A DNA stretch of 52,403 nt, from sequence record DRR378314_244; one strand, given 5' to 3'. The position numbers and the translations under genes are program-made. Each line of letters begins with the position of its first letter. Position 1 is the stretch's first letter. This document shows, piece by piece, positions 1 through 52,403 of the stretch. The notes below the pieces were generated by a model. The model saw only the letters and a list, made by a program, of their open reading frames with translations, was not told the origin of the DNA and did not search any database.

Positions 1-809
1 ACAACGGCCTGCACACGGCTGCCGCGCATACCCACACAGGCACCCACCGGATCAATCGACCCATCATAGGAAATCACAGCAATCTTCGCGCGCGAACCGG
101 GGTCACGGGCAACCGCTTTGATCTCGATGATGCCATCATAGATTTCAGGCACTTCCATCTTGAACAGCTCTGCCATGAACTCTGGCGCGGTGCGGCTCAG
201 GAAAATCTGCGGGCCGCGCTGCTCGCGGCGCACATCCTTGATGTAAACGCGGATGCGATCATTCGGACGATAGGATTCCCGGCCGATCTTTTCGTTGCGG
301 CGCAGGATCGCTTCGCCAGCGCCCACATCGACGATAACGTTGCCATATTCTTCGCGCTTGACCAGACCGTTGATGATCGTACCGGCGCGGTCCTTGAATT
401 CTTCGTACTGACGATCCCGCTCGGCTTCGCGGATCTTTTGCAGGATGACCTGTTTGGCAGATTGCGCCGCGATACGGCCCATTTCGACCGGCGGCACTTC
501 TTCGATGAACTGCTGGCCGATTTCAGGATTATCCATGTACTGCTTGGCCTGATCCACCGTGAATTCGGCCTGATAATTCTCGAGCTCGTCTTCCGCGACC
601 ACAGTGCGCACACGGGTGAATGTCGCACGACCAGTCTTGCGGTCAATCGACACATGGATGTCCATCTCAGCGCCGTAACGCGATTTCGCCGCACGGGCGA
701 GCGATTCTTCCATCGCTTCGATGACCAATGCAGGGTCGATCATCTTTTCGCGGGCCACAGCCTCGGCGGTTTGCAACAGCTCAAGCTGGTTGGCAGATGT
801 AATGGCCAT
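1..809 (-). CDS. nusA: Transcription termination/antitermination factor NusA (5' part; runs off the window)
   Basis: Manual reverse translation from ATG at 809 gives [46 protein letters not shown]..., followed by S1/KH-region motifs (RIAAQSAKQVILQKIREAER, ARDPGSRAKIAVIS, DPVGACVGMRGSRVQAV). The start overlaps the rimP stop (TAATG). Absent from the ORF track because the stop is outside the window. Confidence 0.97.
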   Translation of the reverse strand, partial: MAITSANQLELLQTAEAVAREKMIDPALVIEAMEESLARAAKSRYGAEMDIHVSIDRKTGRATFTRVRTVVAEDELENYQAEFTVDQAKQYMDNPEIGQQFIEEVPPVEMGRIAAQSAKQVILQKIREAERDRQYEEFKDRAGTIINGLVKREEYGNVIVDVGAGEAILRRNEKIGRESYRPNDRIRVYIKDVRREQRGPQIFLSRTAPEFMAELFKMEVPEIYDGIIEIKAVARDPGSRAKIAVISYDGSIDPVGACVGMRGSRVQAV

Positions 810-1384
810 TAGTCTTCTCCCTCGGCGGATTCTTCTTCAATAGAATCGAATTTGTCTTCGTCAATTGCGCCCGCCACTTTGCGTTGGCGCAGCATTTCTT
901 TCATCAGCTCGTCCGTCAGCACCAGCTTGGCGTCTGACAGCCAGTCGAACTTCAGACCCACAGTGCCCTCTTCGACGTTGATCAATACCTCGTCACCGTC
1001 GATGCCAGCCAATTCACCCTTAAAGCGGCGGCGACCCCCGATCAGTTCCTCGGTCTCGATCTTGGCCTCATAGCCTTCGAACATGTCGAAATCCTTGAGC
1101 CTTGTCAGCGGGCGGTCGATCCCGGGCGAGGACACTTCGAGCGTATATTCTTCAACAATCGGATCTTCGACGTCCAAAACAGCGCCCAGCGCTTGATTGA
1201 TCTTAGCCAGATCATCGACCTCAATCCCGCCATCGGGTTTGTCGGCCATAATCTGCAATGTCGTCACCTTGCCCGACATCAGACGCACGCGCACCAGCTC
1301 ATAACCCATATCCTCGATCACCGGTGTGATGATTTCGGCCATGCGGCGGTCAATGGCGGCTTTGGCAATAAGGTCGTTGGTCAT
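809..1384 (-). CDS. rimP: Ribosome maturation factor RimP
   Basis: [14 protein letters not shown] motif; directly upstream of nusA. ATG at 1384 (MTNDLIAK) preferred over the track's 1411 start. Confidence 0.96.
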
Positions 1385-1411
1385 GATTTCCAGTCGATTA
1401 TCACTAGGCAC

Positions 1412-1434
1412 AAAAAAACGGGCGCGCGGCCCGT
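1412..1434 (-). terminator. Intrinsic terminator/attenuator hairpin in the rimP 5' leader
   Basis: Minus strand reads ACGGGC-cgcgc-GCCCGT followed by a T run, about 30 nt upstream of the rimP ATG. Confidence 0.7.
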
Positions 1435-1488
1435 GTTCAAGATCGGTGGAGCGTTTGGTTTGGACCCGAGCGCGCCGCTGTTAAAGGC

Positions 1489-1517
1489 CATATACGCAGA
1501 GACGGCTGAGTCTGCAA
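1489..1517 (-). promoter_or_regulatory. Putative sigma70 promoter of rimP-nusA
   Basis: Minus strand TTGCAG-N17-TATATG, resembling alphaproteobacterial RpoD promoters. Confidence 0.55.
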
Positions 1518-1524
1518 GGGCTGT

Positions 1525-2376
1525 TCACGCAAACCACCACCGCTCAGCCGCGCGCAGATTATCCAAGGGGCGCAGATGACTGATATTTGCGGGTTGCATC
1601 ACGTCAGATGATACCGCCTGTGTCGGGTGGCGGTGATCCGGTTGCAAGGTGATGTCTGGCAGATCCCCCACGGAGCCTGCCACTGTAAGATCGACCGCAT
1701 CAACCAGATATTCGCCCAAGGCCTGCCCGCGCACTGGTTCTGATGGGATCGAGGTCAGCTCTACCTCATCAAACCAACCGGCAGAATCCCCTTTGAAATG
1801 ATCCGCGACACGCGTGGCCAACAGGCGTTGGCCGGGCGTGAAATGCGCAATCTGATAAAGGCCCGTGCCGACCCCACTTTCAGGCGCATGAGCAGAGCGG
1901 ATATAATACTCCGGCTGGGCGAGGCGCATCGGCAGACGCGGATCCGCCTGATCCAATGTGAAAGACACCTGAAAATCACCAACCGCCCGCACCACGCCAT
2001 CGGCAAATCCCGCAGCGCTTGCAACAACATCCTTGGCTGTAAACGCTTGACCATCATGAAATTTTACATCCTGACGCAGATCAAACAGCCAAGCACGCGC
2101 ATCGGGTGATGATGTCCAACCTGTCGCCAATTCGCCGCGTAATGTGCCGTCGGCAGCAACTTCGGTAAGCGTGTCAAAGACAATGCCCTGCCGCGCGACC
2201 TGCATGAACAATCCGTTCCCACGCAACCATGTATCATCGCGTGCGGCACCAGACAGCGCCATCCGCAACCGGCCCCCGCGTGCGGGCGGGGCCGCGGATA
2301 CACCGGTTGCCGCCAGCAATGCCGCTGCTGCCGCGCTGGAAAACAGCGCCCGACGATCCAGCAACGCGCGGCTCAT
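1525..2376 (-). CDS. Shortened family-5 (peptide/nickel-type) ABC substrate-binding protein with Tat signal
   Basis: Tat-like DRRALF plus hydrophobic leader; family-5 motifs (GELATGW, FDLRQDVKFHDG..FTAKDVVAS, GTGLY). Only 283 aa. Confidence 0.75.
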   Translation of the reverse strand: MSRALLDRRALFSSAAAAALLAATGVSAAPPARGGRLRMALSGAARDDTWLRGNGLFMQVARQGIVFDTLTEVAADGTLRGELATGWTSSPDARAWLFDLRQDVKFHDGQAFTAKDVVASAAGFADGVVRAVGDFQVSFTLDQADPRLPMRLAQPEYYIRSAHAPESGVGTGLYQIAHFTPGQRLLATRVADHFKGDSAGWFDEVELTSIPSEPVRGQALGEYLVDAVDLTVAGSVGDLPDITLQPDHRHPTQAVSSDVMQPANISHLRPLDNLRAAERWWFA

Positions 2377-3347
2377 CCTTGCGCCCCAATTCGATCCATC
2401 GCCCGTACCAGCTCTGCCGAGATCCCCGGTTCAGACAGGGCGTGACCTGCGTTGCGCACCATCTTCAACTCACATTGCATCCAGTTTTCCGCCAATTGAT
2501 AGGCGCTGCCGGGTGGGCAAATCATGTCGTACCGCCCCTGCACGATCACGCCGGGGATATGCGAGATACGTGGCATATGTGCCAAAATCTGCCCGTCAAA
2601 CTCCAGAAAACCCGCATTGGTGAAATAGTGATTCTCAAGCCGCGAAAATGCGCGGGCATATTCCGCCGGCCCTTCGTTTGACCCGCCGGTCGAATGGATC
2701 GACGCAAGTGCATTTTCCCAAGCGGCCCAGGCCCGGCCATAGCGTTGCTCAACCGATATATCACCGGAAAAGAGCCGCCGATGATAGGCCTTGATCAGAT
2801 CATCCTGTTCGTCCTCGGGGATCAGCGAGGTGAACCGCGCCCAAACCTCGGGCCAGAATTTGCCGGCCCCACCGCCGTAAAACCAATCCAGTTCCGATTG
2901 CATCATCAGGAAAACACCACGCAACACCAGATTGCGCACGGCCTCTGGGTGGGTCTGGGCATAGATCAGCGACAGGGTCGCGCCCCAGGATCCGCCAAAG
3001 ACGATCCATTGCTCAATCCCCAACTCGCGACGAATCATTTCGATGTCTGCGACCAGATGCCACGTCGTGTTGTCAGTGACGCTCGCGTGGGGCTTGGAGC
3101 GTCCGCAGCCGCGCTGGTCAAACAGGATCACCCGGAACTTGGACGGATCAAAATAACGCCGCATAGAGGGGCTGCACCCCCCGCCGGGGCCACCATGTAG
3201 TACCACAACAGGGATTCCATCCGGGTTGCCGCATTGTTCGACATAGATGGTATGGCCCTGCCCAACGGCCAGCATCCGCTGATCGAAAGGGTCGATCGGC
3301 GGATAAAGATATTGAACAGCGCGTTTTTGATCGGGAAACTTGTCCAT
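2373..3347 (-). CDS. pip: Proline iminopeptidase
   Basis: [20 protein letters not shown] nucleophile motif, QGRYD and AGH catalytic residues. Confidence 0.96.
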
Positions 3348-3395
3348 ACCGGCCCTATATACGTCTCAGGTATACAAGAACATAGGGAGCGCGAA

Positions 3396-4148
3396 ATGCA
3401 AACGGCTCAATCTACGGTAGACGCTGGGGAAATCGCCAAATTTGAAGCGATGGCCGCTGAATGGTGGGATTTAAACGGTAAATTCAAGCCCTTGCACATG
3501 TTGAACCCCTGCCGGTTGGATTACATCACCTCCCAAATCGCTGCTGAATTTGACCGTGACCTAACCTCCGAGGCTCCCTTCAAGGGGCTGCGAATCCTCG
3601 ACATCGGCTGTGGCGGCGGCTTGCTGTCCGAACCGATGGCGCGTCTGGGCGCCGAGGTTGTGGGCGCAGATGCTGCAGCGGGGAATATTCCCGTGGCCCG
3701 CGTGCATGCCGCCCAATCAGGGCTGATCATTGATTACCGTCATACCACCGCCGAAGATATGGCAGCCAAAGGTGAACAATTCGACGTGGTGCTGAACATG
3801 GAGGTGGTTGAACATGTCGCCTCTCCACCTGATTATCTGCGCGCCTGTCATGACCTGTTGAAACCCGGCGGGCTGCACATCTGTTCCACAATCAACCGCA
3901 ATCCCAAGTCGTTTATGATGGCGATTGTCGGCGCGGAACACATCATGCGCTGGCTGCCGAAAGGCACTCATGAATGGTCCAAATTCATCACGCCGGACGA
4001 ATTATTCGCCTTGCTCAGCAAAGCCGGGTTGGAACCAGTGGACCGCAAAGGGTTTGTGTTTAATCCGATTGCGTGGAGTTGGAGCCTGTCAGACAAAGAC
4101 CTAAGCGTGAATTACGTCACTGCCAGCCTCAAGCCAGCTTCAGCCTGA
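3396..4148 (+). CDS. ubiG: Ubiquinone biosynthesis O-methyltransferase
   Basis: [53 protein letters not shown] at 3396 follows a GGGAG RBS. Confidence 0.96.
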
Positions 4149-4563
4149 TCTCGCGCAGAATGGGCAGGGCCGCGCGGGCCTGCTCTTCGCCCAGATCCTC
4201 GACCACCTGATTGATCATCGGGGTAATCGCCGCCACAGCCGAATCGCGGGCGGTGCGCCCTGCCGGGCTGATGCCGACCATCTTGCGCCGCGCATCGTCC
4301 CAATCAGGACGGATGTGCACATAGCCTGACCACTCCAGCTTGTTCAGCGTGTTGGTCATCGCCCCGCGTGTAACGCCAAACCGTTCGGCAAGCTGCGCAG
4401 GACGTGATTCGCCATCTTTCCGGGCGAGGTAGTTCAGGACCGAGAAATGCGAAATCTCCATACCTTTGGGCAACACGCGGGTCAGACGCCCACGCATTGA
4501 ATGCTCTGCTGCCAGAATCTCACTGAACAGCATGATGGCCAAGGTATTTTTATCATCGCTCAT
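4129..4563 (-). CDS. MarR-family transcriptional regulator
   Basis: 144 aa winged HTH ([23 protein letters not shown]...DDARRK). Confidence 0.9.
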
Positions 4564-4586
4564 GTGTCGACCTGTATAGCACCCCT

Positions 4587-5420
4587 TTAGGGGCCGGAAA
4601 AGTTGCGGGCATTGGCAAGGCTTGGAACCCTGCGCCGCGCCGTCTCGCCTTTTTCCATATCCAGATCGAATTTGTAAACGCCAGAGGCCGTTCCGGCATC
4701 CAGAATGACCTCACCCCAGGGATCAACAACCAACGAATGCCCATAGGTATCGCGTGTCTTATGCGCAGCGCTTGCATGTGTGCCGGTTTGGGCCGGGGCA
4801 ATAACAAAACATCCCGATTCAATCGCCCGCGCGCGCAGGAGGGCATGCCAATGTGCGGCACCCGTAACCGGGGAAAATGCAGCAGGCACCGTCAGGATTT
4901 GCGCACCCGCCTTGGCCAAGGCCCGGTACAGATGTGAAAACCGTACGTCGTAACAGATGCTCATCCCGATCTTGGCAAAATCGGTCCGGGCCAGAACGGC
5001 GCGATCCCCCGGACGATACCCTTCGCTTTCGCGCCAGGTCTCTGTTTCACTGATCTGAACGTCAAACATGTGGATCTTGTCGTATTTCGCAACAATTTCC
5101 CCGTCCGGTCCGATCATGAAAGACCGGTTGGCAAACCGCTGGTCTGCATCATCCGTCTTCAGACCCAATGACCCGATCAACAACCAGACACCCGCCGCCT
5201 TTGCCTCAGCCCGCAGCGCGGCAAGGGTGATGTCATCCGCTTCGAATTGCAGCACCTCTTGCTGATGTTTACGGCTGGTGGAAATGCAGTTTGTGACCTC
5301 GGGCGTCAAAATAAACTGCGCCCCATCGGCCACTGCCTTGCGAAACATTTCCTGCGTGACCGCAAGGTTTGCCACCGGATCATCAGTGACATTCAGCTGA
5401 AGGATCGCGGATTGCATCAC
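4587..5420 (-). CDS. Carbon-nitrogen hydrolase (Nit1/deaminated glutathione amidase-like)
   Basis: Glu-Lys-Cys triad motifs TPE, YDKIHMFDV and ICYDVRF; ARAIESGCFV; YGHSLVVDPWG. Confidence 0.9.
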   Translation of the reverse strand: MMQSAILQLNVTDDPVANLAVTQEMFRKAVADGAQFILTPEVTNCISTSRKHQQEVLQFEADDITLAALRAEAKAAGVWLLIGSLGLKTDDADQRFANRSFMIGPDGEIVAKYDKIHMFDVQISETETWRESEGYRPGDRAVLARTDFAKIGMSICYDVRFSHLYRALAKAGAQILTVPAAFSPVTGAAHWHALLRARAIESGCFVIAPAQTGTHASAAHKTRDTYGHSLVVDPWGEVILDAGTASGVYKFDLDMEKGETARRRVPSLANARNFSGP

Positions 5421-5674
5421 GCCGCCAGCAGGGCATCAAGTTTGCCCGCGCGCTCCAGTGCGTGCAGCTCGTCACAGCCCCCAACATGAATATCACCGAT
5501 GAAAATCTGCGGCACTGTGCGCCCGCCATTGGCCCGTTGTACCATCTCTGCTTTGCGCTCCGGCTGGGCCAGAACGTCAACTTCGGCGAAATCGACGCCT
5601 TTGGAAGACAGCAAACGTTTGGCCGCATGACAAAAGCCACAAAGCGGGGAGGTGTAAATTTCGACAGGTTTCAT
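5417..5674 (-). CDS. grxC: Glutaredoxin 3
   Basis: CGFC, RTVPQIFI and HVGGCD motifs; 85 aa. Confidence 0.95.
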   Translation of the reverse strand: MKPVEIYTSPLCGFCHAAKRLLSSKGVDFAEVDVLAQPERKAEMVQRANGGRTVPQIFIGDIHVGGCDELHALERAGKLDALLAA

Positions 5675-5812
5675 AACCGGTTCCTTTCAACATATAGGCT
5701 GCGCTTCGTCCGGGGCCTGCATCGCCCCCTTGCCCTGAAATCAATGATTTGCAGGAAGCTTGCGATGTTTCATGACCCAAGTCACAGGCGAAACGCATTG
5801 TTGAAAGATCAT

Positions 5813-6547
5813 CTAAGCATCTTTGGCCACGCGCGCCAGTGTCACCACCATGACCGGGCCGGAGCCAGCATCAAGACAGGCCCGCGTGCAGGCCGCCAAA
5901 GTCGCCCCCGACGTCATCACATCATCCACCAGCAAAACAGGCCGGCCAATCAATCGATGCCGGCGCAAGGGGTGCACACGAATGGCATTCTCCAGCGCTG
6001 TGATTCTTTCGGCACGGCCCAGACCGTCCAAACTTTGCGTGCGCCTGATACGTTGCAGCAAATCAGGGGACCAAGGCCTATCAACCCTGCGTGACAGGGC
6101 TTTGGCCAGCAGTGCGGACTGGTTGAACCGACGTTTGATCATCCGCAACCAATGCAGGGGGACCGGTGCAATCAATGTGTTCGGCGTGACGATATCCGCC
6201 ACCGCTTGCGACAGCCAAAGCCCGGCCGGATGCGCAATCTCCTGTCGGTCACCATGTTTCAACGCCAGCACCAGCTTGCGCCCGGTATCGCGATAAATCA
6301 TTGCCGCCCGGCCTTTCGACCACGGTGGCGGATTTTCCATGCAGCGGTCACAATGTGGTGTGTCCCCTTCATCTGCCCCCGGCAAAGGCACACCACAGGA
6401 ATCGCAAACCACCCCGCCAATAAACGCCGTATCGCGCCAACAGGCCCCGCACAGACCATAATCACCGTCGACAATCGCGCCACAAGTTAAGCAGCGCGCA
6501 GGGTAAACTGCGTCTAACCCTGTTTGAAGTCCGCGTAACAACGACAT
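5813..6547 (-). CDS. comF: ComF-family protein (double zinc ribbon plus phosphoribosyltransferase domain)
   Basis: Four CxxC pairs; PVPLH, RRFNQS, LLVDDVMTSGATL. Start could be ATG 6547 or TTG 6559. Confidence 0.92.
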   Translation of the reverse strand: MSLLRGLQTGLDAVYPARCLTCGAIVDGDYGLCGACWRDTAFIGGVVCDSCGVPLPGADEGDTPHCDRCMENPPPWSKGRAAMIYRDTGRKLVLALKHGDRQEIAHPAGLWLSQAVADIVTPNTLIAPVPLHWLRMIKRRFNQSALLAKALSRRVDRPWSPDLLQRIRRTQSLDGLGRAERITALENAIRVHPLRRHRLIGRPVLLVDDVMTSGATLAACTRACLDAGSGPVMVVTLARVAKDA

Positions 6548-6558
6548 ATTGGTTTCCA

Positions 6559-7377
6559 ATGACCCAACAAACTCTCATGACCGACGCGGGGGCCCTCGCA
6601 TTGCACCGCCACCGTGCGACGGCAGATGCCATGTTTCTGCACAATGCCGCCGCTGACGAGGTTCAGGATCGTATGCGGATGGTTAACAAGTCGTTTAACT
6701 CAGCCGCAATCGTGACCGGGCATGCACCGGCCTGGGCCCCCTATTTCCCAAAGGCCACCCTGATCCCGGACAGTGAAACACTGGCACTGCCAGTTGCCGC
6801 GCATGACCTTGTTGTCCACGCAATGGCCCTGCACTGGGCCAATGATCCGGTGGGCCAGCTGATTCAATGCCGCCGCGCGCTGATGCCTGACGGGCTTTTC
6901 CTGAGTGTGGCGTTTGGCGGGCAAACCCTTCACGAATTACGCGCCTGTCTAGGGCAAGCAGAGGCAAATGTGACCGGTGGCATGTCCCCACGGGTGGCCC
7001 CGATGGCAGATCTGCGTGATATGGGCGGGCTGTTGCAACGGGCGGGTTTTGCCCTGCCCGTCGCAGACAGTCAGACCCTGAAAGCGGAATACAGTGATAT
7101 CTGGTCTTTGATGCGTGATCTGCGGGCCATGGGCGAGACCAACGCGCTTTCAACACGCCTGCGCCGCCCGACCCGCCGTGCCGTGCTGAATGCTGCGGCT
7201 CAGCTGTATCAAGACAACTTTGCCTCCACGAATGGCAGGATCACAGCCACTTTCGATCTGATCTTTCTGACCGGATGGGCCCCTGCCGAAAGCCAGCCCA
7301 AACCACTGCGCCCCGGCTCTGCCCAACAGCGGCTTGCCGATGCTTTGGGTACGGGTGAGACAAAGTTACCCAATTGA
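6559..7377 (+). CDS. SAM-dependent methyltransferase (BioC/NDUFAF5-like)
   Basis: LHWANDPVGQL, TLHELR, SPRVAPM, LLQRAGFALPVAD and DLRAMGE motifs; divergent from comF. Confidence 0.88.
   Translation: MTQQTLMTDAGALALHRHRATADAMFLHNAAADEVQDRMRMVNKSFNSAAIVTGHAPAWAPYFPKATLIPDSETLALPVAAHDLVVHAMALHWANDPVGQLIQCRRALMPDGLFLSVAFGGQTLHELRACLGQAEANVTGGMSPRVAPMADLRDMGGLLQRAGFALPVADSQTLKAEYSDIWSLMRDLRAMGETNALSTRLRRPTRRAVLNAAAQLYQDNFASTNGRITATFDLIFLTGWAPAESQPKPLRPGSAQQRLADALGTGETKLPN
6682..6699 (-). promoter_or_regulatory. CtrA-box-like site upstream of comF, inside the divergent methyltransferase gene
   Basis: Plus strand GTTAA-caagtcg-TTTAAC; minus strand TAAA-N7-TTAAC versus consensus TTAA-N7-TTAAC. Confidence 0.4.
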
Positions 7378-7430
7378 CGGCAGCCATAATGCCCCTATTT
7401 GAACCGCAGCAAGCCACCTAAGGAACCGCC

Positions 7431-8483
7431 ATGCCAGCCGCCTGTCCTGCTCATGCTAATGACGACCACCCCGCCATCCCGAAACAGCGCGTGGGCGTAT
7501 TGCTTGCCAACCTGGGAACGCCGGACAACTATGACTATTGGTCGATGCGCCGCTATCTGAGTGAATTCCTGTCAGACCGCCGGGTGATTGATTACAGCCC
7601 TTGGCTTTGGCAACCGCTGTTACAACTGATTATCCTGACCAAGCGCCCCTTCACTTCTGGTGCCGCGTATAAATCCATCTGGAACCACGAGGCAGGCGAA
7701 AGCCCTCTGTTGACGATCACCAAATCGCAAACCGCCAAAATCGCCGAAAGCATGAAAACGCTTTATGGTGACGATGTGATGGTTGATTACTGCATGCGTT
7801 ACGGCAACCCCTCGACCAAATCCAAGGTTGCAGCGATGACCGCGGCGGGCTGTACCAAAATCCTGTTTTTCCCGCTTTACCCACAATATGCCGGTGCCAC
7901 ATCTGCCACCGCATGTGACGCCTTCTTTGCCGCATTGGGTGATGAGAAATGGCAACCGATTGCCCGCGTGGTCGAACCCTATTTTGATCGTCCCGACTAT
8001 ATAGAGGCGCTCGCCACATCAATTGAAACCGCCTATGCCAAGGCTGAAAAACGCCCGGACCTGCTGATCTGTTCCTACCATGGTGTACCGATCCGCTACC
8101 TGACCGAAGGGGATCCCTATCATTGCCAATGCCAGAAAACGACTCGCTTGCTGAAAGAGCGTCTGGGATGGAGGGACACCGAGATCATGACGACCTTCCA
8201 GTCGAAATTCGGCCCGGAAGAATGGCTTCAACCCTACACCGTCGAAGAGGTCGCGCGCCAAGCCGAAGCAGGTAACAAGAACATCGCTGTCTGCGCCCCG
8301 GCGTTCTCCGCTGATTGCATCGAGACCCTTGAAGAGATCAACGAAGAGATCAAGGAAAGCTTTGAAGAGGCAGGTGGCGAGCATTTCACATATATTCCCT
8401 GCCTCAACGACGATGACCTGCACATTCAGGCGCTCTCCGCCACTATCGAAGAGAACCTGAAAGGCTGGCTTGAGCCGGCTTGA
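7431..8483 (+). CDS. hemH: Ferrochelatase
   Basis: LLANLGTP, EFLSDRRVI, MRYGNPS, PLYPQY, SYHG, FQSKFG..EWLQPYT, DCIETLEEI. Confidence 0.97.
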   Translation: MPAACPAHANDDHPAIPKQRVGVLLANLGTPDNYDYWSMRRYLSEFLSDRRVIDYSPWLWQPLLQLIILTKRPFTSGAAYKSIWNHEAGESPLLTITKSQTAKIAESMKTLYGDDVMVDYCMRYGNPSTKSKVAAMTAAGCTKILFFPLYPQYAGATSATACDAFFAALGDEKWQPIARVVEPYFDRPDYIEALATSIETAYAKAEKRPDLLICSYHGVPIRYLTEGDPYHCQCQKTTRLLKERLGWRDTEIMTTFQSKFGPEEWLQPYTVEEVARQAEAGNKNIAVCAPAFSADCIETLEEINEEIKESFEEAGGEHFTYIPCLNDDDLHIQALSATIEENLKGWLEPA

Positions 8484-8697
8484 CGTTCTGGCAGTTAAAA
8501 ATGCGATGAAACGGCACATCTCAAGCGTTTCAAATCCCTTGGTTCGCGCAATTGCTGATCCCATATCCCTGGCCCCGCATTTGACTATGCGTGGTCAATC
8601 AACCCTCACACCCCGCTGATCTGCGAGCGCAGTTGCACCGGATGCGTATGGTCATTGAATAAGAGAACCCCTGCGAAGTACGGGTAAAGGTCAAGGC

Positions 8698-9558
8698 CTA
8701 TTCAGGCATGATTGCACCGCGATGCTGAACCACTTTGGCGGCCAGACGATGACCCGCCATCAAAGCCTCTGACTGGGATTTCCCCGTCATAAGTGCACCC
8801 AGATACCCGCCATTAAAGCTGTCTCCGGCGGCGGTTGTATCAACCACTGATCCCGCAGGCGCATAGGTTTGGACCACCTGCGATCCTAAAGACATTGGCC
8901 CCTCCTCCCCCCGCTTCAGCGCACCTTGTCCAAGATGTGCAGCGAAACGCCGCTCTACCTGTTCGGCTGTTTCGTTAAAAAGCGCCATCTCATCATCAAT
9001 CGACGGTAGCGCCACATTGGCACGCTGCCACATTGCTGTGGTGATCTGTTGTGCATGCGCCTGACCTTCCCAAAGCCGGGGGCGGTAATTGCTGTCATAG
9101 ATGACCTTAACCGGAGAAGACCCAAGCCATTCGATCAACGCAGTCCTGACAGCATGTGGCAGGATCGCCATCGAAATACCGGAAAGATAAACGGCGTCAT
9201 AGACCGCCAGAGCGCTGAAATCGTGATCCGAAAACAACTGCCGCGCCGCAGAGGCATTGCGCCAATAGGTGAAGCTGCGTTCACCCACATCCGTGGTGGT
9301 AATGGCATATAAACCGGGTGACGCCCCGTTGATCCGACGGATCGCTGCAACGCCTACCCCTTGGGAGGAAATGAAATCGGAAATGCGCTGGGAAAACGAA
9401 TCCTCCCCAAGGCAGGTGACAAAATCAACCTGCACGTCCGGGGCTGACCGATGCAGATAGATTGCGGTATTCAACGTGTCACCGGCAACGCCAAGCTTTG
9501 GCGTTTCCCCGGCGAGTGACAGCTCAATCATCGCCTCGCCAACACAGGCTATCCGCAT
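8698..9558 (-). CDS. kdgK: PfkB-family sugar kinase, 2-dehydro-3-deoxygluconokinase-like
   Basis: GEAMIEL, AGDTLNTA, GERSFTYWR, DSNYRPRLW, DTTAAGDSFNGG. ATG 9558 overlaps the upstream stop. Confidence 0.85.
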   Translation of the reverse strand: MRIACVGEAMIELSLAGETPKLGVAGDTLNTAIYLHRSAPDVQVDFVTCLGEDSFSQRISDFISSQGVGVAAIRRINGASPGLYAITTTDVGERSFTYWRNASAARQLFSDHDFSALAVYDAVYLSGISMAILPHAVRTALIEWLGSSPVKVIYDSNYRPRLWEGQAHAQQITTAMWQRANVALPSIDDEMALFNETAEQVERRFAAHLGQGALKRGEEGPMSLGSQVVQTYAPAGSVVDTTAAGDSFNGGYLGALMTGKSQSEALMAGHRLAAKVVQHRGAIMPE

Positions 9559-10439
9559 TATCCCTGCTCTCTTTTCCAAATGATCAGACCGGCCCCCATG
9601 ATCACCACGGCCCCAGATATCGTCCAGATGTCAGGCACAGTTCCGAACAACAGATACCCCCAGATCGCAACATAGATCAGGAAGGAATAGGTAAATGGCA
9701 TCAACTGGTTGGCACTGCCAAATCGGTGCGCATTGGTCAACAGTTGATGCCCTGCCCAGCCCATGGCACCTAGGCCGATCAGCACCACCATCGCCCAGCT
9801 TGACGCGGGTGGCACCCATGTCCAGATCGCAAACGGCAGCAGGATCAGGGTGCCAACAAGACCCAGATAGAGCTGCATGGTTTCCACCGCCACGATCCCC
9901 GAAAGCCTGCGGGTCATGATCGAATAGAAGGCCAGCGCGGTTGCATTATAAAGAATAAGCAGCATGGCAGGATGAAAGGCGGTGCCAAAGGGCCGGACAA
10001 CAATCAAAACACCCACAAACCCAAGCAGGATTGCACCCCAACGCCAGCGCCCAACCTTTTCACCCAACACGGAAATCGACAGAAAACATACGATGACCGG
10101 GCTGGAGAACATGATCGCCGACACAACCGTCAGCGGAAGAAACTGCAGCGCATAGAAGTTGCACAGGGTTGCGGTGACCAGCAGCACGGCGCGGCTGACC
10201 ACTTGCCACAGGTGGTCCGTCTTGAACCGATCCAGCGTCAAGCCACCACCCGCCACAACACCAATCGAGATCGCGAAATGACCTGCGTAGCGCATGAACG
10301 CCAGCTGGAACGCTGGAACGCCCGCCACCGCCAGCCATTTCGCACCGGTATCCACCAGAGAAAACAACAGCCATGCCGCCAACATCAAAACAATACCAAA
10401 GCGTGGCAAATCTACGTTGGAACGGGCGGTGACGGCCAT
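9558..10439 (-). CDS. DMT/EamA-family transporter
   Basis: About 10 hydrophobic segments; LGEKVG..RW..ILLGFVGVLIVVRP. Confidence 0.9.
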   Translation of the reverse strand: MAVTARSNVDLPRFGIVLMLAAWLLFSLVDTGAKWLAVAGVPAFQLAFMRYAGHFAISIGVVAGGGLTLDRFKTDHLWQVVSRAVLLVTATLCNFYALQFLPLTVVSAIMFSSPVIVCFLSISVLGEKVGRWRWGAILLGFVGVLIVVRPFGTAFHPAMLLILYNATALAFYSIMTRRLSGIVAVETMQLYLGLVGTLILLPFAIWTWVPPASSWAMVVLIGLGAMGWAGHQLLTNAHRFGSANQLMPFTYSFLIYVAIWGYLLFGTVPDIWTISGAVVIMGAGLIIWKREQG

Positions 10440-10442
10440 CTG

Positions 10443-11330
10443 CTAGCCTTTGAAGTGGTTGGCGTAGAAATCGACCATCTGGCTAACCATTTCCTCTCCT
10501 TGCCCACTGTCGCGTGCCTTGTTCAGCGCAGTAAGCGTGCCTTTCGACATCATGGAATCCACACCCGCATCATCGGCCATCCGGGCATAATACCCAACAT
10601 CCTTGGCCGCATTCTTGATCGCAAAGGCGAGCATCGTCGGATCCTTATCCACCCCGTAGGCTTTGACAAAATCCATCATGCCGGAATGCAATGGGCCAGC
10701 GGCCATGACATCATATAATTGCGCCCGGTCAACCCCGGCGACATCCGCCATAGCAAATGCTTCGGCCATCGCATTCGCCACCGTCATGCCAAAGAAATTA
10801 TTGATCAGTTTGATGGTATGCCCCGATCCGACAGCCCCAAGGTGAAAAACGTTTTCGCCTAGATCCTTCAGCACCGGTTCGACCGCATCAAAAGCTGCCT
10901 TGTCACCAGAGGCCATGATATTCAGCAACCCGTCCTTGGCATGGGAGGGCGTGCGGCCCAAAGGCGCGTCAAGGAAACTGCCGCCCGCGGCACCAACCTC
11001 CGCCGCCAGCGCGCGCGAACTGCCCGGCAACGACGTGCCGAAATCAACCACGGTGGCCCCTTTGCGCAGCCCGGCAATGACACCCTGATCACCACGCATG
11101 CGCGATTCCACATGATCCGACGTACCCATACAAAGCATCACAATATCGCTTGCCTCGGCCACGGCTTTTGCATTTTCCGCCTCAACGGCCCCGCGTGCGA
11201 TGGCGGCATCCAGATAGGTCCGGTCGCGGTTGCCCAGCACCGTCACATCATAGCCAAGATCCTGCAGGCGACCCACCATTGCGCCCCCCATCAGGCCTAG
11301 GCCAATAAATCCGATTGTTGGTTTGCTCAT
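10443..11330 (-). CDS. NAD(P)-dependent oxidoreductase, 3-hydroxyisobutyrate dehydrogenase/tartronate semialdehyde reductase family
   Basis: IGFIGLGLMG, FLDAPLG, GSGHTIKLINN and KDVGY motifs. Confidence 0.9.
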   Translation of the reverse strand: MSKPTIGFIGLGLMGGAMVGRLQDLGYDVTVLGNRDRTYLDAAIARGAVEAENAKAVAEASDIVMLCMGTSDHVESRMRGDQGVIAGLRKGATVVDFGTSLPGSSRALAAEVGAAGGSFLDAPLGRTPSHAKDGLLNIMASGDKAAFDAVEPVLKDLGENVFHLGAVGSGHTIKLINNFFGMTVANAMAEAFAMADVAGVDRAQLYDVMAAGPLHSGMMDFVKAYGVDKDPTMLAFAIKNAAKDVGYYARMADDAGVDSMMSKGTLTALNKARDSGQGEEMVSQMVDFYANHFKG

Positions 11331-11369
11331 GTCATGTCCTTTCAAACATTTCGAAAATGCGTTTCTGCA

Positions 11370-12383
11370 TCATGCTGTTCTGATCTTGTCGGCTGAGGGC
11401 CAGTTGGGTGCCACAAGCTGGGCTTCGATTCCCGCTGCTAGCTCCAATGTACGGGCCGCATCCGCCACATCAATCAAGGGGGTCGCACCCTCTATGACCT
11501 CAAGAAAATGATCAAGCTGCGCGGCAAGCGGCGGGAGAGTATTTTCAGCAGGGTCTAGGGGAACCTGCTGCGCCGCAGTTCCCCAATCCGTACCGTTCCA
11601 CACTGTCATCGAGGGGAAACTGACAGCCCCCCTGGTGCCAGTGATCCACAACATATCCTGACCTGTAGTGCCGATGTTCGGGTTCTCTCCGGTACTGGCC
11701 TCAAACCCCCACGGCGAAGGCGCGCTATCGGCAAAACCGATCGTACCTGTTGCACCGTTTTCAAAAGCCAGCGCAATTGCACCGCTTTCAATGCGTTCGC
11801 CATCCCGGTGGTTCTTGCCGCGTAACGCCACTGTTTCGCTGATTTCACCGATACAGAACCGCAGCAAATCAATATCATGAACAAGGTTGATCATCACCGG
11901 GCTGCCCCCCGCCGCCCGCCAGTTGCCTTCAAAATAGCCATCCGGTTTGCGCATCGCCCAGATCAACATGGTGTTGATAACCTGTCCGATGCGACCCTGT
12001 TCAATCAGCGTCTTTAGCTGTTGAACACTGGCGTGGTACCGCCGGTGATGTCCAACCAACGCCCGCAGGTTCGTCCCCTGTAATGCGTCCTTCAACACCT
12101 GTGCTTGTTGCGGCGTTGCGGTCACCGGTTTTTCGATCAACATGTGCCAACCCCGTGCCGCAGCGGCCCTGCCATGCTCGGCGTGCAGCGCCGTCGGGGT
12201 GGCAATGATCACGCCATCCACCGTGTCGCTGACATCGTCCATTGTAGCAAACCGCGCTGTATCCGCATTAACCGACATGTCAGGATCAACCAAGCCAACC
12301 AGTTGGCATCGCTCATGGCCCTGCACCGCATGGACATGGCGCATACCGATCAGACCGCCGCCGATGACCAAAATGCGTTTCAC
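11370..12383 (-). CDS. Gfo/Idh/MocA-family oxidoreductase
   Basis: IGGGLIG, ATPTALH, LIEKPV, VGHHRRY, GGSPVMINLVHDID. Confidence 0.92.
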   Translation of the reverse strand: MKRILVIGGGLIGMRHVHAVQGHERCQLVGLVDPDMSVNADTARFATMDDVSDTVDGVIIATPTALHAEHGRAAAARGWHMLIEKPVTATPQQAQVLKDALQGTNLRALVGHHRRYHASVQQLKTLIEQGRIGQVINTMLIWAMRKPDGYFEGNWRAAGGSPVMINLVHDIDLLRFCIGEISETVALRGKNHRDGERIESGAIALAFENGATGTIGFADSAPSPWGFEASTGENPNIGTTGQDMLWITGTRGAVSFPSMTVWNGTDWGTAAQQVPLDPAENTLPPLAAQLDHFLEVIEGATPLIDVADAARTLELAAGIEAQLVAPNWPSADKIRTA

Positions 12384-13882
12384 ATCACCGCTCCGATTTG
12401 CCAGGGTACAAATTCGTAATCCCCCAGACCCTGTGCCTCGGATTTGGTCACCTCACCTGATGCAACCCGCAGGAACATCTGATAAATCTCGCGGCCCTTG
12501 TCTTCGATACTGATGCCTTTTGACAGAACCTCGCCCGCATCGATGTCCATATCTTCATGCATGCGCCTTGCCATTTCAGTATTGGTGGCAATCTTGATTG
12601 TCGGTGCTGGTTTGGACCCAAAGGCCGATCCGCGTCCGGTTGTGAAGCACACCAGATTGCATCCCCCGGCAATTTGCCCGGTAACCGACGCGGGATCATA
12701 ACCGGGAGAATCCATAAACGTGAAGCCCCGCGCGGTTACTGGCTCTGCATATTTGAAAACGCCAGTCAGCGGGCTGGTCCCGCCCTTTGCCGCCGCGCCC
12801 AGCGATTTCTCAAGGATTGTCGTCAGCCCGCCCTTTTTGTTGCCGGGAGACGGGTTGTTGTCCATCGAACCCTTGTTGCGGGCAGTGTAATCTTCCCACC
12901 ATTTTATCAGACGGATCAGTTTTTCACCGGTTGCCTGATCCACCGCGCGCCGGGTCAATAAATGCTCCGCACCATAGATCTCGGGCGTTTCGGCCAATAC
13001 GCCTGTCGCCCCTTGGGCTGTCAGCAGATCACACGCATAGCCCAGCGCGGGATTTGCCGTGACCCCGGACCAGGCATCAGAACCACCGCATTGCAGCGCG
13101 ACCATCAATTCGGATGCAGGGCATTCCGTCCGCCTTGCCTTGTTTGCAATCGGCAACATCGCTTTGATCTTGTCGATGCCCATTTCGACCGTGCGGCGCA
13201 GGCCCGCAACATTCTGGATGTTCATCGTTTGAAAGACCGGGCTTTGTTTCAGACCATATGCCTCCAGCAGCCAATCAATCTGGTTCATCTCACATCCCAG
13301 ACCCACCATCAAAACAGCTGCGTGATTAGGGTGTTTGGCATAACCCCACATTACGCGTTGCAGGGCCTCGAACCCGTCACCGTCCCCCGCCATGCCACAA
13401 CCGGTGCCGTGCACAAAGGCCACAACCCCATCAACATTGGGATATTCTGCCAGAACCTCGGGGGTAAAATGATCCGCGATCATCCGCGCGGCGGTGGCGG
13501 AACAATTCACCGATGTCACGATAGCGATGTAATTACGCGTACCGACGCGGCCATTCTCCCGACGATACCCCATAAAGCTGTCTTGGGTCTTGGCCGCCGC
13601 CACCGGGCGTAAATCAGTTGAAAATTCGTAAGCTCTATCCGTATTTCGGAAAGCCACGTTATGCGTGTGCACGTGATCGCCCGCCGCAATATCTTCCGAC
13701 GCATAGCCGATCAGCTGCGCATATTTTCGTACCGGATCACCTGCGGACATTGCTTTGGTTGCAACCTTGTGACCAGAGGGGATCGATGCAGTTGTCGCCA
13801 CATCTTCAATCTGTGTTCCGGCTTCAAGCGGTCGGGTCGCGGTGACTACCGTATCCGCGCGGTCTAAACGTACAAAATCCAT
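12380..13882 (-). CDS. UxaA/GarD-family acid-sugar dehydratase with N-terminal SAF domain
   Basis: IPSGHKVA...HVHTHN (SAF domain), GRVGTRNY, HGTGCG, GLGCE, LQCGGSD..SGVTANPALG, NNPSPGNKKGGLTTILEKSLG, FTTGRGS. Confidence 0.93.
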   Translation of the reverse strand: MDFVRLDRADTVVTATRPLEAGTQIEDVATTASIPSGHKVATKAMSAGDPVRKYAQLIGYASEDIAAGDHVHTHNVAFRNTDRAYEFSTDLRPVAAAKTQDSFMGYRRENGRVGTRNYIAIVTSVNCSATAARMIADHFTPEVLAEYPNVDGVVAFVHGTGCGMAGDGDGFEALQRVMWGYAKHPNHAAVLMVGLGCEMNQIDWLLEAYGLKQSPVFQTMNIQNVAGLRRTVEMGIDKIKAMLPIANKARRTECPASELMVALQCGGSDAWSGVTANPALGYACDLLTAQGATGVLAETPEIYGAEHLLTRRAVDQATGEKLIRLIKWWEDYTARNKGSMDNNPSPGNKKGGLTTILEKSLGAAAKGGTSPLTGVFKYAEPVTARGFTFMDSPGYDPASVTGQIAGGCNLVCFTTGRGSAFGSKPAPTIKIATNTEMARRMHEDMDIDAGEVLSKGISIEDKGREIYQMFLRVASGEVTKSEAQGLGDYEFVPWQIGAVM

Positions 13883-13889
13883 GGTCCCC

Positions 13890-15512
13890 TCAGAGCAACA
13901 AAGAAATGATATCGGGCCAGATCAACAGCACCGAAAGCGCGAGGATCTGGATGCCGATAAAAGGCAGGAACCCCCGAAAGATATCTGTCAGGCTGATATG
14001 CGGCGGTGCCACTGATTTCAGGTAGAACGCCGCAGGCCCAAAGGGTGGCGACAGGAAACTGACCTGCATGTTCATGCAAAAGACCACACCAAACCAGATT
14101 GCCACATGTTGCGGATCAAGCTGGCCGATAAACCCGATTTCCTCAATCGGCAGGCGCAAAACGATGGGCAGGAACACAGGAATGATCAGCAGTACAATGC
14201 CAACCCAGTCCATGAACGCGCCCATGAACAGCAGGATCACCATCATCGTCAGGATCACCCCCATGGTAGGGAGGTCCTTGCCCACAATCAAATCCGCCAC
14301 ATATTGTGGCCCCCCTGCAATGGTATAGGCCCCCGCAAGCGATGCTGCGCCAATTGTGACCCAGATGATTGTGCCGGTCGAACGCAGGGTCCGCATCAGG
14401 CTTTCCCAGACCAGTTCAAACGACCCTTCACCGCGCAGGATGGCGATGATCAGAACCGCCGCTGCCCCCATGCCGGCCGCTTCAGTTATACCGGTTATAC
14501 CGCCATAGATTGACCCCATCACAACGCCGATCACAACCATGGGGGCGACCAGCCCCTTGCCCATGTTCCAACCAATTTTCGCGCGTTCCTTGCCAAAAAC
14601 AAAATAGATCAGCAGCAGCGCGGCAATGGTGATGCCCGCCAACCAAGGCATATGTGCAGCAGTGCCAAGCCGCGCAGGATCGCCGTCACTGGCCGCGTTA
14701 GAGCCTGACAATTCAAAGAAGGCGGCGCGCAGGAACAGGAAGGCGGCAAAACCTGCAATCACGATCGACATAAACGCCATGAACAACAGGCGTTTCTCGC
14801 CGCGCGGCGGATCATTTGGATCTTCCTCCGGCAGTGGCGCATCTTCAGGGTGCAGTTGGGTGCGGATGATGATGTAGGTGATGATCATCAAGGCCAGCAT
14901 AAAGCCGGGAATGAAAGAGGCCGTGAACAATGCTTTGATCGAAGTCTCGGTGATCAGGCCATAGATGATCAGCACAATTGACGGCGGGATCATGGTGCCC
15001 AGAGAACCGGAGGCACAGATCACACCGATTGCAAGGTTCTGATTATATCCCAGACGCAACATCTGCGGCAGGGCGATCAGGCCCAGCAACACCACCTCAC
15101 CCCCGATAATCCCTGACATCGCAGCCATGATCACAGCCATGACAGACGTCACAATCGCGATGCCGCCACGGGTACGGGAAAGCCAGACATTCAACGAGGA
15201 ATACATATCCTTCGCAATGCCGGAACGCTCGAGCAAAGACGCCATAAAGATGAACAACGGCACGGATATCAGGACATAATCCGTCAACAGCCCGTATATT
15301 TTCTGCGCCAGAATATACAGCGGCCCGGTGCCCGGCCTGCCCGTCAATATGCCATCCCCGAAACTAAACGGGTTTGTCAGCAAGGCCGGTTCAAACTTCA
15401 TCACCAGAACCAGCACAGCAAGGGAAGCTGATGCCAGGCCAAGCGGCATCCCAATCGCCAGCAATACGATAAGCGCCAGCATCAGGATCAGCGAAATTGT
15501 TCCAATATCCAT
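13890..15512 (-). CDS. TRAP transporter large permease DctM (540 aa, with internal insertion)
   Basis: SVPLFIFMA, ASGSLGTMIPPSIVLIIYG, LFTASFIPG, NMQVSFLSPPFG. Confidence 0.93.
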   Translation of the reverse strand: MDIGTISLILMLALIVLLAIGMPLGLASASLAVLVLVMKFEPALLTNPFSFGDGILTGRPGTGPLYILAQKIYGLLTDYVLISVPLFIFMASLLERSGIAKDMYSSLNVWLSRTRGGIAIVTSVMAVIMAAMSGIIGGEVVLLGLIALPQMLRLGYNQNLAIGVICASGSLGTMIPPSIVLIIYGLITETSIKALFTASFIPGFMLALMIITYIIIRTQLHPEDAPLPEEDPNDPPRGEKRLLFMAFMSIVIAGFAAFLFLRAAFFELSGSNAASDGDPARLGTAAHMPWLAGITIAALLLIYFVFGKERAKIGWNMGKGLVAPMVVIGVVMGSIYGGITGITEAAGMGAAAVLIIAILRGEGSFELVWESLMRTLRSTGTIIWVTIGAASLAGAYTIAGGPQYVADLIVGKDLPTMGVILTMMVILLFMGAFMDWVGIVLLIIPVFLPIVLRLPIEEIGFIGQLDPQHVAIWFGVVFCMNMQVSFLSPPFGPAAFYLKSVAPPHISLTDIFRGFLPFIGIQILALSVLLIWPDIISLLL

Positions 15513-16354
15513 CAGTCCTGCCCCACTGCACGTTTCATCGCATCGATCTCTTCCTGATCCGGCTCATCGGTGTGAACCTCTGGCATCTTGTTCCAATCCT
15601 GAAACAGGTTCAGCACCGCCTGCAGGGCAACCAGCGTAATCACGATCAACACCATCGGCTGCAAGGTGGCAGGGATCGGCGGGTTGAAAGCAGAGCCGTA
15701 CAGCTCCCATTTATAGAGCTTGTTCACAAAGACCTGTTTGTAGCTGCCGTAGACCAGAAAGAAGGCAAACAGCACGATCAACAGGGTCGAGACGCTATCA
15801 AACACCCGTTGCAGCCAACGGGGCACCAGATCATAGAGCAGGAAGATGCGGATGTGGCTGCGCTGCTGCATGGCGTAAAACCCTGACAGCAAGAAAGTGA
15901 AGCTGGCGAACCACAGGGTCATCTCGTTTGCCCACTCGGTTGGCTTTTCCATGATGTAGCGCATGAAAACCTCGTAAAGCATCACAAGGGTCATCACCGC
16001 GATCATCATCATCGTCACCCGCCCGATGAAAAGGGCCGCGCGATCCAGGGTACTGGCTCCCGGAAGCTCCATCCCGGAAGGACGCACCCCCCGCGCCCCG
16101 ATAAACCCGATGATCGGCGTCAGGATCAGAGCGGTGAGATCAACAATGTCGATATGCCCACCAAAGATGCCCGGCAGATCCGGCGTAACATCAGATCGCA
16201 GATAGATCGCTTCGACCTGCCCGCGCAAACTGTCAGAGGTATAGGGAATCCAATCCAGCAGGAAAGCCGGCAAATGCCAGACCAGCCACGCCGTGGTGGC
16301 GACAAAAGCCAGAGGGACAAGCCATTCGGAAATCTCACCAGTGCTTCTTTGCAT
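15512..16354 (-). CDS. TRAP transporter small permease DctQ with N-terminal extension
   Basis: YEVFMRY..EKPTEWANE and SHIRIFLLY motifs in the C-terminal half; about 100 extra N-terminal residues. Start 16354 (ATG) or 16369 (TTG). Confidence 0.88.
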   Translation of the reverse strand: MQRSTGEISEWLVPLAFVATTAWLVWHLPAFLLDWIPYTSDSLRGQVEAIYLRSDVTPDLPGIFGGHIDIVDLTALILTPIIGFIGARGVRPSGMELPGASTLDRAALFIGRVTMMMIAVMTLVMLYEVFMRYIMEKPTEWANEMTLWFASFTFLLSGFYAMQQRSHIRIFLLYDLVPRWLQRVFDSVSTLLIVLFAFFLVYGSYKQVFVNKLYKWELYGSAFNPPIPATLQPMVLIVITLVALQAVLNLFQDWNKMPEVHTDEPDQEEIDAMKRAVGQD

Positions 16355-16371
16355 TCCCGTTGCCCCCAAAC

Positions 16372-17541
16372 CTAAACATCTATTTCGTAGTATTTTATGA
16401 AATCCGTATCAGGCGTCACGCCGATCCCTGCGCCGGTTGGAATAGCAACCCGCCCGTTGTTGGCCTTGACCTGCGCCTGAATGTCCAACGGTTCGACCAG
16501 CAGCTCATCGCGGAATTTGTTGTCTGTTGTGTCAAACTCCAGCATCGGCTCCCATGGATGCAATCCACCCGGCAGCGGTGGCATGGCGGCAAGCAATTGC
16601 AGATTGGTCGCAACGGCAATCGCGCTGCCCCAGACGTGATTGATAACGGGCGTGAAATGCGCGTGGCATAGGGCAAGAACACGCAAATATTCGCTGACTC
16701 CGCCCAGTGCACAGACCTCTGGCTGCGCGATATCAAGGCCGCGGTTCTCTAGAATGCCGCGCCAGCCCCAACGATTAAATTCTGCCTCGCCGCCGGAAAT
16801 GTTCACACGCAGGCCCGCGCGCAATTCGCGATAACCCTCCAAATCTTCCGGCGCGATGGGCTCTTCGAACCAATAGGCATCAAGCTCTTCCAAGGCCCGC
16901 CCTACATAAAAGGCGTCCGACGTGGTGTAGCAATGGTTGGCGTCGACCATGAACCGAAAATCGTCGCCAACACCGCGCCGCACCGCTTTGCAAAGCTGCA
17001 CATCGGGTTTCGGACCAAACCCGACCTTCATCTTGGTTGCGGCAAACCCCATCCCCTTGATCGCTGCCGCCTCATCCTCAAACCGCGCCGCCAGCTCCAA
17101 GACCGGTTCATCACGCAACATCATGCCATATCCATAACATGGCACGTCATCGCGATGGGCCCCGCCGATCAGCTTGTGCAGGGGTAGACCCGCCACCTTG
17201 CCGGCAATATCCCACAGGGCAATATCCACACCGGACAGGGCCTGCATCGGCATCCCTTTCTGTCCGTGATCTCGCAGAAGGTTGTATACCCTGTGCCAAA
17301 TCACGTCCCGATCCACCGGATCCATCCCCAGCACCATCGGCTGGATCACCTTCTCCACAATCCCTTTATTCGCAATTGCAATATTGCCCGGACCGAAACA
17401 CTCGCCCCAACCGGTCACGCCTTCATCCGTCTGCACCTCAACCAGATGCGCGGACCGCTTGGCGTAATACTGCTGCGAATACCCCAGAACCTCGGGCAAA
17501 TCGTAAGACAGCACATGGCTGATGATGCGGGTGATTTTCAT
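16372..17541 (-). CDS. Enolase-superfamily (mandelate racemase subgroup) enzyme, D-galactarolactone cycloisomerase-like
   Basis: GWGEC.GP, LRDHGQKG, ALSGVDIALWDI, KMK, VDANH, WFEEP, GGE, HVWG, EPMLEFD. From recall this closely resembles Agrobacterium Gci. Confidence 0.85.
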   Translation of the reverse strand: MKITRIISHVLSYDLPEVLGYSQQYYAKRSAHLVEVQTDEGVTGWGECFGPGNIAIANKGIVEKVIQPMVLGMDPVDRDVIWHRVYNLLRDHGQKGMPMQALSGVDIALWDIAGKVAGLPLHKLIGGAHRDDVPCYGYGMMLRDEPVLELAARFEDEAAAIKGMGFAATKMKVGFGPKPDVQLCKAVRRGVGDDFRFMVDANHCYTTSDAFYVGRALEELDAYWFEEPIAPEDLEGYRELRAGLRVNISGGEAEFNRWGWRGILENRGLDIAQPEVCALGGVSEYLRVLALCHAHFTPVINHVWGSAIAVATNLQLLAAMPPLPGGLHPWEPMLEFDTTDNKFRDELLVEPLDIQAQVKANNGRVAIPTGAGIGVTPDTDFIKYYEIDV

Positions 17542-17566
17542 GGTGTTCCGAAGGTCAGAGGGGCAA

Positions 17567-17596
17567 GCGGCAAGGCCATGTGAACAGCCTTGCCGC
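17567..17596 (-). terminator. Stem-loop downstream of dctP (mRNA stabiliser or partial terminator)
   Basis: Perfect 10-bp stem GCGGCAAGGC/GCCTTGCCGC with a 10-nt loop and a weak U tract. Confidence 0.6.
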
Positions 17597-17622
17597 ATAG
17601 TCAGCTCAGCAAAAGCTGCTGA

Positions 17623-18645
17623 TCACTTCATCGCACCCATGTCCTTGAGAAAGGAAATATGGCTTTCGAGAAGCGCCGTAGCCTCCGGTGTTGTTGCAAA
17701 CTCCGTCCAGCCGATTTGCACAGCAGCACGGTATTTAGCCAGATCCTCAGGTGTCCATTCATACAGGTTCACACCCTTGGCCGTCAGATCCTTGGCCGTC
17801 TGGGCGTTCTGCACCTCGTTAATGGTCGCATTGTGCAAGGCAAGGCTGTCCATGGCGACTTGCATGATGCGTTTATGGTTCTCCGGCATCGCGTCCCAAA
17901 CATCCTTGCGGCAGGCAAGGTGGTCAGCGGGCATCGAGTGGAAGCCCGGAAAGTTGGTATGTGTTGCGATGTCATACAGGCCCAAACCAACGTTATTCGT
18001 CAGATTCGCTGCATCGGCCCCGTCAATGATACCTGTCTCAAGCGCGGTAAAGATCTCGTTGAAATCCATCACAATCGGGGATGCGCCCATCGCCGCAAAA
18101 ACCTTGGTCGCAAGACCGGGAGGTGAGCGGAACTTCCAATCCTTGAAGTCATCCGCATTGCGGATCGGCGATGTTGAAGCCAGCGATTCAGGGCCGGGAA
18201 TCCACCAGCCAATGAATTGCATATCATAGCCATTATAAAGATCGTTCAGCGCGGCACGCCCGTCACCATGCAGCAACCATGCCATCTGCTGATAGGGGTT
18301 TTGATAGCCGCCCATCAGGTCACCGGCAAACTGAAACGCCGGGTTTTTACCCGTCTGATAGGCACCTCCGGTCATGTCACAATCAAGAATACCAGTTGCA
18401 GCTGCGTCAAAGGTTTCCACCGATTTCACAACAGAAGAGGAATAGAACATCTCTATCGCGATCTCGCCATTCGACATGGTTTGCACATCATCGATATATT
18501 TGGCGGCCATCTTGCCCGAGAGCGTTTCCGGCGAGAAATGTGTCTGAATGCGCAGCTTCGTTGATGCATGGCCATCTGCCATCGCGGTTCCGGCCGCCAT
18601 CGCCGCAGCGACGGCCACTGAGGCCGCTGTCTTGAATAGTTTCAT
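17623..18645 (-). CDS. TRAP transporter substrate-binding protein DctP
   Basis: Signal peptide MKLFKTAASVAVAAAMAAGTAMA after a GGGAGG RBS; MSNGEIAIE, KFRSPPG, EIFTALETGIIDGAD. Confidence 0.93.
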   Translation of the reverse strand: MKLFKTAASVAVAAAMAAGTAMADGHASTKLRIQTHFSPETLSGKMAAKYIDDVQTMSNGEIAIEMFYSSSVVKSVETFDAAATGILDCDMTGGAYQTGKNPAFQFAGDLMGGYQNPYQQMAWLLHGDGRAALNDLYNGYDMQFIGWWIPGPESLASTSPIRNADDFKDWKFRSPPGLATKVFAAMGASPIVMDFNEIFTALETGIIDGADAANLTNNVGLGLYDIATHTNFPGFHSMPADHLACRKDVWDAMPENHKRIMQVAMDSLALHNATINEVQNAQTAKDLTAKGVNLYEWTPEDLAKYRAAVQIGWTEFATTPEATALLESHISFLKDMGAMK

Positions 18646-18762
18646 GTTGTCCTCCCAGACGTTGAGCGTGATATCGGAGGTCTGCATGCCCCCGCTCGAA
18701 AAACGCCGCTTGATGGTAGGCTCGCGAATCAAATCCAACAAGAAAAAAGTGAAATTCTTAAT

Positions 18763-18793
18763 AATTTCGAGATTATACTATATTCTCGAAATT
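18763..18793. promoter_or_regulatory. Palindromic operator between dctP and the GntR regulator
   Basis: AATTTCGAGA-ttatactatat-TCTCGAAATT: perfect 10-bp arms in a strongly AT-rich divergent promoter region. Confidence 0.75.
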
Positions 18794-18837
18794 TTATAAG
18801 ATAACTTGTAGACCACAAAGACAGGGTTATCCAGACA

Positions 18838-19488
18838 ATGAATCCAGACATCGACATCTATCGCTCACTTAAATACCGGCTTATTTCCAACGGGTTCGAG
18901 CATGGGGCGAAACTGCGCGCAGAATTACTGCGCAAGGAATTCAACTCCTCCGCAAGCACGGTGCGCGAGGCGTTGTTTCGTCTCTCCACCGTAGGCTTGG
19001 TCGACTTCAAGGAGCAACGTGGCTTTCGTGTACCCGAAAGATCACCACAAAAACTGATCGAGCTGACCCATCTGCGCGTATTGCTGGAGGGCGAAGGCAC
19101 CGTGCTGTCAATCCGCAACGGCGGCGTCGCATGGGAGGCACAACTGACAGCGGCACATCACCAGCTAAGCCATATCGAAAAACGCATTCACGGGCTGGAC
19201 GATCCGACCGATCTGATCGAAATCTGGTTCAATTCCGAGAAAGGGTTTCACCAAACGCTGATTTCTGCCTGCGGCTCCGAAACCCTGAAACAAATGCACG
19301 CCCGAATTTACGCCCAGTTCCGCCAACAGCTGATGGTCGCTGATCGGAACTTTGGCTTTATCTCGGAGAACATTCAGCATCACGCGGAAATTCTTGACGC
19401 CGCCCTTTCCGGTAATGAAGCCCTGACCCGCGAAAAAATTCACAACCATCTGGCACGCCATCTGACCGGGGCGACGCTAGAGGGATAG
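18838..19488 (+). CDS. GntR-family transcriptional regulator (FCD domain)
   Basis: N-terminal HTH (SASTVREALFRL..GLV...QRGFRV); FCD His motifs FHQTLI and HAEILDA. Confidence 0.92.
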   Translation: MNPDIDIYRSLKYRLISNGFEHGAKLRAELLRKEFNSSASTVREALFRLSTVGLVDFKEQRGFRVPERSPQKLIELTHLRVLLEGEGTVLSIRNGGVAWEAQLTAAHHQLSHIEKRIHGLDDPTDLIEIWFNSEKGFHQTLISACGSETLKQMHARIYAQFRQQLMVADRNFGFISENIQHHAEILDAALSGNEALTREKIHNHLARHLTGATLEG

Positions 19489-20442
19489 GTCATCCTCCAA
19501 ATAAACGCTGATGATCTCGTCAAAGCTGCTTTCGGCAGTAAAGCCCAGCGCAATCGCCCGGTCTGGCGCAAAATCGCGCGGCCAGCCGTTCACCATGCCC
19601 ATGATTGTCTGATCCGGCACCGGCTTGATCAGATCAACAACCTTCTGGCCCGCCACGCGGCGCAAGGCTTCGATCTGTTCGGCCACGGTACAGCTGAATC
19701 CGGGAAGGTTCAGCGCCCGGCGTCCCTGCAACAGGTTGGTATCCAAACCCGCCGCATGGGTCAGAAAACCCGCCGCAGCGCGTGGGCTGGCATGCCAATG
19801 GCGCACCGTATCAGCAACAGGCAACACCGCCTCGATCCCGTTCAAAGGCTCGCGGACAATACCGGAAAAGAATGAAGACGCCGCCGCATTGGCCTTGCCC
19901 GGCCGCACACAAATGGTTGGCAGTCGCAAGGACAGCCCGTCGATGAACCCCTTGCGGCTAAAGTCTGTGACCATCAATTCGCAGGCCGCCTTCTGCGCCC
20001 CATAGCTGGTTTGCGGGGCTGAGAGAAATTCATCACCAATCTTGTCAGGGTAAGGCCCCCCAAAAACCGCAATCGATGAGGTAAACACCAACCGCGGGCA
20101 ATATGTCCCGCCGGATGCCTCATGTTCGGCTTTGAGCGCATTCAGCAAATGCCACATCGCCATCATGTTCACATCCCAGCCCAGTGCAAACTCCGCCTCT
20201 GCCTGCCCGGACACCACCGCGGCCAGCGCAAAGATCACGTCGGGGCGACCCGCCGCCAGCGTTCTGACCATCGCAGGATCTGCCACATCTCCGGTAACGG
20301 TTTTCACGGGCACACCTGCGGGCGGAAAGGCCCTATCAAATAGCACAAGGTTGGCACCGGGGAAGATGTCATGCTCAATGATGCGACCGGCAAGTTTCTG
20401 ACCAATCATGCCGCCACCACCAAGAATCAGAATATTTGTCAT
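19477..20442 (-). CDS. NAD-dependent epimerase/dehydrogenase, D-erythronate dehydrogenase (DenD)-like
   Basis: GGGGMIG, LAAVVSGQAEAEF, FTSSIAVFG, SYGAQK, RLPTICVRPGKANAAASSFFSGIVREPL. Confidence 0.85.
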   Translation of the reverse strand: MTNILILGGGGMIGQKLAGRIIEHDIFPGANLVLFDRAFPPAGVPVKTVTGDVADPAMVRTLAAGRPDVIFALAAVVSGQAEAEFALGWDVNMMAMWHLLNALKAEHEASGGTYCPRLVFTSSIAVFGGPYPDKIGDEFLSAPQTSYGAQKAACELMVTDFSRKGFIDGLSLRLPTICVRPGKANAAASSFFSGIVREPLNGIEAVLPVADTVRHWHASPRAAAGFLTHAAGLDTNLLQGRRALNLPGFSCTVAEQIEALRRVAGQKVVDLIKPVPDQTIMGMVNGWPRDFAPDRAIALGFTAESSFDEIISVYLEDDLSL

Positions 20443-21323
20443 GTCAGATTGTTCCGTTTCTTGAGTTCCAGATAGAGCCCAGCGTGATCCAGATCACCGC
20501 CATCCATTTCTTCAATCAAGTGATTAAACCGATCCCGCACCGCCTGGGTCGCCGGCAGCTCCAACCCAAGGGCACCGGCTTCTGCCAGGGTGTTATCAAG
20601 ATCCTTGCGTTGAAGTCTGGACAGGCCGCCCGGCGTAAAATTCCCGTCCGACATGCGCTGTCCATGCTGTTGCAGGATCACACTGTCGGCAAACCCGCCT
20701 TTCAACGCCGCCCTCAGGGCAGCCGGATCCGCACCACCCTTTTCCGCCAGCAAAGTCGCCTCTGCCACTGCGGCAATCGTCACCGCAACAATTGTCTGGT
20801 TGGCCAGCTTGCACAGCTGTCCGGCCCCCGAAGGTCCGACATATACGGGTCGGCCCATCGCCATAAGCACCTCTTTTGCCGCATCAAAGGTCGATTCCTC
20901 GCCCCCCACCATGATTGCCAGACTGCCTGCTTCGGCTCCTTTGGTGCCGCCGGACACCGGCGCATCCAGATGGGCCACACCGCGCTTGGCCAACCGTGCC
21001 GATTGGGCGCGGGCATGTTCAGGTTTTGCGCTCGACATATCAATCCACAACATACCCTCGGCAAGCACACGGCCAAAATCATCCTCTGCCAGCAAGGCCC
21101 CGGTAGCATGCCCGTCGCTCAGCATGCTGATAACCACCTCTGCACCCGTAATCGCCTGTGCGGCAGTGGCCGCCGTCTTGGCACCCTCTGCGACCAGCGG
21201 CGCAGCACGTTCCGCACTGCGATTCCAAACCGTCAGATCATGCCCGGCTTTCATCAGATTGCGTGCCATTGGCGCCCCCATCAGACCGGTTCCGATCAGG
21301 GTAATTTTGCGGGGTTGGCGCAT
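20439..21323 (-). CDS. NAD(P)-dependent oxidoreductase, 2-hydroxy-3-oxopropionate reductase family
   Basis: IGTGLMGAPMA, LDAPVSGG, GQLCKLANQ, KDL. Confidence 0.9.
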   Translation of the reverse strand: MRQPRKITLIGTGLMGAPMARNLMKAGHDLTVWNRSAERAAPLVAEGAKTAATAAQAITGAEVVISMLSDGHATGALLAEDDFGRVLAEGMLWIDMSSAKPEHARAQSARLAKRGVAHLDAPVSGGTKGAEAGSLAIMVGGEESTFDAAKEVLMAMGRPVYVGPSGAGQLCKLANQTIVAVTIAAVAEATLLAEKGGADPAALRAALKGGFADSVILQQHGQRMSDGNFTPGGLSRLQRKDLDNTLAEAGALGLELPATQAVRDRFNHLIEEMDGGDLDHAGLYLELKKRNNLT

Positions 21324-21510
21324 GGAAAAGTCCTTTTCTGCGAGAGTGTCAGGCGGGTTATGGTCAAATTGAAATCTCTGTCATACGCTAACGTCAACGA
21401 CCAAAAGGGCCAGAGGGCACGGTCGGTCAGGGCGGAAAAAATACCGGAAGGGAGGGCAAAATCCACGCAAATGGATCTGCATTCCGGATCAAGGAGAGGG
21501 GTGAATTATT

Positions 21511-22272
21511 GTGACAGGGCAGAGACTTGAAGGGAAACGTGCGCTTGTAACAGCGGCAGGTCAGGGTATTGGGCGCGCCAGTGCTATTGCCATGGCAAAA
21601 GAAGGCGCGGAGGTCTTTGCGACCGATGTAAACATGGAGTTACTTTCCACGATTCGCGACCAGAATCTCGAAAATATCCATATTTTCGAACTTGATGTCC
21701 GCAGTAATGACAGCGTGAAAAACGGCATCGCACAGGCCGCGCCAGACATTTTATTCAACTGCGCCGGTTTCGTTCATCACGGCACGGTTCTGGATGCAAC
21801 AGACGCGGAATTCGACTTTGCCATCGACCTGAATTTACGTGCCATGATGCGCACCATTCGTGCCGCCTTGCCGGGCATGTTGGAACGTGGCAGCGGGTCG
21901 ATCATCAATATGTCATCAGCCGCAGGGTCGATCATCGGTGCACCCAACCGCTTTATCTACGGCACCACCAAAGCCGCCGTTGTCGGGCTGACCAAATCGG
22001 TGGCCGTCGATTATGTCAAACAGGGCATCCGCTGTAACTGCATCTGTCCGGGCACCGTTGAATCCCCCAGCTGGCACGACCGCGTGACAGCCCTTGGCAA
22101 GGAGCTCGGCAGCTATGAGGCGGCTATGGCGCAATTCGTCGCCCGCCAACCCATGGGGCGCGTTGCCACTGCCGAAGAAATCGCTGCACTTGTGGTTTAT
22201 CTTGCCGCAGACGAAAGCGCCTTTACCACTGGACACACCCATATCATCGACGGAGGCTGGTCAGGCCAATGA
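21511..22272 (+). CDS. SDR oxidoreductase, 2-keto-3-deoxy-L-fuconate 4-dehydrogenase/BDH2-like
   Basis: [43 protein letters not shown]. Confidence 0.88.
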
Positions 22273-24068
22273 CAAAACGCATTTCCAAGGACGATCTACG
22301 CTCGCGCAAATGGTTCATGAATCCCGATAACCTTGAGATGACCGCGCTGTATCTGGAGCGCTATCTCAACTACGGGCTGACCCGCGAAGAACTGCAATCG
22401 GGTAAACCTATCATCGGTATCGCGCAGACCGGCAGTGACCTGTCGCCCTGCAATCGCCATCATATCGAACTGACCAAACGCGTGCGCGACGGGATCATCG
22501 CCGCAGGCGGCACCTGTATTGAAATTCCGGTACATCCCATTCAGGAAACCGGCAAACGGCCTACTGCCTCGTTGGATCGAAATTTGGCCTATTTGTCCTT
22601 GGTAGAGACGCTTTTTAGCTATCCTCTGGACGGTGTTGTACTGAACATCGGCTGTGACAAAACCACGCCAGCCCTGTTGATGGCCGCCGCAACCGTGAAC
22701 ATTCCTGCCATTGCATTATCGGTGGGTCCAATGCTGAACGGCTGGTGGAAAGGCGAACGCGCAGGATCGGGCACCGTGATCTGGAAAGCCCGCGAACAGC
22801 TTGCCGCAGGCGACATCGACACCGATGAATTTATGGAAATCGCCGCCGCATCTGCCCCTTCGGTGGGGTACTGCAACACCATGGGCACCGCCACCACGAT
22901 GAACTCGCTTGCCGAGGCACTGGGAATGCAACTGCCGGGTTCTGCTGCCATCCCTGCCCCGTACCGTGAACGCGGGCAGATCAGTTATGAGACCGGCAAA
23001 CGGATCGTTGATATGGTCTGGGAAGACATGCGACCCACGGATGTGATGACGCGCGCTGCGTTTGAAAATGCAATCGTGATCAATTCCGCCATTGGCGGGT
23101 CCACCAACGCACCCATCCATCTGAACGCCATTGCGCGGCACCTGGGCGTGCCGCTGGACAATGACGATTGGCAGAAACACGGCCATGACGTACCGCTTCT
23201 GGTCAATATGCAGCCTGCGGGCAAATATCTGGGCGAGGATTACCAGCAGGCAGGCGGTGTACCGGCTGTTGTAGGCGAGTTGATCGCTGGCGGCCTGTTG
23301 CCCCATCCCGATGCAATAACGGTAAATGGGCAGACCATGGGCGCGAATTGTGAAAACCAACGCTCCAAAAATCAAGAGGTGATCAAACCCACCAGTGCTC
23401 CGATGAAACAACAGGCGGGGTTCCTGAACCTATCCGGCAACCTGTTTGAAAGCGCGATCATGAAAACTTCGGTTATTTCGCCCGCTTTCCGCAAAACCTA
23501 TCTGTCAAACCCGGATGATCCAGAGGCATTTGAAGGTCGTGCCGTAGTGTTTGACGGGCCCGAAGATTTTCACCACCGTATCGACGATCCGGCGGAAAAC
23601 ATTGATGAAAACTGCATCCTGTTTATGCGCGGCACCGGCCCCAAGGGGTATCCCGGCGCAGCAGAGGTTGTGAACATGCGCCCCCCCTCCTACCTGATCA
23701 AACGGGGCGTCGAGGCCCTGCCCTGTATTGGGGATGGCCGTCAGTCCGGAACCTCTGGCAGCCCCTCGATCCTGAATGCCGCGCCCGAAGCGGCGGACAA
23801 TAGCGGGCTGGCCCTGTTGAAGACCGGCGATATCGTGCGGATTGATCTGGGCAAAGGCACCGCCGACATGCTGGTTCCGCTGGCGGAATTGAACGAACGG
23901 GCGCGGGAACTGATGGCCAATGGCGGCTATGACATCCCCGCCAGCCAAACCCCGTGGCAAGCATTGTTCCGCGAGAAAGTCGGGCGCCTGGATCATGGCA
24001 TGACCCTGCAAGATGCTGATCAATACCAAGACATCGCACGCAAATTCATGCCCCGCGACAACCATTAA
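22269..24068 (+). CDS. IlvD/Edd-family [2Fe-2S] sugar-acid dehydratase (XylD-like)
   Basis: [59 protein letters not shown]-terminal PRDNH. Confidence 0.92.
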
Positions 24069-24086
24069 TCCAAAGAAAGAAAGATT

Positions 24087-24935
24087 ATGAAACTTATTCG
24101 TTACGGTGCCGAGGGTGCTGAAAAACCCGGAATGCTGGACAACGCCGGCCTGCTGCGCGACCTTAGCGGTCGTATCACGGACATCACCGGCGACACCTTG
24201 GATGATGCCACGCTTGATAAGCTGCGCGCGCTTGATCCTACCGAGCTGCCCATTGTCGAAGGCGAACAGCGTATTGCGCCCTGTGTCGGGAACATCGGTA
24301 AATTCCTGTGTATCGGACTGAATTATTCCGACCATGCCGCGGAAACCGGAGCGGCAATTCCCGAACATCCCATCCTGTTTTTCAAAGCAAACTCTGCCAT
24401 TGTCGGTGCCTATGACGACGTGGTGATGCCACGTGGATCGACCAAAACAGATTGGGAAGTCGAACTGGGGGTGGTGATCGGCAAAACGGCAAAATACGTC
24501 TCTAAAGCGGAGGCTTTAGAGCATGTTGCCGGTTATTGCATCGTCAACGATGTATCCGAACGCCATTTTCAGGCCAATCTGACAGGGCAGTGGACCAAGG
24601 GTAAATCCTGCGACACATTTGGTCCAACCGGTCCTTGGCTGGTCACACGGGATGAAATCGAAGATCCGCAAAACCTTGATATGGCGCTGGATGTAAACGG
24701 CAAACGGATGCAGACGGGCAATACCGCGACGATGATCTTTACCGTGGCTGAAATTATCGAACATCTGTCCGGCCTGATGACATTGCACCCTGGTGACGTC
24801 ATCACCACTGGGACACCTCCCGGCGTCGGTCTGGGTATGAAGCCGGAACCGGTTTTCCTCAAGAAAGGGGATGTCATGGACCTGACCATTCAGGGGTTGG
24901 GCCACCAGCGCCAGAAAGTAGATCAAGATGCCTGA
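24087..24935 (+). CDS. Fumarylacetoacetate hydrolase-family protein (2,4-diketo acid hydrolase-like)
   Basis: CIGLNYSDHA, DWEVELGVVIG, NDVSER, KGKSCDTFGP, GDVITTGTPPGVG. Confidence 0.92.
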   Translation: MKLIRYGAEGAEKPGMLDNAGLLRDLSGRITDITGDTLDDATLDKLRALDPTELPIVEGEQRIAPCVGNIGKFLCIGLNYSDHAAETGAAIPEHPILFFKANSAIVGAYDDVVMPRGSTKTDWEVELGVVIGKTAKYVSKAEALEHVAGYCIVNDVSERHFQANLTGQWTKGKSCDTFGPTGPWLVTRDEIEDPQNLDMALDVNGKRMQTGNTATMIFTVAEIIEHLSGLMTLHPGDVITTGTPPGVGLGMKPEPVFLKKGDVMDLTIQGLGHQRQKVDQDA

Positions 24936-25851
24936 TCTCTTGCAAATCGGCGGCATCACCGACACGATGCGCAACCGGCTTTCTGCCGCCTTTACCATTC
25001 ACCAACTCGATGATTTTAATGCGGATAAAATCACCCATGTTGTGACCAATGGGCACGATGGGGTGAACCCTGAATTGCTGGCCTCCCTGCCAAACCTCAA
25101 AGTCGTAAGTGGGTATGGCGTGGGCTATGACGCCATTGACGCAGAGGAGGCGGCGCGGCGCGGGATCATCGTGACCCATACGCCAAACGTGCTGAACCAA
25201 GAGGTGGCAACCACTGCTGTGATGCTGATGCTGGCCTGCTACCGCGAAATGCTGCGCGATGATGCCTATGTGCGATCAGGGGAATGGGAGGCCAAGGGCG
25301 GCGCGCCGCTGACCCGTTCTGCGGACAACCAAACCGTTGGGATTTTGGGGCTGGGGCGCATTGGTCAGGCGATTGCGGACAAGCTTGCCCCTTGGAATGC
25401 CAAGATCATCTATCACACCCGCAGCAAAAAGGATGTGCCCTACACCTATTACGACAATCTGACCGACATGGCACGGGATGCAGATGTACTGATTTGCATC
25501 ACGCCGGGTGGTCCCTCGACAAACAAGATCGTCAGTGCCAAGGTCTTGGCCGCCCTTGGCGCACAGGGCACGCTGATCAACGTCAGTCGCGGATCGGTGG
25601 TGGATGAGGCCGCGATGATTACCGCATTGCAAGACGGCACATTGGGCTGGGCTGGGCTGGACGTATTCGAAGGTGAACCCCATGTCCCTCAGGCGCTGCG
25701 CGATCTGCCCAATACTGTCCTGCTGCCCCATGTCGGCAGCGCCACGGTTGAAACCCGTGCGGCAATGGGTGCGCTTACCGTGGATAACCTTTTGCAACAT
25801 CTGAAAGATGGCACCGTGATCACAGCCGTCCCCGAATGTGCGCATCTGTAA
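24928..25851 (+). CDS. D-isomer-specific 2-hydroxyacid dehydrogenase (glyoxylate/hydroxypyruvate reductase-like)
   Basis: GVGYDAID, GLGRIG, INVSRGSVVDE, AGLDVFEGEP, LLPHVGSAT. Confidence 0.92.
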   Translation: MPDLLQIGGITDTMRNRLSAAFTIHQLDDFNADKITHVVTNGHDGVNPELLASLPNLKVVSGYGVGYDAIDAEEAARRGIIVTHTPNVLNQEVATTAVMLMLACYREMLRDDAYVRSGEWEAKGGAPLTRSADNQTVGILGLGRIGQAIADKLAPWNAKIIYHTRSKKDVPYTYYDNLTDMARDADVLICITPGGPSTNKIVSAKVLAALGAQGTLINVSRGSVVDEAAMITALQDGTLGWAGLDVFEGEPHVPQALRDLPNTVLLPHVGSATVETRAAMGALTVDNLLQHLKDGTVITAVPECAHL

Positions 25852-25971
25852 CGTAACCCCAGCGCAGCAATGATTAAGTTTGCGCTGGTGATACTCCTCT
25901 TTCGGGTCCCCCGTGGCATCGGAGTATTGTCATAGCCTTGCTTGCGGCCGCTGTTTCCATCCGTTGAATGC

Positions 25972-26001
25972 AAAAAAGGCGGTACCAAAGTACCGCCTTT
26001 T
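25972..26001. terminator. Bidirectional intrinsic terminator
   Basis: AAAAAAGGCGGTAC-caaa-GTACCGCCTTTT between convergent genes. Confidence 0.88.
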
Positions 26002-26023
26002 CCGTTTGGATTGTCGATTCCGA

Positions 26024-26206
26024 TTAGTCGGAAGCAACAGCCGCAGCAACCAGAGCCAACAGGATCAGTGGCAGTACGATACCGCCAGAAGAACCGGATG
26101 CTTCTTCAACGATTACTGGTGCTTCGATGATTGGATCTGCCAAAGAACCGGCATATGCAGTCGATGCAGCAGCTGTCAGAGCAGCGGCGAGAACGAGTTT
26201 TTTCAT
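26024..26206 (-). CDS. 60-aa secreted microprotein with C-terminal hydrophobic helix
   Basis: Strong GGAGG RBS, Sec signal (MKKLVLAAALTAAASTAYA), acidic Pro-containing linker, hydrophobic tail, and a terminator immediately downstream. Confidence 0.85.
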   Translation of the reverse strand: MKKLVLAAALTAAASTAYAGSLADPIIEAPVIVEEASGSSGGIVLPLILLALVAAAVASD

Positions 26207-26347
26207 AGTTATAACCTCCGATAAAAGGCGTACAGCACAATTGTGCGCACGCGCCCAAGACTTACCTCGTAAGACTTTCTAAACAGCATCAGAAAGCGAT
26301 TGCAAACCCGGATTCCGCTGCTAAGCCCTACAAGAAACACGATGTCG

Positions 26348-26959
26348 TCAAATTAGCAACACTTGCGTACCCACCTGAGCCATCTCGTACAGCTCTTCAA
26401 TGTGTTCGTTATACAAGCCAATACATCCATTAGAGGATTTTCGCCCGATCTTGCGTGTATCATGGGTGCCGTGGATGCGATAATAGGTCCAGCTCAGGTG
26501 CAAGGAGCGCGTTCCCAAAGGGTTTTCAGGACCCGGGCCGATGAATGGGGGCCATTCAGGGTTCCGCTTGAGCATGGACGGCGTCGGACGCCAAGATGGT
26601 TCCGGATCCTTAAGGATAACCCGTGTGCGGCCCCGCCGCGTCAGATCATCGGTCAGCGGCACGCTTGAGGGGTATAATTTGTAGATGCTCTGGTCCTCAG
26701 ACCAGTAGTGTACCGCGCGGCTGTCGATATCGACCAGAATTGCGCCGCCCTTGGTATTATCAAAATACGGCTGCCACTCCAATGTTCGGAAGCTGGAGAT
26801 ATTGCGCCGCACAACCTCTGTCAGGTCGCGCTCTGTCTCCGTTGTGGCGGCAGAGTTTACCGTCGAGGTGGTTTGCGCCAAGGCGGGCGTGGCGAGCATT
26901 GCGACACCGCCAGCGAGAAAGCTGCGGCGGCTTTTCGGGTTAAATCGGTTGTCAGACAT
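26348..26959 (-). CDS. L,D-transpeptidase (YkuD domain), Tat-exported
   Basis: SRRSFL Tat motif; P.WRPTPSM, GPENPLG, RIHGT...IGRKSSNGCIGL. ATG 26959 follows GGAG. Confidence 0.93.
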   Translation of the reverse strand: MSDNRFNPKSRRSFLAGGVAMLATPALAQTTSTVNSAATTETERDLTEVVRRNISSFRTLEWQPYFDNTKGGAILVDIDSRAVHYWSEDQSIYKLYPSSVPLTDDLTRRGRTRVILKDPEPSWRPTPSMLKRNPEWPPFIGPGPENPLGTRSLHLSWTYYRIHGTHDTRKIGRKSSNGCIGLYNEHIEELYEMAQVGTQVLLI

Positions 26960-27123
26960 GCGTGTCTCCATCGCTGTAAGGGGGATTCACCGTAATATAT
27001 GACCCGAAAGACGCAGTATCAAATCAAACAAGCGTCATCCCGCGTGGTAACGCTGATGTGCGTTTGAACTGCAACGCCCTGCAGGGTAAGGCAGGGCTAC
27101 ACAAACGTCGTTGGAGCGGTATT

Positions 27124-27633
27124 ATGTTGCGAATTTTGTCTGTCTTGTTGGCTCTTGCTGTTGCAATCTCGGCCTGTGCCCCTGCCGCACCCCGTATTGG
27201 TGCGGATGGCAAACCTCTGCCAAAAGCCTACCGAATCAGCCGTTCTGACACTGGAAAAATTCAGTTTCGCATGCTCGATTCGGTCAATGCCTTGCGTCAG
27301 GCCGGCGGTCGTACCACAGTTCAATTGAATCCACAGCTGAACGCAGCGGCTGCAACCCATGCCCGCGACATGTCGGTCCAAAACCGGCCCTGGCACTTTG
27401 GATCTGACGGATCTTCCCCCATCGACCGGATCAACCGCGTAGGATATCCGGGCAAACTGGTCGGCGAGACGATTTCAGAAACCTACGAATCAGAGCTTGA
27501 AACACTGGCTGCATGGATGGATCAGCCCGATACACGAAGGGTGATCATGTCTGCCGATGCGCGCAACATGGGTTTCGCATGGTATCAGGAATCAGGTGGC
27601 AAAATCTGGTGGACACTGGTGATGGGCAACTAA
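27124..27633 (+). CDS. CAP/SCP-domain lipoprotein
   Basis: Lipobox ISAC; VNALR, LNAAAATHARDM, WHFGSDGS, GETISE, WWTLVMG. Confidence 0.9.
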   Translation: MLRILSVLLALAVAISACAPAAPRIGADGKPLPKAYRISRSDTGKIQFRMLDSVNALRQAGGRTTVQLNPQLNAAAATHARDMSVQNRPWHFGSDGSSPIDRINRVGYPGKLVGETISETYESELETLAAWMDQPDTRRVIMSADARNMGFAWYQESGGKIWWTLVMGN

Positions 27634-27747
27634 AGCGTTTCGACCAAAACCTGATGCACATAGCATCAAGCAATGCATTGAAATCCCTGATTTCAGGCAG
27701 CGGTATGTGATTCAAGGTTTTCGCGAAGTACCATAGGCCCATCCCGC

Positions 27748-28248
27748 CTATGGGTTAATCTGGATCGGCGTGCCGTCCCCAACCATCGCATAGATTTGTT
27801 CCATTTCTTTGTTCGTGACCGAAATACAGCCCCAGGTCCAATCATCCTTGTCTTTGCGGAACGGCACGCGCTGGCCGTGGATAAATATCTCGCCGCCCGG
27901 CGATTTCCCCATGGCTTCGGCCCGCTGGCGGTCACGCTCGTTGGGATAGGAAATCCCGATTGAGAGATGAAAGCGGCTGTTCGGATTGCGCCGGTCAATC
28001 CAATAGATCCCTTCCGGCGTTTTCCCGTCACCTTCAATTTCCTTATGGCCCGTCGGTGCAAAACCCAGCTTGATCGGGTAGGATTCCAGCACCTTGTCAT
28101 GGTGTAAAAGGTACATGTTACGCGCGCCTTTGTTCACCACCACATAGGTGACTTTCGGCCCGTAATACCGTTTGAATTTACTGTTTCCGCCGCAGGCACC
28201 CAGCGCCACCAGCGCAGTACCACCAAGAATAAGATTTCTGCGTTTCAT
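27748..28248 (-). CDS. L,D-transpeptidase-family lipoprotein, YafK/DpaA-like
   Basis: Lipobox LGAC; HKEIEGDGKTPEGIY, NPNSRFHLSIGISYPN, GGEIFIHG, DWTWGCI. Confidence 0.9.
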   Translation of the reverse strand: MKRRNLILGGTALVALGACGGNSKFKRYYGPKVTYVVVNKGARNMYLLHHDKVLESYPIKLGFAPTGHKEIEGDGKTPEGIYWIDRRNPNSRFHLSIGISYPNERDRQRAEAMGKSPGGEIFIHGQRVPFRKDKDDWTWGCISVTNKEMEQIYAMVGDGTPIQINP

Positions 28249-28322
28249 ACCCGATTGCCCCTTGTGCCGGATGTTACCGGCCCGTTTCTTATGGCGTTAG
28301 CATATACCAAAAAATCATGTCT

Positions 28323-29576
28323 TCAAAAAGCCGTGAGCTTCAGTTCCGGCGGGCGTTCACCCGAAATGCTGAAACAGGCAGCCAGTTCAACATGCGCGGC
28401 CCAGCGGAACTGATCAACGACCTGTACCCAATCAAGGTTATAGCCCGCTTGCACCAACATCTGGGCATCGCGCGCGAAACTGACCGGGTTACACGAAACA
28501 TACGCCACGCGCGGCACATGCGAGGTGCAAATCTCGGCAACCTGACGTTCCGCACCTGCGCGGGGCGGGTCTAGCACAACCGCATCCAGGTTGCGCATCT
28601 CATCCGGCAGGATCGGGCGGCGGTACAGATCGCGCGCCTCTGCCTTAAGCGGCTTCAACCCTTTGGTTTTGCGCCACCCCTGATCAAGTGCATTTGTCAT
28701 TGCCGCGTCCCCTTCGACCGCAAGCACACGGGCGCTTTGCGACAGGGGCAAGGCGAAGGTGCCGCAGCCGGCAAACAGGTCAGCGACATGTGCCGCATCG
28801 CCAACCGCCTCTTTGACGGCCGCCAGCAGCGCGGCCTCGCCGTGTTTTGTGGCCTGCAAAAACGCACCGGGGGGTGGTGCCACATCCGCTTTGCCAAACC
28901 GCTGCAAAGGGGGCAACCGCGTTCCGATAATCTCCCCTTCCCAACTCAGCCGCGCCAGTTTGAGCCGGTCACAAAGCTCTGCCAACACCTGTCGTAAAGG
29001 GCCATCCAGCGGCTTGCCCTGTGCAACAGCAACATCCAGCCCATTAGAGGTCAGGGTTACCGTCACAGCCAGCGCCGCCTTGCGGCTGGTCCCGACCAAT
29101 GCCAGTTCTTTTGAGATATCCAACCCGACCATCAGATCAGGATGCACCAGCTGGCAGTCGGGGATTTCAATCACCGTATCAGAGCCACGGCTGTAGAACC
29201 CCGCCATTGCACCTTTCTTGGTCCGTTTCGCGGCAAAGGTTGCACGCCTGCGGGATTGTGCTGGTGACGTCTGGATCGGCCGAAATTTGGTTTCTATGTC
29301 ATGTGCATCCAGTGCAGCCCGTACAACCGATACCTTCCAGTCCGCCACAAAATCATCTGCCGCATGCTGCAACGAACAGCCCCCGCAGGATTTGAAATGC
29401 CGGCACGGTGGGGCCACCCGATCAGATGAAGGTGTGACAATACGCACATCTTTCAGGTTTTGACCGTCAAGCGTGCCCGTCACCACCTCACCCGGCAAGG
29501 TGATTGGCGCAAAAATCGGCCCTTGGGCGATCCCGTCGCCGTGCTGACCCAGTCTGATGATATTATATTCCGTCAT
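28323..29576 (-). CDS. rlmD: RNA m5U methyltransferase (RlmD/TrmA family)
   Basis: CRHFKSCGGCSLQH Fe-S motif, AFLQAT, DLFAGCGTF, LDPPRAGA, YVSCNP, DQF...HVE. Confidence 0.88.
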   Translation of the reverse strand: MTEYNIIRLGQHGDGIAQGPIFAPITLPGEVVTGTLDGQNLKDVRIVTPSSDRVAPPCRHFKSCGGCSLQHAADDFVADWKVSVVRAALDAHDIETKFRPIQTSPAQSRRRATFAAKRTKKGAMAGFYSRGSDTVIEIPDCQLVHPDLMVGLDISKELALVGTSRKAALAVTVTLTSNGLDVAVAQGKPLDGPLRQVLAELCDRLKLARLSWEGEIIGTRLPPLQRFGKADVAPPPGAFLQATKHGEAALLAAVKEAVGDAAHVADLFAGCGTFALPLSQSARVLAVEGDAAMTNALDQGWRKTKGLKPLKAEARDLYRRPILPDEMRNLDAVVLDPPRAGAERQVAEICTSHVPRVAYVSCNPVSFARDAQMLVQAGYNLDWVQVVDQFRWAAHVELAACFSISGERPPELKLTAF

Positions 29577-29613
29577 ACGCCCGCTCTAGCCTGCAATGCC
29601 GCACTTCCCAAGT

Positions 29614-31458
29614 CTATTCGGCAGCTTTCATATTCAAAAAGCCGCCGGACTGCCGATGCCAGTACCGGGCATAAAGCCCATCTTCGGTCAATAGGGCCGC
29701 GTGTGTTCCGCTTTCAACGATCCGCCCGGCATCCATGACGATAATCCGGTCCATCTCTGTCAGCGTCGATAGGCGGTGCGCAATGGCCAGAACGGTCTTG
29801 CCCTCCATCACACGCGTCAAGGCGGATTGAATCGATGCCTCGACCTCACTGTCCAGCGCACTTGTCGCCTCATCCAGAACAAGGATTGGCGCATCCTTGA
29901 GGATCGCACGGGCCAATGCGATCCGCTGCCGCTGCCCGCCAGACAGCTTCACGCCCCGTTCACCCAGATGCGCCTCATAGCCTTGCCGGCCTTTGTGATC
30001 CTCAAGATCCTGAATAAATCCATCGGCCTCCGCCCGTTTGGCAGCAGCAATCACATCCTCCAAAGTGGCATCAGGACGTCCATATAGGATATTGTCCCGC
30101 GCGGATCGATTGAACATCGCGGTTTCCTGCGTGACCATGCCGATATTGCGCCGCAAACTTTCCTGCGTCACGCCGCGAAGGTCGACACCATCAATCAAGA
30201 TATCGCCCGCTTCCCCTTCATAGAGCCGCATCAGCAAGGCAACGAGCGTGGATTTCCCCGCACCAGAGGCCCCGACAATACCAAGTTTCTCTCCCGGTTT
30301 GATTGTCAGATTAATATCCTCAATCCCACCTGATTGACGCCCATATGCGAAGCTGAGGTTGCGCATTTCAATCCGGCCGCTTGGCACCTCCAGCGCAGGT
30401 GCATCGGGCAAATCATCAACCCTGTTGCGGGGTGTCAGCGTCTTCATCCCATCCTCAATCTCACCCACGTTTGAATAAACAGCCATCAAGGTAAAACTGA
30501 CCCAGCCGGTCATCTGCGCAATGCGAATGGCAACTGCGCCGGAGGCCACAATATCCCCTTCAGTCGCGATGCCACGCTGCCAGAGCAGGATCGTCCCGCC
30601 AATCAACAAAACCGGCAAAACACCCGCCAGGCTCATCAAGGCAAAACGGAACCCGGCAGCAAGATAGCCGAATTCCAACGCACGCTGCCGAAACGCCTGC
30701 ATCGCGCCCAGCGCCGCGCGATCCTCGTGATCCGCATGGGCAAACAGTTTGACGGTCTTGATGTTGGTGATCGTATCCACGACCTGCCCCGACACCATTG
30801 CCTTGGCTCCTGCCCGCGCAGCAGACCGCATGCGCACCCGTGGCAAGAACCAGTTGATCAACGCAAAATACCCGATCAGCCAAAAAGCAAACCCAATTGC
30901 CACCCGCCAGTCAATCGCCACCAGCAAGGCCACTGACCCCGCCAGCGATGCCAGCGCAAAGGCGACCACATTGATCATTTCAACCGCAACATCAGTGACC
31001 GCACGGGAGGTCTGCATCTGCTTTTGCGCGATGCGGCCCGCGAAATCATCATCAAAAAACCCGACATTCTGGCCCAGAGTCCATCGGTGCAGACGCGACA
31101 ATACTAGCGGATTCACATTGGGTGCCACCATGATGGCATTCGCGCCCGATGACAGGCCAAACAACACTGGCCGCGCAATCAGGAAAAACGCAACCGCACC
31201 CAGAATCAGCCCAATATTGCGCCCGTCAAAGAAGGTTTCGGGCCCGGCGCTGATGCTCGCATCAATGACCCGCCCTAGAATCCATGCAGTCCCCGCCTCC
31301 ATCACACCTGCCAATGCGGACAGGAAGGCAGCAAGGAACAGCACTGGCCAGGCACCAGCCAAGCTCCACCGGATGAAAGCACCCAAAGTTCGCGGTGGCG
31401 GGCCTTCGGCAAGTGAAAAGGGGCTGATCCAATCGGATATCTTCAAACGGCTAGTCAT
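29614..31458 (-). CDS. ABC exporter, fused TMD-NBD
   Basis: N-terminal TM region; GASGAGKST, LSGGQRQR, LDEATSALD, AHRLST. Confidence 0.94.
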   Translation of the reverse strand: MTSRLKISDWISPFSLAEGPPPRTLGAFIRWSLAGAWPVLFLAAFLSALAGVMEAGTAWILGRVIDASISAGPETFFDGRNIGLILGAVAFFLIARPVLFGLSSGANAIMVAPNVNPLVLSRLHRWTLGQNVGFFDDDFAGRIAQKQMQTSRAVTDVAVEMINVVAFALASLAGSVALLVAIDWRVAIGFAFWLIGYFALINWFLPRVRMRSAARAGAKAMVSGQVVDTITNIKTVKLFAHADHEDRAALGAMQAFRQRALEFGYLAAGFRFALMSLAGVLPVLLIGGTILLWQRGIATEGDIVASGAVAIRIAQMTGWVSFTLMAVYSNVGEIEDGMKTLTPRNRVDDLPDAPALEVPSGRIEMRNLSFAYGRQSGGIEDINLTIKPGEKLGIVGASGAGKSTLVALLMRLYEGEAGDILIDGVDLRGVTQESLRRNIGMVTQETAMFNRSARDNILYGRPDATLEDVIAAAKRAEADGFIQDLEDHKGRQGYEAHLGERGVKLSGGQRQRIALARAILKDAPILVLDEATSALDSEVEASIQSALTRVMEGKTVLAIAHRLSTLTEMDRIIVMDAGRIVESGTHAALLTEDGLYARYWHRQSGGFLNMKAAE

Positions 31459-33295
31459 CAGTCACATCATCCAGTTTGAGGAACCCGCCCGACTGGCGGC
31501 TCCAGAAATCTGCATATAGCCCGCCTTGCGCCAAAAGCGCGTCATGTTTGCCTTCTTCAACAATCTGCCCACCGTCCAGCACAACAATCCGGTCCATTTC
31601 GGCAATTGTCGACAGCCGGTGCGCAATCGCAATCACCGTCTTGCCAGCCATCATACCGTATAGGGTTTCCTGAATGGCGGCCTCGACCTCGCTGTCCAGC
31701 GCACTGGTGGCCTCGTCCAGCAACAGGATCGGCGCATTCTTGAGGATCACACGCGCCAAGGTAATGCGCTGGCGTTGCCCACCGGAGAGTTTCACGCCGC
31801 GTTCGCCCACCCGCGCATCATAACCACTACGCCCTTCGGGGTCTGATAGGTCCAGAATGAACTCATGCGCCTGCGCCTGCTTTGCTGCCGCAATCATTTC
31901 CGCCTCTGTGGCATCGGGACGTCCATAAAGAATATTGTCGCGCACCGAACGGTGCAGCAGCGAGCTGTCCTGTTGCACCATGCCAATATTCTTGCGCAGG
32001 CTGTCCTGGGTCAGCGTCGTGATGTCCTGACCATCAATCAACACCTGCCCACCCTCTGCATCGTAGAACCGCAAAAGCAGCTTCACGAGGGTAGATTTAC
32101 CGGCACCCGAACGGCCTACCAGACCAATCCGCTCGCCCGGTTTCACCACCAGATCCAGCGATTGCAAACCGCCCTGATCGCGACCGTAATGATGGGTCAG
32201 ACCGCGCAATTCAATTTGACCCTTGGATAGATCAAGCGGTTTCGCCTCTGCCTTGTCGACCAGTGCAATCGGTTGGGCAATTGTCTCCATCCCCTCGGCC
32301 ACAACACCAAGTTCACGAAAGAAAGACGACAGCGCCCACATGATCCAACCGGTCATAGAGTTCAGCCGCAAGGTCAGCGCAGCCGCAGCGGCCACAACAC
32401 CAACGCTCGCCTCGCCCCATGTCCAAAGGGCCAGCGCCCAGCCGACAACACCAACAATCAACAAGCCGTTCAGCAGTACCAGCGTGACATCCATCACCGT
32501 AAAAATCCGCATCTCTTTCTGAAAGGTCACCCGCGCGTTTTCGATGGCTTCCTTGGCGAAATCGACTTCAAGGTCATGATGCGCAAACATCTTGACCGAG
32601 TGGATGTTCGTATAGGCATCGACCACCCGCCCGGTGACCTGTGAGCGCGCATCCGATGCCGCCTTGGAGGCGGGACCAACACTGCGCACGGTCCAGCGGA
32701 TCAGCCCGCCATATAGCGCCATCCACCCCAAAAGCGGCAGCATCAGTCGCCAATCCGACGCCAGCAACAGGATCGCAGCACCCACCATATAGGCCAGCGC
32801 ATAGGAAATCGCATCAAAGGTCTGAAACACCACTTCGCCCGCAGCGGGAGGTGTTTGCATGATACGGTTGGCGATCCGTCCGGCAAAATCGTTTTCAAAC
32901 CACCCCACCGATTGACGCAACACCTGTTTATGCGCCCGCCAGCGGATCAATGTGCCGAAATTCGGCAGGATCGCATTGTTCAGCAGCGCAACATCCAACC
33001 CCTGCATCAGCGGGCGAATGATCAGCACAAACCCGGCCAGCAGCAGCAGTTCAACCCCATAGGTGCCCCACATCTCTGCCGGATCCGTGCCCAGCAGATC
33101 AACGATGCGACCCATGTAATAGATCAGCCCGATCTCGATCGCGGCCACAACGATCGACATGATACCGGTCAGGATAAAGACACCTTTGAACGGCGCACAA
33201 TAATCCCGCAAAAACGGCCATAGCTTGCGCGGCGGAGAGTCTTTTTCTGTATAGGATGTATAGGGATCGACGAGATTTTCAAAGAAGCGGAACAT
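31451..33295 (-). CDS. ABC exporter, fused TMD-NBD (paralog of the downstream gene)
   Basis: GRSGAGKST, LSGGQRQR, LDEATSALD, AHRLST. Probable start MFRFFENL at 33295. Confidence 0.94.
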   Translation of the reverse strand: MFRFFENLVDPYTSYTEKDSPPRKLWPFLRDYCAPFKGVFILTGIMSIVVAAIEIGLIYYMGRIVDLLGTDPAEMWGTYGVELLLLAGFVLIIRPLMQGLDVALLNNAILPNFGTLIRWRAHKQVLRQSVGWFENDFAGRIANRIMQTPPAAGEVVFQTFDAISYALAYMVGAAILLLASDWRLMLPLLGWMALYGGLIRWTVRSVGPASKAASDARSQVTGRVVDAYTNIHSVKMFAHHDLEVDFAKEAIENARVTFQKEMRIFTVMDVTLVLLNGLLIVGVVGWALALWTWGEASVGVVAAAAALTLRLNSMTGWIMWALSSFFRELGVVAEGMETIAQPIALVDKAEAKPLDLSKGQIELRGLTHHYGRDQGGLQSLDLVVKPGERIGLVGRSGAGKSTLVKLLLRFYDAEGGQVLIDGQDITTLTQDSLRKNIGMVQQDSSLLHRSVRDNILYGRPDATEAEMIAAAKQAQAHEFILDLSDPEGRSGYDARVGERGVKLSGGQRQRITLARVILKNAPILLLDEATSALDSEVEAAIQETLYGMMAGKTVIAIAHRLSTIAEMDRIVVLDGGQIVEEGKHDALLAQGGLYADFWSRQSGGFLKLDDVTDD

Positions 33296-33462
33296 GGGCA
33301 AGAGCCTTGGAAACAAAGTGCAAAATGATCGGTCAGCGCCTCTGCGCAACCCGTTAGGAGCGTTGGTTAAGACAGCCTTAGCTGAACCAAATCCCGACAA
33401 TCATTTTGCAATCCTCCATATTCTGACACCTGCTTACCCGTGATGTCAGGTTTTGTCGAGAG

Positions 33463-34641
33463 CTAGGCACCGCGCAACAATTCATCCGCACTGAGCCTAA
33501 AGCCGGAATTGATCCAGAGCTGCTCAAGCTCTTTCAGTTTCTTGCCCAATGCAGGGCCTTGATAGGCGGGCATCAGATCACGTGCCGCGATTGGAAAACT
33601 CGCGGCGGCGGCGTTTGAAACAGTCTCTAACTCCGATTGATGGGGCATTTTTTCTGCAAGGGTTGCACGGATCAGAACCGTGGTTTGTCCAAACGCCACC
33701 CCATAGCGATAAGAAACTTCCTTGATTGGCGGCCCTACAAAACCAATCTCGCAGATCAGGGCTAAAACCTGTGCATCCGCCTTGCTAAGCCGCAAGCGTG
33801 CTGCAGGATCCTCCCCACCCAAAAGGGCAAGCCGGCGTTTCCAATCCGCGACCACGCCCAGCGCAGATTCCATATGCACCAATATCGAAAGCATACGGTC
33901 ATCGGATCCGGGCAGGATCGCTGGCAAGACACCTGTTTGACGCATTACGGCAATGGCCGGAGACGGATCGGGAGCGCCCAACAGTTTGACCATTTCCTGA
34001 CCAACACGTTCCGCCGAAAGCATCTCTAACCCGTCGGTATTGGCCGCGATTGCAGCCAGCGCATCAGGATCAAACCCTTCTGCCGGATCCGCGTACCATG
34101 CGGAAAACCGGAAGAACCGCAATATGCGCAGATAGTCCTCCCTGATCCGTGCATCGGGGTCCTCGATAAACCGAATCCGCCGCGCCAGAAGATCATTCAT
34201 GCCTTCAAGGGGGTCAACAACGGTGCCCTCGGGCGTGGCATAAAGCGCGTTCATCGTAAAATCGCGGCGGCGTGCGTCATCCTTTATGTCATCCGAAAAG
34301 GCAACAACCGCGCGGCGGCCATCGGTTTCCACATCACGGCGGAAAGTTGTGATCTCAAACGGGATGCCATCAACCACAACAGTGACAGTGCCATGTTCAA
34401 TCCCCGTGGGAACCGCCCGAAGCCCAGCCGCCTCTGATATCTCGATCACTTTTTCAGGGCGGGCATTGGTCGACATGTCGATGTCACTGTCGCTTAAACC
34501 CAAAATCGCGTTGCGCACACAGCCGCCGACGAAATAGACCTGATACCCCGCAGCCGTAATCGCCGCGCAGACCCTTTGCGCAGCGGGATTTTGCAGCCAG
34601 CTTGTTTCTGCTGGTATCACGGTATCATTCGGTCGGCCCAT
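33463..34641 (-). CDS. cca: CCA tRNA nucleotidyltransferase
   Basis: VGGCVRN..L...DID, HGTV, EITTFRRD, DARRRDFTMNAL, RIREDYLRILRFFRF. Start approximate. Confidence 0.93.
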   Translation of the reverse strand: MGRPNDTVIPAETSWLQNPAAQRVCAAITAAGYQVYFVGGCVRNAILGLSDSDIDMSTNARPEKVIEISEAAGLRAVPTGIEHGTVTVVVDGIPFEITTFRRDVETDGRRAVVAFSDDIKDDARRRDFTMNALYATPEGTVVDPLEGMNDLLARRIRFIEDPDARIREDYLRILRFFRFSAWYADPAEGFDPDALAAIAANTDGLEMLSAERVGQEMVKLLGAPDPSPAIAVMRQTGVLPAILPGSDDRMLSILVHMESALGVVADWKRRLALLGGEDPAARLRLSKADAQVLALICEIGFVGPPIKEVSYRYGVAFGQTTVLIRATLAEKMPHQSELETVSNAAAASFPIAARDLMPAYQGPALGKKLKELEQLWINSGFRLSADELLRGA

Positions 34642-35213
34642 GCCCGCAACATACGCGCGGTTGCCCCCCAGATGTAATAGGGGCCGAAAGGAACCGTGTA
34701 ATAATACCGCCGCGCCCCGCGCCAACGGCGCGATTCAACCGCAAAATTCTGCGGGTTCAGCACATGATCCAGAGGAACGGCAAAGACCTCTTCCACCTCT
34801 CCCGGCTCTGGTCTGATGTCAAAATCGTCTCTGATAAAGGCAATTACAGGCGTAACAGTAAACCCTGTCACTGTTTCATGAGTCGGCAACGTCCCCAGAA
34901 CATCAACGATATCTTCCGGCAAACCAATCTCTTCACGTGCTTCGCGCAGGGCGGCAGCAACCACATCTATGTCGGTATCGTCCTGCTTACCCCCGGGAAA
35001 GGAAATCTGCCCCGGATGATGCTTCAACGCCGAAGATCGTTTGGTCAACAGCAAGTGAAGCCCGTCTTCACGCGCCACAATCGGGGCCAACACACCAGCG
35101 GGCCGCAAAACACGATCCGCCGGCAAGACCGTTTCGGGATTAAGATCGAAATCGGACGAGGGCCGGCCGGAGCGCTTCAATGCGTCCTTGATTTGAATAA
35201 TCCGGTCAGTCAC
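34617..35213 (-). CDS. Nudix CoA pyrophosphatase (NudL-like)
   Basis: LLLTKRS..LKHHPGQISFPGG, AALREAREEIG, IWGATARML. GTG start at 35213 overlaps the end of hslO. Confidence 0.92.
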   Translation of the reverse strand: MTDRIIQIKDALKRSGRPSSDFDLNPETVLPADRVLRPAGVLAPIVAREDGLHLLLTKRSSALKHHPGQISFPGGKQDDTDIDVVAAALREAREEIGLPEDIVDVLGTLPTHETVTGFTVTPVIAFIRDDFDIRPEPGEVEEVFAVPLDHVLNPQNFAVESRRWRGARRYYYTVPFGPYYIWGATARMLRAWADRMIP

Positions 35214-36204
35214 CTGCGGGGGTTTCTGCTTCGAACCCGACGGTTTTCGGGTCAAGATCGTAATGAGCTCCACAGAACTGACAGTCTGCAGTGACCCGCC
35301 CGTCATCCGTTGTCATATGGGCAATGTCCTTGGCCGAATAGATCGACAGGCTTTGACGCACACGATCTGGCGAACAGGAACAGCCAAACCGCACAGCCTG
35401 CGCATCAAAAACCCGCGGCTGTTCTTCGTGAAACAGGCGCAGCAACAAATCGGCCGGGGCCACAGTGGGGCCAATCAATTCCAGATCTTCCACTGTATCA
35501 AGCAGGACATTCACACGGTTCCAGTTCTCTGCCTCCTCACCATCAACAAGGTCGTTTGCTGACAGCAATGCGCCCTCCCCTTCGGTTTTGGCGACAAAGG
35601 GCGAGGCTTTGGGCATATGCTGCAACATCACACCACCTGCGCGCCAATGCTCGGGCTCATTCGGACCGGAGGATTTGCCGAAGCTCAGCGAGAAACGCGT
35701 TGGCAGCTGTTCGGACTGGGCAAAATACGCCTCGGCACAGGCCGACAGCGATCCACCCTCCAACGGCGTGATGCCCTGATAGGGTGTCATACCCTCGCCC
35801 TGATCGATCATAATGGCAAAATAGCCTTCACCGACCTGATCAAAGGGTGCCGCATCGGTCAAACGGTCTGCATCATAGCTTGCATAGGCTCTGATCCGCG
35901 CGGAACCGCCTTCTTTGTCAGGGCCATAATAATCCGTGGCGATCATCCGCACAGGGCCTTTTGACTGCACCTGCAATTGCAGTTTCCAGCGCAGTTTCAG
36001 CGTCTGCCCGATCAAGGCCGTCAGCAGCGCCATTTCAGCAACCAGCGCTTCGACCTGTGGTGGGTAATCATGTTGGCTCAGGATCCCCTCAAGAACCCCG
36101 TCAAGCCGCCCGACACGGCCGCGGATATCACTATGGTCCAGCTGGAATGGCAGAACACTGTCATCCCACGCAATCTGGTTTCCGTGCTGATTGGGCGCTG
36201 TCAT
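35206..36204 (-). CDS. hslO: Redox-regulated chaperone Hsp33
   Basis: YQGITPL, YFAQSEQLPT, AGGVMLQ, CSCS and CQFC zinc-binding motifs. Confidence 0.95.
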   Translation of the reverse strand: MTAPNQHGNQIAWDDSVLPFQLDHSDIRGRVGRLDGVLEGILSQHDYPPQVEALVAEMALLTALIGQTLKLRWKLQLQVQSKGPVRMIATDYYGPDKEGGSARIRAYASYDADRLTDAAPFDQVGEGYFAIMIDQGEGMTPYQGITPLEGGSLSACAEAYFAQSEQLPTRFSLSFGKSSGPNEPEHWRAGGVMLQHMPKASPFVAKTEGEGALLSANDLVDGEEAENWNRVNVLLDTVEDLELIGPTVAPADLLLRLFHEEQPRVFDAQAVRFGCSCSPDRVRQSLSIYSAKDIAHMTTDDGRVTADCQFCGAHYDLDPKTVGFEAETPAGD

Positions 36205-36215
36205 TGAGGGTTTCC

Positions 36216-36271
36216 TTATCCTAGGCCGCTTGGCATACCGCGTCTATATAGGCGCAGCAAGCCTAGGATAA
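36216..36271. repeat. Inverted repeat spanning the hslO/nudix divergent intergenic region
   Basis: TTATCCTAGGC (36216-36226) and GCCTAGGATAA (36261-36271), enclosing a CTATATAG palindrome. Confidence 0.75.
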
Positions 36272-36283
36272 AGGGGAACAGGG

Positions 36284-36721
36284 ATGATCAGACGGATAGG
36301 CGCGCCACCCTTGGCACAACAAGACTACCGCATGCGCCCGGGTGTTTATGCCATACTCCCCCTGAAACGGCGCTTCCTTTTGACCGCACAGGTCACCAGC
36401 AAGATCGATGTTCAGCTGCCAGGTGGTGGCATTGATCCGGGAGAATCCCCCTTGCAGGCCCTGCACCGCGAGGTGTTAGAGGAAATCGGCTGGCGGATCG
36501 CCGCACCACGCCGGTTGGGTGCCTTTCGCCGTTTTGTTTACATGCCTGAATACGATCTGTGGGCCGAAAAGCTGTGCCATGTCTATGTGGCCCATCCCGT
36601 CAGGCAGATTGCCGAGCCGATCGAACCTGACCATATTACGCTGATCCTGTCGTGCAAAGACGCAGTCGAGGCCCTGGGCAATGAGGGTGACAGCATGTTC
36701 ATGCGCCGCTTTATCAGCTAG
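36284..36721 (+). CDS. NUDIX hydrolase
   Basis: Nudix box LPGGGIDPGESPLQALHREVLEEIG. Confidence 0.92.
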   Translation: MIRRIGAPPLAQQDYRMRPGVYAILPLKRRFLLTAQVTSKIDVQLPGGGIDPGESPLQALHREVLEEIGWRIAAPRRLGAFRRFVYMPEYDLWAEKLCHVYVAHPVRQIAEPIEPDHITLILSCKDAVEALGNEGDSMFMRRFIS

Positions 36722-37988
36722 GCGGCCCGCTGTATTCAAACAGGATTGCCGACACGTCGTCAGGGAATTCTTCGGTGCCCGCGAAATCGGCCAGCTCCCA
36801 CATCAATGCCTCTAACAGCGCAGCTTGGCGCACCTTCGCCAGACGCGAAATCATCCCGGTCAGACCCTCTTCGCCCAGCATTTCGCCACTTGCATCAGGG
36901 CATTCGGTGACCCCGTCCGACAATAAAAGCAGCCGATCACCAGGTGCCAGTGTTACCTCAAACTGGGAAAAGGTGACGCCCTCGATCAACCCAACCGGAA
37001 ACCCGCCCGATCCGGATTGTTCCACCGCCCCATCAGCGCGCTGCACCAAAGGGTGAGGGTGGCCCGCCTGCGAAATTTGGACACGCCCGGTTGCCATATC
37101 AACAAAGGCCAAGAGCAGCGTAAAATAATGCTCTGTCTCCATCTCATTCAACACCAGATCGTTCAGTTTTTCGATCACCTTTTCCGGCGGGTTGGCATGA
37201 TATTTTCCATTCGCCTGTCGGGTCAGCGCGATGTTTTGATCCGGGGCCGCCGCCGACAGGTATCCGGCAAGCCGCGCCGTCATCAAGGCGGAGCTGATCC
37301 CGTGACCCGACACATCAATGGCGAAAAGCCCGAGTTTCCCGTCATCCGTCGGGAAGAATCCAACAAGGTCCCCGCCTACATGACCGGACGAGCGCAACAT
37401 CAAGGACAGATGCCCGGTATCAAAACTACGCTGTCTTTCCCGCAGCAACGACTGCTGAAGCTTCTTTGCCTCCAGAAGATCCTGATCCAGCAGATCATAC
37501 ACCCGCTGCAATTCCCCAAGGGTTTCACTGACCAACCGGTTCTTATGCGACAATTCCCGCTGCATGCGTAAAATCCGTTCCCCCGCAGTAATCCGTGCCC
37601 GCAACTCGTCGGAATTCACAGGCTTGGTCAGGAAATCATCCGCCCCGGAATCGAGCCCTTGGGCAATTTCGATCTTCTCGCTTTTAGAGGTCAGCAGAAT
37701 AAAATAGGCATATCCATCCTGTGGCATCTCGCGCAGGGCACTGCAGAATTCGATGCCGGACATGCCGGGCATGATCCAGTCACTGACAATCAGATCCGGC
37801 ATCTGCGCCGCACAGATTTCAAGCGCTTCTGCACCGCTTTCCGCCTCGCTGACCGCAAAACCCCATTTGCCCAGCATCTTTGACAGGATCCGCCTTTGCA
37901 GCCGGCTGTCATCGACAATCAGGATACGGTTGGGCACGGCCCGTGGGTTATCACCTGCCACATTCGGGCTGCGTTGCCGGTGTTCCAT
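36714..37988 (-). CDS. Response-regulator receiver fused to PP2C/SpoIIE phosphatase (RsbU/RbaY-like)
   Basis: REC domain (ILIVDDS, SDWIMPGMSG, DDFLTKP); PP2C domain (VGGDL, IDVSGHG, AGHPHP, LSDGVTE, DDVS). Confidence 0.92.
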   Translation of the reverse strand: MEHRQRSPNVAGDNPRAVPNRILIVDDSRLQRRILSKMLGKWGFAVSEAESGAEALEICAAQMPDLIVSDWIMPGMSGIEFCSALREMPQDGYAYFILLTSKSEKIEIAQGLDSGADDFLTKPVNSDELRARITAGERILRMQRELSHKNRLVSETLGELQRVYDLLDQDLLEAKKLQQSLLRERQRSFDTGHLSLMLRSSGHVGGDLVGFFPTDDGKLGLFAIDVSGHGISSALMTARLAGYLSAAAPDQNIALTRQANGKYHANPPEKVIEKLNDLVLNEMETEHYFTLLLAFVDMATGRVQISQAGHPHPLVQRADGAVEQSGSGGFPVGLIEGVTFSQFEVTLAPGDRLLLLSDGVTECPDASGEMLGEEGLTGMISRLAKVRQAALLEALMWELADFAGTEEFPDDVSAILFEYSGPPS

Positions 37989-38138
37989 CTTATTCCTGAT
38001 CCAATACCATCACTCAGGCTCTTTCGCAGGACCAGCTTAAGGGCGCGTAAAGGCTCAAATCTGATGCAAAATGCAGAGCACCCCTAGCGGAGTGTTAAAT
38101 AAATTTCGCCAAGGTCGGTGTCGAAAGGGGTACTGAAA

Positions 38139-38471
38139 GTGATTGACTGGTCGCATGTCCAACAGCTTTGTCTTGAAGTTGGTACAGAAGATTTTGACGA
38201 GGTTGTCGAGCTGTTCTTTGAGGAGGTTGAAGATACCCTTTCCAGACTTGAAGAGAGGAACGACACAGCAAACCTGGCGGCTGACATGCATTTCCTGAAA
38301 GGCAGCGCATTAAGTCTGGGCTTTTCCGAAATGTCGCAACTATGCTATGCCGCAGAGAAATCAGCGGAAAACGGTGCCAGTGACGGCGTAAACATTGGCG
38401 CGATCCTTCAAGTCTATTCAGCCTCTAAGCAGGAGTTTCTGGCAGACTATCGCGTGAAACTGGCCGCCTGA
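38139..38471 (+). CDS. Stand-alone Hpt (histidine phosphotransfer) protein
   Basis: MIDW...LFFEE...HFLKGSALSLG motif; GTG start at 38139. Confidence 0.9.
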   Translation: MIDWSHVQQLCLEVGTEDFDEVVELFFEEVEDTLSRLEERNDTANLAADMHFLKGSALSLGFSEMSQLCYAAEKSAENGASDGVNIGAILQVYSASKQEFLADYRVKLAA

Positions 38472-39284
38472 TTACACCAGCTTGTAAAAGTTCTCGACCT
38501 GAATGCCGCCGAACCTATCCATCGCCTTGGCGCGCAACATCTGCATACCCGTCACCCAGCGGTCGTGATCTGTTGCACGATGAACCGCATAGGTCTGAAC
38601 CTCTGGATGCGACAGGATTAGAAAGCGCCCCGCCTCAACCCCGTCAACCACCGCCAAAGCTACATCATCCGCAGTCAGCAACGAACCCTGCGTTGCAGCA
38701 TCCGCATCGGAAAGCCCCAATAGCGGTGTTGCCACATATTGTGGACAGACAACCGACACCCCAATTCCATCAACACCATGGGTAATCGCCAGAGATTCGG
38801 CAAAGCTGACAGCCGCATGTTTGGTTGCGGAATAGGCCGCGTCGCCAATCTGATTCAGCAATCCCGCAGCAGAGGCAACATTAACCAAATGGCCGGATTT
38901 GCGGTTGATCATTTGAGGCAATAAGGCGCGGGCCGCGTAAACATGGCTCATCACGTGAACTTGCCAGTTCAGCTCCCAATGCGCATCACTCTGGGAGGCA
39001 GCATGGCTAGGATCTGCACCGCCTAATCCTGCATTTGAAACATAAATATCAACATCGCCATGTGTTTGGCTTGCCTTAGCAATCAACGATTTGACCTGCG
39101 CCTCATCGCGTACATCACAGGCCACAGCCATCCCGCCAATCTCTTGCGCCACGGTATTTGCCTTGGCCCCATCAAGGTCCGAAACACAAACCCGCGCACC
39201 CCGTTCAGCGGCGAGGCGGGCAATTGCTGCACCGATCCCACTGCCTGCGCCGGTCACAACAACCGAACTGCCTTCAAACTTCAT
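38472..39284 (-). CDS. SDR-family oxidoreductase
   Basis: TGAGSGIG, SNAG, ASAAGLL, YSATK. Confidence 0.92.
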   Translation of the reverse strand: MKFEGSSVVVTGAGSGIGAAIARLAAERGARVCVSDLDGAKANTVAQEIGGMAVACDVRDEAQVKSLIAKASQTHGDVDIYVSNAGLGGADPSHAASQSDAHWELNWQVHVMSHVYAARALLPQMINRKSGHLVNVASAAGLLNQIGDAAYSATKHAAVSFAESLAITHGVDGIGVSVVCPQYVATPLLGLSDADAATQGSLLTADDVALAVVDGVEAGRFLILSHPEVQTYAVHRATDHDRWVTGMQMLRAKAMDRFGGIQVENFYKLV

Positions 39285-39294
39285 GGGCCTCTCC

Positions 39295-40527
39295 CTAGAT
39301 CACAAATTGGGCAAGCGTTTCATCATTTGTGATGTCGGTATAGGAAAATCCAGCCGTTTCAATACGTTGGAACATAGCCGGAAAATTCTCCGGTGCATCT
39401 GTTTCGATCCCGATCAGGACCGACCCAAAGTTGCGCGCAGATTTCTTCATATACTCGAACCGCGTGATGTTATCGCTTGGTCCAAGTGTATCGAGAAAAT
39501 CGCGTAATGCGCCGGGACGTTGCGGCAAACGCAGGATAAAATACTTTTTAAGGCCAGAATACCGCTGCGCACGTTCTTTGACCTCAGGCAGGCGTTCAAA
39601 ATCAAAGTTCCCACCAGATGCGATACACACCACGGTTTTACCTTTTATCTGTTCAGCCACCTCGCCCAGCGCCTCTAGTGCCATTGCGCCTGCGGGTTCC
39701 AAAACGATGCCCTCAACGTTCAGCATTTCAACAATCGTGCAACAAATCCGGTCTTCTTCCAGGGCGATAACATCGTCGCGTCCGATGGTCTTTAACCGTG
39801 CAAAGGTCCGTGCACCGATTTTGGCGACCGATGCACCATCAACAAATGTATTCACCGGCGACACATCCACCGGTTCCCCTTCGTCCAATGCCGCCGCAAG
39901 GCTTTTGGCCCCTTCCGGTTCAACAAAGGTATAGCGACATTCCTGATCGAAATAGCTGTATATCCCGGCAGACAGCCCGCCACCACCGACAGGCAGGATG
40001 ACGTGATCAGGCACCCGGCCCAACTGCTGCTCTATCTCAACAGCAACAGAGGCTTGGCCCTCTATCACATCTTCATCATCAAACGGGGACAGGAAATGCG
40101 CGCCTTCCTTGGCACAAAACGTCTGGGCTGCAGCAAGGGTTGCATCAAAATAATCACCGACAAGGCGGATCTCGACCTGCTCACCGCCAAACATCCGGGT
40201 CTTGAGGATCTTTTGCTCTGGCGTAGTGACAGGCATAAAGATCACACCCCTTACCCCGAAGTGCCGACACATAAACGCAACACCCTGTGCATGATTGCCG
40301 GCAGAGGCGCAGACAAACAGCGATTGTTCAGGGATCACCTTACGCATGGCGTTAAAAGCACCGCGCAGTTTGTAGGACCGAACCGGGCTTAAGTCCTCGC
40401 GCTTCAGATAAATGTCGGCACCAAACCGTTCCGACAGTAACTCATTGCGCATCAAGGGTGTTTCGGGAAACACGGGTCGCATTTTGGCTGCTGCCAAGGT
40501 CGCCATCGCCTGAAAATTCTCTGTCAC
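39295..40527 (-). CDS. ilvA: Threonine dehydratase, biosynthetic short form
   Basis: [49 protein letters not shown] start at 40527. Confidence 0.95.
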
Positions 40528-40651
40528 GGGTCCGCCTTTCAATCTGTGCCTATCGTTAGGCCCGCAAACAGGACAGGTCAACGCAAGGGCAACATCTTGC
40601 CCGCACCCACAAAACCCGATACCCCGCGATGGATTACCAAAGGAGCCGACC

Positions 40652-41869
40652 ATGTTTGTCCCTAAAAAAGTTGTTCTCGCCTATTCCGGCGGACTTGATA
40701 CCTCGATCATTCTCAAATGGCTGCAAACGGAATACGGCTGTGAGGTTGTAACCTTTACTGCCGATCTGGGTCAGGGCGAAGAGCTGGAGCCCGCCCGCGC
40801 CAAAGCCGAGATGATGGGCGCGTCCGATATCTATGTCGAAGATGTGCGCGAAGAGTTCGTGCGCGATTTTGTTTTCCCGATGTTTCGCGCCAATGCGGTT
40901 TACGAAGGGCTGTATCTGCTGGGCACCTCCATCGCGCGCCCCTTGATTTCAAAACGTCTGGTCGAGATCGCCGAAGAAACCGGCGCGGATGCCGTGGCCC
41001 ATGGTGCCACTGGCAAAGGTAACGATCAGGTGCGATTTGAACTGGCGGCTTACGCTCTGAACCCCGATATCAAGGTGATCGCACCCTGGCGGGAATGGGA
41101 CCTGTCCAGCCGGACCAAACTGCTGGAATTTGCAGAAAAGAACCAGATCCCGGTCGCCAAGGACAAACGTGGTGAAGCACCATTCAGCGTGGACGCAAAC
41201 CTCCTGCACACCTCCTCTGAAGGGAAGGTATTGGAAGATCCTGCCGTCGACGCACCCGATTACGTCTATCAGCGCACGGTTAACCCCGAGGATGCGCCCG
41301 ACACACCTGAATATGTCGAGGTCGGTTTTGAACGCGGCGATGCGGTGTCGATCAATGGCGAGGCGATGTCGCCTGCATCCATCTTGACCAAGCTGAATGA
41401 GCTGGGTGGCAAACACGGCTGTGGTCGCCTGGATCTGGTGGAAGGCCGCTTTGTCGGTATGAAATCACGCGGCATCTATGAAACACCCGGTGGCACATTG
41501 CTGCTTGAAGCGCACCGTGCGATTGAATCAATCACGCTGGACCGTGGTGCGATGCACCTCAAAGACGAGCTGATGCCGAAATATGCCGAACTGATCTACA
41601 ACGGTTTCTGGTACAGCCCAGAGCGCACAATGCTGCAAGCAGCGATCGACGCCAGCCAAACCCATGTGACAGGCACCGTGCGCCTGAAACTCTACAAGGG
41701 TCATGTACGCACTGTTGGCCGCTGGTCAGATCATTCGCTGTATTCCGAGGCGCATGTGACCTTTGAAGATGATGCCGGCGCTTACGATCAGAAAGACGCC
41801 GCAGGGTTCATCCAGTTGAACGCATTGCGGTTGAAGTTGCTGGCCGCCCGCGACAAACGGTTCAAGTAA
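40652..41869 (+). CDS. argG: Argininosuccinate synthase
   Basis: [43 protein letters not shown]. Confidence 0.98.
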
Positions 41870-41900
41870 AAAACAGGCCCGAACCTTTCGGTCCGGGCCT
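41868..41900 (-). terminator. Intrinsic terminator between argG and the convergent gene
   Basis: Minus strand AGGCCCGGACC-GAAA-GGTTCGGGCCT-GTTTTTT. Confidence 0.8.
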
Positions 41901-41935
41901 CACACTCGTTACGCGTCAGAAAGCTTCGGCGAAAC

Positions 41936-42349
41936 TTACTTCGCCGTCACAACTTTCATAACAAGCTTACCGTCTGGTTTAATCGGACCGTCTTCCTTGG
42001 CCCCCAGCGTGTATTCAAATACGCCGGTTTTCATGCCGCCCTGTTCGGCGTGCACCATCAGCATCAGCATTTCGCCGGATTTTACCTCTTCTTGCAGGAT
42101 TGCCGCGACATCAGTGTTTTCACCGCCACGCAACGGCGCATAGCCGACAACCGGACCCGGCTTCATCTCTGCATCAGTGCGGTGAACAACCAACCAGCCG
42201 TTTTCACCCGCCACCACCTTTTCGGCGCTGACAATGCCATTCGACACGTCCTGATCGGCGGCTTCTACCATGGGCGTTGCGTGCGCGGCAGCGAAAGCCA
42301 CACCAGCAGCACATGTCAGGGCGATTGCGGAACTCAGTAGATATTTCAC
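41936..42349 (-). CDS. Secreted hypothetical protein (His/Met-containing, predicted beta-rich)
   Basis: AAGGAGGAG RBS before GTG 42349; signal peptide ending AFA; GWLVVH and MLMVH motifs. Confidence 0.8.
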   Translation of the reverse strand: MKYLLSSAIALTCAAGVAFAAAHATPMVEAADQDVSNGIVSAEKVVAGENGWLVVHRTDAEMKPGPVVGYAPLRGGENTDVAAILQEEVKSGEMLMLMVHAEQGGMKTGVFEYTLGAKEDGPIKPDGKLVMKVVTAK

Positions 42350-42412
42350 AGTGTATCTCCTCCTTGGATACAGAACCAACGGAGTGGATAACGGATTAGT
42401 TTCAGCCTGTTT

Positions 42413-43105
42413 TCAAACCAGTGCGTTTTCTTTCATTTTTTCATAAAATGGCATCGCCTGATCCAGCAGTTTGGTCATTGTCGGTTCGAGCACTGGCAAA
42501 ACCCCCTCTGCCCCGGCAAATCCGCTGCTTTGATGCACGGCATGATACCAATGCCGTGCCCAAATCCCGTCTTCCGCCCGTGGTCCGGGCTGCCAGTGCA
42601 ACATCGCGGGATCAAACGGCAGATCAATCGCTGAACAAAGTTTTCGCAACATCTTTACTGGATCGGCACGGATATCAGTGCTGTCGATCACGATACCTCC
42701 CAATGCATCGAACAAGTGGGCCTGTTGCACAAAACCAATGTCATCTAACGTCGGCGCTTCGCGTTTGGCTGTATAGCTGGCAATCACCCGTGCAGGGTGG
42801 CGGATCAAATGGACATGCACACAATCCTCCGCCCAATCCATGGGAAAATCCTCCACCATATGGTGCGGCATATGTTTCATATAAAGGTGCGGCGTGCCTG
42901 TGCGTTTGCAGTCTAAACTCACTTTATTAGGGTCTGTTTCATGGGCTTGCAGTATCTCATCACGCATCGGATGATCCGCACCGGTCCTGTGCAGATAGGC
43001 GGCGTAAAACGGTTCATCCATGACCGCAAAATCCGCCCGCGCGCCAAAGCTGTACATCATCGCTGTGCTTAGGTTTCGCGGGCCCGACCACATGGCGATA
43101 CGCAT
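42413..43105 (-). CDS. Sulfotransferase-like P-loop protein (type usually linked to class IV aminotransferases)
   Basis: MWSGPRNLSTAMMYSFGAR, DEPFYA, KHMPHH, LIRHP..VIASY, DGIWARHWY..V..SSGF. Confidence 0.82.
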   Translation of the reverse strand: MRIAMWSGPRNLSTAMMYSFGARADFAVMDEPFYAAYLHRTGADHPMRDEILQAHETDPNKVSLDCKRTGTPHLYMKHMPHHMVEDFPMDWAEDCVHVHLIRHPARVIASYTAKREAPTLDDIGFVQQAHLFDALGGIVIDSTDIRADPVKMLRKLCSAIDLPFDPAMLHWQPGPRAEDGIWARHWYHAVHQSSGFAGAEGVLPVLEPTMTKLLDQAMPFYEKMKENALV

Positions 43106-43249
43106 AGCTTCTCCTTACTCTCTGGCTGACGCTAGAAATGTTACGGGTCTTTGCCAAGCGGTAAAGTACCATCACCACCGCGTGAACGAACAACCTTGAA
43201 CCTTGCCCCGGCTCAACCGCCAGCGCAGCATAGCGCAAAGGAGATCGCC

Positions 43250-43915
43250 ATGTTCAATTTCTCAACCTTCAAGCCATTCGCCCTGGCAACTTTCATCGCG
43301 TTGGGTGTTCTGGCGCAAACCAGTACCGCCAAAGCTGCCGGGACCGAAACACTGACCGTTGCAGGTGGATGTTTCTGGTGTGTAGAAGCCGATTTCGAAT
43401 CCTTGCGTGGCGTAAAGGAAGCTGTTTCGGGCTTTGCGGGTGGGAAAACGGCCAATCCGACCTACAAACAAGTAACACAGGGTGGCACCGGCCATTACGA
43501 AGCGGTTCAGATCAAGTTTGATCCAAATGTGGTCAGCCGCGACACCCTGCTTGCACTGTTCTTCCGTTCGATTGATCCAACTGACGCAGGTGGGCAATTC
43601 TGTGACCGCGGTGAAAGCTATCGCAGCGCCATTTTTGCGGCCAATGCCACCCAGAAAACCGCCGCTGAAAAAGCCAAATCAGAGGCACAGGCCGCATTAG
43701 GTCAGAAGATTGTAACACCCGTATTGGGTGCCAGCAAATTCTATCCTGCTGATGAATACCATCAGGATTATTACAAAAGCAGCGAGCGATTGGCGGTGAC
43801 CTCTGTCGGTCTGGCGGTGAAGAAGTCGGTCGCCTACAAACGCTACCGCAAAGGCTGTGGGCGGGATGCGCGGGTCAAACAGCTTTGGGGTTCAGACGCC
43901 CCGTTTGTGAATTAG
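43250..43915 (+). CDS. msrA: Peptide-methionine (S)-S-oxide reductase with signal peptide
   Basis: AGGCFWCVEADF, GHYEAV, DPTDAGGQFCDRG..YRSAIF, EYHQDYY. AAGGAG RBS before ATG 43250. Confidence 0.94.
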   Translation: MFNFSTFKPFALATFIALGVLAQTSTAKAAGTETLTVAGGCFWCVEADFESLRGVKEAVSGFAGGKTANPTYKQVTQGGTGHYEAVQIKFDPNVVSRDTLLALFFRSIDPTDAGGQFCDRGESYRSAIFAANATQKTAAEKAKSEAQAALGQKIVTPVLGASKFYPADEYHQDYYKSSERLAVTSVGLAVKKSVAYKRYRKGCGRDARVKQLWGSDAPFVN

Positions 43916-44784
43916 GAAAAATCGTGATCCTGGACATCTTTCAAATCCGGGATCACATCTGCCGTCCCATTCCGCCCGACCATCAACGCGCCAGCGCGCA
44001 ACGCCAAATCCAGTGCTTTGACCATCTCGAACCCGCGATCCAATCCTGCAACAAGGTAGCCGGTAAACGTATCGCCAGCACCTGTTGTATCCACAACCTC
44101 CACAGGAAACGATGGGAAGCTTTCTTCGGTTTTCGCCTTGTTAGAGACCCATTTGCACCCGTCACCGCCCAAGGTGATGACAATGTCATCAACCGGCAAC
44201 GCAGATAACTCAGTACCAGTTGAGGCTTGCAGCTGGGCCGCCTCAACCTCGTTCAAAACCAGCAGATCAACATGGGTGATCACCTCTTGCACAGCATCTG
44301 CGGAAAACGGGGCTGCCGCATAGACCACCCGCAAACCCAATGTCCTTGCCGTTTGCGCGGCATATGCCTGTCCGTTGGTTTCATTCTGCATCAACAGAAA
44401 ATCACCCGGCGTTGCCTCGGCCAGCGCCGCGCCAATCATCCGTTCGGTGACAGCATGGTTTGCACCTGCGTAAAGCACGATATTGTTTTCGCCATCCGCA
44501 TCAACATTGATGTTCGCATGACCCGTTGCCACATCGGCCCGGGCGATATGCTGGGTATCAACCCCATATTCCAACAAGCGATCAACGGCCCATTTGCCAT
44601 CATCCCCAACCGCGCCGATATGTACAACACGTGCCGCCGCGCGGGCAGCAGCAACGGACATATTCGCCCCTTTGCCGCCTAGCCCCTGTTGAAACCTATC
44701 CGCTGCAAGCGTCTCCCCTGGCCCGGGCAGATGGCGGAGATAATAGAAATTATCCGCATTGATCGAGCCGAGGTTCCAGATCAT
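43912..44784 (-). CDS. rbsK: Ribokinase-family carbohydrate kinase
   Basis: GSINAD, GGKGAN, QNE, LNEVEA, DTTGAGDTF. Confidence 0.85.
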   Translation of the reverse strand: MIWNLGSINADNFYYLRHLPGPGETLAADRFQQGLGGKGANMSVAAARAAARVVHIGAVGDDGKWAVDRLLEYGVDTQHIARADVATGHANINVDADGENNIVLYAGANHAVTERMIGAALAEATPGDFLLMQNETNGQAYAAQTARTLGLRVVYAAAPFSADAVQEVITHVDLLVLNEVEAAQLQASTGTELSALPVDDIVITLGGDGCKWVSNKAKTEESFPSFPVEVVDTTGAGDTFTGYLVAGLDRGFEMVKALDLALRAGALMVGRNGTADVIPDLKDVQDHDFS

Positions 44785-47039
44785 CCGCCGACCTTGCAGG
44801 CCGACAGAATCGCCATGTTCAGGATGTCATTTGCCGTTGCTGCGGTGGAGCAAAGCTGAATGCTCTTGTCCAGCCCGGTCAGGATCGGACCAATCACCGT
44901 GGCACCGGCCATTTCCTGCATGAGTTTAACCGAAATGCTTGCCGAATGCCGCGCCGGTACAACCAGAATATTTGCAGGCCCCGTCAGACGCGAAAATGGA
45001 TACTGCTTTTGCGCCGCAACATTCAGCGCCACATCGACAGTCATCTCACCTTCATATTCGAAGTTAACGCCACGCTCATCCAGCACCTGCGGTGCCAGAT
45101 GCATTTTTTCGGCACGTTCCGACACCGGATATCCAAAGGTCGAAAAGCTGACAAAGGCCACGCGCGGCTCCAGCCCCATGTGACGCGCAACCGCCGCACC
45201 GCTTTCGGCGATATTGGCCAGATCATTCTCATCAGGCCATTCATGCACCAAGGTATCCGCGATAAACACGATCCGCCCTTTGTGCATCAATGCCGTGATC
45301 CCCGCCGCCCCATGTTTGGCGTTTGCATCAAACACATGGTTGATCCGCTCAAGCACATGTGCCGACTTGCGGGTCGCCCCCGTCACCAAACCGTCGCCAT
45401 GCCCGTGCGCCAACATCAAGGCACCAAAAACATGACGATCCCGCGCTGCAAGACGGTGAATATCTTTGCTGTCGTGGCCGCGACGTTGAAGCCGGCCATA
45501 AAGGAAATTCTTGTAGGTATCCAAATGCTTTGTGTTGGCGGCATTCACAACCTCTAGCTCGCGCACAGCGTCGCTCATACCTGCGTCTTCAAGCTTTTGT
45601 TTGACGTCATCGGGGCGCCCTACAACCAGCGCCTTACCAAGGCCCGACCGTTGGTATGTGACCGCCGCCCGCAATACCCGTGGATCATCCCCTTCGGCAA
45701 AGATCATCCGCGCCTGAGCGGTCCGCGCCCGTGCGTTGATCCCGCGCAGGATGTTTGCCGTTGGATCCATCCGCGATTTCAGGTTCAGCTCATAGGCGTC
45801 CATATCAATGATGGGACGGCGCGCGGCACCTGTGTCCATCCCCGCCCGTGCCACCGCTGGTGGAATGCGCCAGATCAGGCGCGGATCAAACGGTGTGGGA
45901 ATGATATAGTCACGCCCAAAGGTCAGCGTCTTGCCATAGGCAACCGCAACCTCATCCGGCACATCTTCGCGCGCGAGATTGGCAAGGGCATGGGCACAGG
46001 CGATTTTCATTTCATCATTGATAGCGCGGGCATTGATATCCAGCGCTCCACGGAACAGATACGGGAAACCCAGCACGTTGTTCACCTGGTTCGGATAATC
46101 CGAGCGCCCGGTGGCCACAATGGCATCCATGCGCACGGCATGGGCTTCTTCCGGCGTGATCTCTGGATCAGGGTTCGCCATCGCAAAAATCACCGGATTG
46201 TCTGCCATGCTGGCTACCATATCCGGTGTTACGGCACCTTTGACAGACACCCCAAGGAACACATCTGCACCCTTCATCGCCTCTTCGAGGCTGCGCAATT
46301 CAGTGTTGGCCGCATGCGCCGATTTCCACTGGTTCATGCCCTCTGTACGACCCTGATAGATCACACCTTTGGTATCGCACATGATGCAATTGTTGTGCTG
46401 GGCGCCCATCGCCTTGAGCAGCTCAAGACAGGCAATGCCCGCAGCACCCGCACCGTTCAGGACAATGCGTACATCCTCGATTTTCTTTCCCGAAATATGC
46501 AACGCGTTGATCAGCCCGGCGGCACAGATCACCGCTGTGCCATGCTGATCATCATGGAACACCGGAATGTCCATTTCTTCCTTCAAGCGCTGTTCAATGA
46601 TAAAACATTCAGGCGCTTTGATGTCCTCAAGGTTGATCCCACCGAATGTAGGGCCCATCAGCTTAACCGCGTTGATAAAGGCTTCGGTATCCTCAGTGTC
46701 CAGCTCGATATCGATAGAGTTCACATCAGCAAACCGTTTGAACAGGACCGATTTACCCTCCATCACCGGCTTGGAGGCCAGCGCGCCCAGATTGCCCAGA
46801 CCCAGCACCGCTGTACCGTTTGAAATCACCGCAACAAGGTTACCCTTGTTGGTGTAGTCATAGGCCAGTTCAGGGTTTTGCGCGATCGCTTCGCAGGGCA
46901 CCGCAACCCCGGGCGAATAGGCCAGGGAAAGGTCGCGCTGCGTCGTCATCGGCACGGTCGCGGAAATTTCGAACTTGCCGGGAGATGGTTCAAGATGAAA
47001 GGCAAGCGCCTCTTCGTCGGTAATTCTGTTTCTGGTCAC
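44781..47039 (-). CDS. maeB: NADP-dependent malic enzyme with phosphotransacetylase-like domain
   Basis: LSLAYSPGVA, KPVMEGK, FGGINLEDIKAPECF, FHDDQHGTA, TGRSDYPNQVNNVLGFP; C-terminal PTA domain. Confidence 0.96.
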   Translation of the reverse strand: MTRNRITDEEALAFHLEPSPGKFEISATVPMTTQRDLSLAYSPGVAVPCEAIAQNPELAYDYTNKGNLVAVISNGTAVLGLGNLGALASKPVMEGKSVLFKRFADVNSIDIELDTEDTEAFINAVKLMGPTFGGINLEDIKAPECFIIEQRLKEEMDIPVFHDDQHGTAVICAAGLINALHISGKKIEDVRIVLNGAGAAGIACLELLKAMGAQHNNCIMCDTKGVIYQGRTEGMNQWKSAHAANTELRSLEEAMKGADVFLGVSVKGAVTPDMVASMADNPVIFAMANPDPEITPEEAHAVRMDAIVATGRSDYPNQVNNVLGFPYLFRGALDINARAINDEMKIACAHALANLAREDVPDEVAVAYGKTLTFGRDYIIPTPFDPRLIWRIPPAVARAGMDTGAARRPIIDMDAYELNLKSRMDPTANILRGINARARTAQARMIFAEGDDPRVLRAAVTYQRSGLGKALVVGRPDDVKQKLEDAGMSDAVRELEVVNAANTKHLDTYKNFLYGRLQRRGHDSKDIHRLAARDRHVFGALMLAHGHGDGLVTGATRKSAHVLERINHVFDANAKHGAAGITALMHKGRIVFIADTLVHEWPDENDLANIAESGAAVARHMGLEPRVAFVSFSTFGYPVSERAEKMHLAPQVLDERGVNFEYEGEMTVDVALNVAAQKQYPFSRLTGPANILVVPARHSASISVKLMQEMAGATVIGPILTGLDKSIQLCSTAATANDILNMAILSACKVGG

Positions 47040-47108
47040 GTGGGCGTACTTTCAATTGTTTCCCATGTCTTATCTTTGATCGCCAAAACGTTCAATCAGC
47101 ACGAACGG

Positions 47109-48839
47109 CTATGCGACGAAACGCAGCCAGTCGTGTTTTGCAACAAAGGCGTCATGCCTGTCAGGGAAATCTGTCTTTAGCCGGGCCAGCGCCCAGCGGA
47201 TCACCTGAGGCCGGTCACAATGGTTTGCACACCAAATCATGCGCACCAATGTCTGCCACCGATCAGGGTCCGCCTTATGCGCCAGATCCAGTGCAAGCAG
47301 TTCTGATTTCGGTTCCTCCAGTGCCTTATGGCAATCGGCGCGAACCAGACACAGCTTGCTGTCCGCGTGCACCAACTCTTCATGCTGTTCCAGCAGCTTG
47401 ATGGCCCGCTCTGCCTCACCGACATGCAAAAGTTCACGCGCTAGCCGACCCAGCGCATCTGGATCTTTCAGGTCTGGATAATGCCCAAGCACTGTCACAA
47501 TAAAGGCCATGACCTGACCAATTGCGCCCTCGGACAGAGAGGCCGGCACAATCCCGTCTTCGCTAAATTCAGGTTCTATTAGAGGGTTCTTAGCCCTATA
47601 GTCGCCGAAGAAACTCACATATCTGCACCGCGATGCATTAGCCAACGGCCAGAAGTCGCCCCAGCGGATTTGCGCGGTTTGCAATGTGCCAATCTCGATC
47701 ACATAGGTTTGCGGCGATGCAAAAAGCATGTTGGTGAAACCTGCCCCGTGATAAGACACCATCATCTCAGCCCGCGCCATTAAGGCGATCTGTTCAAGCG
47801 GGCTCAGGCTTTCAAAGACCACGTATTCAAAGCCGAACATCTGAAGATGCTCAAACAACAAATCCTCGCCTTCCATTTGCCGTTCTCGGCTTAGTCGGGT
47901 GTCGCGGCCCACAAAGAACCGCTTGGGCAAATGGTCAAACTCAAGCCCTTCGATGGCGCGCAACGCCCGGGCCCGCAGGGCCAGTAGATTGGTATTCACC
48001 AGGTTCATCGCCAGCGGATCATATGCTTCCAATGATGCAACACCGTGCTGCCAGACATCACTGTCCGGCATATGTTCCTGTATCCCTTCAAAGTCTGCGG
48101 TCGGCGCCATGTGATACCCGCCGTCCAACTCATATGCGGTCACAACATTCGGGTATTCCTTTGGCACGCGCTCAAAGAAGATCCGGCCCTTGAATTCGGG
48201 GAACAATGCCTCGGCAAATGTAGTTGCGAAAGGCCGCTGCTTGTCCTCACTGTTGGGGAAGTGAAAATAGATATCACCCTGAAAATCCAACCCATCCAGA
48301 ACCGTCAGTTGCGACAGGGATTCAGTGATAAAATGAAAATAGTTGAACGTGTTTCGACATTCTACTGCAAAAGGAGTATCAGGCTCTAACAAGCCTGAAT
48401 ATAGCGGTATCTCCCGATTTTTGTTGCCGTCCCGACAGGTTTCAAAAAACGCGGCAAGCTGTTCGTTTGCGTTGATTTCAGCACTTGCATTTGCCTTACG
48501 AAAACGAGTCATCACCCGTTTCGCCGCCGCCCCGCTAAGCATCACGCGATCATGTGCCAGCACAAAGGACTGACGAAAATCAGCCTGATCCAGCATCACC
48601 GGAATCGCATTAAATTCGATTGGCGTCGTCAGGGTGCGGTTTCTTTCTGTCCTCCGCAGGAGCTGCCGGATCTTCTTGTTGATTTCCTGATGTGCGCTTG
48701 CGGCAAACCCTGCAATCTGCCCCCCCTCAATCGGACGCCAGTGAAACTCCGGCTCAAGCAACAGCCGGAAACCGGGGTCTTGCCATGGGTTCAGAAACAA
48801 CCTGTCAGGTGGCAGCGTAAGATCAATTTTGTTGCGCAT
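47109..48839 (-). CDS. Glycosyltransferase family 61 (DUF563)-like protein with helical TPR-like C-terminus
   Basis: NYFHFITESL, FESLSPLEQIALM..AEMMVSYHGAGFTNMLFA..YVIEI. Start uncertain (48839 or further upstream). Confidence 0.8.
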   Translation of the reverse strand: MRNKIDLTLPPDRLFLNPWQDPGFRLLLEPEFHWRPIEGGQIAGFAASAHQEINKKIRQLLRRTERNRTLTTPIEFNAIPVMLDQADFRQSFVLAHDRVMLSGAAAKRVMTRFRKANASAEINANEQLAAFFETCRDGNKNREIPLYSGLLEPDTPFAVECRNTFNYFHFITESLSQLTVLDGLDFQGDIYFHFPNSEDKQRPFATTFAEALFPEFKGRIFFERVPKEYPNVVTAYELDGGYHMAPTADFEGIQEHMPDSDVWQHGVASLEAYDPLAMNLVNTNLLALRARALRAIEGLEFDHLPKRFFVGRDTRLSRERQMEGEDLLFEHLQMFGFEYVVFESLSPLEQIALMARAEMMVSYHGAGFTNMLFASPQTYVIEIGTLQTAQIRWGDFWPLANASRCRYVSFFGDYRAKNPLIEPEFSEDGIVPASLSEGAIGQVMAFIVTVLGHYPDLKDPDALGRLARELLHVGEAERAIKLLEQHEELVHADSKLCLVRADCHKALEEPKSELLALDLAHKADPDRWQTLVRMIWCANHCDRPQVIRWALARLKTDFPDRHDAFVAKHDWLRFVA

Positions 48840-48978
48840 GGGTTTGGCATGCTTTCTTGCCCGGATCTGTACCGTTTTATCATGAATGCCCGACCCGTCC
48901 AGCGACAAGCTCTGCGTCCCCCTCTTTCCTCGCGCGGCTTGGTTTTGTACAGACAAGCAAGCCTTGGGGGGTAATCAA

Positions 48979-51618
48979 GTGAGTGACGCAAAAACCACGC
49001 CAATGATGGCGCAATATCTTGAGATCAAGGCGGAACATCAGGGGGCGCTGCTGTTCTACCGCATGGGCGACTTTTACGAGATGTTTTTTGACGATGCCGT
49101 CGCCGCAGCCGAGGCGTTGGACATTGCCCTGACCAAACGCGGCAAACACGACGGCGACGATATTCCCATGTGTGGCGTGCCGCATCATGCCGCCGAAGGA
49201 TACTTCCTGACGCTGATCCGCAAGGGGTTTCGTGTTGCTGTTTGTGAGCAAATGGAAAGCCCCGCGGAAGCCAAGAAACGCGGTTATAAAGCCGTGGTAA
49301 GACGCGAAGTGGTGCGGCTGGTCACACCCGGCACTTTGACAGAGGATTCCCTGCTTGAAGCGCGGCGTCACAACTTTCTTGCCGCCTTTGCTGAAGTGCG
49401 CGATGCGCAGGCGCTGGCATGGGTCGATATTTCCACCGGGGCCTTCCATGTGATGCCGTTACCCATTGTGCGCCTGGGCCCTGAATTGGCACGTTTATCC
49501 CCTTCGGAACTCATCGTCTCCGAAGCAAAGGAGGATGAATTGCGCGATCTAGTCTCTGATTTCGACATTGCCCTAACTGGATTGGCGCGCTCTGCCTTTG
49601 ATAGCACAAGCGCGGAAAAACGTATTTGTGATCTGTTCTCGATTGCCACACTTGACGCTTTTGGCAATTTTTCCCGCGCTGAAATCTCGGCGATGGGCGC
49701 GTTGATCAACTATCTTGAGATTACGCAAAAGGGAAAGCTGCCGTTGCTGCGCCCCCCACAAAAAGAGAGTGAAGAGCGCAGTGTTCAGATCGATGCAGCC
49801 ACACGGCGCAATCTTGAGCTGACCCACAGTTTGAATGGTGGCAGGGCCGGATCACTTCTGGCACTGATGGACCGCACCTGTACCGCTGCAGGCGCACGCC
49901 TGTTGGAGCGACGCATTTCAAGCCCCTCACGGGTCACTAAAACCATCGGGCAGCGCCTTGATGCTGTCAGCCATGCCTTTGAAAACAGTCGGCTGCGGCA
50001 AGAGCTGCGGGAAACCTTGCGCAAAACCCCTGATCTGGATCGGGCATTGTCGCGGCTGGCGCTTGACCGCGGTGGTCCACGTGACCTGGCCGCCATTCGA
50101 AACGGGCTGAGCGAAGCAGAGCATTTGGCGCAGCAATTGAGCGGTGATTTGCCTGATCTGATCAGCACTGCCGTCAAAGGGTTGGTCGGCCATGAGGAAT
50201 TGATCACCCTTCTTGACGATGCCCTGATCGCAGAACCCCCGTTGTTGGCACGGGATGGTGGGTTCATTGCATCGGGCTATGACAGCGAGTTGGACGAATC
50301 CCGCACTTTGCGCGATGAGGGGCGCAGCGTGATTGCGCAGATGCAGGTAAAGTTTGCCGCCGACACCGGCATTTCCTCGCTCAAGATCAAGCACAACAAT
50401 GTGCTGGGTTACTTCATCGAGACAACCGCCACCCATGCGGAAAAGATGTTGTCCCCGCCCCTTTCCGAAACCTTCATTCACCGGCAAACCACTGCCAATC
50501 AGGTGCGGTTCACCACCGTTGAACTCTCTGAGATGGAAACCAAGATCTTGAATGCGGGCAATCACGCCCTTGAGATCGAAAAGCAGCTCTATGAAACGCT
50601 TAGACAGGCGATTTTGGCCCGTGCAGCAGAGATCGGCGTGACCTCTACCGGCATTGCAGAGGTTGATCTGGCCTTTGCGCTGGCGGAACTTGCAAGCGTA
50701 GAAAATTGGGTGCGTCCCAAGGTTGACGACAGCCGCGCCTTTAACATCGAAGGGGGCCGGCATCCCGTGGTCGAACGGGCCCTCGCACAGCAAAGCGGCG
50801 ATCCTTTCATAGCCAACCATTGTGATCTGACAGCAAAAGACAGTGCCAATATCTGGCTGCTGACCGGTCCCAACATGGCGGGTAAGTCGACGTTTCTGCG
50901 GCAGAACGCCCTGATTGCGTTGATGGCCCAAATGGGCAGCTTTGTGCCTGCAACCTCGGCACATATCGGGATAGTCAGCCAATTGTTCAGCCGTGTCGGT
51001 GCCTCTGATGATCTGGCGCGGGGGCGGTCGACCTTTATGGTTGAAATGGTTGAAACCGCTGCAATCCTGAATCAGGCAGATGATCGCGCCCTGGTGATCC
51101 TGGACGAAATCGGTCGTGGCACCGCAACCTATGACGGCCTGTCAATCGCCTGGGCCACATTGGAACATCTGCATGACGTGAACAAATCCCGCGCCTTATT
51201 CGCCACGCATTATCATGAAATGACGGGCCTCTCCGCCAAGCTGGACGGCGTGGACAATGCAACGGTCGCCGTGAAGGAATGGGAGGGCGAGGTTATTTTC
51301 CTGCATGAGGTTCGCAAAGGCGCCGCCGACCGGTCCTACGGGGTGCAAGTGGCACAGTTGGCCGGCCTGCCTGATAGTGTTATCGCCCGCGCCCGTGTGG
51401 TGCTGGAAGCGCTAGAGAAAGGTGAACGCGAAGGCGGTGCGAAGCAAAAGACATTGATTGATGATTTGCCCCTGTTTTCAGCCGTTCCCGCCCCCGCACC
51501 GCAACCGGCCAAAGCATCCGCCGTAGAGGAACAACTGAAAGAAATCAGCCCTGACGAGCTAACCCCGCGCGAGGCACTGGACCTCCTGTACAAACTAAAA
51601 GAAGCGGCCAAATCCTGA
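48979..51618 (+). CDS. mutS: DNA mismatch repair protein MutS
   Basis: TPMMAQY, FYRMGDFYEMF, TGPNMAGKSTFLRQ, STFMVEM, DEIGRGT, FATHYHE, SYGVQVA. GTG start at 48979. Confidence 0.98.
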   Translation: MSDAKTTPMMAQYLEIKAEHQGALLFYRMGDFYEMFFDDAVAAAEALDIALTKRGKHDGDDIPMCGVPHHAAEGYFLTLIRKGFRVAVCEQMESPAEAKKRGYKAVVRREVVRLVTPGTLTEDSLLEARRHNFLAAFAEVRDAQALAWVDISTGAFHVMPLPIVRLGPELARLSPSELIVSEAKEDELRDLVSDFDIALTGLARSAFDSTSAEKRICDLFSIATLDAFGNFSRAEISAMGALINYLEITQKGKLPLLRPPQKESEERSVQIDAATRRNLELTHSLNGGRAGSLLALMDRTCTAAGARLLERRISSPSRVTKTIGQRLDAVSHAFENSRLRQELRETLRKTPDLDRALSRLALDRGGPRDLAAIRNGLSEAEHLAQQLSGDLPDLISTAVKGLVGHEELITLLDDALIAEPPLLARDGGFIASGYDSELDESRTLRDEGRSVIAQMQVKFAADTGISSLKIKHNNVLGYFIETTATHAEKMLSPPLSETFIHRQTTANQVRFTTVELSEMETKILNAGNHALEIEKQLYETLRQAILARAAEIGVTSTGIAEVDLAFALAELASVENWVRPKVDDSRAFNIEGGRHPVVERALAQQSGDPFIANHCDLTAKDSANIWLLTGPNMAGKSTFLRQNALIALMAQMGSFVPATSAHIGIVSQLFSRVGASDDLARGRSTFMVEMVETAAILNQADDRALVILDEIGRGTATYDGLSIAWATLEHLHDVNKSRALFATHYHEMTGLSAKLDGVDNATVAVKEWEGEVIFLHEVRKGAADRSYGVQVAQLAGLPDSVIARARVVLEALEKGEREGGAKQKTLIDDLPLFSAVPAPAPQPAKASAVEEQLKEISPDELTPREALDLLYKLKEAAKS

Positions 51619-51650
51619 CCGCTTCCTACTTGGAGCTCTGAACCTGTGCT

Positions 51651-52214
51651 TTACGATGCAGGCTGCGAGGAGACCCCGACTTGCGCAGGGCGCAGCAACC
51701 GGTCATGCAACATGAACCCTTCGGCAGCGACCTGAATAATATCGCCTGATTTGGTGCCCGGCACTGGTGCCTCAAACATCGCCTGATGCTGCTGCGGATC
51801 AAAGCGATCACCAACTTCGGGCGAGATTACTTCGATGCCGTGCTTCTTAAACACATTCAGCAGTTCGCGCATGGTCAGATCAACACCTTCCAACAAGGGG
51901 CCGGAAACTTCGCGCTGCTCATCGGTTGCTGCTTCAAGGGCGCGTTTCATATTGTCGTAAACAGGCAACATGTCACGAGCCAGCTTCGACCCGCCATAGT
52001 TTTCCGCCTCGCGCCGGTCTTTCTCTGACCGTTTACGCGCGTTTTCCGCATCCGCCAAAGCCCGCGTGAAACGGTCCTTGTACTGATCGCGCTCTGCGCG
52101 CAGTTCTTCCAGCGCCAGTGCCTCGTCATCAATCTCGGCCTCTTCGGCCGCATATTCTTCTGCCATTGCCTCTTCGATATTATCGAGGAATTCGTTTTCG
52201 TTCGCCTCTGCCAT
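51651..52214 (-). CDS. grpE: Nucleotide exchange factor GrpE
   Basis: RALADAENARKR, LPVYDN, FDPQQHQAM, GFMLHDRLLRPAQVGV. Confidence 0.96.
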   Translation of the reverse strand: MAEANENEFLDNIEEAMAEEYAAEEAEIDDEALALEELRAERDQYKDRFTRALADAENARKRSEKDRREAENYGGSKLARDMLPVYDNMKRALEAATDEQREVSGPLLEGVDLTMRELLNVFKKHGIEVISPEVGDRFDPQQHQAMFEAPVPGTKSGDIIQVAAEGFMLHDRLLRPAQVGVSSQPAS

Positions 52215-52223
52215 CTTAACCCT

Positions 52224-52403
52224 CTAGCTGCGGTCGGACACCAGCTTGCCGACAAGCTGCGCCGTATAATTCACAATTGGGACAATGCGCCCATAGTTCA
52301 AACGCGTGGGGCCAATCACCCCGACCGCGCCAATCACCTTACGGTCAGCGTTCATATAAGGGGAAACCACCAGAGAGGAACCCGAAAGTGAGAAAAGTTT
52401 GTT
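52224..52403 (-). CDS. hrcA: Heat-inducible transcription repressor HrcA (3' end only)
   Basis: Manual translation: [59 protein letters not shown]; immediately upstream of grpE. Confidence 0.95.

Follow-up and report, generated by a model that had tools for sequence, protein, structure and literature searches.

A gene of 60 codons, encoding a small exported protein (the microprotein), lies immediately 3' of a YkuD-family enzyme gene and belongs to an unannotated family that was found only in Rhodobacteraceae. The gene is real and is coding. Its product is predicted to start with a glycine (Gly1) after removal of the signal peptide and to end in a single hydrophobic helix. By analogy with barrel proteins of other bacteria, we favour, tentatively, the reading that the microprotein is a substrate of L,D-transpeptidases and is tethered to peptidoglycan through Gly1. 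New here are the microprotein family, its linkage to the adjacent enzyme LDT207, the conserved glycine at position +1 of the mature protein, and a module that the family has in common with barrel proteins.

The window, meaning the whole stretch of DNA that was analysed, is 52,403 nucleotides long. The features discussed below are listed here, with the basis of the assignment in brackets.

about 25970-26005, minus strand: intrinsic terminator hairpin, 15 bp followed by a U run (MFE -26.4 kcal/mol, z = -4.7)
26024-26206, minus strand: coding sequence of the microprotein, 60 aa (translated ORF, family conservation)
26150-26206, minus strand: signal peptide, residues 1-19 of the microprotein
residues 20-41 of the microprotein: predicted mature Gly start, spacer and Ser/Gly hinge
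26033-26080, minus strand: hydrophobic helix, residues about 43-58 of the microprotein
26215-26219, minus strand: GGAGG ribosome-binding site, 8 nt 5' of the ATG (GGAG in 35/35 aligned leaders)
26225-26270, minus strand: conserved leader of the microprotein gene (alignment and folding of leaders)
26270-26254, minus strand: near-invariant leader block ACGAGGTAAGTCTTGGG
26225-26256, minus strand: leader stem-loop, variable in sequence with the pairing preserved (each sequence folded separately)
26278-26305, minus strand: candidate promoter, conserved TTGCAAT and GCTG-n-TTAGA blocks (27 intergenic regions aligned)
26348-26971, minus strand: LDT207, YkuD protein with a twin-arginine signal (Pfam YkuD, 75.3 bits)
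27024-27037, minus strand: TGA-N8-TGA box, facing LDT207
27054-27067, plus strand: TGA-N8-TGA box, facing DalA
27124-27633, plus strand: DalA, CAP-domain lipoprotein (NCBIfam NF052539, Pfam CAP, lipobox)
27748-28248, minus strand: YafK166, YkuD-family lipoprotein of 166 aa (translation, Pfam, NCBIfam)

The microprotein gene and its family

An earlier note on this DNA had described a 60-residue microprotein with a signal peptide ending in AYA, a Gly start, a hinge and a C-terminal helix, read from a strong ribosome-binding site and followed by a terminator of its own. Each of these elements was found again where the note had placed it, the expression signals being the GGAGG site and the 15-bp hairpin with its U run. 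In the translation, the signal peptide up to AYA is followed by GSLADPIIEAPVIVEE, then by ASGSSGG, and then by the hydrophobic stretch. The spacer is acidic, rich in Pro and Val, and about 22 residues long. Hydrophobicity reaches a maximum of 3.08 at residues 43-57 (15-residue Kyte-Doolittle mean). The predicted mature protein has 41 residues, ends in Ala-Ser-Asp, and contains neither Lys nor Arg; there is no Cys in the whole 60-residue protein.

No Pfam or NCBIfam family matches the microprotein (E up to 1), and the sole match in an Rfam search was below threshold and fell on the terminator hairpin. In the ESM Atlas it matched only its own clusters, which are automatically named 'Ferrochelatase'. 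The microprotein carries wrong names in public databases. A search of the openly readable literature found no description of it.

Among 437 candidates, 403 are relatives of the microprotein. Of 401 Rhodobacterales genomes, 355 have a match to the family, as do 125 of 138 genera. When 301 alphaproteobacterial genomes were searched at the level of the class, full-length matches came only from the 3 Rhodobacteraceae among them; six of the other genomes gave weak partial matches covering at most 39 of the 60 positions, and with this profile no counterpart of the Ala-Asp type was found in other alphaproteobacterial orders. A search for longer relatives returned 7 matches only, which are apparently mis-called starts and are uninformative on fused forms.

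Conservation of the mature +1 residue across Rhodobacterales, on which the earlier note's proposal turns, is complete in a sample with a single genome for each genus: in all 79 family ORFs, Gly comes directly after a small-x-small site. The mature starts are GG (53), GS (15), GN (6), GK (3), GT (1) and GA (1). In an alignment of 50 sequences, A19, G20, P25, E28, P30, V31, S40 and P46 are invariant. The pattern of change is that of a coding sequence: over 60 codons in 37 orthologues of equal length, 42, 34 and 58 sites vary at the first, second and third codon positions respectively, and codon differences are synonymous in 686 cases and non-synonymous in 522.

The Peptidase_S74 domain trimerises and cleaves itself. 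It is found whole after the helix in some paralogues of the microprotein (4/4 tested, scoring 24.3-33 bits where the cut-off is 22), while others have Lys or His after the helix. Tandem arrays of 2 to 6 copies also occur in the family. Distant paralogues that adjoin no YkuD gene still have the Gly after the cleavage site.

The leader block is present as one exact copy per genome, only at the microprotein gene, in the 3 genomes searched. RNAalifold, run on the MAFFT alignment of the leaders, did not recover the hairpin, which is of variable length. The two conserved blocks further upstream are candidates for the microprotein promoter; a sigma-70 and simple terminator scan called neither a promoter nor a terminator for this gene. 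None of 200 shuffled sequences folds as well as the terminator hairpin. Because A and U runs flank it on either side, the hairpin may work in both directions and could also act for a convergent dehydrogenase gene, which ends at 25851.

Four RNA libraries gave contigs that cover the microprotein gene, with spans of 26006-26261 and 25998-26202 and zero mismatches. Their ends at 25998 and 26006 are close to the terminator, and one contig begins at 26261, within the leader. All four RNA runs consist of contigs, and depth was therefore left out of the gene ranking. In a relative, one RNA contig runs from the end of the enzyme gene into the leader, which may reflect read-through transcription or carry-over of DNA.

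The two YkuD genes and DalA

We take LDT207, from its position, to be the counterpart of RSP_1199 of Rhodobacter sphaeroides. The earlier note had it as a co-oriented YkuD protein exported by the Tat pathway, and both the YkuD match and the twin-arginine motif agree with this. The motif RR-x-F-[LIVM] occurs in all 65 orthologues with a settable start, out of 75 loci examined; the Pfam TAT_signal score is 13.6 bits, under the cut-off of 22.7. Across 31 orthologues the catalytic residues H167 and C183 are invariant. So is Gly185, two residues past the catalytic Cys, where E. coli transpeptidases have Arg, and the transpeptidase His before Gly-Cys is replaced by an Asn that is fixed or nearly so. 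Because of these two substitutions, LDT207 may be no transpeptidase at all. Gram-positive transpeptidases have Asn two residues after the Cys, and so an Arg there is not an absolute rule. For E. coli, the accessible text of PMC8263019 gives this Arg as a trait of those YkuD enzymes that have transpeptidase activity.

In 78 of 80 named loci, the microprotein gene directly follows an LDT207 orthologue in the same orientation. It does so too in all 30 of the closest loci, and in 33 of the 47 genera with the family; 13 of the 47 have only unlinked copies. At least 6 of 14 genera with no detectable microprotein have an LDT207 orthologue (identity at least 58%). The synteny on which the earlier note had built is therefore kept in most loci, and is not universal. 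A complex prediction for LDT207 residues 55-207 with the mature microprotein, run without alignments or controls, gave a score of 0.00 and is uninformative in either direction.

The CAP lipoprotein that the note had placed next in the cluster can now be named. It is DalA, matching the equivalog model NF052539 over residues 4-168 at 272.2 bits (cut-off 200) and Pfam CAP at 66 bits, with a lipobox visible in the translation. DalA sits between two YkuD genes, as it does in R. sphaeroides, with the same gene order and orientation around it. DalA and both YkuD genes are thus the already published DalA / RSP_1199 / RSP_1201 cluster, and are not new (PMC10470522). According to that work, DalA is a divisome-associated outer-membrane lipoprotein, and RSP_1199 is also divisome-associated and co-precipitates with it. 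In R. sphaeroides, loss of DalA halves the 3-3 cross-links and also alters a protein-remnant muropeptide (PMC10470522 Table 2), and loss of RSP_1199 resembles loss of Pal (PMC10470522). Searched by term, PMC10470522 and PMC9275681 gave no mention of RSP_1198 or of an adjacent small gene. The CenR sites of RSP_1199 and RSP_1200 have been published together with their motif (PMC9275681), and the two TGA-N8-TGA boxes in the divergent promoter region here are candidate sites of the same kind. The whole window has 35 matches to TGA-N8-TGA, against 28 +/- 5.4 expected by chance.

YafK166, present in 71 of the 80 loci, is presumably the counterpart of RSP_1201, again by position. The earlier note had seen in it the signature of DpaA, an enzyme also known as LdtF or YafK. 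The signature stands in so far as the position two residues past the catalytic Cys is occupied in the alignment by Ser and not by Arg. The identity with DpaA does not stand: the DpaA equivalog model NF040599 gives 46.7 bits against a cut-off of 365, and YafK166 is at least as near to the L,D-carboxypeptidase Pgp2. Among solved structures, its best relatives are Pgp2, an unnamed YkuD protein (8ikr) and 4xzz. The missing Arg cannot separate the two possibilities, since in the accessible text of PMC8263019 it is a trait of DpaA-like proteins and L,D-carboxypeptidases alike. In summary, YafK166 shares with DpaA and with the L,D-carboxypeptidases Pgp2 and Csd6 the YkuD family membership and the absence of this Arg, and differs from DpaA in being shorter (166 aa against a 242-position model), in being a lipoprotein, and in scoring far below the cut-off.

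A possible tether and its alternatives

The note had also suggested comparing the mature N-terminus with the N-terminal tethers of outer membrane proteins, and this proved informative. In the nearest genome available for comparison (G001), the only PF13505 barrel above the cut-off has GSLAEPVV after its signal peptide, where the microprotein has GSLADPII. Among 26 genomes with both a microprotein and a barrel, 21 barrels have an extension that starts with Gly. When the microprotein and the barrel of one genome are compared at residues +2 to +4, 37 of 63 positions have the same residue; with shuffled pairings the figure is 19.5 +/- 3.4, and 37 was reached in 0 of 10000 trials, a test that overstates the significance because the genera compared are related. 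In sequence, the N-terminus of the microprotein is the same module as the extension of its own genome's Omp25/31-type barrels, and it co-varies with that extension. Shared ancestry, gene conversion or a common signal-peptidase context could be the source of this co-variation.

Such extensions are where barrels of other bacteria are joined to the cell wall. In the accessible texts of PMC12729407, PMC10787603 and PMC8263019, L,D-transpeptidases attach Coxiella barrels through an N-terminal Gly-Gly, and those of Brucella and Agrobacterium through an N-terminal Ala-Asp. Peptidoglycan-linked barrels in Rhodobacterales are called a possibility in PMC10470522.

On the basis of these observations, we propose the following route for the microprotein. 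Sec would export it, and signal peptidase I would cleave it behind the small-x-small site, leaving a free N-terminal Gly. The C-terminal helix, acting as a stop-transfer anchor, would remain in the inner membrane and leave the C-terminus on the cytoplasmic side, and the roughly 22 acidic, Pro/Val-rich residues would extend toward the sacculus. An L,D-transpeptidase would form an acyl-enzyme with a peptidoglycan stem, which the free amine of Gly1 would resolve, giving a diaminopimelate-Gly amide bond. The obvious candidate for this enzyme is LDT207, immediately 5' and the presumed counterpart of the DalA-associated RSP_1199. The inner membrane would in this way be joined covalently to peptidoglycan, by machinery that probably also tethers the Omp25/31-type barrels of this lineage. 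More speculatively, the Arg-less lipoprotein YafK166 could undo or restrict the attachment. The inner membrane is the probable site of the anchor, since a very hydrophobic stop-transfer helix of 16 residues after a Sec signal peptide is expected there; the Lys or His, or the Peptidase_S74 domain, located past the helix in paralogues is a further hint on topology. A Gly after the signal peptide is also compatible with other roles, and these are considered in turn.

One such role is that of a non-covalent accessory of the inner membrane, which would bind or position LDT207, DalA or the divisome, and whose conserved N-terminus would be a docking peptide, perhaps rivalling the same peptide on the barrels. 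This would suit the tight synteny with LDT207 and DalA, the divisome association of DalA and RSP_1199 (PMC10470522), the atypical active-site motif of LDT207, and the fact that LDT207 is a soluble, predicted Tat-exported protein without an anchor of its own. We nevertheless consider this role unlikely, given that Gly stands exactly at the predicted new N-terminus in every one of the 79 members, distant paralogues unlinked to any YkuD gene included, and that the tandem arrays of 2 to 6 copies are a better fit to an abundant structural protein than to a stoichiometric regulator.

The microprotein might also be attached through Gly1 and yet serve not as a mechanical tether but as a cap or decoy. 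By using up donor stems or enzyme, it would adjust the level of 3-3 cross-linking or of barrel tethering close to the inner membrane. The evidence for attachment is identical in the two cases, and loss of DalA in R. sphaeroides shifts both the 3-3 cross-links and the protein-remnant muropeptide (PMC10470522 Table 2). A decoy would have no need of the hinge or of a conserved helix with its invariant Pro46, and we regard this function as improbable.

Still less probable is a role of the hydrophobic C-terminus in sorting or processing, as a signal of the type read by an exosortase, a rhombosortase or another protease; the short peptide would then be released or moved, for example to the outer membrane or cell surface. 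The Ser/Gly-rich stretch immediately before the terminal helix has the look of such a signal, and the self-cleaving Peptidase_S74 domain past the helix in some paralogues points to C-terminal processing within the family. Against this, none of the NCBIfam models for C-terminal sorting (PEP-CTERM and its variants, GlyGly-CTERM; E up to 1) matches, no basic cluster follows the helix, the protein ending in Ser-Asp, and the conserved neighbourhood has no sortase-like gene. Finally, the idea that this is a chance ORF, or that the conserved element acts as RNA only, can be set aside: the ORF is very short, of low complexity, without a family assignment and misnamed in databases, but its frame is open in those 355 of 401 genomes, third positions vary most and synonymous differences outnumber non-synonymous ones, the ribosome-binding site is conserved, and there are paralogues, some with extra domains.

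We return therefore to attachment through Gly1 as the favoured reading. It can be taken further, to a family that is an abundant and possibly trimeric 'inverse Braun lipoprotein', in which the DalA-associated YkuD enzyme joins the Gly to peptidoglycan while the helix lies in the inner membrane. This would be a dedicated covalent link of the Rhodobacteraceae, relying on the recognition module of their outer-membrane barrels, and YafK166 could reverse it. The hint of a trimer comes only from those paralogues that carry Peptidase_S74 after the helix, and this fuller picture is doubtful.

Significance and comparison with known tethers

Covalent links between proteins and peptidoglycan govern the stiffness of the envelope, the width of the periplasm and the release of vesicles. 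To our knowledge, only Lpp was well understood before 2021; barrels have been added since, and OutB as the sole inner-membrane protein. If the proposal made here is true, tethering of the inner membrane would be a lineage-wide design and not a curiosity, the RSP_1199/DalA divisome module would acquire a concrete substrate, and the recognition of protein acceptors by L,D-transpeptidases would become addressable with peptides. The mature microprotein, having neither Lys nor Arg, would be missed by tryptic proteomics and by trypsin-based analyses of sacculi, which may account for its having been overlooked.

The N-terminally tethered barrels (the Omp25-type proteins of Brucella and Agrobacterium, and BbpA/B of Coxiella) resemble the microprotein in having a Sec signal peptide and a small free N-terminal residue (predicted here), followed by an extended acidic, Pro-rich segment. 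They differ from it in what comes next, which is a β-barrel in their case and in the microprotein a single hydrophobic helix, with no match to PF13505, so that the inner membrane is expected.

The earlier note had compared the microprotein to Braun's lipoprotein. The two are alike in that the microprotein is small, probably abundant, encoded by a gene with strong expression signals, and proposed to join a membrane to peptidoglycan. Unlike Lpp, it lacks both a lipobox Cys and a C-terminal Lys, and it does not match Pfam Lpp; its polarity is the opposite one, and the membrane is probably a different one.

OutB of Dickeya dadantii is described in the accessible text of PMC12274547 as an inner-membrane protein covalently attached to peptidoglycan, and in that of a 2025 review only one cytoplasmic-membrane protein is listed as linked to peptidoglycan by L,D-transpeptidases (PMC12729407). 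As far as these texts go, the role is the same as that proposed here, the joining of inner membrane to peptidoglycan through L,D-transpeptidases, with the arrangement reversed. OutB, a domain protein of a secretion system, has an N-terminal helix and a C-terminal Lpp-like Lys box, whereas the microprotein is a mature peptide of 41 residues with an N-terminal Gly and a C-terminal helix, and no Lys box of the OutB type was found in its translation. Because the anchor is expected in the inner membrane, the comparison with Braun's lipoprotein gives way to one with OutB, which is the closer analogue.

The microprotein family and its expression signals

The microprotein gene and the signals around it are located as follows.

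26024-26206, minus strand: coding sequence of the microprotein, 60 residues (translation)
26225-26305, minus strand: conserved microprotein leader, including two promoter-like blocks (intergenic alignment)
25970-26005, between convergent genes: terminator hairpin (folding)

The earlier note had described four genes and their features from the sequence, and translation, Pfam and folding show that description to be accurate. The signal peptide of the microprotein ends in AYA, giving a predicted mature start of GSLADPIIEAPVIVEE. After this come the hinge ASGSSGG and, at the C-terminus, a hydrophobic segment whose 15-residue hydropathy mean is maximal (3.08) at residues 43-57. Five residues of the mature protein are acidic and none is Lys or Arg.

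The microprotein matches no Pfam or NCBIfam model, and no description of the family was found in the literature searched. Searching 5.8 billion proteins turned up 437 candidates, 403 of them relatives, and those that are named carry 'hypothetical protein' or, wrongly, 'Ferrochelatase'. The latter name is attached automatically to members of 59-61 residues in UniRef and the ESM Atlas, and is unsupported by their sequence. The profile matches 355 of 401 Rhodobacterales genomes (125 of 138 genera), with 355/395 genomes in one family and 0/6 in the other. Across the class (301 genomes), full-length matches are confined to the three Rhodobacteraceae sampled. Invariant positions in a 50-sequence alignment are M1, K2, K3, L6, A7, A14, A19, G20, P25, E28, P30, V31, S40 and P46. 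Among 37 equal-length orthologues, 42, 34 and 58 of 60 sites vary at the first, second and third codon positions, and codon differences from the window are synonymous in 686 cases and non-synonymous in 522. Contigs from RNA libraries cover the gene in all four runs, from four studies; as contigs they report presence in RNA libraries, and neither expression level nor transcript ends. Two of them (26006-26261 and 25998-26202) show no difference from the window, and extend from the terminator to about 55 nt 5' of the ATG. The microprotein is a real, conserved and unannotated family.

The sequence GGAGG lies 8 nt 5' of the ATG. The stop codon is followed by a hairpin with a U run (15 bp, MFE -26.4 kcal/mol, z = -4.7), which none of 200 shuffles matched in folding. 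Flanked on both sides by A and U runs and situated between convergent genes, it may terminate both the microprotein gene and a 2-hydroxyacid dehydrogenase-like gene (24928-25851, plus strand). Upstream, the region between the microprotein gene and the gene for LDT207, a YkuD protein of 207 residues, contains the conserved blocks TTGCAAT and GCTG-n-TTAGA, and then a near-invariant 17-nt block, ACGAGGTAAGTCTTGGG, which occurs exactly once in each of three genomes searched. After this block, and just before the ribosome-binding site, which lies outside it, comes a hairpin whose sequence varies while its pairing is kept by compensatory changes. It is present in 59 of the 59 leaders with a locatable block (76 examined), with a median MFE of -16.1 kcal/mol and z below -2 in 36 of the 59. 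No Rfam family matches the leader. A further conserved sequence, TGACGACAT, begins with the LDT207 stop codon; the candidate microprotein promoter follows about 30 nt downstream.

The DalA locus and its enzymes

The neighbouring genes and the sites between them are these.

26348-26971, minus strand: LDT207, YkuD protein upstream of the microprotein gene (Pfam, 75.3 bits)
27124-27633, plus strand: CAP-domain lipoprotein, divergent from the LDT207 gene (translation, Pfam)
27748-28248, minus strand: YafK166, YkuD lipoprotein of 166 residues, convergent on the CAP lipoprotein gene (translation, Pfam)
27024-27037, minus strand: TGA-N8-TGA box facing the LDT207 gene (motif scan)
27054-27067, plus strand: TGA-N8-TGA box facing the CAP lipoprotein (DalA) gene (motif scan)

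The four-gene module proposed previously is present, but three of its genes are already published: the CAP lipoprotein scores 272.2 bits against the NCBIfam DalA equivalog (cut-off 200). DalA of Rhodobacter sphaeroides (RSP_1200) is reported to sit in the outer membrane as a lipoprotein, to bind peptidoglycan non-covalently and to follow FtsZ; Pal, FtsZ and RSP_1199, a predicted L,D-transpeptidase, co-precipitate with it, and a second predicted enzyme of this type, RSP_1201, is encoded downstream of dalA (PMC10470522). Synteny makes LDT207 the presumed counterpart of RSP_1199, and YafK166 that of RSP_1201. Loss of DalA lowered 3-3 cross-links from 18.0 to 9.4%, and a 'Tri-Lys-Arg' muropeptide, assigned by UPLC and single-quadrupole detection, from 4.3% in wild type to 1.1% (PMC10470522, Table 2). 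A single CenR ChIP peak containing TGA-N8-TGA boxes is reported for RSP_1199 and RSP_1200 together (PMC9275681). The two boxes in the 152-bp divergent LDT207/DalA region resemble those boxes; the whole window holds 35 such matches against 28 +/- 5.4 by chance. The vesicle proteome of Dinoroseobacter shibae includes an outer-membrane lipoprotein, Dshi_3495, listed as 'putative SCP-like extracellular protein' (PMC7901474), which may be the DalA counterpart.

The two YkuD proteins had been proposed as possible attaching and detaching enzymes. LDT207 is indeed a YkuD protein retaining His167 and Cys183 in 31 orthologues, and among solved structures it is closest to other YkuD proteins (6v45, 8e-16; 9tyw), but its active site is atypical. 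Residues 179-188 are an invariant Ser-Ser-Asn-Gly-Cys-Ile-Gly-Leu-Tyr-Asn (Asn181 in at least 90%), with Asn instead of His before Gly-Cys, and Gly two residues after Cys rather than the Arg of E. coli transpeptidases (PMC8263019). YafK166 is no DpaA equivalog (46.7 bits on the DpaA model, cut-off 365); it has Ser two residues after the catalytic Cys, and the solved structure nearest to it is that of the L,D-carboxypeptidase Pgp2 (2.8e-9), with 8ikr and 4xzz next. Sequence alone assigns a reaction to neither protein.

The predicted synteny was borne out. In 78 of 80 named microprotein loci the gene is immediately preceded, on the same strand, by an LDT207 orthologue, the exceptions being Octadecabacter genomes; DalA is found in 78 (the other two have cut flanks) and YafK166 in 71, while both LDT207 and DalA occur at all 30 closest genome loci. 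Because these sets are biased toward close orthologues, one genome per genus was also sampled (61 genomes, all matches fetched). The family is present in 47: 33 have a copy directly downstream of an LDT207 orthologue, one has a copy beside DalA only, and 13 have all copies elsewhere. Of the 14 genera with no detectable microprotein, at least 6 possess an LDT207 orthologue (at least 58% identity). The linkage is thus strong in roseobacter-type genera, yet not obligatory. In this sample the copies often form tandem arrays of two to six (six in L187, three in L172, two each in L169 and L180), some of them beside an LDT207 orthologue and others at a different place in the genome. One genome, G017, has a tandem pair (L112/L115) directly 3' of a YafK166 homologue (64% identity), with neither DalA nor LDT207 within 1.5 kb.

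An N-terminal module common to microprotein and barrels

Gly at +1, the residue after predicted signal-peptide cleavage, is conserved as the earlier note anticipated: it follows a small-x-small site in 79/79 family ORFs of the genus-level sample, where residues +1/+2 are GG (53), GS (15), GN (6), GK (3), GT (1) and GA (1). It is kept even in unlinked paralogues that are distant and have otherwise diverged in sequence.

The profile also matches the start of a 216-residue protein in the nearest genome, the only PF13505 (Omp25/31-type) β-barrel outer-membrane protein there above cut-off (49 bits). After its signal peptide comes GSLAEPVV, and then a linker rich in Pro and Val that runs to the first barrel strand. 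Relatives of this barrel are found in 32 of 61 genera. Of the 26 barrels in genomes having both proteins, 21 have an extension that starts with Gly, two start otherwise and three lack the extension. Comparison with the barrels of the same genome was also favourable: residues +2 to +4 agree at 37 of 63 positions, against 19.5 +/- 3.4 for shuffled pairings (37 reached in 0/10000), a test that overstates independence because the genera are related. Several pairs are identical at seven of the first eight residues, and the two N-termini are plainly one module.

The module matters because the N-terminal Gly or Ala of barrels is a published site of peptidoglycan attachment elsewhere (PMC8263019, PMC12729407). 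For Brucella and Agrobacterium barrels, a conserved N-terminal Ala-Asp motif is described as the point of linkage to diaminopimelate (PMC10787603, PMC12729407), and for those of Coxiella an N-terminal Gly-Gly attached by Ldt2, a motif reportedly common where L,D-transpeptidase genes are numerous (PMC12729407). DpaA-like enzymes of Alphaproteobacteria have been proposed as possible barrel detachers (PMC8263019), and in Rhodobacterales barrel-peptidoglycan links are described as possible and untested (PMC10470522).

Anchor, topology and precedent

A Sec signal peptide with a very hydrophobic terminal segment is expected to give a type I inner-membrane protein, which makes an inner-membrane anchor probable. 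In paralogues the helix is immediately followed by Lys or His, and four longer ones have a Peptidase_S74 (endosialidase chaperone) domain there, each above the Pfam cut-off of 22 bits.

Paralogues of 141-147 residues with the microprotein architecture, helix and Peptidase_S74 domain (Pfam)
L186:3001-3423, 24.3 bits
L187:2752-3177, 33.0 bits
L205:2740-3180, 24.3 bits
L208:1679-2107, 24.4 bits

Both are consistent with a C-terminus in the cytoplasm. S74 domains form trimers and are self-cleaving, a hint that trimers may form in this family too.

The observation of the earlier note is confirmed, and its checks on synteny, Gly +1 and outer-membrane proteins were all favourable. Its interpretation, that the microprotein is covalently attached to peptidoglycan and acts as a tether, is plausible, at slightly under an even chance; it has to be amended on four points, namely the prior publication of the module, the probable inner-membrane anchor, YafK166 being no DpaA equivalog, and the atypical active site of LDT207. 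Attachment with no tethering role is unlikely. Given the predicted inner-membrane anchor and cytoplasmic C-terminus, the closest functional precedent for a tethering microprotein would be OutB of Dickeya, an inner-membrane protein reported to be attached by L,D-transpeptidases (PMC12274547), although with reversed polarity, since OutB is attached through a C-terminal Lys box.
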